From contig BK006940.2 of the NCBI GenBank assembly GCA_000146045.2, forward strand, positions 206,162 to 270,161: 64,000 nucleotides of DNA, in the 5' to 3' direction. The DNA comes from TPA_inf: Saccharomyces (Eukaryota). A program made the translations under genes and the position numbers. Positions 1 through 64,000 of this stretch are shown here, piece by piece. Under the pieces are notes generated by a model, which saw only the letters and a list, made by a program, of their open reading frames with translations, was not told the origin of the DNA and searched no databases. Within the stretch, counting starts at the first letter, position 1; each line of letters starts with the position of its first letter.

Positions 1-96
1 TGATGGCGGAAAAGCGACACATGAATTGTTGACCTGGAGTGCGCTCACTGTTACAATTAGTAAGGCCACGGTAATTGCTACTGCATAGGGCGTCAT
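1..96 (-). CDS. ULI1: N-terminal 32 codons (MTPYAVAITVALLIVTVSALQVNNSCVAFPPS...) of a minus-strand ORF cut off by the window edge; position fits ULI1/YFR026C
   Basis: ATG on the minus strand (cat at 94-96) followed by hydrophobic, signal-peptide-like codons that run off the window start. The ULI1 identity comes from remembered gene order upstream of ECO1 and is not verified. Confidence 0.35.
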   Translation of the reverse strand, partial: MTPYAVAITVALLIVTVSALQVNNSCVAFPPS

Positions 97-618
97 CACC
101 TTTTCGAAATTTGACACTGCTAATTTGGCGCCAGTATAGAGTTTCTTTCTCTTGAATCCAATGAGATCATTATCCTAGTATAGAGCTTGTAAGTCCAAGC
201 TGCACTTAAATATACAACGATCAGAAAAAACTCGTATAGTCTGTTGAAAATGCAACACGTATACCTCCGGAGAAGTATCTTTGGTTTTGATTTGCCGCGC
301 AGCCTGTGTAAAATGGCGCACACAATCACGTTACTTGAATCTCAGTTCAGAAGTTTCTTTCAACACAGCCAATTGCATTTAGTCTGCTATGCTTAATATT
401 GTAGCTACTACGTGGCAAACATAGCTGCCCGAACTACTTTATGCGTACGTGTCCACAGCAATTTGTATAACGACTCAATCAAAATTCTCTCAAACACCTT
501 CATGGGAATCTGTCGACAATGTAATCAGATCTCAGCCCAATTGCCAGTATGTGTTCATATCTTATTCCGTGGCCGCCCCTCCAAAAAGCTTCAAAATACA
601 CTCACCAGGCTTACTTCT

Positions 619-989
619 TGTTGGGAGAAGAACCGTTATCGTTCACTTGATAATATTCCTACCAGTATGTTGTCCTATATGGAGTCATGAGCATACATGG
701 TGCAAAATTATGGAATTAGCGCAATGAGTTTCAAACAGCAATTTGATCTTTTTATAAACACTGAAATGCCAGAATTGATAATGTAATAGGAAAAAAAAAT
801 GAAAAGATTCAAAACCGAAGATAAAATGAGATTATTTTTTTCTTTTATGTAGAAACATCGATTCGCTTCTGTGGGTTCCCATATCCTCGAGGAGAACTTC
901 TAATATATTCTGTATAATTAATATTATAGCATTAACAACGGTATAATCTCAGTCATTATCCCAAAATTCACCTATTTTCCCATCATACC
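619..989 (+). mobile_element. Degenerate solo delta LTR (Ty1/Ty2), full-length-like
   Basis: Starts tgttggGAG, like delta TGTTGGAATA. Internal blocks match delta: gaattgataatgtaatagga; ttcccatatcctcgaggagaacttcta.tatattctgtata; aatattatagc..t..caacaa.gg.ataatc. Ends ..cacctattttcccatca, resembling delta's CACCCATTTCTCA. About 70-80% identity, with small insertions. Confidence 0.55.
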
Positions 990-1156
990 GATCTTTGCGA
1001 ATACTTGAGCATGTAAATCAGAGATTCTATGTAACAGCTGCCCAGAAACCAGAAAACGTCTCTTAACCACTTCCATTGTTGGCATGTTGAAACCTCCTGC
1101 CGCCTTGATCATCCTTCGACTTAGGGAAGAATCTTAACAAATGAAATTTAACGTCA

Positions 1157-1162
1157 ACGCGT
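1157..1162. promoter_or_regulatory. MCB (MluI cell-cycle box, ACGCGT) ~130 bp upstream of ECO1
   Basis: Exact ACGCGT in ...gtcaACGCGTaatag. Confidence 0.35.
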
Positions 1163-1290
1163 AATAGAAAAAAAGCCTTTCGCGTACTGTAATCAGTAAT
1201 AATACATAAGGAGATGCCAGCTACAACGGACATCAACATATATCTATGTTTACATATTAGGGTTCAACAGAATATAAATCGTTGCACAAA

Positions 1291-2136
1291 ATGAAAGCTA
1301 GGAAATCGCAGAGAAAAGCGGGCAGTAAACCAAATCTTATCCAGTCTAAATTGCAAGTTAATAATGGTTCGAAATCGAATAAAATAGTCAAGTGTGATAA
1401 ATGTGAGATGTCATATTCCTCGACATCAATAGAAGATCGCGCCATCCACGAGAAATACCACACTTTACAGCTGCATGGACGTAAATGGTCGCCGAATTGG
1501 GGTTCTATAGTATACACAGAGCGAAACCATTCAAGGACGGTGCATCTATCAAGATCGACAGGGACAATAACGCCATTGAACTCCTCACCTTTGAAAAAAA
1601 GTAGTCCGTCTATTACCCATCAGGAGGAGAAGATTGTATATGTGAGACCAGATAAGTCGAATGGTGAAGTCCGAGCCATGACGGAGATAATGACACTAGT
1701 GAATAACGAGCTGAATGCGCCACACGATGAGAATGTCATTTGGAACAGTACCACAGAAGAAAAAGGCAAAGCGTTTGTATACATAAGAAATGACAGGGCG
1801 GTCGGAATAATAATTATAGAGAACCTTTATGGGGGCAATGGTAAAACATCTAGTCGTGGACGTTGGATGGTTTATGATTCTAGAAGATTGGTACAGAATG
1901 TGTACCCCGATTTTAAGATTGGCATATCGAGAATTTGGGTGTGCAGGACAGCAAGGAAGTTGGGTATCGCAACCAAATTGATTGACGTTGCAAGAGAAAA
2001 TATTGTTTACGGTGAAGTTATTCCTAGGTACCAGGTAGCATGGTCGCAACCCACAGACAGCGGTGGAAAACTGGCTAGCAAATACAACGGCATTATGCAT
2101 AAATCAGGCAAGTTACTATTGCCGGTATACATATGA
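1291..2136 (+). CDS. ECO1: Cohesin acetyltransferase Eco1 (281 aa): N-terminal C2H2-like zinc finger plus GNAT acetyltransferase
   Basis: Protein MKARKSQRKAGSKPNLIQSKLQ...KCDKCEMSYSS...HEKYH is recognised. The ORF-track start at 1282 is TTG; the first ATG is at 1291. Confidence 0.9.
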   Translation: MKARKSQRKAGSKPNLIQSKLQVNNGSKSNKIVKCDKCEMSYSSTSIEDRAIHEKYHTLQLHGRKWSPNWGSIVYTERNHSRTVHLSRSTGTITPLNSSPLKKSSPSITHQEEKIVYVRPDKSNGEVRAMTEIMTLVNNELNAPHDENVIWNSTTEEKGKAFVYIRNDRAVGIIIIENLYGGNGKTSSRGRWMVYDSRRLVQNVYPDFKIGISRIWVCRTARKLGIATKLIDVARENIVYGEVIPRYQVAWSQPTDSGGKLASKYNGIMHKSGKLLLPVYI

Positions 2137-2251
2137 CTCTTTCGAAAAGACAGCGAGAAGGGACACTGGAAAAATGGCATAAAACTTTTCAAGGTTATTA
2201 TTAGTAAGTTTTTTTATTATATGATATATATATATATAAAAATGAAATAAA

Positions 2252-3907
2252 TTATTTCTTGATGGAGCCACTTATTTTTCTTATACCACCGGCGGCGCTT
2301 GTAGTCCTTCTCCCTGACGTTACTCTCCTATTCTTGGGCAATAGTTGTCTTAGTATGGTATCATCTGCGGCATTATTGATGTTCGTTGCGCTGGGTTCGT
2401 TATCTTCCATTCGGGACGATGAAGCAGAGGAGATATCATTTTTCTTGCGCGAAACTTTGGGATAATGATTACTTGTGCCGTTGGTATCCTGCATGGATTC
2501 GTCATCTGAGTTGTTGCTTTCTATTACTACCTTCCTATTCGCATGGGAAGTTGGATTACGATTATTGTTGATATCTTCTATAGTATTAGAACCGTTTTGG
2601 CCCTTTCTCGGCTGACCAGGCGAAGTCTGTGGGACGGCTGAGCTCTTGAATGAATTACTTCCATTATTCGCCGTAGAAGGTTGGCTCGAATTTCTGGCAC
2701 TAAGCGCCCCATGACCGTTGGATGGCGGCGTCATGGTTAAATCTCTTAATTCACCTTCAATGTTATTTTGCGCAACCCTCTTGTCGTCTTTAAGTTTCTT
2801 TTTTTGTAAGCGGTATTCTTCTAAACTTATTAAGGGATATAAGCCGCCAATGGCCTCACTAGGCTTCAAAGAAATTCTGGTTGTGTACTTCCATTCTCTA
2901 AAATCATTCTGGTGTAAATATAACCAATGCTGTTGAGGGCCAACGACCATTCCCGGCCTTATAAACCTTAAGAAGCCAATACACTCGTTAGCGGTAAATC
3001 CATACGTGTATATTAAGTGAGCACCAATTAAACAACCAGTTCTACCTAGCCCAGCCTTACAGTGCACAGCAATTTTACCTCCCCTTTTAATTATCGTTTC
3101 AGCAGCACCAACAAAGTTTTTTACAATGGAAAGATCAGGACATGTACCATCTTCGAAAATTAGATCCAAATGTTGAATGCCAATGTCTTCAAAATGCTTT
3201 TTATTATATAAATGAGAATTCAACCTTACCACTAATTGGACGTTATTGTTGGCGAAAAAATTCAGAACTGACTTAAACGGCTGGTTCAAATGTGAAGATT
3301 TGGTAGCGAGATAGCCCTTTGGATGGTCCTCTTGTGGTGACGCAAATGCAATAAAATCTGGGGTGAGTACATTGAAGTCTCCAAACTCCACGTGTTCGTA
3401 TTTCTCGTAACTCTCCAAATTGAAGGAATGCAAATCAATAAGGCCTTTTTCCTTAGCCCTCCAAACGCCATAAACCACATCTTGAATTGTGATTTCGAAA
3501 TCCGCATTAGAATAACCGGCATCTCTAAATGGCATGAAGGGAGGGTCTACTTGCGCCAACGGCTGAAGCACTTGATGCGGAGTCCATGCCTGAACGAGGA
3601 TCATATAACAGCAAAGCATACATGCGGCGTTAGCACGTTGTCTGGTCGATGCAGATGAATAGAAAACAACGGCTTTATTGGCATTTTCTGGGTCATTCAA
3701 GATTTCATGGAAAATAACGGCAAAACGATATAGATGTCCAATGTTCATGGGACCGAAATCCAAATGGAAACTGTTGTAAAAGATTGCGTCCTCCACGGTA
3801 AAAAACACCAGCTCATCAGTATCTTCCGGCGTGTAATCATATGCACCGAGATATACTCTGCCTCGCAGGAACTCGATCGTGTTGTCGAGGTATACACTCC
3901 TACGCAT
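2252..3907 (-). CDS. CDC14: Dual-specificity protein phosphatase Cdc14 (551 aa)
   Basis: Protein MRRSVYLDNTIEFLRGRVYLGAYDY... contains the catalytic HCKAGLGRTG motif; ATG confirmed at 3905-3907. Confidence 0.95.
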   Translation of the reverse strand: MRRSVYLDNTIEFLRGRVYLGAYDYTPEDTDELVFFTVEDAIFYNSFHLDFGPMNIGHLYRFAVIFHEILNDPENANKAVVFYSSASTRQRANAACMLCCYMILVQAWTPHQVLQPLAQVDPPFMPFRDAGYSNADFEITIQDVVYGVWRAKEKGLIDLHSFNLESYEKYEHVEFGDFNVLTPDFIAFASPQEDHPKGYLATKSSHLNQPFKSVLNFFANNNVQLVVRLNSHLYNKKHFEDIGIQHLDLIFEDGTCPDLSIVKNFVGAAETIIKRGGKIAVHCKAGLGRTGCLIGAHLIYTYGFTANECIGFLRFIRPGMVVGPQQHWLYLHQNDFREWKYTTRISLKPSEAIGGLYPLISLEEYRLQKKKLKDDKRVAQNNIEGELRDLTMTPPSNGHGALSARNSSQPSTANNGSNSFKSSAVPQTSPGQPRKGQNGSNTIEDINNNRNPTSHANRKVVIESNNSDDESMQDTNGTSNHYPKVSRKKNDISSASSSRMEDNEPSATNINNAADDTILRQLLPKNRRVTSGRRTTSAAGGIRKISGSIKK

Positions 3908-4182
3908 TTTTTTTTTTTTTTTATAAGCGTACTTTGTAGTCCCAGCCTCTGTGCAATTGTTTCGTATTATACCTCGAACGAATCGGAAATATTTGGTACA
4001 TTATTGTTTCAATTTCAATTTGTTTACCTTTGAACCAAGTGAAGAAAAACTTATGGTGCTAAAAGTACATTCCCCGTTGAAAGTGATACAGCTTTCTTGA
4101 TTGACACAATAGCAATGGCCTTCAAATGCATATCTCTACTATCGGCTAAAAAACGAATGACTCACGTTATCAGGCTCATAGC

Positions 4183-4183
<1 letters not shown>

Positions 4184-4245
<62 letters not shown>
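4184..4245. repeat. (TG)31 dinucleotide microsatellite
   Basis: Uninterrupted gtgtgt... run of 62 nt. Confidence 0.95.
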
Positions 4246-4246
<1 letters not shown>

Positions 4247-4457
4247 TTGTTGTTCTAGTCGCTTGCTTTATAAAGTAACGACACTTTCTGGTGCCAATAT
4301 GTGAAAACGCATTACAGAAAAAAACAGTTGTATTCTACTAAAAACACATCAGTAGTCACAGAAGTCACAGAAGTCACGTATATAAGCTAGTGGCAATCAT
4401 AACTAACACAGGTGTATTAATGAAAAAATAAAGCCAAAAAAATTTCAGAAAAAAATA

Positions 4458-4546
4458 TCTCCCGGGGGCGAGTCGAACGCCCGATCTCAAGATTTCGTAG
4501 TGGTAAATTACAGTCTTGCGCCTTAAACCAACTTGGCTACCGAGAG
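4458..4546 (-). tRNA. tY(GUA)F2: tRNA-Tyr (anticodon GUA) with a 14-nt intron
   Basis: Reverse complement reads CTCTCGGTAGCCAAGTTGGTTTAAGGCGCAAGACTGTAA[tttaccactacgaa]ATCTTGAGATCGGGCGTTCGACTCGCCCCCGGGAGA. Downstream T-run on the coding strand. Confidence 0.9.
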
Positions 4547-4775
4547 TCGTTTTTGTTGATTACTTTGCTATATAAAGATTCCTTTATCATTATTTCATGA
4601 GGCGCACTTTTGATTTTCACACCTTTTTCAAGCGGAGGAGTTATTCGTCTTATTAACATTACCATTACAGTAGTCATCAATGATTACCTTATCAGCACTG
4701 AAAAGATACCCGTAAAATTTAGCACACGCACACTCACACATACATAGGTACGAAATACACAACTGATAGGCGTTC

Positions 4776-6812
4776 ATGCACTCTCATAGACAAAAGTGGG
4801 GCCGCCAGACGGATATAGCGAGGGTGCTCGACGATATAGAACACGACCTCTATCTACCGCAACGGCTATCACTCGATGGTGCAACTGGTACTGACGAATC
4901 ACATGTGCAATACGGTATAGTCAAAGACTGCTCTGTGCTTACGTGTGGCTGCTGTATATCTGAATCGCTATTCAATGATTTATGCAGGGAAACTTCGAAC
5001 AAGCAAACTGCGTGTCCCATCTGTCAGCGAGAAAATGTTCGACTACTTTCAGCCATCAAGCCGCTGCGAGATTTGGCTCGTCAGATTGACTTCTTCAGAA
5101 GTACTACCGGACAGGGCGAAAGCGAAAGCGATGAGCTCCCCGCTATAGTAAAGACTTCACCATCATCATCATCACTATCGCTAACGCCATCGCGCTCTTC
5201 CTCCACTGCTGGGCTAGAAGCTGATAACAAGACACTATCAGACCCTACAGTTAAGGAGAAATCATCACTGCTCGAACTCTTCCATATTGTGGCTTCGAAG
5301 ATGCATAATGCGAATACAGAGGTAGGGTCGGACCACCCACTCACGACTGGCACCACCCGTGATCAAGAAGAACACACCACTAAGGAGAATTACTCAAGCA
5401 GCTTACTCGAGCCCAACTATGACGACCACGCGAACTGGAAAATCCTGGATAATGCCTCGAACACAAGAACTGTGCCGATAGATAACAACTTCTCTTTGAT
5501 GTCTACGGACGTTACAATACCTTCCACAGCAAACTACCAAACAAATAGTGCACATGATCTGGACGAAGAAAAGGAGTACTTTTTTGCCAACTGTTTCCCC
5601 ATGTACAGAAAAAAATTTCAGTTCAACACACACCCCAAATTCCTAGGGACGAAATCCAAATTATTCATCAACCAAAGCATTTCTCCCGATTGCACCAAAT
5701 TTGCTCTAATTACTGAACACAAGTGGGAAATTTATTCGATTAATCCGAAGGACAACTCTCCTCAACTAGTATCATGTGGCAAGTCTAGTGGAGAATATGG
5801 TCCCAACTTCAACCAACTAACAGAGCAATCGTCATCTTCACTCTCCACTACTTCTCAAGCGTCAAAAAAGAAAAAGAAAAACTGGAGCCAACGTTTTTGC
5901 AAACTTTCCAATGATTTCTTGATAATATCGGGTTCGCAAAACATTCTTAATGTACACGACATACACCAAAACGGCAAACTCATCTATACCTACGTGTCGA
6001 GATTCCCCATCCGATGCATAGACATAGATCCAAGGTCGCAGATAATAGCCTACGGAATCACCGGAAAGGATAGACATACAGGCGCGGAACAAGCATTAGT
6101 CGTGATCCAACAAATTACCAGAAATAAAGTGACTTTGGAGCCCGAGTTCCCCCCACCAATCACCATAACACTTCCATACAGAGATCCCATCAATACCATA
6201 CAACTTTCGCACGACGCCAAGTATCTGACATGTTCGACCGCGCTAGAGTCGCGGTTCTTGATCATATCTTTGCAGAAAATAAACGAACCAAGACTGATAA
6301 TGAAAAGTGTTCGGTCCATAGACACTTCCTTAGAATCTGAAGGTATCACTGACACAAAACTTTTCCCAGGAAATCCAAATCTGATGTGTATCACATCAAC
6401 AGCATTCAATTCATCTCCACTGGTCATAAACACCAAAATCACCCAAATTAACGGTGTACGGACCGTGGCACAACCATCCATGCTTATAAGGGTAGATGAG
6501 ATTGGATGCAAGATTCACAAGTGCGAAATATCACCAAGAAACGACGCAATTGCCTTCCTCGACCGCAACGGATCAGTTTACATCATGTGTGCCCCCACCA
6601 TGATGGACAACAACGAAAAAAGAAGGACAATCCTCGTTGAAACCGTGGCAAATGCCTACAGGGCTTATGAATCAGCTACTTTGCGGTTTAACCCAGAGGG
6701 CAACAAGCTTTATATTCTCGACAGAAAGGGGACTTTCTTTGTGGAAGACTTTGCATATGGCTTGCCCCAATCTCGCGAAATCACCAAATGTAAGCAAATA
6801 TTCCACAAATAA
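4776..6812 (+). CDS. PTR3: SPS amino-acid sensor component Ptr3 (678 aa)
   Basis: Protein MHSHRQKWGRQTDIARVLDDIEHDLYLPQR... is recognised; ATG at 4776. Confidence 0.9.
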   Translation: MHSHRQKWGRQTDIARVLDDIEHDLYLPQRLSLDGATGTDESHVQYGIVKDCSVLTCGCCISESLFNDLCRETSNKQTACPICQRENVRLLSAIKPLRDLARQIDFFRSTTGQGESESDELPAIVKTSPSSSSLSLTPSRSSSTAGLEADNKTLSDPTVKEKSSLLELFHIVASKMHNANTEVGSDHPLTTGTTRDQEEHTTKENYSSSLLEPNYDDHANWKILDNASNTRTVPIDNNFSLMSTDVTIPSTANYQTNSAHDLDEEKEYFFANCFPMYRKKFQFNTHPKFLGTKSKLFINQSISPDCTKFALITEHKWEIYSINPKDNSPQLVSCGKSSGEYGPNFNQLTEQSSSSLSTTSQASKKKKKNWSQRFCKLSNDFLIISGSQNILNVHDIHQNGKLIYTYVSRFPIRCIDIDPRSQIIAYGITGKDRHTGAEQALVVIQQITRNKVTLEPEFPPPITITLPYRDPINTIQLSHDAKYLTCSTALESRFLIISLQKINEPRLIMKSVRSIDTSLESEGITDTKLFPGNPNLMCITSTAFNSSPLVINTKITQINGVRTVAQPSMLIRVDEIGCKIHKCEISPRNDAIAFLDRNGSVYIMCAPTMMDNNEKRRTILVETVANAYRAYESATLRFNPEGNKLYILDRKGTFFVEDFAYGLPQSREITKCKQIFHK

Positions 6813-6901
6813 TGCATCTAAATATATACGTATGTTTAAGGTTCTGGTATACAGGTATTAAAAGAAAACACTATCAACATTCCCAATAAGATATACCACA
6901 C

Positions 6902-6926
6902 CACGTGAGCTTATAGAAGCACGTGA
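6902..6926. promoter_or_regulatory. Two Cbf1/Met4-type CACGTGA boxes (6902-6908 and 6920-6926) with an adjacent TGTGGC Met31/32-like motif, ~230 bp upstream of MET10
   Basis: ccCACGTGAgcttatagaagCACGTGAcc....caggTGTGGCt, read directly from the sequence. Confidence 0.45.
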
Positions 6927-7150
6927 CCACAATTCACCCCACAGGTGTGGCTTTTTTGGTGCCGTAGAAAAGACTCATTCATGAATCGTCGGAAACCCAT
7001 AGTCATCTTCGAGCAAAAGGTATATATAAGCAACAGAGGGCAGTAGTTCTCGAGACCACCATCTTTTGATTGGAAATAGTTTCGTTTAGATGGGGTGCAC
7101 ATAGTTTTTTTCAACTGCTTTTCCTCGAGGTCACCCAAATATACAACGAG

Positions 7151-10100
7151 ATGCCAGTTGAGTTTGCTACCAATCCTTTTGGCGAGGCCAAAAATGCAAC
7201 TTCACTGCCAAAATATGGTACACCCGTAACTGCCATTTCATCTGTGCTGTTCAATAACGTGGACTCCATTTTTGCTTACAAGTCCTTTTCTCAACCCGAT
7301 TTGCTACACCAAGATCTAAAAAAATGGTCTGAAAAGCGTGGTAACGAATCACGTGGGAAGCCATTTTTCCAAGAGCTGGATATCAGATCTGGCGCTGGTT
7401 TGGCTCCTTTAGGGTTTTCTCATGGATTGAAGAACACTACAGCAATTGTTGCTCCAGGGTTTTCGCTGCCATACTTCATTAACTCTTTGAAAACCGTCTC
7501 TCATGATGGTAAGTTTCTTTTGAATGTTGGTGCTTTAAACTACGACAATGCTACCGGCTCTGTCACCAACGATTATGTAACCGCATTGGATGCTGCTTCC
7601 AAGCTGAAGTATGGTGTCGTGACTCCGATTTCCGCTAACGAGGTACAAAGTGTCGCCTTACTGGCATTGGCGATTGCCACTTTCAGTAATAACTCCGGAG
7701 CTATCAATTTATTTGACGGATTAAACTACTCGAAAACCGTCTTGCCGTTGGTCGAATCTGTTCCTGAGGCATCTATTTTGGCAAAACTATCCAAAGTTAT
7801 TGCACCAGATGCTGCCTTTGATGATGTCTTGGATAAGTTTAATGAATTGACTGGATTGAGACTACATAATTTCCAATACTTTGGTGCTCAGGATGCTGAA
7901 ACTGTGTTTATCACTTATGGGTCTTTAGAATCCGAATTGTTCAACTCTGCGATTAGTGGTAATAATTCCAAAATCGGGTTAATCAACGTCAGAGTGCCAT
8001 TACCTTTTAACGTTGCTAAGTTTGTCACTCACGTTCCATCCACTACCAAACAAATTGTTGTTATAGGCCAAACTTTGGATGGTTCTTCGCCTTCTTTCTT
8101 GAGATCTCAAGTTTCAGCCGCCTTATTTTACCACGGCCGCACCTCAATTAGCGTTTCTGAGTACATCTATCAACCAGATTTCATTTGGTCCCCAAAAGCT
8201 GTCAAATCAATTGTATCGTCATTCATCCCTGAATTCACTTACAATGCCGATTCATCTTTCGGCGAAGGATTCATTTATTGGGCCTCTGATAAGAGTATCA
8301 ATATTGATGTTGCCTCCAAACTTGTGAAAGCTCTGTCTTTGGAAGATGGGAAATTTGTGTCTTTGAGAACGAAATTTGATAACTTGGCTAATGCTGGTAC
8401 CTTCCAAGCTCAATTTGTGACCTCGAAAGAACAGATACCTGTTTCAAACATCGATTCTACGAAATTATCAGTCGTTGAAGATGTCAGTTTATTGAAGCAT
8501 TTAGACGTAGCTGCTACCGTCGCAGAACAAGGTTCAATTGCGTTGGTTTCCCAAAAGGCAGTTAAAGATTTGGATTTAAATTCTGTAGAAAGTTACGTCA
8601 AGAATTTGGGAATTCCTGAATCATTCCTAATATCTATTGCGAAGAAAAACATCAAATTGTTTATCATCGATGGTGAGACCACTAACGACGAGTCCAAATT
8701 GTCCTTGTTTATCCAAGCCGTTTTCTGGAAATTGGCCTTCGGTCTAGATGTCGCAGAATGTACCAACCGTATCTGGAAAAGCATTGATTCAGGTGCAGAC
8801 ATTTCAGCAGCCTCGATTTCTGAATTTCTCACTGGTGCATTCAAAAACTTCCTCAGTGAGGTTCCGCTAGCGCTGTACACTAAATTTTCTGAAATAAACA
8901 TTGAAAAGAAAGAGGATGAGGAAGAGCCTGCAGCTTTACCAATTTTCGTTAATGAAACATCTTTCCTCCCAAATAACAGTACCATTGAAGAAATACCATT
9001 ACCTGAGACCTCTGAGATCTCTGATATTGCCAAGAAGTTGTCCTTCAAAGAGGCATATGAAGTTGAGAATAAACTAAGACCCGATTTACCCGTCAAGAAC
9101 TTCGTCGTGAAAGTTAAAGAAAATAGACGTGTTACGCCTGCTGATTATGATAGATATATTTTCCATATTGAATTCGATATTTCTGGTACTGGAATGACTT
9201 ATGACATCGGTGAAGCCCTCGGTATTCATGCCAGAAACAATGAATCTTTGGTCAAAGAATTCTTAACCTTCTATGGTCTAAATGAATCCGATGTTGTCTT
9301 AGTCCCCAACAAGGACAACCACCATTTGTTAGAAACAAGAACCGTCTTACAAGCATTTGTGGAAAATTTGGATATTTTCGGTAAACCACCAAAAAGATTT
9401 TACGAATCATTGATTCCATATGCCTCTAACGAAGAGGAGAAGAAAAAATTAGAGGATTTGGTTACTCCTGCCGGTGCAGTAGATTTGAAGAGATTTCAAG
9501 ATGTGGAGTATTATACATATGCTGACATTTTTGAATTGTTCCCATCTGTTCGCCCATCTCTTGAGGAACTTGTTACTATCATTGAACCATTGAAGAGAAG
9601 AGAATACTCAATTGCCTCCTCTCAGAAAGTTCATCCAAATGAAGTTCATTTATTGATCGTTGTTGTTGATTGGGTGGATAATAAAGGAAGAAAAAGGTAC
9701 GGTCAAGCTTCTAAGTATATCTCAGACCTTGCTGTCGGTTCAGAATTGGTCGTTAGCGTTAAACCATCTGTTATGAAATTACCACCATCTCCAAAGCAAC
9801 CAGTTATTATGAGTGGTTTAGGTACTGGTTTGGCACCATTCAAGGCCATTGTTGAAGAGAAATTATGGCAAAAGCAGCAAGGTTATGAGATTGGTGAAGT
9901 CTTCCTATATCTAGGTTCAAGACACAAAAGAGAAGAATATTTATATGGTGAGTTATGGGAGGCTTACAAAGATGCAGGTATTATCACACACATCGGCGCT
10001 GCTTTCTCAAGAGACCAACCTCAAAAAATTTACATTCAAGATCGTATCAAAGAGAATTTGGATGAATTAAAAACTGCAATGATTGATAATAAAGGTTCAT

Positions 10101-10258
10101 TTTACTTGTGTGGCCCTACTTGGCCAGTTCCAGATATTACTCAAGCTTTGCAAGACATTCTGGCTAAAGACGCCGAGGAAAGAGGCATCAAAGTCGACTT
10201 GGATGCCGCAATTGAAGAATTAAAGGAAGCATCAAGATACATTTTAGAAGTCTACTAA
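7151..10258 (+). CDS. MET10: Sulfite reductase alpha subunit (1035 aa): flavodoxin-like, FAD and NADPH domains
   Basis: Protein MPVEFATNPFGEAKNATSLPKYGTPV... is recognised. The ORF-track start at 7070 precedes the first ATG, which is at 7151. Confidence 0.9.
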   Translation: MPVEFATNPFGEAKNATSLPKYGTPVTAISSVLFNNVDSIFAYKSFSQPDLLHQDLKKWSEKRGNESRGKPFFQELDIRSGAGLAPLGFSHGLKNTTAIVAPGFSLPYFINSLKTVSHDGKFLLNVGALNYDNATGSVTNDYVTALDAASKLKYGVVTPISANEVQSVALLALAIATFSNNSGAINLFDGLNYSKTVLPLVESVPEASILAKLSKVIAPDAAFDDVLDKFNELTGLRLHNFQYFGAQDAETVFITYGSLESELFNSAISGNNSKIGLINVRVPLPFNVAKFVTHVPSTTKQIVVIGQTLDGSSPSFLRSQVSAALFYHGRTSISVSEYIYQPDFIWSPKAVKSIVSSFIPEFTYNADSSFGEGFIYWASDKSINIDVASKLVKALSLEDGKFVSLRTKFDNLANAGTFQAQFVTSKEQIPVSNIDSTKLSVVEDVSLLKHLDVAATVAEQGSIALVSQKAVKDLDLNSVESYVKNLGIPESFLISIAKKNIKLFIIDGETTNDESKLSLFIQAVFWKLAFGLDVAECTNRIWKSIDSGADISAASISEFLTGAFKNFLSEVPLALYTKFSEINIEKKEDEEEPAALPIFVNETSFLPNNSTIEEIPLPETSEISDIAKKLSFKEAYEVENKLRPDLPVKNFVVKVKENRRVTPADYDRYIFHIEFDISGTGMTYDIGEALGIHARNNESLVKEFLTFYGLNESDVVLVPNKDNHHLLETRTVLQAFVENLDIFGKPPKRFYESLIPYASNEEEKKKLEDLVTPAGAVDLKRFQDVEYYTYADIFELFPSVRPSLEELVTIIEPLKRREYSIASSQKVHPNEVHLLIVVVDWVDNKGRKRYGQASKYISDLAVGSELVVSVKPSVMKLPPSPKQPVIMSGLGTGLAPFKAIVEEKLWQKQQGYEIGEVFLYLGSRHKREEYLYGELWEAYKDAGIITHIGAAFSRDQPQKIYIQDRIKENLDELKTAMIDNKGSFYLCGPTWPVPDITQALQDILAKDAEERGIKVDLDAAIEELKEASRYILEVY

Positions 10259-10432
10259 ATTAATATAGTAATAAAAACTAAATATCTATTTATTGAACCT
10301 GTCTTGAACATTTCTATTTTTTTTTTACTTTTAGTTTTCTTCTATGCGCAAGCTTTTCTATTGGCTGCCAAATAGAAAATTATTGAAATATGATTACATT
10401 ACAATATTTATTTGTCTTATGAAAACTAACCA

Positions 10433-13400
10433 TCACATTATACTAACTACGGAGGTACCATCTTGAAATCTCGTCCTGAAGACCCTATTAGCATTGGCAA
10501 ACATACCTTCTTTAAGCGAGACTACAATGAACTGAGATCCTTTAAACCTTGTTTTAATCAAATGACCTATATTTTGCGTATGACTTAAATCAAGAGCAGC
10601 ATCAACTTCATCCAAAATATACATAGGCGCTGGTCGAAATTGCAACAATGCCATAATCAATGACAAAGCAATCAACGACCTTTGCCCACCGGACAATTCA
10701 ATCAAACTTTCCTTCCATATATTACCAAGCTTTACTTTAACCTCTAAACCCTGCGTTACGTCCTTACCTTCGCATGGAACCAATTTTGCAAATGAATTTG
10801 GTAAAAGGTCTGCAAAAATATTACCAAAATCAAGTGTCACTTTCTCCCATGTTTTGACTAAAGTTTCTCTTTTATATTCGTTCAACTTCGATATAGTCTC
10901 TTGGATTTTCATCTTATCTTTTTCAATCGTTTTAATCATTGTTTTTAATGCTGCCTCCTTTTTCTCAACATTTTCTATCATATTCATAATATTTGGATTA
11001 ACTTTTTTTCTGAGCTCTTGAAACTTCTCGTTCAATTGTTTACTCCTTTCTCTGTAAGTATCCAAATCGATACCCTCATTTTGTTTGACGATATTTCTCA
11101 CCAGATCAAAATCCTCAAGAAATTCGTGTTTCTGTCGCAGATCTTCAATTATCTTTTCCATGTTGTTCGTATTAGACTTATATTTGTTCAAGTCATGGAC
11201 CAATTTTTGTAGTTCTAATTCACTGCTTTTTTTCTCGTCCTGTTTTTTCTTTATCAATGTTTCTAATTCATTTAGTTCATCATCAATGTCCATCAACCTT
11301 TTCTTTTCTTCGTTCAGTTCTGTCTGGACTGTTACAAGGTCGTCTTCAACACCTCGTATCTTTCCCTCCAAATCAGAATTTTCCAATTTCAAACTTTCAA
11401 TAGATTTCAAATGGTTATGCAATAGCGTCTTATTAGAATCTAGTTCTGAGCTCAATTGCTCTGTTTCTAATTCCAAGTTTTGAAACAAGTCATATTTACG
11501 TTCTGACTCCGATTCCTGCTCCTCCAGCTCTTTCGCCAATAGTTTCAATTCCTTCTTTAATTCATTTAACTTGGATCCTTTATCGCTATCGTACTCCTTC
11601 ATGTCTTTTTCAATGGTCGAAACTTCTTCTTGACATTTCTTTAAGCTCATTTGCTTGGTTTTGATTTCATTCTCACACTCTCCAATGTCCCTCAAAATTT
11701 CTTCATTCCTAGCAATTATTTGGGAAGATGGATTCGCGTCGAGATTACGCTTAGCCAAATCCAATTTATGCAACGAGAGATTTAAATCACTTTGAATGGT
11801 CTTTGTTTTTTGCGATGTAGCATATTGCGTCTGTAGCTCTTCCGTTACATGGTTGAGATCAGCCTGAATGGTCTCAATTTGTTTTTGAATTTGATTGTAT
11901 TTTTGAATATCAACTAATAACGATTCAGAGGTATTTCTACTACCACCAGACAATGTACCCTCTGGGTCGTATACATCACCTTGAAGGGTGATACTTCTAG
12001 CGCGGATCTTTGGATGGAAGGTAATTTTCTTTGCTGTTTCCGGATCTTCACAGATTAAACTATTTCCAAAAATAAATTCCATCGCTTTAGTGATAGATTC
12101 ATCAAACCTTATTAAATTTATTGCCAATTCAACTTTCCCAGGAGCAATTTTCTTGGCTAAATCAAGCACTTGAGAACTTATTGGCCTCGTATATATCTTA
12201 TCAAGAGGTATGATGGTAACACGCTTGCGTAATCTTCCTCTTTCTAATAGCTGAGTGGCCGTCTGAGAATCTTGAACAACAACATTGAATAGCCTACCTC
12301 CGGCACAAGTTTGCAAAGCAGTAGCATAGCGAATATTATCATTATCTATCTGGAAAAGTTGACCCACCACCCCATGGACAAAGCTGGCTTCAAAATTAGG
12401 ATAAGGTTTCGTATAGTTAAATTCCAGATTTGTTACGCGTCTTTTTAAATATTCAGAGTTCTTACATGTTTGATAATAATGGCTCTTCAATTTATCCTCT
12501 CTTTGCTTCAGGTCTTTAATTCGTGATGGATCAAACCCATATTCGACTAGTCGGGCTCGTAGTTTATCGCACGTTTCTTGGCATTGTTTAACATGCTTCA
12601 CATTTAACTCGTTATCTTTCGTGGCCTCCTTTAATTTAGGTTCAATTGTCAATAGCTCTTTCTTCAACAACTCCATTTTCATGCTTGATTTTTTTATCGC
12701 CAAGGAGACTTCATTCAGCTCAGTCTTTGCCTTGGCCAACTGTGCGTTATAACCACCGTCTGCGGCACCGGTCGAGGAAATACCTGTGGTTAAAGTGGAA
12801 ACTAATTCTTCTTTTCGTTTATAAAGATCCCTTTGTTTACTGAGTTGTTCCTGCACCATTTTATAATCCTTTTCAGTGTTAGCGTATGCCGATTTTTTTT
12901 CGATTAGCTTTGCAGAGGAACTTGCAATTTCTGACTCCAGAGCCTTTGATTTTTCAGTAGTATCATTCAAATTTTCTACTTTTATCGACAGTGAAGTTTT
13001 CAAACGAGAAATTTCATTTAAAAGACCGTTCTCCTTATTTTCCAACTTGGAGATTGTGCCTTCTTTGTGTAGTTCTTTTTCTTTCTGAAGTTTGATTTCC
13101 TCGACATCCTCATTCAAACTGTCTATTTCTTCGGAAGTTTTCTTAACAAATTCATTTAACATTTTCATACGAGTCTCACCGTTCTCCAGAGTTTCTCTTA
13201 TTGATGTATGTTTATGTTTAATGTTATAGTATTCATAGGATACAACAATTCGTTCAGTTTTTTCCAAATCAGTCTGAGTAGACTGAAATTCTAGGAACAT
13301 TCTCTTTTCGTTTCGAAGTTTTTCCAGTTTAGGTTCGATCTCTTCAGTTAACAGAGTCCTGTTCTCCTGTAATTTAGTTTCTTTCTTAGACATTGTTCTT

Positions 13401-13945
13401 TCTGCCTTTTCCCTACGATCCTCGAACATTTTTGTCCCTGCTGCCTCTTCAATCAGTGATAAGATCTCTGAGGGTTTCATATTCAAAACCTTGGTAATTT
13501 TACCTTGCATGATTAAAAAATTAGGATTATTGATATTTAACTGCACGGATTGAAATAGTTGCAAAACCGACTGTTGAGGTGCCCTATGCCCATTTATCAG
13601 ATATTTAGAAGTTCCACCAAGCACGACTTGCCTTGTAACAGAGATTTGAGGAGAGTTAGTGAACCCAATGGGAGAATTTGATTTATCGGTATTATCAAAA
13701 ACAATGGTTACGCTTGCCTTGGTAACACCTGCTTGACCACGCTTATAGATCAAATCTTGCAGGCTAGATGCTCGCACAGTGCTCATTGATGCTATACCGA
13801 GCACGAAGCAAATGGCGTCCAAAATGTTCGACTTACCGGACCCATTTAGACCTGTAATAGCATTGAATTGAGGGTCCCAATCAGTAATGACTGTTCTTGT
13901 AGCGTATGATTTGAAACCATCAATAATCAATTCCTCTACCTTCAT
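10433..13945 (-). CDS. SMC2: Condensin SMC subunit Smc2 (1170 aa)
   Basis: Protein MKVEELIIDGFKSYATRTVITDWDPQFNAITGLNGSGKSNILDAICFVLG has the Walker A motif, long coiled coils, hinge, and a C-terminal LSGGQRSL signature. Confidence 0.95.
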   Translation of the reverse strand: MKVEELIIDGFKSYATRTVITDWDPQFNAITGLNGSGKSNILDAICFVLGIASMSTVRASSLQDLIYKRGQAGVTKASVTIVFDNTDKSNSPIGFTNSPQISVTRQVVLGGTSKYLINGHRAPQQSVLQLFQSVQLNINNPNFLIMQGKITKVLNMKPSEILSLIEEAAGTKMFEDRREKAERTMSKKETKLQENRTLLTEEIEPKLEKLRNEKRMFLEFQSTQTDLEKTERIVVSYEYYNIKHKHTSIRETLENGETRMKMLNEFVKKTSEEIDSLNEDVEEIKLQKEKELHKEGTISKLENKENGLLNEISRLKTSLSIKVENLNDTTEKSKALESEIASSSAKLIEKKSAYANTEKDYKMVQEQLSKQRDLYKRKEELVSTLTTGISSTGAADGGYNAQLAKAKTELNEVSLAIKKSSMKMELLKKELLTIEPKLKEATKDNELNVKHVKQCQETCDKLRARLVEYGFDPSRIKDLKQREDKLKSHYYQTCKNSEYLKRRVTNLEFNYTKPYPNFEASFVHGVVGQLFQIDNDNIRYATALQTCAGGRLFNVVVQDSQTATQLLERGRLRKRVTIIPLDKIYTRPISSQVLDLAKKIAPGKVELAINLIRFDESITKAMEFIFGNSLICEDPETAKKITFHPKIRARSITLQGDVYDPEGTLSGGSRNTSESLLVDIQKYNQIQKQIETIQADLNHVTEELQTQYATSQKTKTIQSDLNLSLHKLDLAKRNLDANPSSQIIARNEEILRDIGECENEIKTKQMSLKKCQEEVSTIEKDMKEYDSDKGSKLNELKKELKLLAKELEEQESESERKYDLFQNLELETEQLSSELDSNKTLLHNHLKSIESLKLENSDLEGKIRGVEDDLVTVQTELNEEKKRLMDIDDELNELETLIKKKQDEKKSSELELQKLVHDLNKYKSNTNNMEKIIEDLRQKHEFLEDFDLVRNIVKQNEGIDLDTYRERSKQLNEKFQELRKKVNPNIMNMIENVEKKEAALKTMIKTIEKDKMKIQETISKLNEYKRETLVKTWEKVTLDFGNIFADLLPNSFAKLVPCEGKDVTQGLEVKVKLGNIWKESLIELSGGQRSLIALSLIMALLQFRPAPMYILDEVDAALDLSHTQNIGHLIKTRFKGSQFIVVSLKEGMFANANRVFRTRFQDGTSVVSIM

Positions 13946-14083
13946 GCGGTAACGATACTAAAATTGACTTGTATTTACGTGGTCTGCCTCGAGATTTCTT
14001 GACTGCACCGTGTGTTTACTGTTGTTGATCTTAAAATTAGAAATGCCCATCATCAGAGCCACGCAACACGGTAATCACTATAA

Positions 14084-14089
14084 ACGCGT
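14084..14089. promoter_or_regulatory. MCB (ACGCGT) ~140 bp upstream of the SMC2 ATG
   Basis: ctataaACGCGTaaggc. Confidence 0.35.
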
Positions 14090-14345
14090 AAGGCAGAAAG
14101 CCATTTTATTCAAGAAGTCAACCCCCTCCATGAAGCAATGCTTCACAGGGGAGAAGGGGGGAGCTTATGAGAGTATATTAAAGTTTACTTTGAAGAAATA
14201 TTCTATTACTACAGAACAAAATCTAATTTAGAAATTTTTCTTTAAAAATAAGTGTTATGTTATATTGTATTGTTTGCTTTGAGGAATTTTTTGAGTTATC
14301 TTTTTTTTTTTAGATCTTGCTTAAAGAATGACTATTTTACATAAT

Positions 14346-15257
14346 CTAATCTTGGGTCTTTTGAGAACCACGTAACAAACCAGTTCTTCTGGCGGCAATC
14401 AAACCGGCCTTTTGACCAGAAACAGCACCTCTAGAGATGGTAGAAGCCTTACCAATATGTTGATGGTTACCACCACCGTGAGGGTGATCAACTGGATTCA
14501 TGGCAACACCACGGGTCTTTGGCCAAGAGTTTCTCTTCAATCTGTACTTGTGGAAAGCACGACCAGCCTTCAACAATGGTTTGTCAACTCTACCACCACC
14601 GGCAATGACACCGATGACACCTCTGGCATCAGAAGAGATAACCTTCTTGGCACCGGATGGTAATCTGACTCTAGTCTTGTTTTCGTCTGGGTTGTGACCG
14701 ATGATAATAACGTAGTTACCGGAAGCTCTGGCTAGGGCACCTCTGTCACCTGGCTTTTCTTCAACGTTGGAGACAATGGTACCTTCTGGGACAGAACCCA
14801 ATGGCAAGACGTTACCGACGTTCAAAGAAGCCTTCTTACCGGCGTAAATGAATTGACCAGTGTGGACACCTTCGTTAGCAATAAAGATTTCTTCACGCAA
14901 TCTGTACTTGTATGGGTCACGGAAGACAACCTTGGCCAATGGGGCACCTCTACCGGAGTCGTGGACAATTTGCTTAACGATACCACGAATGTAACCGTGA
15001 CGTTCAGCATAATCCAAAGTTCTCAACTTGGCAGCACCTTGTCTCAATCTGGTGTGGGAGGTAAAGATAGAACCAGCACCCTTTCTTTGGTTACGAATAA
15101 CTCTACCTGAATAAAAAATAATGAGAAAAAACACAGTTCTGTTAGTATACACGATACATTTTCAACAAAAGGAATAAAAAGACTGTAAAAGGGTGTGATG
15201 ACATTGCGCCATTACGACAATCACATGGTTGTTAAATCACGGTGCTGACATACCCAT
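14346..15257 (-). CDS. RPL2A: Ribosomal protein L2A (254 aa), spliced: exon 1 is 15254-15257 (ATGG), the intron is 15107-15253 (147 nt), exon 2 is 14346-15106
   Basis: Exon 2 encodes (G)[28 protein letters not shown].... Minus-strand ATGG|GTATGT at 15248-15257, TACTAAC branchpoint at 15151-15157, and 3' splice site cag|GTAGAG at 15106. Confidence 0.9.
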
Positions 15258-15744
15258 TGCTTATTGATCTAATGGTTTCTTAGTTTGCTCAGAAATGGTT
15301 ATTAGTCGCTAAAAAATGACCCAATAATAAAAAAAACGAGGTAATGATATTGAAGGAGGGGAGGGGCAGGGTTCAATCGATTATGCCTATGCGATAGTGC
15401 ATTGCGTAGTAATCCATAGGTTCACATCCATGTGCACTGGTGCTGCGTTTGGCAATTCCCATACTATTCCAGATTGATCTGATCGTGCAGAGCAATGCCA
15501 AACCATCGACCGTAGGCCCAACGGTGAAACAATACGCGGAGAACGCTTAGCCGCTAGGCAGAACGCCTAGTTTACACAGTGGGAGAATGAGGATAGGCCT
15601 CTGCCTACGGTACCTTCGAATACAGGGAAAGTGGGAAGAGTGAGCTGCCGAAGTGAAAGAGGCTTACGCATTTTTTCTTTGGGAAGCGGACGCAGGACTA
15701 AGCTCATCATTTTCGAAAAAAAAAGAAAGTTGGAGCCGGAAAGG

Positions 15745-15769
15745 AATTGGGTGTTAAAAATGTACGGGT
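15745..15769. promoter_or_regulatory. Tandem Rap1-like sites ~500 bp upstream of RPL2A
   Basis: attGGGTGTtaaaaaTGTACGGGTGaaa. The second site matches TGTAYGGGTG (reverse complement of ACACCCRYACA); the first has only the GGGTGT core. Confidence 0.35.
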
Positions 15770-15928
15770 GAAAAAAGTCTTATTTTGTCTTAAAAGGGGT
15801 TCCCCCAGCCGCAAAAGAAAAGAAAAGAAAAATAATAGATCAATTTTAGTTTACTTAGCAATAAACGAATATATGTATTTTATGTTAAGTTCTCACTGTT
15901 TATACCCCCTTTTCAATTTTATAAAGAT

Positions 15929-16798
15929 CTAAGTAGCAGCCACGGTTGGACGATCGGAAGACGAAGCAGGCGGAGGTGGGACATCATTGGTTTCCGCATT
16001 GTCTTGCCCTTCCTGCACTTGCTCCGCTGGCTCTACTGGCGCTGGCGCTGGCGCTGGCTCTGCCAATGCTGCTGGAGGTGGGTCGCGCGCATTGGTTAAG
16101 TTGTCCTTGACCAATTGTTTAATTTCTTGAATCTTAGAGACGTAAGCGGGCTTCACTATTATCGATTTGCCCCTCAAAGTAGCTGTCTTGGCCACACTGT
16201 CACAAATGTCCCCAATTGGGGTTTCAGATTGCAAAGTGACCAAAGCGGCAGTAATTTGGTGTGGAGCAAAAGGAATACACTTTCTCCTGTACACCTTGGA
16301 CCTGTAAATCCAGATTTCTTGAGGCGAGTAGAGCTGGAACAACTCACGGATCTCACTGTCGGTTATATCGTCTGGCAGGTCGTGACAGTAAACCGTATCC
16401 GCGGCAGTCTCTGGTGTCTTCTTAACCTTATTTTTTTCTTTGGGCTTCTTTACATCCGTGTCTGGAGTAGAGTCTGCCTCGTAAGGAACGTGTAACTTTA
16501 GAAATAGTTTCTGATTTTGGAAAACGGTTCCGTTCAAGTCTTGAATGGCCTTCAAAGCCAGAGTATTGTTTGCGAACTGGGCAAATGCTATGCCTAGTGG
16601 TTTGCGAGGGTTGCTATTGTGCCTTTTGCTGAATCTGCGGACGGTCTGCGTTGGAATCAACACTGAACTGGCGCCATAGTTGTTTAGGAAGGCATGTAGG
16701 TCTCGCTCACTCGCCGTGAATGGCAGGTTCGAAATGTAAACTGTGGTAATGGTAGTGGTAGTGTCACTGGTAGTGTCATTGTTAACTTGTTCTGTCAT
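15929..16798 (-). CDS. RRT5: RRM-containing protein Rrt5 (289 aa)
   Basis: Protein MTEQVNNDTTSDTTTTITTVYISNLPFTASERDLHAFL... has an RRM; Pro/Ala-rich C-terminus; ATG at 16796-16798. Confidence 0.8.
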   Translation of the reverse strand: MTEQVNNDTTSDTTTTITTVYISNLPFTASERDLHAFLNNYGASSVLIPTQTVRRFSKRHNSNPRKPLGIAFAQFANNTLALKAIQDLNGTVFQNQKLFLKLHVPYEADSTPDTDVKKPKEKNKVKKTPETAADTVYCHDLPDDITDSEIRELFQLYSPQEIWIYRSKVYRRKCIPFAPHQITAALVTLQSETPIGDICDSVAKTATLRGKSIIVKPAYVSKIQEIKQLVKDNLTNARDPPPAALAEPAPAPAPVEPAEQVQEGQDNAETNDVPPPPASSSDRPTVAAT

Positions 16799-17096
16799 TG
16801 CGGGCTTGTTTGTATGCTTATGTGAGGCCTTATACTTCTCTATGTGTTGCTACTCAGTAGAAGGTCAACACCATTGTTTTATACATCATTTATCTTTTGT
16901 TATTAATTTGTGACGCTTCCATTTTGTGGCACATAAGGAGGAAAAAGAAAATTAAAAGAAAAAAAAAAAGAAATAAAAAAAGAAAACGGTACTGGATATT
17001 GAGATAAATTTTCCTTCAATTAAGATAATAAAACATGTTATATAAAATCAGACAAAATAATATGTAAATTTTTAACGTATTATAATCTTAAAAAGT

Positions 17097-17276
17097 TTAT
17101 TTCTTGGCAGCAGCCAAAGCCTTAGCAGTGCCGTGTAGGGCATGCTTGTGGTTTCTTCTAAACTTTGGATCAACACCTTTCAAAGAAGGGTACTTGTAGG
17201 TCTTTGGCTTCTTGATACCGTTTCTGTGAGCCTTTCTGGTTTGGTTGTGAGCGGTATGGTTCTTAGACTTAGCCAT
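17097..17276 (-). CDS. RPL29: Ribosomal protein L29 (59 aa); shorter than the 60-aa cutoff, so absent from the ORF track
   Basis: Minus-strand translation [59 protein letters not shown]; stop TAA at 17097-17099. Confidence 0.85.
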
Positions 17277-18164
17277 TTTCTGGAGAAGACGATGAATGTA
17301 CGCAGAAATTGCGAATGGTCATTAAAGGTTAGTAAAAATGATTCATAACGGTGGAGGGGAGTAGCGTGGCAGCTAACTGCCAATCTGAAGTGGTGCTAGC
17401 GGGGGCAACTTCGAACAAGGGTATGCTAAAGGTAATTGAACGTTCGAGAAAGAGCGTTCGCTATAAGTTCAAACACTGGTAACTTTCCATTATTTTCCCT
17501 TCTCTCTTTTTTTCTTTATATCCTCCACTATATGCCACTCAGCGCACCTCAGATTTGGCTACCTGCATTTCCAATGGGCGAAATGGGGACTTCATGATAA
17601 TATAACGTACTTTCTAACTGTATTGTTGTTCCGGGGTTCTTGAATATTGAATGAAAAATGTTATAAAATAATGGGTTGAATCTTGAAATATGCAGTATTG
17701 AAATATTCTGAAATTGTATGTATCCAGAGATTATGGCAAAGCCTAAAGGGAAAATGGTAGACTTCCTACATTGAGAATATCGCTGGTTTTCCCGAGCGCG
17801 GCTAGCGACCATTTTTCTTTGTCCTTACAGAACTAAAAAAAAAAAACCAAAAAAAAGTCGAAAACAAGAATACATGCGCTGTATGGGTCTAAGAGTATGT
17901 ACGGATGTAAAAGAAAACAGTACTAGACAGAGCGCATAAAAAAAGCCTAATCCCTTTTCCGTCTGTATACTTGTGCTCCCTTATAAAAAAAATTAAAAAT
18001 TAAAAAATAAAAATAAGAATAGTGTATAAAATTATTTTTGCTTTGATTTTAGTTTATTTATTTACTTTCTAAATACAGTAGGTTAAATAAGGATCGGTTT
18101 CTTGAAGAAATTGTAACAAGACTCAGAATAAATATGAATATAGGGAATATGACGGATAAACAGA

Positions 18165-18608
18165 CTACTTTAATTTGTCAAATAATCTAGGTGCCGTGGC
18201 AGTGTCCAAATAGTGCTGTAGATGGAAAAACTCCTCCACACAGTCCTCCTTGTGTTCAAGATCCGCGTAGCCGGGTTGTTGTTGCTGTATCTTGACTCTC
18301 TCAGCACACTCCTCGTAGTGGTGCACAAGGGCCTTACCCTCCTCCGTGTTCTTGAAATGTTCTCTCAAATCTTCCAACTGATCAGTGACTTCTTCCTCTT
18401 CTTCCTCATCTTCGTCGTCATCATCATCATCATCTTCGTCTTCGTCTTCATCCTCATCTTCATCCCCATTTTCTTCTTCTTTTTCTTCTCCTTCTGCTGC
18501 CTTTTCTTCATGCTGCTCGTTATCGTCATCTTCGGCCGCGGCCACAACAGGCACAACGGTTATCTTTAGTTGTTCCCAGTACTCACCAACTAGTTCCAAC
18601 ATGCCCAT
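18165..18608 (-). CDS. QCR6: Ubiquinol-cytochrome c reductase subunit 6, acidic hinge protein (147 aa)
   Basis: Protein MGMLELVGEYWEQLKITVVPVVAAAEDDDNEQHEE... with a long Asp/Glu run encoded by a (GAT/GAA)n tract at ~18400-18475. A HAP-type CCAAT box (ccattgg, 18845-18851) lies ~240 bp upstream. Confidence 0.9.
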   Translation of the reverse strand: MGMLELVGEYWEQLKITVVPVVAAAEDDDNEQHEEKAAEGEEKEEENGDEDEDEDEDEDDDDDDDEDEEEEEEVTDQLEDLREHFKNTEEGKALVHHYEECAERVKIQQQQPGYADLEHKEDCVEEFFHLQHYLDTATAPRLFDKLK

Positions 18609-18858
18609 TTTCTATTTCTTTTTCTTTATCCGTGTGTGTAGGTGTAAGTGTATATGTGTGCTTCTGTTAATGTGAGTGCGTGTATACAATATGTGCAAAT
18701 AAGCGCCAACCAATACTGCCCTTAAGACTGAGTAGGTCCTAATCTCGAAAACCCGGTGTGGGCCACTTTCCAGCAAAGCGCCTCTTATAACAAGCACCGC
18801 GCAGGGGAGGCGCGCCCCAGTCCGATATGCCCGGAACGTGCTTCCCATTGGTGCACGG

Positions 18859-19797
18859 TCACGTGCTCACGTTCTGCTGTAGGTGACGGATGTACCGGCA
18901 GGCCGCCTCCACGGTGGTCGCTTTGGACGGCGCGGCCGACACATTTTGCTGTTTCCACTCCGCGGGGATTAAAGACGCCAGTTCGTGCAGCGCGACCGCT
19001 AATCGATTACGCCGTGCTTGCTCTGCATGCTTGTGTGATTCGCGCTTGTCATCGTCCACGAGCGCGCCCGATGACCGTCGCTTACTCAGCGACCGCGAAT
19101 GGCTCGATCCGTGCGGCGCGATTACAGGAGACTCACTTGCTACGACCACGCCTTCTGCGCTGCTGCTGGTCTTGGCCGTGACCGGTGATACGCGTCTTGT
19201 GCTGTTCGACGGCAGAATAACTTTCGGATATTGCTTTGGTTTCGGTTTCGGTTTCGGAGTTGGGATAACGCTGTCGGGCAATTCGAACAGCGAAGTGGCC
19301 GAATCCGGCCCGGGTTTACCTCTGCGCTTGTTCAAATACGGACTACTATTACTCTTGTTTTTAGTGACTTTGTTAGCGGATGTGGTGGAAGTAGCAGTAG
19401 CGACCAAGTTCGGCGAAATGGTTACGGGAACCGCACTTTGCGTGTGTATTAGCGGCGAATATAATAGCCGCGGCTTGATTGTAGCAGTTGTAGCTGGGGA
19501 GTGGTGCGCATGCGAGGGCATCATCCAGTCCATATCCATACCTTCCACCAGCTCAAAGGCGCGGTCTAGGTCGTCCAACGCGAGACTGTCTTGTTCATTT
19601 TCATTCTCGTTCCCATTCTCACTGCTGTTGTGGTTCTCTTGACTGTTCAGCTCGTCGTTTTGCTCGTTGAAGTCCTCGCGCCCATCATGCCGTTTCGTGT
19701 TTACGGTGATAAAGTCTCCGACTTTATCAAGAATGCTGCTCTTGGGCTCTAGATCGTCCACAAAACCGTGTATTCCCTCAGAAGTTGTACGGCCCAT
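18859..19797 (-). CDS. PHO4: bHLH phosphate-regulon transcription factor Pho4 (312 aa)
   Basis: Protein MGRTTSEGIHGFVDDLEPKSS...SHKHAEQARRNRLAVALHELASLIP (bHLH). Confidence 0.9.
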   Translation of the reverse strand: MGRTTSEGIHGFVDDLEPKSSILDKVGDFITVNTKRHDGREDFNEQNDELNSQENHNSSENGNENENEQDSLALDDLDRAFELVEGMDMDWMMPSHAHHSPATTATIKPRLLYSPLIHTQSAVPVTISPNLVATATSTTSANKVTKNKSNSSPYLNKRRGKPGPDSATSLFELPDSVIPTPKPKPKPKQYPKVILPSNSTRRVSPVTAKTSSSAEGVVVASESPVIAPHGSSHSRSLSKRRSSGALVDDDKRESHKHAEQARRNRLAVALHELASLIPAEWKQQNVSAAPSKATTVEAACRYIRHLQQNVST

Positions 19798-19959
19798 GAC
19801 TTTCTGCTACTCTTGTTCTGTCTCCTTTGCTCATCTCTTCTCTTCTGGTCCTTCCGAAGCATGACTTCTTCCCTGGTTATATACATTTTTCTATGGTCAA
19901 GACTCATTTGCCAAATATTTCCGTGCGAGCGGCCGGGTCAGCCTTTCGCCTACCACATA

Positions 19960-20304
19960 TTAGGCGAGGCAAAAAAAAAAAAAAATAGAAAACGAGAAAA
20001 TCGCACTTGCAGCATAGGAAATACTTGCACACAGACATACACATACACACCGTACGCAAAGAAGGCAAGGCAGCAAGAAAAACTGTGGGAACGTAGAAAT
20101 GAACGTACCTACGGCGCCAACTCCCAACAAACATTTGAACATACCTGATTTGAGGTTCGAGAAAGTGTTCAAGAAAGCTTTACACAGGGAATTGGCACCC
20201 TCATCGTCTCTCTCACGGAAGGCGGGTGTGATTACGAAAGTTGTGGTTCGCGATGTCCTGCTCATGCCCTTATTGCAGAGCTTTGTTTTGTCACTCGCGC
20301 TCAT
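19960..20304 (-). CDS. Small ORF of unknown function (114 aa); position fits YFR035C
   Basis: ATG ORF with no recognisable domain; identity is by position only. Confidence 0.3.
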   Translation of the reverse strand: MSASDKTKLCNKGMSRTSRTTTFVITPAFRERDDEGANSLCKAFLNTFSNLKSGMFKCLLGVGAVGTFISTFPQFFLLPCLLCVRCVCVCLCASISYAASAIFSFSIFFFFCLA

Positions 20305-20526
20305 GGGTGTGAAGGAATGGTTGTCTTACATACGCTTGAAAGGACGAACCCTAGGTGACCGCATTAGACAGAGACTTTTTCCGATCTAAATAATGCATAT
20401 AACCGTATCTTTTTTATATGAACCTAGTTTTGCTGTATAAGAGCCGAGAAAAAAATATAGGAAAATATAGGAAAATATGCAAAATAGAAACACGAATTTT
20501 TTTTTTGTTAGAGAAAAAAAGAGATA

Positions 20527-20599
20527 AGCCCTGTAGGGGGCTCGAACCCCTAACCTTATGATTAAGAGTCATACGCGCTACCGATTGCGCCAACAAGGC
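20527..20599 (-). tRNA. tK(CUU)F: tRNA-Lys (anticodon CUU), 73 nt, no intron
   Basis: Reverse complement reads GCCTTGTTGGCGCAATCGGTAGCGCGTATGACTCTTAATCATAAGGTTAGGGGTTCGAGCCCCCTACAGGGCT. Confidence 0.9.
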
Positions 20600-20801
20600 A
20601 TTTTAATCTCTGGCTACTCGGCACTAAAAGATGCACCACATCCGATGTTTAGGCCGCACCATAATTTTTTCTTTTTCCTGTCTCTTTGTCCTTTCACATT
20701 GCACAAAAGTAGAGGAATAATGGATGGATCTAGGATGTACGTATATATGATATTAGCGGTCTGAAGAGAAAAAAAAAACAGCAACAATAACATCGCACTT
20801 G

Positions 20802-21176
20802 ATGATCAGAAGGGCCCCTACCACCTTGCAGCTCAGTCACGACGACGTAACCTCTCTGATCGATGACCTGAACGAGCAGAAACTCAAGCAGCAGCTGAAT
20901 ATCGAGAAGACAAAATACTTCCAAGGAAAAAATGGCGGATCGCTGCACTCCAATACAGACTTTCAGGACACATCGCAGAATATCGAAGACAACAATAACG
21001 ATAACGATAACGATATCGATGAAGATGACGACATGTCATCTTACAACGACAAAGCAGCCTCGGTAGCGCACACCAGAGTCCTCAATTCCTTGCATCTGTC
21101 CACCGACAGCAATACCGCCCACGAGACGTCCAATGCAAACGACAACCACAACCCCTTCTACATCCGCGAGGAATAA
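20802..21176 (+). CDS. CDC26: APC/C subunit Cdc26 (124 aa)
   Basis: Protein MIRRAPTTLQLSHDDVTSLIDDLNEQKLKQQ.... The ORF-track start at 20799 is TTG; the ATG is at 20802. Confidence 0.85.
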   Translation: MIRRAPTTLQLSHDDVTSLIDDLNEQKLKQQLNIEKTKYFQGKNGGSLHSNTDFQDTSQNIEDNNNDNDNDIDEDDDMSSYNDKAASVAHTRVLNSLHLSTDSNTAHETSNANDNHNPFYIREE

Positions 21177-21351
21177 TAGCATATCCGCATACGCACACGC
21201 ACACGCACACGCGCACGCATCCACATTCACTTTCACTTATAAAATTTCTTCTCTCTAGTTTTATATACGTTGTATTAGAAATATAAAATATGACAATAGT
21301 ACACTTTGTAGGCTCTCTTTTTTTTTTTTTTTTTTTTTCTTATATATTTTT

Positions 21352-23025
21352 TTACAATGACCACGGTTTGTACACCTGGGGCTGCAATTTTGCAATGGAG
21401 TCGCCTTCGCCTACTTCCTCGCCTTCCTTGCCTACACGTTTCACGCCATGTCCTGTGGCCGTATTGCCGTCTTCGTCATCGCCCTCCTGGTCCTTCTCCA
21501 CTAGTTGTATGCCCGAGTCTACTTGCTCCGAGATCAGTACCAGTTTCTTCGACACATTCAACTCCTCCAGCGACTTGTTCAGGTCAAGAATCTGTTTACT
21601 CAGTGATAATCGGTCGTTCAGCATCTTTTCAGATTCCTTCACATATTTCAGTTTTTCCATCTCCAGTTGCGTTTCTAGATCGCACAGCTTTGTAAACTTG
21701 CTCTCTAATTTCTCCATGGTCAGCTTGACTAACTCTTGGATTATCGCTTGGCTTTCTTCAATGTACTTTTCGGAGATCTCTCTCGACTTATCAGAGACCT
21801 TACCCAATTTGTCGTCGCCTTGCAGTAGCGTCTGGACAGCATCATTCACGCATTCCATCAACTTCGAACCGGACACACTACCATCGCGGCTGTCGCCACC
21901 CTTACCATTCAGCGTTGAACCAACAACTTCTCGGATGTAGTTGTCCTCGATCGGTAAGCTTAGGAATTTTTCAATGCAGTCTTCTACACGCTTGTGCCCA
22001 CCCACGTGGTCAGCAATCTTCTCCCACTGGTCTTCATACATTTCAATACCCTCCAGCAATAGTAGCATCTCCTGGTCTGACCAGTTTTTTTTAACCGAGT
22101 TTCCGTTGTTTTCTAATCTGATGAAATCTGAAGATTGAAAGTTGGCACCGAAATGACCCTCTTGGAAACAACGGGAGCACAGGTTGGTGTCCCGTGCACG
22201 CAAATTGTGGTAGCGCACATTGATTGACTCGTTACCGCATGTATGGCAAATGTAAACTTTGTGAATCTGCCTGGAGTTTCTACTTTCGTCTTGTAATGCA
22301 TTGAAGTCTTGTGCAGAATCGTAAACGTTCTTCTTGATTGTGAGATTAACGGGAAATTCCTTCTTGACTTGTGGTTCCGCTCCATCTCCTCCTTCCACTT
22401 CTTGCTTGATCACATTCTCTGGTAAAAATGGCTTTAACCCCTGCGGAGTGTCCAGAACCACTTGGAAGTGGCCCGTAAAACTTGGCCCAATAAGACTGGG
22501 CTTGGTCCTGGGGTCAATCTGATAATTGATTAAGCCCCATTTTTCCAAGAACGCGTGAATCTTCACTATCGAGGCAACATCCATGGCAACATTTCTTCTC
22601 ACAGCGGTAATGGTCAAATATTCGTACGGCGAAAGACGGTACGTGTTGATGATAAAATTTCTTGTGTCCTTATATGCCTTTGGTGTCTTGAACCTTGATG
22701 AATCGTTGAAAAAGTCGGGATTGGATCTTTTTTCGATCTCGTGGATCTTCGAAATATCAAACCAAGAGGCAAACGACGGAATAATCACCGGGTGAGTTTG
22801 CTTTGCCAGGAACCTAAGGGCCTTCTCCTCCAGTTTCTGTGCTTCTTGCTCGTAATTGATTTTCTTATGAGCTACTTCTGCTCCCAATGTGGCAGATTCC
22901 TCCTTCGCCTGTTCCTGTGCTAAGTGAGGGAAAGATGGCGTGTTGGTGCTTGTGGTGGGTGGCTCCTCGGTCGCTTCGTGCGAGTCTACCATAGGGACAT
23001 CCTTATCCTTTTCAGTGTCGCTCAT
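21352..23025 (-). CDS. RSC8: RSC chromatin remodeler subunit Rsc8/Swh3 (557 aa): SWIRM, ZZ and SANT domains
   Basis: Protein [23 protein letters not shown]...; an A/T homopolymer (T21, 21318-21338) immediately downstream. Confidence 0.9.
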
Positions 23026-23218
23026 TATCCTGGCCTTCTATCTACTCTTTGCTTCTCTGCTCTACCCTTCTCTCTATAAACCTCACGAACTAATTCAATG
23101 TTGATGAAACTTATTTTTTCCAACTTTTTTACATCAAGCGGGTGACAAAGAGAACGCCGTAATTAAATTATCATAGAAAAGAGTAACGGATTAAGGAAGT
23201 ATCAAATTTGGCGATGAG

Positions 23219-25780
23219 ATGAGCAGATGCTCAAACGCGGCGCTGATGACTGTTGTTGAGGATGCTGTTGGGGCCAGGGTGGCTGCAAGGACGAGAAACA
23301 TGAGCAATGGCGTCAATTACCGGGAGAAGGAAGTCAATGACCTAACGGCTGACATTTCAGATTCAGATTCAGATTTGGATTCAGAGGACAATAAACATGG
23401 CAAAGGCGACAATGACACTGCCCCCATATGGTTACAAGATGATGTGCATTCAGACGAAGATATTCAGCTGGACTCAGAGGACGATTCCGATACAGAAGCT
23501 GTTCAAGCCCAAGTGGTGGATAAATTGGCAAAAGACACGAAATCAGAGCAAAAATCCTTGGATGATGAGCTCTCCGAGATGGATACCAAGACGGTTTCTT
23601 TAAAACTTAAGAAACTAAACGAGTTTGTGAGGCAGAGTCAGGTATATTCCAGTATAATCGCCGATACTTTACTACATCGATCTAATGAAGTGGCTAACGC
23701 TAATACAAAAGATAACAGCAACTCTGATGATGAAGAACATTCTTCAAAAAAACGTAAAACAAAAAAAAAATCAATAACAGATTTCTTCAAAAAACAGAAA
23801 AAGAACGAAGATACAACCACCCAAAACGGCGCACCAGACGATGCAGCAATAAAGCAACCTCGCCTATTGAAAAACTGTATTTTAAAACCTTACCAACTAG
23901 AAGGTCTTAACTGGCTGATCACTCTTTATGAAAATGGCCTGAACGGAATTCTTGCCGATGAAATGGGTCTTGGTAAGACTGTTCAAAGTATTGCTCTTTT
24001 GGCGTTCATATATGAAATGGACACAAAGGGTCCTTTTCTAGTGACTGCACCATTAAGCACCCTAGATAATTGGATGAACGAATTTGCAAAATTCGCTCCT
24101 GATCTACCAGTTCTAAAATATTATGGGACCAATGGTTATAAGGAACGTTCTGCCAAGTTGAAAAATTTCTTTAAACAACACGGCGGCACGGGGATCGTCA
24201 TCACATCATATGAAATTATTTTAAGAGATACCGACTTAATCATGAGTCAAAATTGGAAATTTTTAATTGTTGATGAAGGCCACCGTCTGAAAAATATAAA
24301 CTGTAGATTGATTAAAGAGTTAAAAAAAATCAATACTTCCAATAGACTGCTACTAACAGGGACGCCTTTACAAAATAACCTAGCTGAATTATGGTCACTT
24401 TTGAATTTCATAATGCCCGATATCTTTGCCGATTTCGAGATATTCAATAAATGGTTTGACTTCGACAGCTTAAATTTAGGCTCCGGTTCCAACTCTGAAG
24501 CATTGAATAAGTTAATCAACGATGAACTACAGAAAAATTTGATTTCCAATTTACACACAATTCTGAAACCATTCCTTTTGAGAAGATTGAAAAAAGTTGT
24601 TTTGGCTAATATTCTGCCGCCAAAGAGAGAATATATCATAAATTGTCCGATGACGTCTGCACAGGAAAAATTCTATAAGGCTGGATTGAATGGAAAGTTG
24701 AAAAAAACCATGTTCAAAGAATTAATCAAGGATTTTTTCACATTGAACGATGAATACATCGGCCACGTTTCTAATCGGTCCATACGAGATTTCATCAATT
24801 ATAAACTATCTGGTAATGAAACTTCAAATACAGACAATAAAATCAATCCAACCTTGTTGCAAATGGACAAACTATATAAGAAGAACCTGCAAATGGAAAT
24901 TTCAAATAAGAAATTGCAAAATATGATGATGCAATTGAGACAAATCATTGACTCAACTTTTTTGTTTTATTTCCCATATTTACACCCAGAAGACTTGACT
25001 TTGGAAACTCTTTTAAAGACGTCTGGGAAATTACAAATCTTACAAAAATTAATCCCCCCATTAATATCTGAGGGGCACAAAGTGCTTATTTATTCTCAGT
25101 TTGTTAACATGCTCGATTTGATCGAAGATTGGTGTGATTTAAATTCGTTCGCGACATTTCGAATTGATGGTTCAGTAAACAATGAAACAAGAAAGGATCA
25201 ACTCGAGAAGTTTAATAGCTCGAAAGATAAGCATAACATTTTCCTATTGTCCACAAGGGCGGCAGGACTGGGTATTAATCTAGTCGGGGCAGATACAGTT
25301 GTCTTGTTTGATAGTGATTGGAATCCACAGGTGGATTTACAAGCCATGGACAGGTGTCACCGTATTGGCCAAGAATCACCGGTTATAGTATATAGGTTGT
25401 GTTGTGATAACACCATTGAACATGTTATATTGACCAGAGCGGCCAATAAGCGAAATTTGGAAAGAATGGTTATCCAGATGGGAAAATTCAATAACCTGAA
25501 AAAATTGGCGTTAAATGAAGGTTCTTTTTTGAAGGCAAACAAAGCGGGTGTTAATGTCACTAATAAGGACTTAGTCCAGGAGTTATCTATGCTTTTAATG
25601 AGCGATGAATCCAATATAGGCTTTGAAAATGGGGGACAGAAAGAAAATAAGGCTACTGAGGGCCAACTGACTGATAAGGAGGTTGAAGAATTGACCAACA
25701 GATCTCTTGAAGCGTACAAGGCCAACAGAGTCGTAGATCTGCCGCACGTCAAGCTATTTGAAACAACCTCCGGTCTTTAA
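23219..25780 (+). CDS. IRC5: Snf2-family DNA-dependent ATPase Irc5 (853 aa)
   Basis: [13 protein letters not shown]...[10 protein letters not shown] (helicase motif I), DEGHRLKN (motif II), and C-terminal helicase motifs. Confidence 0.9.
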
Positions 25781-25850
25781 CTTGGTTATCATACAATATT
25801 GTTTTTATTAAATGTTTGTATATATGTACATATACATACCTATATATTGA

Positions 25851-27383
25851 TCAATGTTCTTGCCGTACAAATTCTTCCTCTAGTTGTTCCTTTAGTTCAC
25901 GGTTTTTGAATAAAGTATCCGCAGTATTCATTCGTTGCAGAAAGGTATCTTGAATATTATTTTTTGTGTTCTGGAAATCAGCTTTTAGTTTAGTAATCCA
26001 TTCCAGTATCAAAGTCATATCCAGATCATGTTTTACCAGACGGTTCCTCTCAGAAATAACTTTCTTTTTCAATTCCATGAAACGGAGCCAGTTGGAATGA
26101 TTCTCTTCTATATAGGCAGGATCGTATTGATCTTCCAAATGGAGACCTCTGACGTCCATATATGCCATTCTTTGCGACCATTGACTTATCATTACATCGC
26201 CCCACTCTTCGTACACTTCGACGTTTTCAAGACGAATCGATTCTGCCAGTTTAGCCATTTCGGTAAGAAAAGAATCTAATGAATGAAACAGTGATTTTTC
26301 AAAGTCTAACAAATGTATTTTATAATTCTTCAGTATCGATGTGATAGATGATTTGGTAATGTAAGCTTCCAGTTCAACTTGACCCGATTCATCAAAATAC
26401 TTTATTTTATTTTGCACAGGATCGAATTTAGAGGTACAATTAATATCTTTGATTTTTGAATCTAGAAACACTAATTGCTCATTAACGGTAGTGTTAAGGT
26501 CATCAAGATTCCTAGTGATTTCTATAGATTTATTTTGCACCTCGGCCTCGAACACAGACTGTATCTCTGAATCCAAAAGTGCCATCGCACTGTGTATTTT
26601 CGAATCTATAGCCTTAATCCATGCTTCATATTCCATTTTTAATGATTCTGCCTCGTAAGTTTCCAATTCTGCATGGCTATTGGAACCAATGATAATCTTT
26701 GACAAATCCTGCAAAATAGCAGCAGTGACGAGTTGTGAGTTCCCGTGGCCATCCTGTACTCCATCGAACTCGTATTCTTTATTTTCATCCTCAATTCCGA
26801 CATCATCCTCATCCTCATCTTCATCCTCATCCTCATTTTCATTCTCATCATCCTCATAATCCTCTGTTTCCGAGTCTGTCTCAAAAATGGGTTTGGTGAG
26901 CGTGCCATCAGCGCTAAAGGAGCCGTATTTCATCCAATCCGTAGAGGAGTTAAATGGATTCTCTAGTACATTCTTCACATTGTCTGTATATGGCTTTAAA
27001 TAGTACCAGGCAATCCTTAGATGATTTAATAAAGGTCCCAACTTGGAATGTAGCGAACAGCAGAGCTCATTTAGCCTTAGAAAAGAGAAAATATTGTACC
27101 AAAAGCGGTAAAAATATCCCATAATTCTCTTCAAGGATGAGTTGGGGTATCTTTCAATCAGTGGTTTTATCGATTGTGAGTACTTTCCAACTAAATAGTC
27201 AGAAACCGCTGAACCTTCAACCAATTTAGAATCGAATAGTGAGCCAACTGAAAATTCAGTATGCCGGCAAATGGGCTGTAAATCTGTGGCAAAGCTTCCC
27301 AGACCATTTTGCTGACAGACCAGATACCTTGCAATAAACACGCAAGCCAGCAAAGCAGTCGTTACTTTGAAAACGGCCTTCAT
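25851..27383 (-). CDS. OSW7: Outer spore wall protein Osw7 (510 aa)
   Basis: The ORF-track start at 27485 is TTG; the first ATG is at 27381-27383 (MKAVFKVTTALLAC...). Contains an acidic ENENEDEDEDEDEDD block from a GAT/GAG repeat at ~26790-26870. Confidence 0.75.
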   Translation of the reverse strand: MKAVFKVTTALLACVFIARYLVCQQNGLGSFATDLQPICRHTEFSVGSLFDSKLVEGSAVSDYLVGKYSQSIKPLIERYPNSSLKRIMGYFYRFWYNIFSFLRLNELCCSLHSKLGPLLNHLRIAWYYLKPYTDNVKNVLENPFNSSTDWMKYGSFSADGTLTKPIFETDSETEDYEDDENENEDEDEDEDEDDVGIEDENKEYEFDGVQDGHGNSQLVTAAILQDLSKIIIGSNSHAELETYEAESLKMEYEAWIKAIDSKIHSAMALLDSEIQSVFEAEVQNKSIEITRNLDDLNTTVNEQLVFLDSKIKDINCTSKFDPVQNKIKYFDESGQVELEAYITKSSITSILKNYKIHLLDFEKSLFHSLDSFLTEMAKLAESIRLENVEVYEEWGDVMISQWSQRMAYMDVRGLHLEDQYDPAYIEENHSNWLRFMELKKKVISERNRLVKHDLDMTLILEWITKLKADFQNTKNNIQDTFLQRMNTADTLFKNRELKEQLEEEFVRQEH

Positions 27384-28080
27384 GATTTTTAGTAAAGAAC
27401 TAACCACCTTTTTCTTAGTTAAGAAAAGGTCAATCAGTAACAGAAATATGATAGTAGCAACACCCAAAAAAATGCTATCTTCCAATAGTCAAAAAGGAAG
27501 CCTCGATGCCATACAAGTCTCTTCTAAAGTACTATTATGTAATTCCTGTTAAATGATACCTGTATTGTGGCTTAAAAGGGCCGAAATGACAACAAAATGA
27601 GTAGGGTTAATTTAATTTTTAAAGAGGGCATTTATCTAAAAAATGAAAGACAACTATAGGGCTGGTAATTATAGAATAGGTCTTAGTAGGGTTATCCCTT
27701 CCTCTAGAAAAAAAGAAAGAAAAATAATTTTAAGTGGCCAATTAGAACCAAAACCAACAGTATCGTGGTATCATACGCTCCAAAGCAACTAGAAGAAAGG
27801 CCTTATTTGACCATTGGATTCAGTATTTTTTCTCCAAGTAGCGGTTAAAAGACTGAGAGACTAAAGCTAGATAGTGGGTTTGAGTGACTATCCCCTTTTT
27901 TCCTCCTCTTTTTTTATTATTTTGATTTTATTTCATTTTGATTTTATTTCAACACGATTAAGACACAAGCGTTACTTCCCTAGACTATAGTCTCTGCCGT
28001 TCCCATTCTATTGATTTTTGGAGCAGCAGTTTTTACAAAAGAAAAGAAAAAAAAGACGAAAACAACAAGCCAGAGTAAAG

Positions 28081-31000
28081 ATGTCGTTTTGGCCATTTGG
28101 ACAGAATCTTAATCACTCTAATATTAATAAGATCCTAGATGAATATTTTCATGTGCTACACGAACTGGAAAGGATTAACCCAAGCGTTGGTAAAGCCATT
28201 CCCGCTATTTTCAACAACGTTCAGGAACGAGGTACAAGTGACTCCCTAGATTCTATTCCGGAGGAGTATAGTCATGGTGATGAAGTGAAAACGGCACGTG
28301 GAGATCAGAAGAGTCGATTTGAGAAGGATGATCAGCAAGAACGGTATGAGAAAGAGGAAGAGGAACGGAGCATGAACTCTAGCGAATCTTCCACTACATC
28401 TTTTTCTTCTGGGTCAACTTCTAAAACTGATTTAGATGAGGAGGATATCAGCAATGCTACTGCTCCCATGATGGTCACCACAAAGAATTTGGATAACTCT
28501 TTTATTGAAAGAATGCTTGTAGAGACAGAGCTACTGAACGAATTATCGAGACAAAACAAGACGCTACTTGACTTCATTTGCTTTGGATTTTTCTTTGATA
28601 AGAAAACTAATAAGAAAGTGAATAATATGGAATATCTGGTCGACCAACTGATGGAATGTATCTCGAAGATTAAAACCGCCACCACAGTGGATTTGAATAA
28701 CCTGATAGATTATCAAGAACAGCAACAGCTTGATGATAGCTCACAAGAGGACGTTTATGTGGAATCTGATACGGAGCAAGAAGAGGAGAAAGAGGACGAT
28801 AATAACAGCAATAACAAGAAGAGACGAAAACGCGGAAGCTCCTCGTTTGGTAACGATGATATCAACAACAATGACGACGACGACGATGCGAATGAGGACG
28901 ATGAATCTGCTTATTTGACAAAGGCCACCATAATATCTGAAATCTTTTCCTTAGACATATGGTTGATTAGCGAGTCATTAGTTAAAAACCAATCATACTT
29001 AAACAAGATTTGGTCTATCATCAACCAGCCAAATTTCAATTCTGAAAACTCTCCCTTGGTACCCATATTCTTAAAGATTAACCAAAATCTGTTGTTAACC
29101 AGGCAGGATCAATATTTAAATTTTATTCGAACGGAGAGAAGCTTTGTTGATGATATGTTAAAGCATGTTGATATTTCCCTATTGATGGATTTTTTCTTGA
29201 AAATAATATCCACAGATAAGATTGAATCACCCACGGGAATAATTGAATTAGTATATGATCAAAACTTGATCAGCAAATGCTTAAGCTTTCTAAATAACAA
29301 AGAGTCCCCAGCTGACATCCAAGCATGCGTGGGTGATTTCTTAAAGGCTCTGATTGCCATTTCTGCTAATGCACCCTTGGATGATATTTCCATTGGTCCA
29401 AACTCCTTGACGAGACAGCTAGCATCTCCCGAATCCATTGCAAAGCTAGTCGATATCATGATCAACCAAAGAGGTGCCGCATTAAATACCACAGTTTCGA
29501 TTGTCATTGAGCTGATAAGGAAAAACAATTCAGACTACGATCAAGTTAATCTTTTAACCACTACTATAAAGACTCATCCACCTTCAAATAGAGATCCAAT
29601 ATATTTAGGCTATCTACTTCGGAAATTTTCAAACCATTTGTCCGATTTTTTCCAAATCATTCTAGATATTGAAAATGACGCCAACATCCCATTACATGAA
29701 AATCAGTTGCACGAAAAATTTAAACCTTTAGGATTTGAAAGATTCAAAGTGGTGGAATTAATCGCCGAGTTACTGCATTGCTCTAATATGGGATTAATGA
29801 ATTCCAAAAGGGCAGAAAGAATAGCCAGAAGAAGAGATAAAGTAAGGAGCCAGTTATCCCATCATTTACAAGATGCATTAAACGATCTGAGTATCGAAGA
29901 AAAGGAGCAACTTAAAACGAAGCACTCTCCAACACGTGACACTGATCACGACCTAAAAAATAACAACGGTAAAATAGATAACGACAATAATGATAATGAT
30001 GATGAAAGTGACTATGGCGACGAAATAGACGAGAGCTTCGAAATTCCATACATCAATATGAAGCAAAACATAAAACTTAGGACCGACCCCACGGTCGGGG
30101 ACCTATTCAAAATCAAACTATATGATACGCGAATTGTTTCCAAAATAATGGAACTATTCTTAACACATCCTTGGAACAATTTTTGGCATAATGTTATATT
30201 CGACATAATTCAGCAAATCTTCAATGGAAGAATGGATTTTTCCTATAATTCCTTCCTTGTTTTGTCTCTGTTTAACTTAAAGAGCTCCTATCAATTTATG
30301 ACTGATATCGTCATATCAGATGAAAAAGGAACGGATGTTTCCCGATTTTCTCCCGTTATTAGAGACCCAAATTTTGATTTCAAAATAACTACAGACTTCA
30401 TATTAAGGGGCTACCAGGATTCATATAAATTTTATGAGCTAAGGAAAATGAATTTGGGATATATGGGCCATATTGTCTTGATTGCCGAAGAAGTGGTCAA
30501 ATTTTCTAAATTGTACAAAGTGGAACTAATATCTCCCGATATTCAAGTAATTTTACAAACCGAAGAATGGCAATACTACTCCGAAGAAGTCTTAAACGAA
30601 ACAAGAATGATGTACTCTAAAATTCTTGGCGGTGGAAGTTATATTGATGATGGAAATGGTAACATCATTCCGCAGCTGCCTGACAATACTACTGTATTAA
30701 CTCCAAATGGTGATGCAAGTAATAATAATGAAATCCTTGATTCAGATACCGGGAGTAGTAATGGAACAAGTGGTGGCGGCCAATTAATCAATGTTGAGTC
30801 TCTAGAAGAACAGTTGTCCTTATCTACAGAATCTGATTTACACAACAAGTTAAGGGAAATGTTAATCAATAGGGCTCAAGAAGACGTTGATAATAAGAAC
30901 ACGGAAAATGGGGTTTTCATACTGGGGCCGCCGGAGGACAAGAACAGTAATAGTAACATTAACAATACCAACCATAATAGTAATAATAGTAATAACAACG

Positions 31001-31089
31001 ATAATAACGATAATAATGATAATGACAATGATAATACTCGTAATTATAATGAAGATGCTGATAATGATAATGATTATGATCATGAATGA
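28081..31089 (+). CDS. SAP155: Sit4-associated protein Sap155 (1002 aa)
   Basis: Protein MSFWPFGQNLNHSNINKILDEYFHVLHELERINP.... The ORF-track start at 28018 is not ATG. Asn/Asp-rich C-terminal tail (NSNNNDNNDNNDNDNDN). Confidence 0.9.
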   Translation: MSFWPFGQNLNHSNINKILDEYFHVLHELERINPSVGKAIPAIFNNVQERGTSDSLDSIPEEYSHGDEVKTARGDQKSRFEKDDQQERYEKEEEERSMNSSESSTTSFSSGSTSKTDLDEEDISNATAPMMVTTKNLDNSFIERMLVETELLNELSRQNKTLLDFICFGFFFDKKTNKKVNNMEYLVDQLMECISKIKTATTVDLNNLIDYQEQQQLDDSSQEDVYVESDTEQEEEKEDDNNSNNKKRRKRGSSSFGNDDINNNDDDDDANEDDESAYLTKATIISEIFSLDIWLISESLVKNQSYLNKIWSIINQPNFNSENSPLVPIFLKINQNLLLTRQDQYLNFIRTERSFVDDMLKHVDISLLMDFFLKIISTDKIESPTGIIELVYDQNLISKCLSFLNNKESPADIQACVGDFLKALIAISANAPLDDISIGPNSLTRQLASPESIAKLVDIMINQRGAALNTTVSIVIELIRKNNSDYDQVNLLTTTIKTHPPSNRDPIYLGYLLRKFSNHLSDFFQIILDIENDANIPLHENQLHEKFKPLGFERFKVVELIAELLHCSNMGLMNSKRAERIARRRDKVRSQLSHHLQDALNDLSIEEKEQLKTKHSPTRDTDHDLKNNNGKIDNDNNDNDDESDYGDEIDESFEIPYINMKQNIKLRTDPTVGDLFKIKLYDTRIVSKIMELFLTHPWNNFWHNVIFDIIQQIFNGRMDFSYNSFLVLSLFNLKSSYQFMTDIVISDEKGTDVSRFSPVIRDPNFDFKITTDFILRGYQDSYKFYELRKMNLGYMGHIVLIAEEVVKFSKLYKVELISPDIQVILQTEEWQYYSEEVLNETRMMYSKILGGGSYIDDGNGNIIPQLPDNTTVLTPNGDASNNNEILDSDTGSSNGTSGGGQLINVESLEEQLSLSTESDLHNKLREMLINRAQEDVDNKNTENGVFILGPPEDKNSNSNINNTNHNSNNSNNNDNNDNNDNDNDNTRNYNEDADNDNDYDHE

Positions 31090-31206
31090 TACATTGTTTT
31101 GTACTTTTCTTTAATTTGTATATATATATATTAATTTATATGTATAAGTACCATGTAGTTTTCTATTCATTCATTCATTCATCATGATAATATTACTTCT
31201 TACGTA

Positions 31207-32094
31207 TCATTTACGTGAATAGATCACTTTACCGTTAGGCAATTCCATTTTCTTTTGGCCTTTCTTTGCAGAACCCTTTTTTACTTTGTTCCCCTTTTTT
31301 GTTTGGTTACCATCATACTTTTTACTATCCGTTATTATTTCTTCTTTTCCTGCGCTACCAACAGATTTGCCAAACGTCATGTTCCAAACCGAAGCAGGTA
31401 TTCTCCAAAACAAACAGTTCTTTACTGAAGGTTTATCCAAGGTATCTGGCGAAATTAGTGTTTCACTTCCATCAGGCTCTACAACATAGACATCGCTAAA
31501 CCTTACAACCAAACTTTTACCCTCATCCTTTTCATGTTGTTTAAACGTTAGTTGTTTTACGCCTAGTCCATTGGTATCATCCTGTTGTTTACACTGACTG
31601 ATGAAGTTTTCAATTCTTGATCTTTGAGAACGATATTGAATAATAGAAATGATATACTGCCCAATATTAACGACTATCCAAATAAAGGCCAGCAGGAACC
31701 AAGTCTTAGGCTTCATTCTGGAAAAATAAAAACCACCCTTATGGAAATCATAGTTTGGAAAGCCATTCTGTAGATAATAATCATAAATCTTACGATTAGA
31801 GCTGTTTGAAAGAATTTGAGTAGCGAGGTTTAACCTTTCATACAATTTACGGTATTTAGGGTTCTTATCCGGATGGTACTTCTTGGATAGCTTTCTTAAG
31901 TTTTTTGTAATCTCCTTTGTACTAGAATTCTGCAGTTTAGGTAACTTCAAGAACTTGTAGAAGTTCATATCTGGGCCATATTTCGTACTTATTTCATTTT
32001 GTAATTGGAAAATTTCTGTTTCAATGGTGGTAAAAGCATATGATAGAGATACCAATCCCAGGACAACCAACGCAGGTTTCCAGTAACCGTTCAT
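31207..32094 (-). CDS. ERJ5: ER-membrane J-domain protein Erj5 (295 aa)
   Basis: Signal or membrane anchor MNGYWKPALVVLGLVSLSYA, plus the J-domain motif YHPDKNP. Confidence 0.9.
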   Translation of the reverse strand: MNGYWKPALVVLGLVSLSYAFTTIETEIFQLQNEISTKYGPDMNFYKFLKLPKLQNSSTKEITKNLRKLSKKYHPDKNPKYRKLYERLNLATQILSNSSNRKIYDYYLQNGFPNYDFHKGGFYFSRMKPKTWFLLAFIWIVVNIGQYIISIIQYRSQRSRIENFISQCKQQDDTNGLGVKQLTFKQHEKDEGKSLVVRFSDVYVVEPDGSETLISPDTLDKPSVKNCLFWRIPASVWNMTFGKSVGSAGKEEIITDSKKYDGNQTKKGNKVKKGSAKKGQKKMELPNGKVIYSRK

Positions 32095-32296
32095 TCTTTT
32101 AGTGATCTTGTAACCTTGATTTTTTGTTCGTTTTCTATTCTTTTGGTACGTGTTATTTTGAAAATCTCATTTTTTTCGTGATTATTAATTTTGAATATGG
32201 AAATTAAATATGATTTACCTTCAAATTGGGAAATAATGTAAATACAACGTCAATAAAAGTATTTGTTCGGTCACATATATTTAACTAGCATTGAGG

Positions 32297-32899
32297 ATGG
32301 CAGGTATCAAGTTGACGCATAAGCTTTATCAGTATTATCAATTAGCCACAAGCTTTTTGTATGCTGCATTATTGATACGGTGGCTGATATTAATGCCACT
32401 GGTAGGGTCTCGGTTTTTACCGGGAGGAATCCACGAATTCTTGATATATTTGATGTTTTATTCCAGCATCATGGAAGTTATTTGGTTGCTTAGATTCCAC
32501 GGGTTCAAATATGGTTTGCTTTCAAGAACGTTTTTGAAAGACCTAAATTTTATCTATTTAGTCAGCGTGATCCATTTTTATGACGATTATGAGCATGCAT
32601 TGATCCTCAAGAATGCATCATATTCTAGTTTCATTATTTCCTTATCTTTATCACAGGCATATTGCCATTGGTGCAAACTTTTTAAACGTAAGGGCGTAAA
32701 GGAAAGAACACTTGTATGGAAGGTTAACACATTTGTTACATTGCCAATTCTCTACCTGAGTGAATTTGCATTGCTACTATTAAATATCCAGGTTAAGAAC
32801 TATCATTCTACCCCGACTTTGGACATAATCAACAGGGTGGTTTTACTAGCATACTTCCCTGTACTACTAACAGCATACAAAAAACTATTAACAAAATGA
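32297..32899 (+). CDS. KEG1: ER membrane protein Keg1 (200 aa, multi-pass)
   Basis: Protein MAGIKLTHKLYQYYQLATSFLYAALLI.... The ORF-track start at 32291 is TTG; the ATG is at 32297. Confidence 0.85.
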   Translation: MAGIKLTHKLYQYYQLATSFLYAALLIRWLILMPLVGSRFLPGGIHEFLIYLMFYSSIMEVIWLLRFHGFKYGLLSRTFLKDLNFIYLVSVIHFYDDYEHALILKNASYSSFIISLSLSQAYCHWCKLFKRKGVKERTLVWKVNTFVTLPILYLSEFALLLLNIQVKNYHSTPTLDIINRVVLLAYFPVLLTAYKKLLTK

Positions 32900-32952
32900 G
32901 CAATCTTATTGGTTTAATACATATGTATACACATATACATATCTGTACATAC

Positions 32953-33666
32953 TCATAAATATCTGGATAGTTCGTCAGCCATTTCATTTGCAAAAGCATC
33001 AGCTTCACTACTATTCTCGATAGACTTATATTTTAGCCTTGCACTTTGCAAATTCCTAATTATTTGTTCGAGGGGCATTTCATTAGGAATTTCCTCCCTT
33101 ATTTTAGTAGCCGGTTGAACTTCACAATTTAACCAGTCGTGGGTATCTATAATCTCCTGGATCCTATCAAGCCCCAATTTTTCTCCATAGTCGTTATGAT
33201 TAACAGTTGGTTTTGACCTTTTCCAGTTTACGAATTCGATGACGTTTGTAAAGGCATTGCTCCATATCTCATTCAGTTCATCAATTTCATCTTGCTCGAC
33301 TTCTTCGTTCACATTGGCCAACACAACAAAAGTATTTCGATGGGCAGCTATCATGAATTGGTGCAGCAGTTCTTGAGGTTTTGTTTGCCGGATGTCCGTT
33401 ATTAAGATAATTCCTGCCATGACATTTCTAAGCGGTTCACATTCAGGCGTTATAAATTCTTCCACCCATACTGGTATCTCTTTGCAAGAGTCAATATAAA
33501 GATCAAAATGGACTTTATAGTATCTATTTTCCCAAGTTTGGTCCTTAACTATACTGATGCCCGTGCTAGAGCAATGAAACAGGTCTTGCAAAAATTGTGT
33601 TTTTAAAAAGTTGTGTGGGTGATCTGATAAAACCAATATTTTATTCTGGGGGTATTGAAGAACCAT
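32953..33666 (-). CDS. IRC6: Irc6 (237 aa), clathrin adaptor-associated protein
   Basis: Protein MVLQYPQNKILVLSDHPHNFLKTQF...; ATG at 33664-33666. Confidence 0.8.
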   Translation of the reverse strand: MVLQYPQNKILVLSDHPHNFLKTQFLQDLFHCSSTGISIVKDQTWENRYYKVHFDLYIDSCKEIPVWVEEFITPECEPLRNVMAGIILITDIRQTKPQELLHQFMIAAHRNTFVVLANVNEEVEQDEIDELNEIWSNAFTNVIEFVNWKRSKPTVNHNDYGEKLGLDRIQEIIDTHDWLNCEVQPATKIREEIPNEMPLEQIIRNLQSARLKYKSIENSSEADAFANEMADELSRYL

Positions 33667-33830
33667 GGTAGATTGGTATTTTTGCGTATATATACTTGCT
33701 ATCTTGCTGCATCAGATTTTCTCTATAAAGAGTTTTCTGTTTTTCCTCTCTTTTCAGAATTCGAATAGGAATGAGTAAACTTGAATGACATGGAATTTAC
33801 ACATATATACACATATATAAATAAGATGAC

Positions 33831-45642: not shown

Positions 45643-46246
45643 TGTGTATTTCTTTTGATGGAGCTATAGGTATTCTAATATGATCTATATTCGACGCTGA
45701 GGCTAATTGCCCTTGTTCTTGAGGTGTCAACAACCAGATTTTCTAATTTTTCGCTGGCTGTTGCTGGAAAAATGTAAACGCGCAGGGCGGGTAATAATAA
45801 AAGTTGAACTATGAAGAACAATAGAAACGCCAAGGTTTACTGACAGAGACATGTTTTAATTCAAGTGATGAGGCGGAAACGTGCAAGATCCTAAATGAAG
45901 GATAAAAAGAGTTCTTAAAAAGGGAAGTAAGGAATAACAGAGTAGAAAAACCGAAAAGACAACTTAACAAATCGGCAACACTTTTATGGGGCCCCGCTCG
46001 CCTGTGTGCAAGTAGTATTCGACCTGGAACACGCATTTACCACGAGAAGACAGCAATAGTCCGTACAACATTAATTAGTTTCGACAATTGCTCGCCTTTA
46101 TAAGCCATGCTAGTGCCCAATCAAACACTTTACTTGCCCTGAAGTTCCTTTTTTCGCTAGCCTGTAACTTAAATAAGCCATCTAACCTTTTTTTTCTAAA
46201 AATTTTCTTTATTACCCTGTCGGCTTATTTTCTATTCTACACATTA

Positions 46247-46255
46247 TTTGCCACC
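46247..46255. promoter_or_regulatory. PACE (reverse complement TTTGCCACC) ~90 bp upstream of RPN12
   Basis: Exact tattTTTGCCACCcattg. Confidence 0.5.
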
Positions 46256-46343
46256 CATTGAAATTGTAGCTTGTATTAATAGGGAAAAGCCGGAAGTATA
46301 ACCGGTGGAAAGTACTATTGAAGTGAGATAAGAAGCCATCGTA

Positions 46344-47168
46344 ATGCCCTCGTTAGCCGAATTGACCAAGTCGTTAAGCATAGCCTTTGAAAACGGCGAT
46401 TATGCCGCGTGTGAGAAGCTCTTGCCCCCTATCAAGATCGAACTTATCAAGAATAACCTTTTAATACCTGACTTATCCATTCAAAATGACATCTATTTGA
46501 ATGATTTGATGATTACTAAAAGGATCCTGGAAGTAGGTGCCCTTGCTAGCATCCAAACTTTCAATTTTGACAGCTTCGAGAATTACTTCAACCAATTGAA
46601 GCCTTACTACTTTAGCAACAATCATAAATTATCTGAATCTGACAAGAAATCGAAGCTGATAAGTCTGTATTTGTTGAACTTATTGTCTCAGAATAACACA
46701 ACCAAGTTTCACTCGGAATTGCAGTATCTAGATAAACATATCAAGAACTTGGAAGACGATTCACTTTTGTCTTACCCTATCAAACTAGACAGATGGCTCA
46801 TGGAAGGGTCGTACCAGAAAGCATGGGATCTTCTGCAATCTGGGTCGCAGAATATATCAGAATTCGACTCTTTTACCGATATCCTAAAATCAGCTATAAG
46901 AGACGAAATTGCTAAAAATACCGAGCTATCCTACGACTTTCTCCCTCTCTCCAACATAAAGGCTTTGCTCTTTTTCAACAACGAAAAAGAAACTGAAAAA
47001 TTTGCACTAGAGAGAAACTGGCCTATTGTCAACTCGAAAGTTTACTTCAATAACCAATCAAAGGAGAAAGCTGATTACGAAGATGAAATGATGCATGAAG
47101 AAGACCAAAAGACAAACATTATCGAAAAAGCAATGGATTATGCCATAAGTATTGAAAATATTGTGTAA
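46344..47168 (+). CDS. RPN12: 19S proteasome lid subunit Rpn12 (274 aa)
   Basis: Protein MPSLAELTKSLSIAFENGDYAACEKLLPPIKIELIKNNLLIPDLS.... Confidence 0.9.
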   Translation: MPSLAELTKSLSIAFENGDYAACEKLLPPIKIELIKNNLLIPDLSIQNDIYLNDLMITKRILEVGALASIQTFNFDSFENYFNQLKPYYFSNNHKLSESDKKSKLISLYLLNLLSQNNTTKFHSELQYLDKHIKNLEDDSLLSYPIKLDRWLMEGSYQKAWDLLQSGSQNISEFDSFTDILKSAIRDEIAKNTELSYDFLPLSNIKALLFFNNEKETEKFALERNWPIVNSKVYFNNQSKEKADYEDEMMHEEDQKTNIIEKAMDYAISIENIV

Positions 47169-47430
47169 TATTTGTATATATAATATGTGCACAAAATTAC
47201 TACAAAATAAACAACTTTTTCTCTCCCGGAGAACAAAGTAAGTGGAAAAAATTATACTAATAACAATCTAAAAATGTTTATTAGCTAGGATTATACACAT
47301 AAATATATATATATGTGTGTGTCTATATTTACATATACTAGACCGCAAAAAAAACATAAGGGCATCACTCATAAGAATAATAATATTAAGGGAGGGAAAA
47401 ACACATTTATATTTCATTACATTTTTTTCA

Positions 47431-48888
47431 TTAAGCGCCAATGATACCAAGAGACTTACCTTCGGCAATTCTTTTTTCGGACAATGCAGCAATAACAGCA
47501 GCACCTGCACCTGAACCATCCTCAGCTGGAACAATCGTAATTGGATCTTTGCTTGCGTCACCAGTCCATCCATAGATATCTCTCAAACCCTTAGCGGCGG
47601 CTTCCTTGAAACCTGGGTATTTGTTATAGACAGAACCGTCAGCGGCAATGTGACCAGTCTTGTAACCTCTCTTTTGGCAAATAGCGGCAATACCACAAAC
47701 AGCTAATCTAGCAGCTCTGGTACCGATCAATTCACAAAGTCTTCTAATCAACTTACGTTCTGGCAGAGTGGTCTTGACACCAAAGTCCTTTTGGAAGATG
47801 TCATCAGTATCTTCCAAGTTTTCAAATGGATCATCCTCGATTCTTGCTGGGTAGGAGGTATCCATGATGTATGGTTGTTTCAACTTGCTTAGATCTTGAT
47901 CCTTCAACATCAAGCCCTTCTCGTTTAATTCAAGTAACACTAGACGCAACAATTCACCCAAGTAGTAACCGGAGGTCATCTTTTCAAAAGCTTGTTGACC
48001 AGGTCTTGGAGATTGTTCGTCGACAGCAACATCGTACTTGGTTCTTGGCAAGACCAAATGTTCATTATCGAAGGAACCATATTCACAATTGATAGCCATT
48101 GGAGAGTTACTTGGAATATCGTCTGCTAATTTGCCCTCCAACTTTTCGATATCGGAAACAACATCATAGAAAGCACCGTTGACACCAGTACCGAAAATCA
48201 CACCCATCTTAGTCTCTGGGTCAGTGTAGTATGAGGCAATTAAAGTACCAACAGTATCATTAATCAATGCTACAATTTCAATAGGCAACTCTCTCTTGGA
48301 AATTTCGTTTTGTAGCAATGGGACGACATCGTGGCCTTCGACATTTGGAATATCGAAACCCTTGGTCCATCTTTGCAAAATACCTTCGTTAATCTTGTTT
48401 TGGGAAGCTGGGTACGAGAAGGTGAAACCTAATGGTAAGGTGTCCTTGGTGTTTAGCAATTCTTGCTCGACCATAAAGTCCTTCAAAGAGTCGGCAATAA
48501 AGGACCATAACTCCTCTTGGTGCTTAGTGGTTCTCATGTCATGTGGTAGTTTATACTTGGATTGAGTGGTGTCAAAGGTATGGTTACCGCTCAACTTGAC
48601 CAACACGACTCTTAAGTTAGTACCACCCAAATCAATGGCCAAATAGTTACCAGATTCTTTACCTGTTGGGAATTCCATGACCCAACCGGGAATCATTGGA
48701 ATGTTACCTCCCTTCTTTGTCAAACCTTTATTCAATTCGTCGATAAAGTGCTTAACAACCTTTCTCAAGGTCTCGCTGTCAACTGTAAACATATCTTCCA
48801 ACTGATGAATTTCATCCATCAATTCCTTGGGCACATCAGCCATGGAACCCTTTCTAGCCTGTGGTTTCTTTGGACCTAAATGAACCAT
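47431..48888 (-). CDS. HXK1: Hexokinase 1 (485 aa)
   Basis: Protein MVHLGPKKPQARKGSMADVPKELMDEIHQLEDMFTVDSETLRKVVKHFIDELNKGLTKKGGNIPMIPGWV... with LAIDLGGTNLRVVLV. Confidence 0.95.
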   Translation of the reverse strand: MVHLGPKKPQARKGSMADVPKELMDEIHQLEDMFTVDSETLRKVVKHFIDELNKGLTKKGGNIPMIPGWVMEFPTGKESGNYLAIDLGGTNLRVVLVKLSGNHTFDTTQSKYKLPHDMRTTKHQEELWSFIADSLKDFMVEQELLNTKDTLPLGFTFSYPASQNKINEGILQRWTKGFDIPNVEGHDVVPLLQNEISKRELPIEIVALINDTVGTLIASYYTDPETKMGVIFGTGVNGAFYDVVSDIEKLEGKLADDIPSNSPMAINCEYGSFDNEHLVLPRTKYDVAVDEQSPRPGQQAFEKMTSGYYLGELLRLVLLELNEKGLMLKDQDLSKLKQPYIMDTSYPARIEDDPFENLEDTDDIFQKDFGVKTTLPERKLIRRLCELIGTRAARLAVCGIAAICQKRGYKTGHIAADGSVYNKYPGFKEAAAKGLRDIYGWTGDASKDPITIVPAEDGSGAGAAVIAALSEKRIAEGKSLGIIGA

Positions 48889-49180
48889 CTTATTTTTTCA
48901 GTATTCTAATTGAGTTGTTTGGGTGAGTTTGATTAAAAGAAAAGAATTCTAATTGAGTATTGCAAGCCACAATTGTTTCTTATTGCTCTTCTGCTATATA
49001 TTGCGCTAAGAGAAAGAGAAGAATACAAGATGAAGGAACGGTAGAATATTCCCAAGGAAGTGAAACCGATTGCTTATATACGAAATATTCCTCTTTAAAG
49101 AAAAGGAGGAAACAGAAGCAGTTGAGAACAATCTTTGTTGCGTTCACTTGTTACTATTCCTCTCAACGGTCCTAAGGTAC

Positions 49181-49616
49181 CAAAATCCGGGGGGAGAAAG
49201 AAACTTTTTCTTTTCATCAACCCCTTAAAAAAAAATGCATAGTTCTTAGGTCTTCCATTTTTTCTTTTGTTGGTTTTTGCAACCAGAGTATTTTTCCTGG
49301 TTGCTCCAGTAAGGTATTTCGCTATCTTCCAACAAACGGGGCACACGTGCGGGAGTTTCAAAGGGGCAGAATAGTGGGGTTCAGGGGCATAAGAAGCTCA
49401 CACAATGCGGAAAAACAAAAGGGGACTGCCATTCTTCCTGAAACCCACGCGTCACTGCTATACTGAGATCTGGCCAGGGGCAACCAGTATACTTAGTGGA
49501 TAAACGACAGGAACACGTACTCCTTAAAAGCGTCTAAATCTTCATTTTTCCGGTTTATTTCCAACCGGGAAATAAATTATTCCTAATAAAATTTCCGGGG
49601 TTTGCAGGATGCGGGG
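49181..49616. promoter_or_regulatory. HXK1 upstream region: Mig1-type GC boxes and a cluster of STRE (CCCCT/AGGGG) elements
   Basis: Mig1-like sites: aaaatCCGGGGgg at 49181-49194, aaaatttCCGGGG at 49587-49600, atGCGGGGtaaaag at 49607-49620. STREs: CCCCT at 49221-49225; AGGGG at 49363-49367, 49383-49387, ~49422-49426 and 49476-49480. Confidence 0.5.
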
Positions 49617-50213
49617 TAAAAGTAAAAAAATGAAAAAGATGTAAAAAGAAAAGTTCGAGGTAAGACCAGGTGCAAGGAGAATACTGGGCGCCAATGCTTT
49701 TACTGCAGCGAAGAAAAATTCTAACCGTCTGTTTCGGTTGCTAATTTTTGTCTTACTTTCGATGGTTAGGCTTCGTGGGGTAAAAGTCGAGCTTGTTTTC
49801 TGAAGCGGAAATTACAGCAGTTTGCTAGGTGAGTTTTAACTTTCCTAGTTGCATCCCATGGTCTAGATAATCACCCCACCCCACGCCATTCTTTTTTTGC
49901 AACACGGGCTTTGTTCCTGAAACAACTGGCATGGAAGATATTCCGGGGTTGTTTAACAATAAACGTGTAGAGTACAGGTAGAATATAGGCGAAGCCGCGG
50001 TGAGCACGGAATCGCGCATGGAAGAAAACACACCAGGTAAGCCTTTGGAACGCCATGTGTAAGGTGCAATGCACATGAGTGATTGTTAAAAACAGAAAAG
50101 TAAAAATTCCGATCTTGTCTGGAGGATCAATCGTCCTCTCAGTGCGTTTTCTTGGCGAGACAATTCAATTCGCTTTATGCTCTTTTTTTTTGTGAATTTA
50201 GCCAATTCCGGAA

Positions 50214-50224
50214 AAAACATAAAA
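50214..50224 (-). promoter_or_regulatory. Exact ARS consensus match (TTTTATGTTTT on the minus strand) in an AT-rich intergenic stretch; candidate replication origin
   Basis: Plus strand AAAACATAAAA matches WAAAYRTAAAW 11/11. A T-rich tract lies 30 bp away. I recall an ARS annotated near this position, but that is unverified. Confidence 0.3.
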
Positions 50225-50999
50225 AAATGGTTATGCATTCTTTATTTTGAAGAATGAACTAGATATACAGTAATATACTAAATTGTCAGCTCTCGGCATA
50301 ATTCAATGGCCGGAAAGTAGTACTATTAAAAAGAAGTGCGCTCAAAGAATAACTCCGGGAATAGGTGATGTAGCTTTTGGTGCTGGAAGCGAACCGCTTT
50401 CATGTGTTTTGGTCCCGGCTGTAGTGTTCTGCGGAGTTGCACTGGTGCTGTTGGTAGAGATTACGATTTTGGTAAATCCTGGTGTGACGGCTACATCAGT
50501 ACCTCTAGTTAGACCAAACACTAATTCAATGCCAAAACTTAGACGCCCGATGATATTCCTTGTATATATATTATTATCCGCTATGGGCACAGAAGTATGT
50601 TTAACAGTAGCAGAAGCGACTTATGTATGGATGTCCAACAACGAAGATGCCACAAACGTCTTCGTAGTTTTATCCACGGCGCCAGGTCTGGAGAATGGAC
50701 ACCAGGGTACTAAAATCATTAATTGCTCTTCCACCATCCTAACGTTGTTGACATTTAGTGTAGATACTTGGTGAAATATGTGCTTGTGAAAGCGATTGTC
50801 CATTCTTTATATATAGTCATGAAAGTAGTTAAAGTGAAGAATATATTAGAAGCTTTGGGTTCAAAAGAGGACGGTGAAGTGGCTCGCTTTGTTAATATAT
50901 TGATTTATCCGAAACCCGGGAAGCACTCTAGAACTATGCCTTAGCATTTTAGTGGTCGAACTAGCCAGTTTTTCGATTGTTGGATGTGTTGTAATGACG

Positions 51000-53300
51000 G
51001 TATTATTTTTGCTCAATGAGTTAAAAGGCGAAAGCGTCAAATTGTAGGTCAGAATATGACTGACAGAATCAAACTGTCTGACAATTGCACAGGAGGATTG
51101 GCCGGAGTAAAATCGTTTAAGGTAGTATAAGCAGGTTGAGCAGACAATTGGCTAGAGCTAGCCATTGAGCCTAAAGAATTGCGAACAAGTCGGATAAGAC
51201 AAAGGGAACTAATGTACAAGATCTTGTATCCTGAGAAGAGGAAATAAGTACTCAAGAATGGGCCAGAAATAATGTTAGAGTTTATAGGGGTGACAGCCCT
51301 TGAGCTAATAAATACTACAATAACAGTGTCCGTTTGAATGCTGGTCGGTGAATCAATCAAAGATTTGGTTGCAATGATATGTGCAATTTTGCTGATGGAG
51401 CTTGCTAAAGTTGTGATATTAGTCGAGATCCAATTAGAACGGATTAGGCGGGAATCGCTTGAGGGATCGCCAAAAATACTTGTGATTTGTGTAAGTTGGT
51501 TGTAATGCAAACCTGCTATCTTTACTTTCGAACAAAATAGATGAATCAGCGGCTAAGTATTCTGTGGCTAATGTGCTAGATACATGTTGAGTACTGCTAT
51601 TTGTGCGCAACCGTTCTAACAATGCTGAGAGATGATGAATTGAATATATCAGAAGTTTTACTAGCTACAGTAGTTGAGGTACCAATAGTGGGGGTATGCG
51701 AAAATTTACTAAAAGCACTGACTGGAGTTGTGGTACTAGTGAATACCTGGTCCAAATAGGTTATGAAGGAATCATTTGAGAATTGGCTAGAAGCAACTAA
51801 AACGCCCGTGGATTGAGGTTCAGATTTGCTACTGTCGCTTTCGAAGAAGCTAGATGAACCACGGGTAAAGTATTCTGCATCTAATGTGTTCAATAAATAT
51901 TGAGTGACGTTATCGTAATGTTACAGTACTAACACCGCTAGAAAATGCTGGTGTGAATGTGAATGACGATAGACGGACTGATGCACTTTTCCATTGTACG
52001 ATAACATTACTTACAAGATTGGGAGAAGCATGATTGAAAATTTGACTGGAAGAACCACTTATATTAGGAGTGGCGGTATTAGTAGAAAATTGACTAAACG
52101 CATCCGAAAATTAAATAGAATTTAAAGTTTCCTTGGGTGCACTGTTTTGGGCTGCAGTGCTAAAATCCAGAAGTGTTGGAGTCAGGTTACTTGTTTGCAT
52201 ACAGACATTACTGAAGTTTTCAGAAGGCCTTTGAATCGAGAACGAGATAAGGAAGTGTCCTCTAAATGCAATTTTAGAGCTCAAAGTGAGGATAGTGGCA
52301 CTGAAACTTGATTTAGTTAATGGCCTTTAGATTTGCTGCTGTCTGAAAAGCTCATCATCGAGAAGCTCACAAAATGGAGTTCTAGTTGCCCTTTCACTAT
52401 ACAATCGATGTAAAGATGGCTTATAAGTATTTGAATTGTAAGTTTTGTGCTAGCTGAGGAATCAAAAAATGTATTTAGTGCTTCCTTACTGGTCAATTGT
52501 GTATTATTTCCAGATGAAACAGAAAATATGTATTTTATGGATTGACTAATCAAGTCACTTGCTGATTGTGTAATAGTGGTGGTTAAAGAAAGTACAGTAA
52601 GTTTGCTTGAAATACAGGCAGGATTCCTGGAATACTGCCTACTACTGCTTATTGAATAGAGTGTAATCTCGCCAAACCCAGTAATAGCATCGTTTAAGAA
52701 ATGGTGCTTACTTGTAGGTAAAACTTCTGAAGGATACTGAGTAAATGTAAAATTATATGAGTTAAGGCAGAATGACTGTAAACTTTTGTGACGAATCTGG
52801 AAGATGCATTCGTCGATTGGCCTTCATTAAGTGAAGATTGGTAACCTATTGCATCCAAACCAGAAGTAATACAACCAGAATGTGGAGATGAGGAGCCAAC
52901 AGGTGTGTATCCAGAAGGTTCAGCCACAGGTTGGTCATCAATACCACTGGGGGAGCATGCAATATAATCAGATGGTTGCGAGGAATAGCTAGTAGAGCTA
53001 AAACTGAACACATTAGTTAAGATTAGACTAGCCATGCTCAAAGAAACAATTAGAGAGGCACCTACATGTTCGTTATCCATTTTTGAGGAAAAAATAGAAG
53101 TGATAATAATAATTTTGCTCGAACTACTCGTAAAGCTACTTGAAAAACGGCTCGAGATTACGGAAGAGTCGGTAGTAAACCGACTCTCAGTGTCACGGAA
53201 TGGAAGCGCCTTGAAACTACTAATATCAGGTATGCATTGAGGGGCAAGGCAACCTGAATATGCAAAGAGCATAGTCTTAACTTTCGTAGTACGTAATACT
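51000..53300. repeat. Degenerate tandem array of ~300-bp units (about 7 copies, ~60-75% identity between copies)
   Basis: Example: 51527-51566 tttcgaacaaaatagatgaatcagcggctaagtattctg against 51836-51875 tttcgaagaagctagatgaaccacgggtaaagtattctg. Also gatttgctactgtcgc at 51823 against gatttgctgctgtctg at 52331, and gaatcgcttgagggatcgcc at 51452 against gaatcatttgagaattggct at 51770. Confidence 0.6.
52694..53272 (-). CDS. 192-aa Ser-rich ATG ORF inside the repeat array; position and size fit YFR054C (uncharacterised)
   Basis: ATG at 53270-53272; the protein is low-complexity and Ser/Thr-rich ([24 protein letters not shown]...). It may simply be the longest surviving frame of the decayed gene described in the findings. 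Confidence 0.35.
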
Positions 53301-55134
53301 TCGGCATTAATTTGGCCTACCGCTTTGCCACAGTTGAGTGGTCACTGGAGTATTAGCCATGAAAAAATGATCCCTTGTATATCCAGGCCCAAAGTCTAAA
53401 ATGTACTTCCTGCCAATGGTTGTCACAGCTAATATTCCATTTTGAATTGACTTGATTTTTAGATTATTATCATGGAACCAAGTTGATGTCTTGCAATTTC
53501 TGATTTTTAACGATGTACTGGAGGTTGACGACTAGGCAAATCTGCGAAACATCCTAGTACAATGGCATTTGGTTCTGATGACAAAACAATAGTTTGTTCC
53601 TCCACTGAAATGTTATTCAAATCTTCGATATAAAAAATGCGGTAATTTCAGACCCAAAGACATCCATTACCCATCATGCTAAATTGTGGGATAAGATATA
53701 TATGGTTAATTGATCTGATTCAGCTGCAATAATATCGGTATTTATTATGGTACCTTCCATGCTCTTTGCCGAACTGCAGATAACCTGCGTCTGCAAATTG
53801 CAGGAATTACTGAAAATGAAATTGCTAAACTTTGGGAGCTACTAGAAGAAAAATGAGTACCTCTCCTACTTATATTTCCCATTTTCTTGAAGGTTTCTCC
53901 TTCCCATATAAGAATTCCAAACGGTGTTCCTTTACAAACCCATAAGGGTATTAAAATGATTCTCAAAATTTCCTACTGCACTATTGTTTTTTCTTTCTAA
54001 TAGATGAATCATCCGTACACACACAGAGACCACCGTTTACTTTCATATCAGAATAGAAGTTGTGAAAGCTACCTACGAGACTTAAATAAACATCTTTTTC
54101 GATGGTGAGCTTTTCATGGTAATTCGTCGAGACAGTAACTGTTTTGCTCTTTTCTATGATGTCTAAAGCCAAAACAATGTCCATCAAGACTAGCGTAATA
54201 AAAATCAACCTGCTCATTGACAATTGGATTATTTTTGGCTGTTCAAGATTAAAACAGACTCAGTAGGCAAAAACTTCAATCAATAGTACCGGGAAGATGA
54301 CATTCCGGTCTAAGTGGTATTATACACTTATAGTAAAGTCACGTCAACCTTTGTTACTTTTCTTAATTGATTATATACGCACTCTTCTCAATATTTGATT
54401 TCTTCATCGAAAAGATCTACACGAAGTTTTTATCATGTGTTAGCGTGATGGAAAAGATCTGTGCACGTTTAATTAGAATTGCAAAAGCTTCAATGGGTTT
54501 GATTGAGATTTTTATTTTCAATTCACTCATCTTGATGTTCACCACCAAGCCTACATCGAAACTTTGAAATACAGGAAAGTTGCAGGAGGCTTTATTGGTT
54601 GAATTGAAAAAGAAAGGAAGAAAAACGTAATGGTAAAATAAAACTCGACTATGGCGCAACCGATAGAGAGTTTAGTGGCATTAGAAATTTTAAAAGAAGC
54701 TTTAAACTACAAAGTGTTCTTCTGAATCTGAATAAGGTCACTTACATAGAAACCTACTTACCTCAAAAGCGTAATTCCGAAAGGCAAAAGAAAAACTTTT
54801 GTAGAATCTTCAGCTGCTAGAAGTTCAAATAGAAGACAAATTACGGACTTGTTGCAGTATATGCCAAGCTACAGAAGAAATTATATTTCTTAATACGTAC
54901 AGAAGGTATGAAACGTTAGTTTACTCACAGAAGATACCCTGGCTTTTCTTTTATTAATACATGGAGTTGCAAAAAACAAGGGAAAGGAAAATCAATCAAA
55001 TTAGAATTAAGGTTTTTTTTGGACAGTGCAGCGTCAATGCGCACGTAATGGCTTCGAAGAAAAAAAGAAGGCAAATACAATGAAGCTGAGATCTTGTTTT
55101 ATCATGAGGGGAAATAAATTGGAAGCATTGAAGT

Positions 55135-55335
55135 TGTTGGAATGAAACTCTAAAATATCATCTGTTTAGTAGTATCGTGTTACTAGTACATTATCACATA
55201 CAGTGTAAGAAAATGACATTAGGTATGAGAAACAGTCATCAAATCTAATGGAAGCGAAATTCAAGGGTTGGTGATGTAATAGGATAATGAAACATATAAA
55301 ACGGAAGTAAAAATAATCGTAATATTACAAGGAGA
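55135..55335 (+). mobile_element. 5' ~200 bp of a Ty1/Ty2 delta LTR, truncated solo remnant
   Basis: TGTTGGAATgaaactctaaaatatcatctgtttagtagtatcgtgttactagtacattatcacatacagtgt ... gatgtaataggataatgaaacatataaaacggaagtaaaaataatcgtaatatta is collinear with delta TGTTGGAATAGAAATCAACTATCATCTACTAACTAGTATTTACATTACTAGTATATTATCATATACGGTGT...GATAATGTAATAGGATCAATGAATATAAACATATAAAACGGAATGAGGAATAATCGTAATATTAG. Confidence 0.6.
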
Positions 55336-58042
55336 CCAAACAAACAGTCGAGAGAAGCGTATGCACAATCATGCAAGAAAAATTTTCTGGAAGAATTTAT
55401 TTAATCTTAAATTACAAATCTTAGTAGTAATGGTCACTTCTGATAGTTTCGAAAAAGGAAAGAGGAGATGACTATTGAGTCAAATTTTTTTGACGGAAAC
55501 TTAGCGACCGAAAAATATATATGATAATAAGAAAACGAATGGCATACAATGATTAGTTTCAAATATTTCACGCGCAAAGAAAGAATTCTACTACCGGAGT
55601 GTGCCCTTCTTGTACTTTATTATCAGACTGTGTCTCTCTAATTGCGTGTTGTCCGCGGAATAATGCTCTAATTTAAAAAATCGACATATTCTGACTTGTA
55701 TGGCGCTTTGCATTGGTGTTTATATGTTAATAACCCCTAATCATACTCTATATGAATACTTTCAAATTTACCAACACAATAAAATCTTCATATTCTCATG
55801 CATGTTTTGCCCTGTATCACTAAATAATACATACTTTACCGAAGCTGGTTGTATTTCGTGTATATCATAGCCAATGATGCCGTTATAATGTCCGAAATAT
55901 TATCGCTTAATGAAGGGAAGCAGCTAACAAATATGACAAATACAGCAATTTCTTACACCGGTAACTAATGATTATACAAACAAGACTTGATTTTTTTTAT
56001 GGCCTGTAAGAATATATCATAACGTGAGTTCTAGATATTTAAAGTTCTTTATGCATATTCTAGTCTACGTATATAGGAGTTCCAAAAAAAAAAAAAATTA
56101 AATGCACGTTATTCTTGACGCTAGTGTAAGTTTTTATGTACTTTACCTGCTAGCTTCGTATTTCTGTCTTGGGATATTCTTGTCCCTATTATGAGAATGT
56201 ACAATATGCAAAATAAAGGTAAAAGATTTGAAAAAGAGAAAATACCCAAATATCAACAAAACTACCTCTATAGGACCTGTCTCATGGTCTTGACAACTTT
56301 ATGCGAAATAAGAACACGATCGTTATATCACTTAACGCTTGAGATATATACAGAATGTAGTACATGTCGGCCCTTCTACGGATTTATTACCATGTGTATA
56401 CTAGAATTGATACCGGCAACCCATAGTGACTTTTAACAGGGCAATTGGATTTGCATAAAAGTATATACAGTAATAATAATATTTCCTGATGAGAAAGGTG
56501 GAAAGTATCGAGTTATGTGTACCTTCAATACCAATCTCTACCTCTCGTTAATAGTGCCACAATGCTATGGATTCTAAGCAATTTAAACCGCATAGCTATT
56601 AGTGTAGACTTCCCACTGTATTTGAATGACACGTTGCCTTCATTCCTTGTTGCGCTGAACTTTCACGTCAGATATATATACATAAGTGCAATAGAGGCCT
56701 AGGCTAATCTGCAAATTTCTCATAGATGTACACCGCCTGTGCCGTACGGCATCGCTATCTTCTGAAAGGAAACTGTAGTAAATTTACCAAAATATCTCCG
56801 AATAAAAAGAAGAGGAACATCTTTTAATGAATTATAGAGTACAAAAGAATCATTTAAAAGAGAGGGCGAGTGAAAACATGAAAAGAAACGTTACTAACTT
56901 AATTGACCTTAAAGTAGCCTCACCAGTTAAGTGCATTATTGATCATTCCATGAATAACCATTTTTAAAGACTAAGATGCTGAGTTGTGTTATATAGAGAG
57001 AAAAAAACGTACTTTCAGTTTCCATATGAGGTGGAGCGCAGGTCATAGGTATGCCGGCTCATTGTTTTCTATTTTAAAAAGTAAAAAATATGCTGCTAAA
57101 GGAACACGTGAGAAATTACATTCTCCCTAGGTCTGCGATAACGCGGTAATATTACACTGCCGCCGCCTTCCATGCCTTTGGAAAGCAGACAATGATGCTA
57201 GGCGGCGCCCAGCAGTATAAACTTTTCTTGCTTATAACCAGAACCTCTATCACAAAATTAGAAACTGCGATACTATGGGTCAGATCGACACATAGGGAGC
57301 ACTATTAGGCGCAAGGCGTATACATAGGCATTGCGTGTTCAAAAATTGTCGTATGAGAAAAGTTCCAAACTTTCCACCATTACTCACCAACAACTTACAC
57401 CAGCCCGGATTTAAGATTTAGCTTCCGAGAATATTGTGACTCAGCCACTGGTCTCTTGAATGTTGCGTGTAGCTTGATTAAGATTATGGCATAACCGTTT
57501 TTTTTACTTGGCAAGAGTGAACGTCCTTTTACTCCAAAAGGCTCCTGATGAAACTGGAGAGTCTCTTTGTTCTGAAATTTTTAAAGTTTAGCACACCATA
57601 TTCACGCTCGAGGTGAACCCAAGTTTTCCTGAAAAATGTGCCATGAACCTGAAAAAAAGAATTATTCTCGAAAATAAAAAAGGCAATCAAGATCGGAAAG
57701 ATAAGCATTTTTTTTCAATCCGTATCTAACATTCATAAAGTGATAAAAAAATTGATAACGATTTTATTGTCGCCTCTTGTTTTGAGTATATTTTTTTAAC
57801 GTTCTTTTTCGGCATTCAAATTCCGTATAATCAACTCAATTGTAAGGCGCCGTAGCATCCAAATAATGTTGAAAGTGCCAATTTGCTCATCAGTGCTAAA
57901 TATTCCTTGATAAAAATATAGAAGACAAGGACATATAAAAAGAAAGACTGCTCTAGTGTTGGGACACCACAATGAAAAAATACTTAACGTGTTTCGAAAC
58001 TGTGAATATAAAATTCCAGCAAAAACCAAAATATTCACTACA

Positions 58043-59065
58043 ATGATTGATCGTACCGAGTTATCGAAGTTTGGTATTACTACGCAACTGTCTGTTATTG
58101 GACGTAATCCAGATGAACAAAGTGGCTTTGTTAATCCACCTTTGTATAAGGGGTCAACCATCATTCTTAAAAAACTTAGTGATTTAGAACAAAGGAAAGG
58201 AAGATTTTACGGGACAGCAGGTTCTCCAACTATTGACAATTTAGAAAATGCCTGGACGCATTTAACCGGCGGTGCTGGGACAGTGCTATCAGCTTCTGGG
58301 CTTGGTTCTATCTCTTTGGCGCTATTGGCCCTTTCGAAAGCTGGTGATCATATCTTGATGACTGATAGTGTCTACGTGCCAACACGTATGCTATGTGATG
58401 GTTTATTGGCCAAGTTCGGTGTTGAAACGGATTATTATGACCCATCAATAGGGAAGGATATAGAAAAACTAGTTAAGCCAAATACAACCGTCATTTTCCT
58501 CGAAAGCCCGGGTTCTGGGACCATGGAAGTACAGGATATTCCAGCTTTGGTCTCTGTTGCCAAAAAGCATGGGATAAAGACAATTCTAGACAACACATGG
58601 GCAACGCCACTCTTTTTTGATGCTCATGCGCATGGTATCGATATTTCGGTAGAAGCTGGGACAAAATATTTGGGTGGTCATTCAGATCTTCTTATTGGTC
58701 TGGCCTCCGCAAATGAAGAATGTTGGCCGCTATTACGGTCAACTTATGATGCAATGGCAATGTTACCAGGTGCCGAGGACTGTCAATTAGCATTGCGAGG
58801 AATGCGTACATTGCACTTAAGATTGAAAGAGGTAGAAAGAAAAGCCCTGGATTTGGCTGCTTGGCTCGGAAATCGAGATGAGGTTGAAAAAGTGCTTCAC
58901 CCCGCCTTTGAAGATTGTCCCGGACATGAATACTGGGTTCGTGACTACAAAGGTTCTTCAGGCTTATTTTCCATTGTCCTTAAAAATGGGTTCACAAGAG
59001 CTGGTCTGGAGAAAATGGTAGAAGGGATGAAAGTTTTGCAATTGGGATTTTCATGGGGTGGCTAG
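58043..59065 (+). CDS. IRC7: Cystathionine beta-lyase / cysteine-S-conjugate beta-lyase Irc7 (340 aa, full-length allele), PLP-dependent
   Basis: Protein MIDRTELSKFGITTQLSVIGRNPDEQSGFVNPPLYKGSTI... of the Cys/Met-metabolism PLP family. The ORF-track start at 57956 is GTG; the first ATG is at 58043. Confidence 0.9.
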   Translation: MIDRTELSKFGITTQLSVIGRNPDEQSGFVNPPLYKGSTIILKKLSDLEQRKGRFYGTAGSPTIDNLENAWTHLTGGAGTVLSASGLGSISLALLALSKAGDHILMTDSVYVPTRMLCDGLLAKFGVETDYYDPSIGKDIEKLVKPNTTVIFLESPGSGTMEVQDIPALVSVAKKHGIKTILDNTWATPLFFDAHAHGIDISVEAGTKYLGGHSDLLIGLASANEECWPLLRSTYDAMAMLPGAEDCQLALRGMRTLHLRLKEVERKALDLAAWLGNRDEVEKVLHPAFEDCPGHEYWVRDYKGSSGLFSIVLKNGFTRAGLEKMVEGMKVLQLGFSWGG

Positions 59066-60434
59066 AAAAGCTTCAACATGGCCTTACAAAGGTTTTGCAC
59101 TAAGAATACAAGTGGGTCTCGAAGAATTTGAAGATTTAAAAAGGGATTTTGAGTTAGGCTTTGAACGTCTCGCAGAAGAAATTTCTTTGAATCCTTTACA
59201 AATCTGATTTTTTTTCCTTTTTTTTTTGGATTTCCAAGCAATGTTGTTTGAGAAATGAATGAAATTTTTGACTATAGCTTGTCTTAGGCAGGCTGGAGTA
59301 GACAACCATCTAGTAGCCAATGTTTGCCCAGTTAATATATGGTTCAATTTTCTAGCTGTATCATATTATGGATGATGAAGCAGATAATCTTTCTTTTTTC
59401 TGTATGTCTGATTGTAATAAAGAGGCTTACCATATTGTGAATGCATTTCAATGACACTGCATAATGAAGTCATTGTATTTAGAAAAGTAATAATTTTGTA
59501 TTGTATAAAGATAGAAAAAACGTATATCGTACTTATTCAGCGGAAATGATTCTGCTTTATCTACTTGCGTTCCTGAATATAATATTTGTGAACCAGGCTT
59601 GAGCTTGACACTACAGATTTTTTAGTTCGATTTCATTCAGTAGAGAAAGGCATATCAATATGACATGTGATCTCACTCCGCGGCTAAATGCTAGCAATAA
59701 AAAGAATACCGTAATAGAGATGCAGCAAAATAACCACTGGTGTTTAAGAAATAATATGATTACGTCAGTAACCGAAGAGCCCGTACGCACTCTGCTACCA
59801 TAGACTATGTATATTGTTACCTATTGTAAATAGCTATGGTTACTCTAAGTACGTATGGTGCTATGCATCTCGGTGAACGGATGCAATTATGAAAGTGTAG
59901 GTCAGAACATCATCGGTGGTTTTGTCGTGTAAAAAAGGTTATAAGGAAAATTATACTCACATGATTTTATTCATCATCGTCTGTGTATCGCTTCAATTAA
60001 CATTTTGAAAAAGAGATTACTTTATATGACGTTATGTATATCTTTCAACTTAAATAACCTTAGCTGGCAAAATAAAGAATAAGATAAGGGCCAAGAAGAA
60101 CGCTAATACTCGTTTTTTTTCAACTACAAAACAACTAGTTGGATAATTTTGAAACAACAAAGTAGAAGTTGTACATATATTTTTGCGCATATGGCTCTGA
60201 AATATCGTATTTTTCAAAAGCCCGATACAAAGCCGTCAGCAATACCCATAGTTAAAGATTCCTTGATAACCTATAGCTTCCGTAGACAACAACACAAATT
60301 TACCACCTACTTTTAACTCACCCATGTTTTTCAGTTTATCAATGAATCTAATAAACGTGGCTTACGTAACAGCTCCGCATGGACTTGAATTTACTCCTAG
60401 CGAGCCTAGTGTTTTAATTGCTTGCATACAATCT

Positions 60435-61244
60435 TCATCGGAAACTAAACAGGAAATAGATGGCCCCTTTCTGTAGTAGAAGAAATGCTGTTGCTGAAAT
60501 CCTCGGACAGTTCAACTCATCCATGATTGTTCTAGAGGTTCCTAGATCAGATGAAGCCTTTTGTAACACCAATGACTTATTGACAGTGTAAGCGGTATCT
60601 GGTTCAACCGAGAAGACTTTCGTATTCGATTTATGCGACCTGTAATATGTTATCACTCCTTGAGCAAAAGAATCAGCCCCACAAGGGACAAATATTACCG
60701 CAGGATCGAATGGTATTTCGCTACACAAGGTAGTGTAACCATAAGAAATCCAGTTAGGAATTTCATCATAACCTATGAATGAAAAATCTTGAATAAGTTG
60801 ATTTTTTTGTCGGATCGCTACTACAAAACTCTAAAGAACTTTTTATTGCATAATCATAGTTACCTTTAATTTTGATAACTTCTGCTCCCTTTTCTGATCT
60901 GATGTTCTCACGCTCTGTTCTAGAACATTCCATGGAGTAAATATTGTAGACTTTAAGCCTAGGATTTTTGCCATGTATGCAACTGCTCTACCATCATTAC
61001 CATCTGTAACAGCCGCTAGCATCAAAGACGGGTGTTGGAATTTGACAATTTGCTTCAATGTATCCAAGGAAGTTTTAGGTAATGGCAGGCTAAATCTTCC
61101 AATCAAACAGCAAAATACACCTCAAGACGCCCCAAGAATTTTGAATGAAGGCGAGCTGAATCCCGAACTTTGTTCTTTAATGTACAATTTAATACCAAAA
61201 TGATTATCCAACTTGATTAGCTTCGATGACTCATACAGATCCAT
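60435..61244 (-). pseudogene. Pseudogene of a PLP-dependent serine/threonine dehydratase family enzyme (fold type II; CHA1/SDL1/ILV1-like), in one frame with three in-frame stop codons
   Basis: Conceptual minus-strand translation: MDLYESSKLIKLDNHFGIKLYIKEQSSGFSSPSFKILGAS* (PLP-lysine motif S-F-K-x-x-G) GVFCCLIGRFSLPLPKTSLDTLKQIVKFQHPSLMLAAVTDGNDGRAVAYMAKILGLKSTIFTP... (the SxGNxG.A.A block) ...*..*SFVVAIRQKNQLIQDFSFIGYDEIPNWISYGYTTLCSEIPFDPAVIFVPCGADSFAQGVITYY...KVFSVEPDTAYTVNKSL...TIMDEL (the GGGG-loop and VEP blocks). Stops: TGA at 61122-61124, TAA at 60843-60845, TAG at 60831-60833. Confidence 0.6.
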
Positions 61245-62899
61245 ACCAATATCAACTTCACGGATAACTTTTTCAACTCTTTTAAATTCTTCAACATCAT
61301 TTTTCGATCAAACTGCGTCAGGTTTTACATATAGATCAAGCGTTGTCGGTTTATACTACGATGTCATTTACGATCTGCTGCCAACAGAAGAAACATTACG
61401 CAGTACCTTGGAAAAATCTAGGCAATTTATAGACATGAATCTCCTATCGTTCTTAAAACAATGTATTTCCTGTCGTTGTCTCGATTCTCTTTTTTGCTAT
61501 TCTGAAGGACAGGTCCATTTATCATCCAGAATTCTAATCCCGAATTTAAGATATCGTAACAGTAACAACATCATATCCAAGCACCGAAGATTCATTGCTC
61601 TATATTCCTTGTCTTCGAATAAGGAAGATACCGCGAAGAGACTCTTTAGGAGTCGGGCTTGACTCCCTGCCAAAGCAGCTATTCCTGTATAACACGCGAT
61701 ATTTTATCTCCTTGTCGTCATGTGAAAGTCAAACAGCGCACGTTTGTTTGATGAAGCAGCAACTCTCCTCTTACTGCTTTTGCAGAATTTTGTGAGAAGC
61801 TCTCTTCTCTTGGAACTAACCTAGCCATATGGCTTTCTGCCCTCTTTCCGTCAACATTACAAGATAAAGATATCGGTATAATTTAAAGATTCGACCTTTA
61901 CGCCCTACATGGCTAAAATTACAATGCCAAAATTATCATGAATTCACTTTGTTGACCCGGAATTACAATACAATGCTTCTAAAAAGAGATTTCTTTTAAA
62001 TTTGTCAAGGGAAGTCATTTATCTCCACACAAACGCACACCGAAATATATATATATATTTAAATTTCCTCATTCTTTGTTGACAGGTTGATTTGTAACTA
62101 GAAATCAAATAATCGGGATGCGCAATACCCTGTAGTAGTCGATTCAAAAACTGATTAAAAAATCACTGACATTTAGCATAAGCGACTGAAAAAATGTACT
62201 GATTTCTTCTCGAGTCATATATACTATTACATGAGTTCGAGTATGGTGTTGTTTTCTTTAGAATGTCTTATCAAGACCGACAATTCATACAGGTCGAGAT
62301 ATGTAAAGTCTACATGCCGAGCTAGGATGAGAAAAAAAGTATACAAATTGCAGGCAAATAAACACACCAAAAGATACTAAAAAAATCTTTTAAAGTTTTG
62401 GTTAGTTATTGGGGATCATCATGCATTTAACGACAACAGAGAAAAGAAAAACAAAAAAAAACAATACAATGTAAAAAGCAGTACTATGTAGGAATAAATC
62501 CTGCCTCAATTGCAGAAAAAAAAAGGTATGCGTAATCTAAATAAGATACTATGTATTGATATTTCATATCACTAACTTCTCTCAGATCAAATATGATTTA
62601 AAGGAGCGATTTCTGGACTGTACAAAAAAAAGAAATAGACTACTTACATCCTATGAAGGTCAGAGAATAAAACGCTTTTCCGTTAAAAAGATCCACCATA
62701 TGGAAGAAAAATACGAGAGTTAAAATGCTATTTAAAAGTGCTAAAGGAATCCCCAGAGACCTCAGCTGAGATAAGTAATATCGTTGATGAATTACAAGGG
62801 AACAATGAGCAGAGGGAAAATGGACAGATCCTTTCGCATTCCTACTTGTTTGATGAGTTCAAATGTGAAATAGTAGCAACAAAAGGTCATAAATCTTCA

Positions 62900-63355
62900 A
62901 TGATATTTGGACCTACTAGTGTCTATAGTAAGTGCTCGGCCAAGTCAAGCGGTATCATTAAAGACACCGCCAAGCTTCCAATATCACGAGTAAGGATCAA
63001 AGTTATGTTAGAGATAACTGTGAGTTTTTTATTTTTTGATCGATTTCCAAGATCATTCCTCAATCATAATCTATATGATTCAATATGTCCTTTCTTTGCG
63101 TGGCAATATACCTCATATTATCTTTCTATTTACAGGCAGTCCTTTCTATTTCATTTCTTACAAAAGGATTTTAGCAACGACTTCGTCTCAGAAGAGTTAA
63201 TATATGCACTAGTTGCACTAGGCGCAAAAAATTCCTTTGACAATAGCCTTTCAAAGCATACATATGAATATTACAACCACTCAAAGAGAAATTTACTGGA
63301 AGATTCGACAAATAAAAATTCAGCTTTTTCAAGTGCAAGCGTAACAAAGCCATAA
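62900..63355 (+). CDS. Subtelomeric ORF of unknown function (151 aa); position and size fit YFR057W
   Basis: First ATG inside the 62738-63355 open frame (MIFGPTSVYSKCSAKSSGIIKDTAKLPISRV...). No recognisable domain; identity is by remembered position and length only. Confidence 0.4.
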   Translation: MIFGPTSVYSKCSAKSSGIIKDTAKLPISRVRIKVMLEITVSFLFFDRFPRSFLNHNLYDSICPFFAWQYTSYYLSIYRQSFLFHFLQKDFSNDFVSEELIYALVALGAKNSFDNSLSKHTYEYYNHSKRNLLEDSTNKNSAFSSASVTKP

Positions 63356-63479
63356 TGCCTCCTATATTTAGCCTTTTTTGATATAACTGTCGGAGAGTTA
63401 ACAAGCGGCTGGACTACTTTCTGGAATAGCGTTCGGAATGTGTTTTACTTAAGGATTCGAACGTGATCCTAACGAGTGG

Positions 63480-63947
63480 ATGCACAGTTCAGAGTTATCT
63501 AACAATATTCGTGAAGGATATGTCAAAATTGGATACGCTTATGTTTATGATATATCATTTATATTAATATATAGTATGCTCACATTTTCTTATTGCTGAA
63601 TAGTTCTTTTTTACGTTTAGCTGAGTTTAACGGTGATTATTAGGTGGATTTTATATTAGTCTACATAAAAATAAGTGGTGGATATCTACATAAAATTGTC
63701 ATAACGCGTAAACTAAAAATTATTTTTATGATCATTGAGGATCTATAATCAACTATAGACATTAATGTATGGATAATCATGAGGATTATAGGTAAATGGC
63801 AAGGGTAAAAACCAGTGAGGCCATTTCCGTGTGTAGTGATCCGAACTCAGTTACTATTGATGGAAATGAGGACTGGGTCATGGGGCGCAATGGAGTGAAG
63901 TAATATATACTTTAGCATACGTGTGCGTACGCCATATCAATATGCTA
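63480..63947. repeat. Subtelomeric X-element core (approximate bounds)
   Basis: Contains an exact ACS, TTTTACGTTTA, at 63609-63619. Contains an Abf1 site, CGTGTGTAGTGAT, at 63827-63839 (reverse complement ATCACTACACACG matches RTCRYNNNNNACG). It abuts the terminal TG1-3 tract. Confidence 0.5.
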
Positions 63948-64000
63948 GTGAGGTGGTGTGGGTGTGGTGTGTGGGTGTGGTGTGTGGGTGTGGTGTGTGG
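63948..64000 (+). repeat. Telomeric TG1-3 repeats (TEL06R end)
   Basis: gtgaggtggtgtgggtgtggtgtgtgggtgtggtgtgtgggtgtggtgtgtgg, an irregular (TG)1-3 run that reaches the end of the window. Confidence 0.9.

Follow-up and report, generated by a model that had tools for sequence, protein, structure and literature searches.

YFR054C lies within the remnant of a Hyr/Iff-like cell-wall protein gene on Saccharomyces cerevisiae chromosome VI

Between HXK1 and IRC7, the minus strand of chromosome VI in S288C carries the annotated ORF YFR054C (192 aa, ATG start, positions 52694–53272 by ORF call). It is the longest ORF in its region and lies among Ser/Thr-rich fragments that, as first described, occupy all three frames when read stop to stop (S+T content 0.22–0.36). 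Is YFR054C a gene in its own right, or a piece of something larger? All positions given here refer to the window, the whole 64,000-nt stretch analysed (chrVI 206162–270161), unless marked otherwise. The original prediction was that one long gene for a secreted Ser/Thr-rich wall protein had decayed here, leaving YFR054C merely as the longest surviving frame, and both parts of that proposal are borne out below. We consider it very likely (probability about 0.93) that positions 50275–54217 on the minus strand, about chrVI 256436–260378, are a unitary pseudogene, or gene remnant, of a Hil-family GPI wall adhesin, left in place. Its extent is defined by tblastn, blastn, frameshift-aware alignment and the 3′ junction.

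The decayed-gene interpretation had been thought unrecorded, but it is already published, as REMYFR054C (REMFLO13), on the Crick strand of chrVI at 256456/256524–260378 (bioRxiv 10.1101/2023.09.07.545205; PMC12157680). That paper, entitled 'Core gene set of the species Saccharomyces cerevisiae', describes a remnant that spans YFR054C, bears numerous stops and frameshifts, and has undamaged counterparts in S. paradoxus, S. kudriavzevii and others (bioRxiv 10.1101/2023.09.07.545205) as well as in a few introgressed S. cerevisiae strains (bioRxiv 10.1101/2023.09.07.545205; PMC12157680). It calls REMYFR054C a flocculation gene like FLO1/5/9/10/12 and a WGD paralog of FLO5, and is silent on Hyr/Iff, PA14 and adhesin domains (bioRxiv 10.1101/2023.09.07.545205). 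Our account differs in assigning a Hil-type N-terminal domain, with flocculin-like features only at the C-terminus, and in a 3′ end that lies slightly further out, at about 50275, where the GPI tail is deleted. We take YFR054C to lie at chrVI 258855–259433, which places the published remnant at window positions 50295/50363–54217. What is new here is the head domain, which is of Hyr/Iff type and not of classic flocculin type.

Intact orthologs at the same position

An intact long ORF is found at this position in sister species and in some S. cerevisiae strains. The homologs (E 1e-108 to 1e-258 for the set) include S. paradoxus SPAR_F01150 (1770 aa), S. kudriavzevii SKDZ_06G1230 (1720 aa) and the copies of S. 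cerevisiae strains AVB (1811 aa) and AHL (1562 aa), strains that carry S. paradoxus-like DNA. In S. paradoxus, S. kudriavzevii and AHL the gene sits between the IRC7 homolog (Cys_Met_Meta_PP) and HXK1. An S. eubayanus-type ortholog of like architecture is present in S. pastorianus (GRS66_007373, 1254 aa). Three ortholog queries (P0002, P0003 and P0004) align collinearly with the window from 54217 to 50363 by tblastn, and the S288C remnant is collinear end to end with the intact 1562–1811-aa proteins. The blastn alignment of the window to S. paradoxus chrVI is also collinear, with 72–76% identity in the remnant versus 87.7% on the HXK1 side. The 3′ limit, initially placed at 50800–51000, lies further 3′, at about 50275, according to tblastn, blastn and the junction.

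The orthologs share one order of parts, from a signal-peptide-like leader through an N-terminal domain and a Ser/Thr-rich repeat region to a GPI-type tail. Outside the N-terminal domain, Ser and Thr make up 0.39–0.44 of the ortholog residues, against 0.31 for the reconstructed S288C protein. Read by eye, the ortholog leaders (MRSLIFITLVLASIALA, with the cut predicted before LD) show a hydrophobic core after a basic n-region and an A-x-A just ahead of that cut, and the C-termini (..YAGTANNL(V/L)SN... and a hydrophobic tail) look GPI-like. On these features, the intact protein is predicted to be secreted and GPI-anchored.

Selective constraint is relaxed in S288C relative to the intact orthologs. 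The figures are rough, since distances were left uncorrected and the alignment is biased toward amino-acid matches: dN/dS in the N-terminal domain is 0.10 between S. paradoxus and S. kudriavzevii, both intact, and 0.22 between S288C and the S. paradoxus type; for the rest of the gene the corresponding values are 0.45 and 0.63. With S. kudriavzevii as outgroup, the N-terminal domain has changed about 2.7 times as much on the S288C branch as on the S. paradoxus branch (uncorrected, 0.11 vs 0.04), whereas HXK1 and IRC7 show no such asymmetry between the two. The N-terminal value of 0.22, far under 1, indicates that selection still acted along part of the S. cerevisiae branch. Our literature search, in which the question was not asked directly, turned up no study of what the Saccharomyces orthologs do.

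Lesions, repeats and YFR054C

Frameshift-aware alignment of S288C to the intact orthologs matched 1310 codons collinearly (60.4% amino-acid identity). With the 1562-aa allele as reference, it passes through at least 20 frameshifts and 5 in-frame stops, with 252 residues missing; the frameshift count varies with alignment penalties, and a looser nucleotide alignment yields many more small indels. This tally, which we add to the published description, and the loss of the 3′ end amount to several independent, disabling lesions, not a single null mutation. No full-length product, anchored product or complete effector domain can now be made.

The lesions can be followed from the 5′ end. As predicted, the ATG at 54217 opens a 78-aa ORF, called at 53981–54217, which contains the leader and the start of the N-terminal domain, aligns with ortholog residues 1–74 and ends at the first frameshift (about 53995). 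Its leader (MSRLIFITLVLMDIVLAL before D) can be aligned to that of the intact orthologs (MRSLIFITLVLASIALA-LD) and looks by eye like a signal peptide; in the S288C form (MSRLIFITLVLMDIVLA before LD), an Asp falls within the core. The effector-domain remains (53360–54193, end approximate), located by the Pfam match of the frame-corrected translation, hold six frameshifts (about 53995, 53907, 53807, 53758, 53708 and 53517) and two stops (53932 and 53648), and the next frameshift, at about 53312, falls just beyond. Far downstream, the ortholog alignment shows 73 codons (P0002 residues 1286–1358) missing at 50690–50740. This loss took most of the single Flocculin_t3 repeat (P0002 residues 1331–1370), whose tail VPWCPFS survives; the tblastn HSP resumes at 50713. 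The last recognisable coding stretch, ...NSTTFRPLNYARADNLV in the omega-site region, lies at 50275–50362 on the evidence of blastn, alignment and junction. Immediately 3′ of 50275, about 220 nt of S. paradoxus sequence are absent, among them the final 56 nt of the CDS, encoding the hydrophobic GPI-signal tail and the stop.

The array of about seven ~300-bp tandem units proposed for 51000–53300 does not exist; self-comparisons of the region give two adjacent copies offset by 313 bp. Sensitive self-blastn returned one significant pair, 51958–51695 against 51645–51378, offset by 313 bp (59.7% identity over 268 nt, E 1e-15), and self-comparison of the frame-corrected translation gave a single duplication with an offset of 104 aa. 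Tandem Repeats Finder detected no array in 49000–56000, a further repeat search returned only short two-copy chance matches, autocorrelation gave no dominant period in 51000–53300, and an nhmmer search with a profile of both units found no third copy (next best E 0.42). Self-blastn, nhmmer and protein self-comparison place unit 1 (313 bp, about 104 codons, HYDNVTQYLLNTLDAEYFTRGSSSFFESDSS...) at 51647–51958 and unit 2 (NSSTQHVSSTLATEYLAADSSILFESKDS..., DNA about 60% identical to unit 1) at 51336–51645, both on the minus strand. Unit 1 is the counterpart of the large repeat at the centre of the orthologs, where two to three copies of it occur together with 26/52/78-aa micro-repeats; S288C keeps two units.

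YFR054C spans approximately ortholog residues 320–510, where the Ser/Thr-rich stalk begins. Its frame stays open by accident within what used to be that stalk, and it is an internal fragment of a gene that relatives keep intact. Two other origins for this stretch have to be weighed. A non-coding subtelomeric satellite or repeat array mimicking Ser/Thr-rich frames would suit a region about 10–14 kb from the chromosome end that contains a 313-bp duplication. However, two units make no array, Rfam gives no family match in 49000–58500, and the whole 3.9 kb aligns at the protein level with intact sister-species genes at the same position, which carry both the frame and the leader. The collinear protein-level alignment refutes the satellite, and we regard its probability as negligible. 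A small working gene rescued from the decayed locus, whether YFR054C or one of the other remaining fragments, is also highly improbable, if a little less so. The ORF is ATG-initiated and 192 aa long, and 484 contigs from S. cerevisiae assemblies encode the identical protein. Against this, it lacks a leader and a domain of its own and has no Pfam match, its alignment to the orthologs places it inside the stalk, the ORF at its site is anywhere between 81 and 335 aa long in S. cerevisiae strains of the same 90% cluster, and species with the intact gene have no separate YFR054C ORF. Deletion strains of yfr054c have been used as wild-type-like growth controls (PMC3348152), and classing YFR054C as dubious has been proposed (bioRxiv 10.1101/2023.09.07.545205; PMC12157680).

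YFR054C is thus best regarded as part of a defunct gene, which supports its common use as a neutral integration/deletion site. The lesions and the use as a neutral deletion control suggest that the remnant as a whole is non-functional; as far as sequence analysis goes, its DNA or short ORFs may retain residual roles.

A Hyr/Iff-like N-terminal domain

The locus had been likened to yeast flocculins. The likeness holds for the overall architecture and the C-terminus, but not for the N-terminal domain, which is Hyphal_reg_CWP (PF11765, Hyr/Iff-like or Hil) and not the PA14 domain of FLO1/5/9/10. In a Pfam scan of four intact orthologs (E ≤ 0.01), each had PF11765 at residues 9–294 (92.8–97.9 bits, curated cut-off 28) and one PF13928 (Flocculin_t3), with no family beyond these. 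The S288C 78-aa ORF matches PF11765 profile positions 2–69 at 23.2 bits (E 3.7e-5), below the cut-off, and the frame-corrected 339-aa translation matches above it, at residues 9–283 (profile 2–286/328, 35.5 bits, E 6.9e-9). More remote homologs, named 'hyphally-regulated cell wall proteins', occur in Lachancea, Naumovozyma and Scheffersomyces, at 25–34% identity.

A sequence search of the PDB found nothing. For the fold we rely on an AlphaFold2 model of the AEH-allele domain (P0005, a 266-aa fragment and not the S288C sequence; pLDDT 81, pTM 0.80). The model is all-beta, with short β-strands throughout, and residues 1–19 have pLDDT below 50. Its top four PDB matches by Foldseek are A-domains of the C. 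glabrata adhesins Awp3b and Awp1 (PDB 7o9q, 7o9o and 7o9p among them; probability 1.00, TM 0.52–0.63, about 260 aligned columns), with marginal E-values of 5e-3 to 0.1, and other beta-helix proteins follow weakly. At 13–15% sequence identity this is a fold-level likeness only, and we claim no membership of the Awp1/3 cluster.

With the Hil family (C. albicans Hyr1/Iff, C. auris Hil1–8, C. glabrata AWP cluster V), the Saccharomyces gene has in common the PF11765 N-terminal domain, the beta-helix fold of the effector domain in the AEH-allele model, a Ser/Thr-rich repeat-containing central region or stalk and a location near a chromosome end; its putative signal peptide and GPI-like tail would fit the family architecture as well. 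The Saccharomyces proteins are distant from the other members, and the Flocculin_t3 repeat that they carry may be a further difference. Family and fold together suggest that the ancestral protein was an adhesin.

The published label (bioRxiv 10.1101/2023.09.07.545205; PMC12157680) would instead make the locus the remnant of a true FLO1/5/9/10-type flocculin ('FLO13'), a WGD paralog of FLO5. The ancestral protein would then have flocculated cells by mannose binding through a PA14 lectin domain. Like the orthologs, FLO1, FLO5, FLO9 and FLO10 are large Ser/Thr-rich wall proteins encoded near chromosome ends, GPI-anchored as the orthologs are predicted to be and with Flocculin_t3 in common, and both the general architecture and the near-telomere position suit a flocculin. 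The single PF13928 near each ortholog C-terminus scores 25.9–34.7 bits (cut-off 21.9), and precomputed annotation gives PF00624 Flocculin repeats as well as PF13928 in the C-terminal part of the S. eubayanus-type ortholog. The GPI-like tail (..YAGTANNL..hydrophobic) resembles the tails of FLO1/5. However, similarity to FLO genes is limited to the C-terminal third, and PA14 or GLEYA gave no match in the four intact orthologs (E ≤ 0.01) or in the S288C fragments (E ≤ 10). The S288C relic itself matches PF11765, and the modelled fold is an Awp1/Awp3b-like beta-helix, not a PA14 beta-sandwich. Flocculin-type repeats are thus present and a PA14/Flo5-type lectin domain is not, so the ligand-binding module would come from a family other than that of FLO1/FLO5/FLO9/FLO10. 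We judge a true flocculin very unlikely and retain the Hil assignment.

Proposed history and introgressed copies

As a Hil-family gene, the ancestor would have encoded a cell-surface adhesin-like protein of roughly 1250–1800 aa. This protein would begin with a cleavable signal peptide and the Hyr/Iff-like effector domain, continue in a long Ser/Thr-rich, presumably O-glycosylated stalk with two to three copies of the large repeat and short Ser-rich micro-repeats, and end with one cysteine-containing Flocculin_t3 repeat and a GPI-anchor signal. In the sister species the gene has stayed intact under purifying selection; in the S288C lineage function would have been lost first, and frameshifts, stops and deletions would then have accumulated.

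Smoak et al. give S. cerevisiae as an example of a species with zero Hil members (bioRxiv 10.1101/2022.02.09.479577). In contrast, we find a dead Hil copy in S. cerevisiae and live ones in its sister species, which qualifies the view of S. cerevisiae as a species lacking any homolog: the Saccharomyces ancestor probably had a member of the family, which the S. cerevisiae lineage then lost. The significance is mainly for annotation. The remnant belongs under Hyr/Iff-like adhesins rather than PA14 flocculins, and this corrects a detail in the gene-remnant paper.

A broader joint reading is possible, though we offer it tentatively and find it somewhat doubtful as a whole. S. cerevisiae would have had a Hil adhesin and lost its only one after the split from S. 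paradoxus, all sister species examined would have kept theirs under purifying selection, and 'FLO13/paralog of FLO5' would mis-assign the family. Functional copies would re-enter only by introgression, so introgressed strains may have a surface-adhesion capacity otherwise absent from the species. Strains with intact introgressed alleles offer a natural test of the role of a Hil adhesin in Saccharomyces. Such copies are reported in YJM248, YJM1252 and YJM1078 (bioRxiv 10.1101/2023.09.07.545205; PMC12157680), and those of AHL and AVB were seen here.

The remnant and its intact orthologs

Between HXK1 and IRC7, the minus strand carries the remains of one long gene (window 54217 to ~50275). As originally predicted, a 78-aa ORF opens at the ATG at 54217 (MSRLIFITLVLMDIVLALD...) and stops at 53981, Ser/Thr-rich fragments occupy all three minus-strand frames from 54259 to ~50760 (S+T 0.22–0.36 in a stop-to-stop map), and the longest ORF in the region is YFR054C (192 aa, 52694–53272). 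This ORF is an exact match to the UniProt/NCBI 'Uncharacterized protein YFR054C' and corresponds to approximately residues 320–510 of the orthologs, an inner piece of the stalk. Across other S. cerevisiae assemblies, gene models at this site measure 81, 128, 192, 206, 221, 243, 288 and 335 aa; the ends of the ORF therefore move among strains, as expected of a frame that is not maintained. The hexokinase ORF lies at 47431–48888 on the minus strand, and its translation starts MVHLGPKKPQARKG. YFR054C lies at chrVI 258855–259433, which makes the window chrVI 206162–270161, the terminal 64 kb of the right arm, and places the chromosome end ~10–14 kb from the remnant.

An intact long ORF between HXK1 and IRC7, sought as support for this reading, exists in sister species and in some S. 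cerevisiae strains. Using the concatenated ORF fragments as query, we retrieved four full-length homologs: SPAR_F01150 of S. paradoxus (1770 aa), SKDZ_06G1230 of S. kudriavzevii (1720 aa), and one each from S. cerevisiae AVB (1811 aa) and AHL (1562 aa). On CBS432-type chrVI of S. paradoxus, in S. kudriavzevii ZP591 and in AHL, the intact gene has IRC7 (a Cys_Met_Meta_PP gene of 400 aa) on one side and HXK1 (a hexokinase of 485 aa) on the other, which is the position of the remnant. The whole interval is collinear between the window and S. paradoxus, with 72–76% identity in the remnant and 87.7% across 10 kb toward HXK1. AHL carries an S. paradoxus-like allele (N-domain 99.3% and IRC7 99.8% identical to S. 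paradoxus), a sequence likeness that agrees with the published view that intact S. cerevisiae alleles are introgressed. The same layout recurs in S. pastorianus GRS66_007373 (1254 aa), the ortholog of S. eubayanus type: a leader, an N-domain, a Ser/Thr stalk, a Flocculin_t3 repeat and, at the end, ..YAGIANNL.. followed by a hydrophobic tail.

The remnant has been described as REMYFR054C (REMFLO13), at chrVI 256456/256524–260378 on the Crick strand (bioRxiv 10.1101/2023.09.07.545205). Its published ATG is window 54217, so the original belief that the interpretation was unrecorded is wrong. The remnant is a genuine unitary pseudogene, unremarkable and already in print; the family assignment of its N-terminal domain is the sole new element here.

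Family and fold of the N-terminal domain

[quoted passage not shown] The frame-corrected S288C N-domain (339 aa) clears this cut-off with 35.5 bits (E 6.9e-9, profile 2–286 of 328), and the intact orthologs score 93–98 bits over residues 9–294. The orthologs also contain a single PF13928 Flocculin_t3 repeat close to the C-terminus; at E<=0.01, PF11765 and PF13928 were their only Pfam families, and PA14 was not found. When the whole 1320-aa reconstruction was scanned against Pfam, no family was returned, probably through the composition filter. A word-indexed homolog search with the N-domain recovered Saccharomyces fragments only. Relatives were few in a full phmmer scan against 1.8 billion representatives; those with names are 'hyphally-regulated cell wall proteins' and come from Lachancea fermentati, Naumovozyma dairenensis and Scheffersomyces. 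In the pre-duplication genus Lachancea, SAKL0C00330g has been reported as a Hyphal_reg_CWP homolog (PMC3276118). Searched by sequence against the PDB, the S. paradoxus N-domain gave a chance match only (E 0.067). AlphaFold2 modeled the AEH-strain N-domain fragment from an 11-sequence alignment with pLDDT 81 and pTM 0.80, and with short strands throughout. The top four PDB matches to this model are the adhesin A-domains of C. glabrata Awp3b and Awp1 (probability 1.00, TM 0.52–0.63), below which other beta-helix proteins match weakly.

The published account labels the remnant a flocculation gene like FLO1/5/9/10/12 and a WGD paralog of FLO5, and mentions neither Hyr/Iff nor PA14 (bioRxiv 10.1101/2023.09.07.545205). 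A FLO-type N-domain for the remnant is contradicted by the domain tests. In the work of Smoak et al., S. cerevisiae served as a species that lacks any Hil homolog (bioRxiv 10.1101/2022.02.09.479577). This holds for intact S288C genes, but the relic, together with its counterparts in sister species, shows that the family was once present and then lost.

Judged from family, fold and architecture, the ancestral protein was most likely adhesin-like. Such a wall protein would most likely have been secreted, GPI-anchored and heavily O-glycosylated, with a Ser/Thr-rich stalk displaying an effector domain of the Hil beta-helix type.

Decay, repeats and constraint

Lesions were counted by frameshift-tolerant protein-to-DNA dynamic-programming alignment (BLOSUM62, frameshift -14, stop -8) of the 1562-aa allele to window 54217–50230. 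This matched 1310 codons at 60.4% amino-acid identity, with 20 frameshifts, 5 in-frame stops and 252 ortholog residues unmatched. The frameshifts lie on the minus strand at ~53995, 53907, 53807, 53758, 53708, 53517, 53312, 52761, 52432, 52374, 52297, 51921, 51602, 51487, 51077, 50881, 50774, 50361, 50294 and 50242, the last of which falls beyond the deletion junction on the 3′ side and probably reflects an artefact of the alignment; the stops, on the same strand, are at 53932, 53648, 52317, 52111 and 50621. A loose nucleotide alignment with 70 gaps was set aside as inflated by paired +1/-1 artefacts. The first S288C frameshift falls past codon 74, and the effector domain suffers six breaks. 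Most of the lone Flocculin_t3 repeat is lost in one 73-codon gap that leaves 'VPWCPFS' alone. Coding homology ends at 50275, where ~220 nt of S. paradoxus sequence are missing; the loss takes in the CDS's final 56 nt, which specify the stop and the hydrophobic tail SNGLWSVFVSTVLLAFYR, and with them the anchor signal. The S288C remnant is not expected to make a functional product. The yfr054c deletion is in routine use as a wild-type-like control (PMC3348152).

The array of about seven ~300-bp units claimed in the original prediction was over-read. Tandem Repeats Finder (minimum score 30, 49000–56000) detected no array, a repeat search with seed 8 gave short two-copy matches only, and autocorrelation across 51000–53300 had no dominant offset; the seven-unit reading was dropped on these three results. 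The sole significant pair in a sensitive self-blastn is 51958–51695 against 51645–51378, offset by 313 bp, with 59.7% identity across 268 nt (E 1e-15). A profile built from both units recovered no further copy (best remaining E 0.42). Comparison of the frame-corrected protein to itself, run as 80-aa chunk queries since whole-protein blastp gave the identity hit only, likewise revealed one duplication, at a 104 aa offset. The region therefore contains two units rather than seven.

Within the large repeat, Ser-rich micro-repeats of 26, 52 and 78 aa are nested in very unequal copy number among intact alleles, as seen in residues ~840–1170 of P0003 (the ortholog at locus L001) compared with the ortholog P0002 and window 51336–51958. 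Their copy number explains allele lengths of 1562, 1770 and 1811 aa. The S288C relic has no micro-repeat expansion, and its unit 1 (51958–51647) carries 40- and 14-residue gaps.

Between the intact S. paradoxus and S. kudriavzevii genes, dN/dS is 0.10 in the N-domain and 0.45 in the rest of the gene; between the S288C relic and the S. paradoxus type, the values are 0.22 and 0.63 (controls: HXK1 0.03–0.04, IRC7 0.07). In uncorrected distances with S. kudriavzevii as outgroup, the N-domain branch is ~0.11 for S288C versus 0.04 for S. paradoxus, and the HXK1 and IRC7 branches are symmetric. Constraint thus acts on the sister-species genes and is relaxed in the S288C copy. Even so, N-domain dN/dS stays well below 1, so on this rough measure the gene probably kept its function for part of the S. 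cerevisiae branch.

A third haplotype and neighboring sequence

Over the region orthologous to window 50275–59300, a third haplotype class occurs in S. cerevisiae assemblies (L006/L007 from AEH and another assembly, L008/L009 from CPA/CPI). Its HXK1 is 99.9% (AEH) or 97.3% (CPA) identical to that of S288C, whereas its IRC7 shares only 85% identity with S288C and with S. paradoxus CBS432 alike; those two share 90.5% with one another. The Irc7p of AEH is identical to that of JAY291. The Hil allele is broken here too, less than in S288C, with 9 frameshifts and 13 stops in AEH, 5 frameshifts and 2 stops in CPA, and a frameshift at codon 255 common to both. An origin in a lineage outside the S. cerevisiae/S. 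paradoxus pair was considered, since IRC7 is equally distant from both. It was set aside because this ~15-kb chrVI-right region has been reported to be introgressed from S. paradoxus, with 99.8% identity to a homolog in that species (PMC8082247), and the haplotype is treated here as a polymorphism already known; the CBS432 discrepancy remains. If the introgression is right, S. paradoxus itself would have two IRC7-region haplotypes ~15% apart.

The ~3.8 kb from the remnant's ATG to IRC7 (54218–58042) is ORF-poor, and a comparable interval of ~4.5 kb lies upstream of the intact gene in both S. paradoxus and S. kudriavzevii. The initial 1 kb upstream of the remnant is 72.7% identical between S288C and S. 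paradoxus. Long upstream regions are typical of adhesin genes with complex regulation. The IRC7 frame (58043–59065, plus strand) stops after 340 codons, compared with 400–401 aa in orthologs; this is the known short form of IRC7 that S288C shares with many wine strains.

An exact match to the ARS consensus WTTTAYRTTTW (TTTTATGTTTT) lies at 50214–50224 on the minus strand, ~50 bp past the remnant's 3′ deletion junction, one of 6 matches in the window against 3.2 expected; ARS609 lies near it, at chrVI ~256.3–256.4 kb. An Rfam search of 49000–58500 returned nothing. In tblastn, the Ser-rich micro-repeat portion of the S. paradoxus protein also had weak plus-strand matches at 18178–18609 and 21401–22084 (28–44% identity, E 1e-4 to 1e-6), which are probably compositional and reflect other Ser-rich genes in the window.
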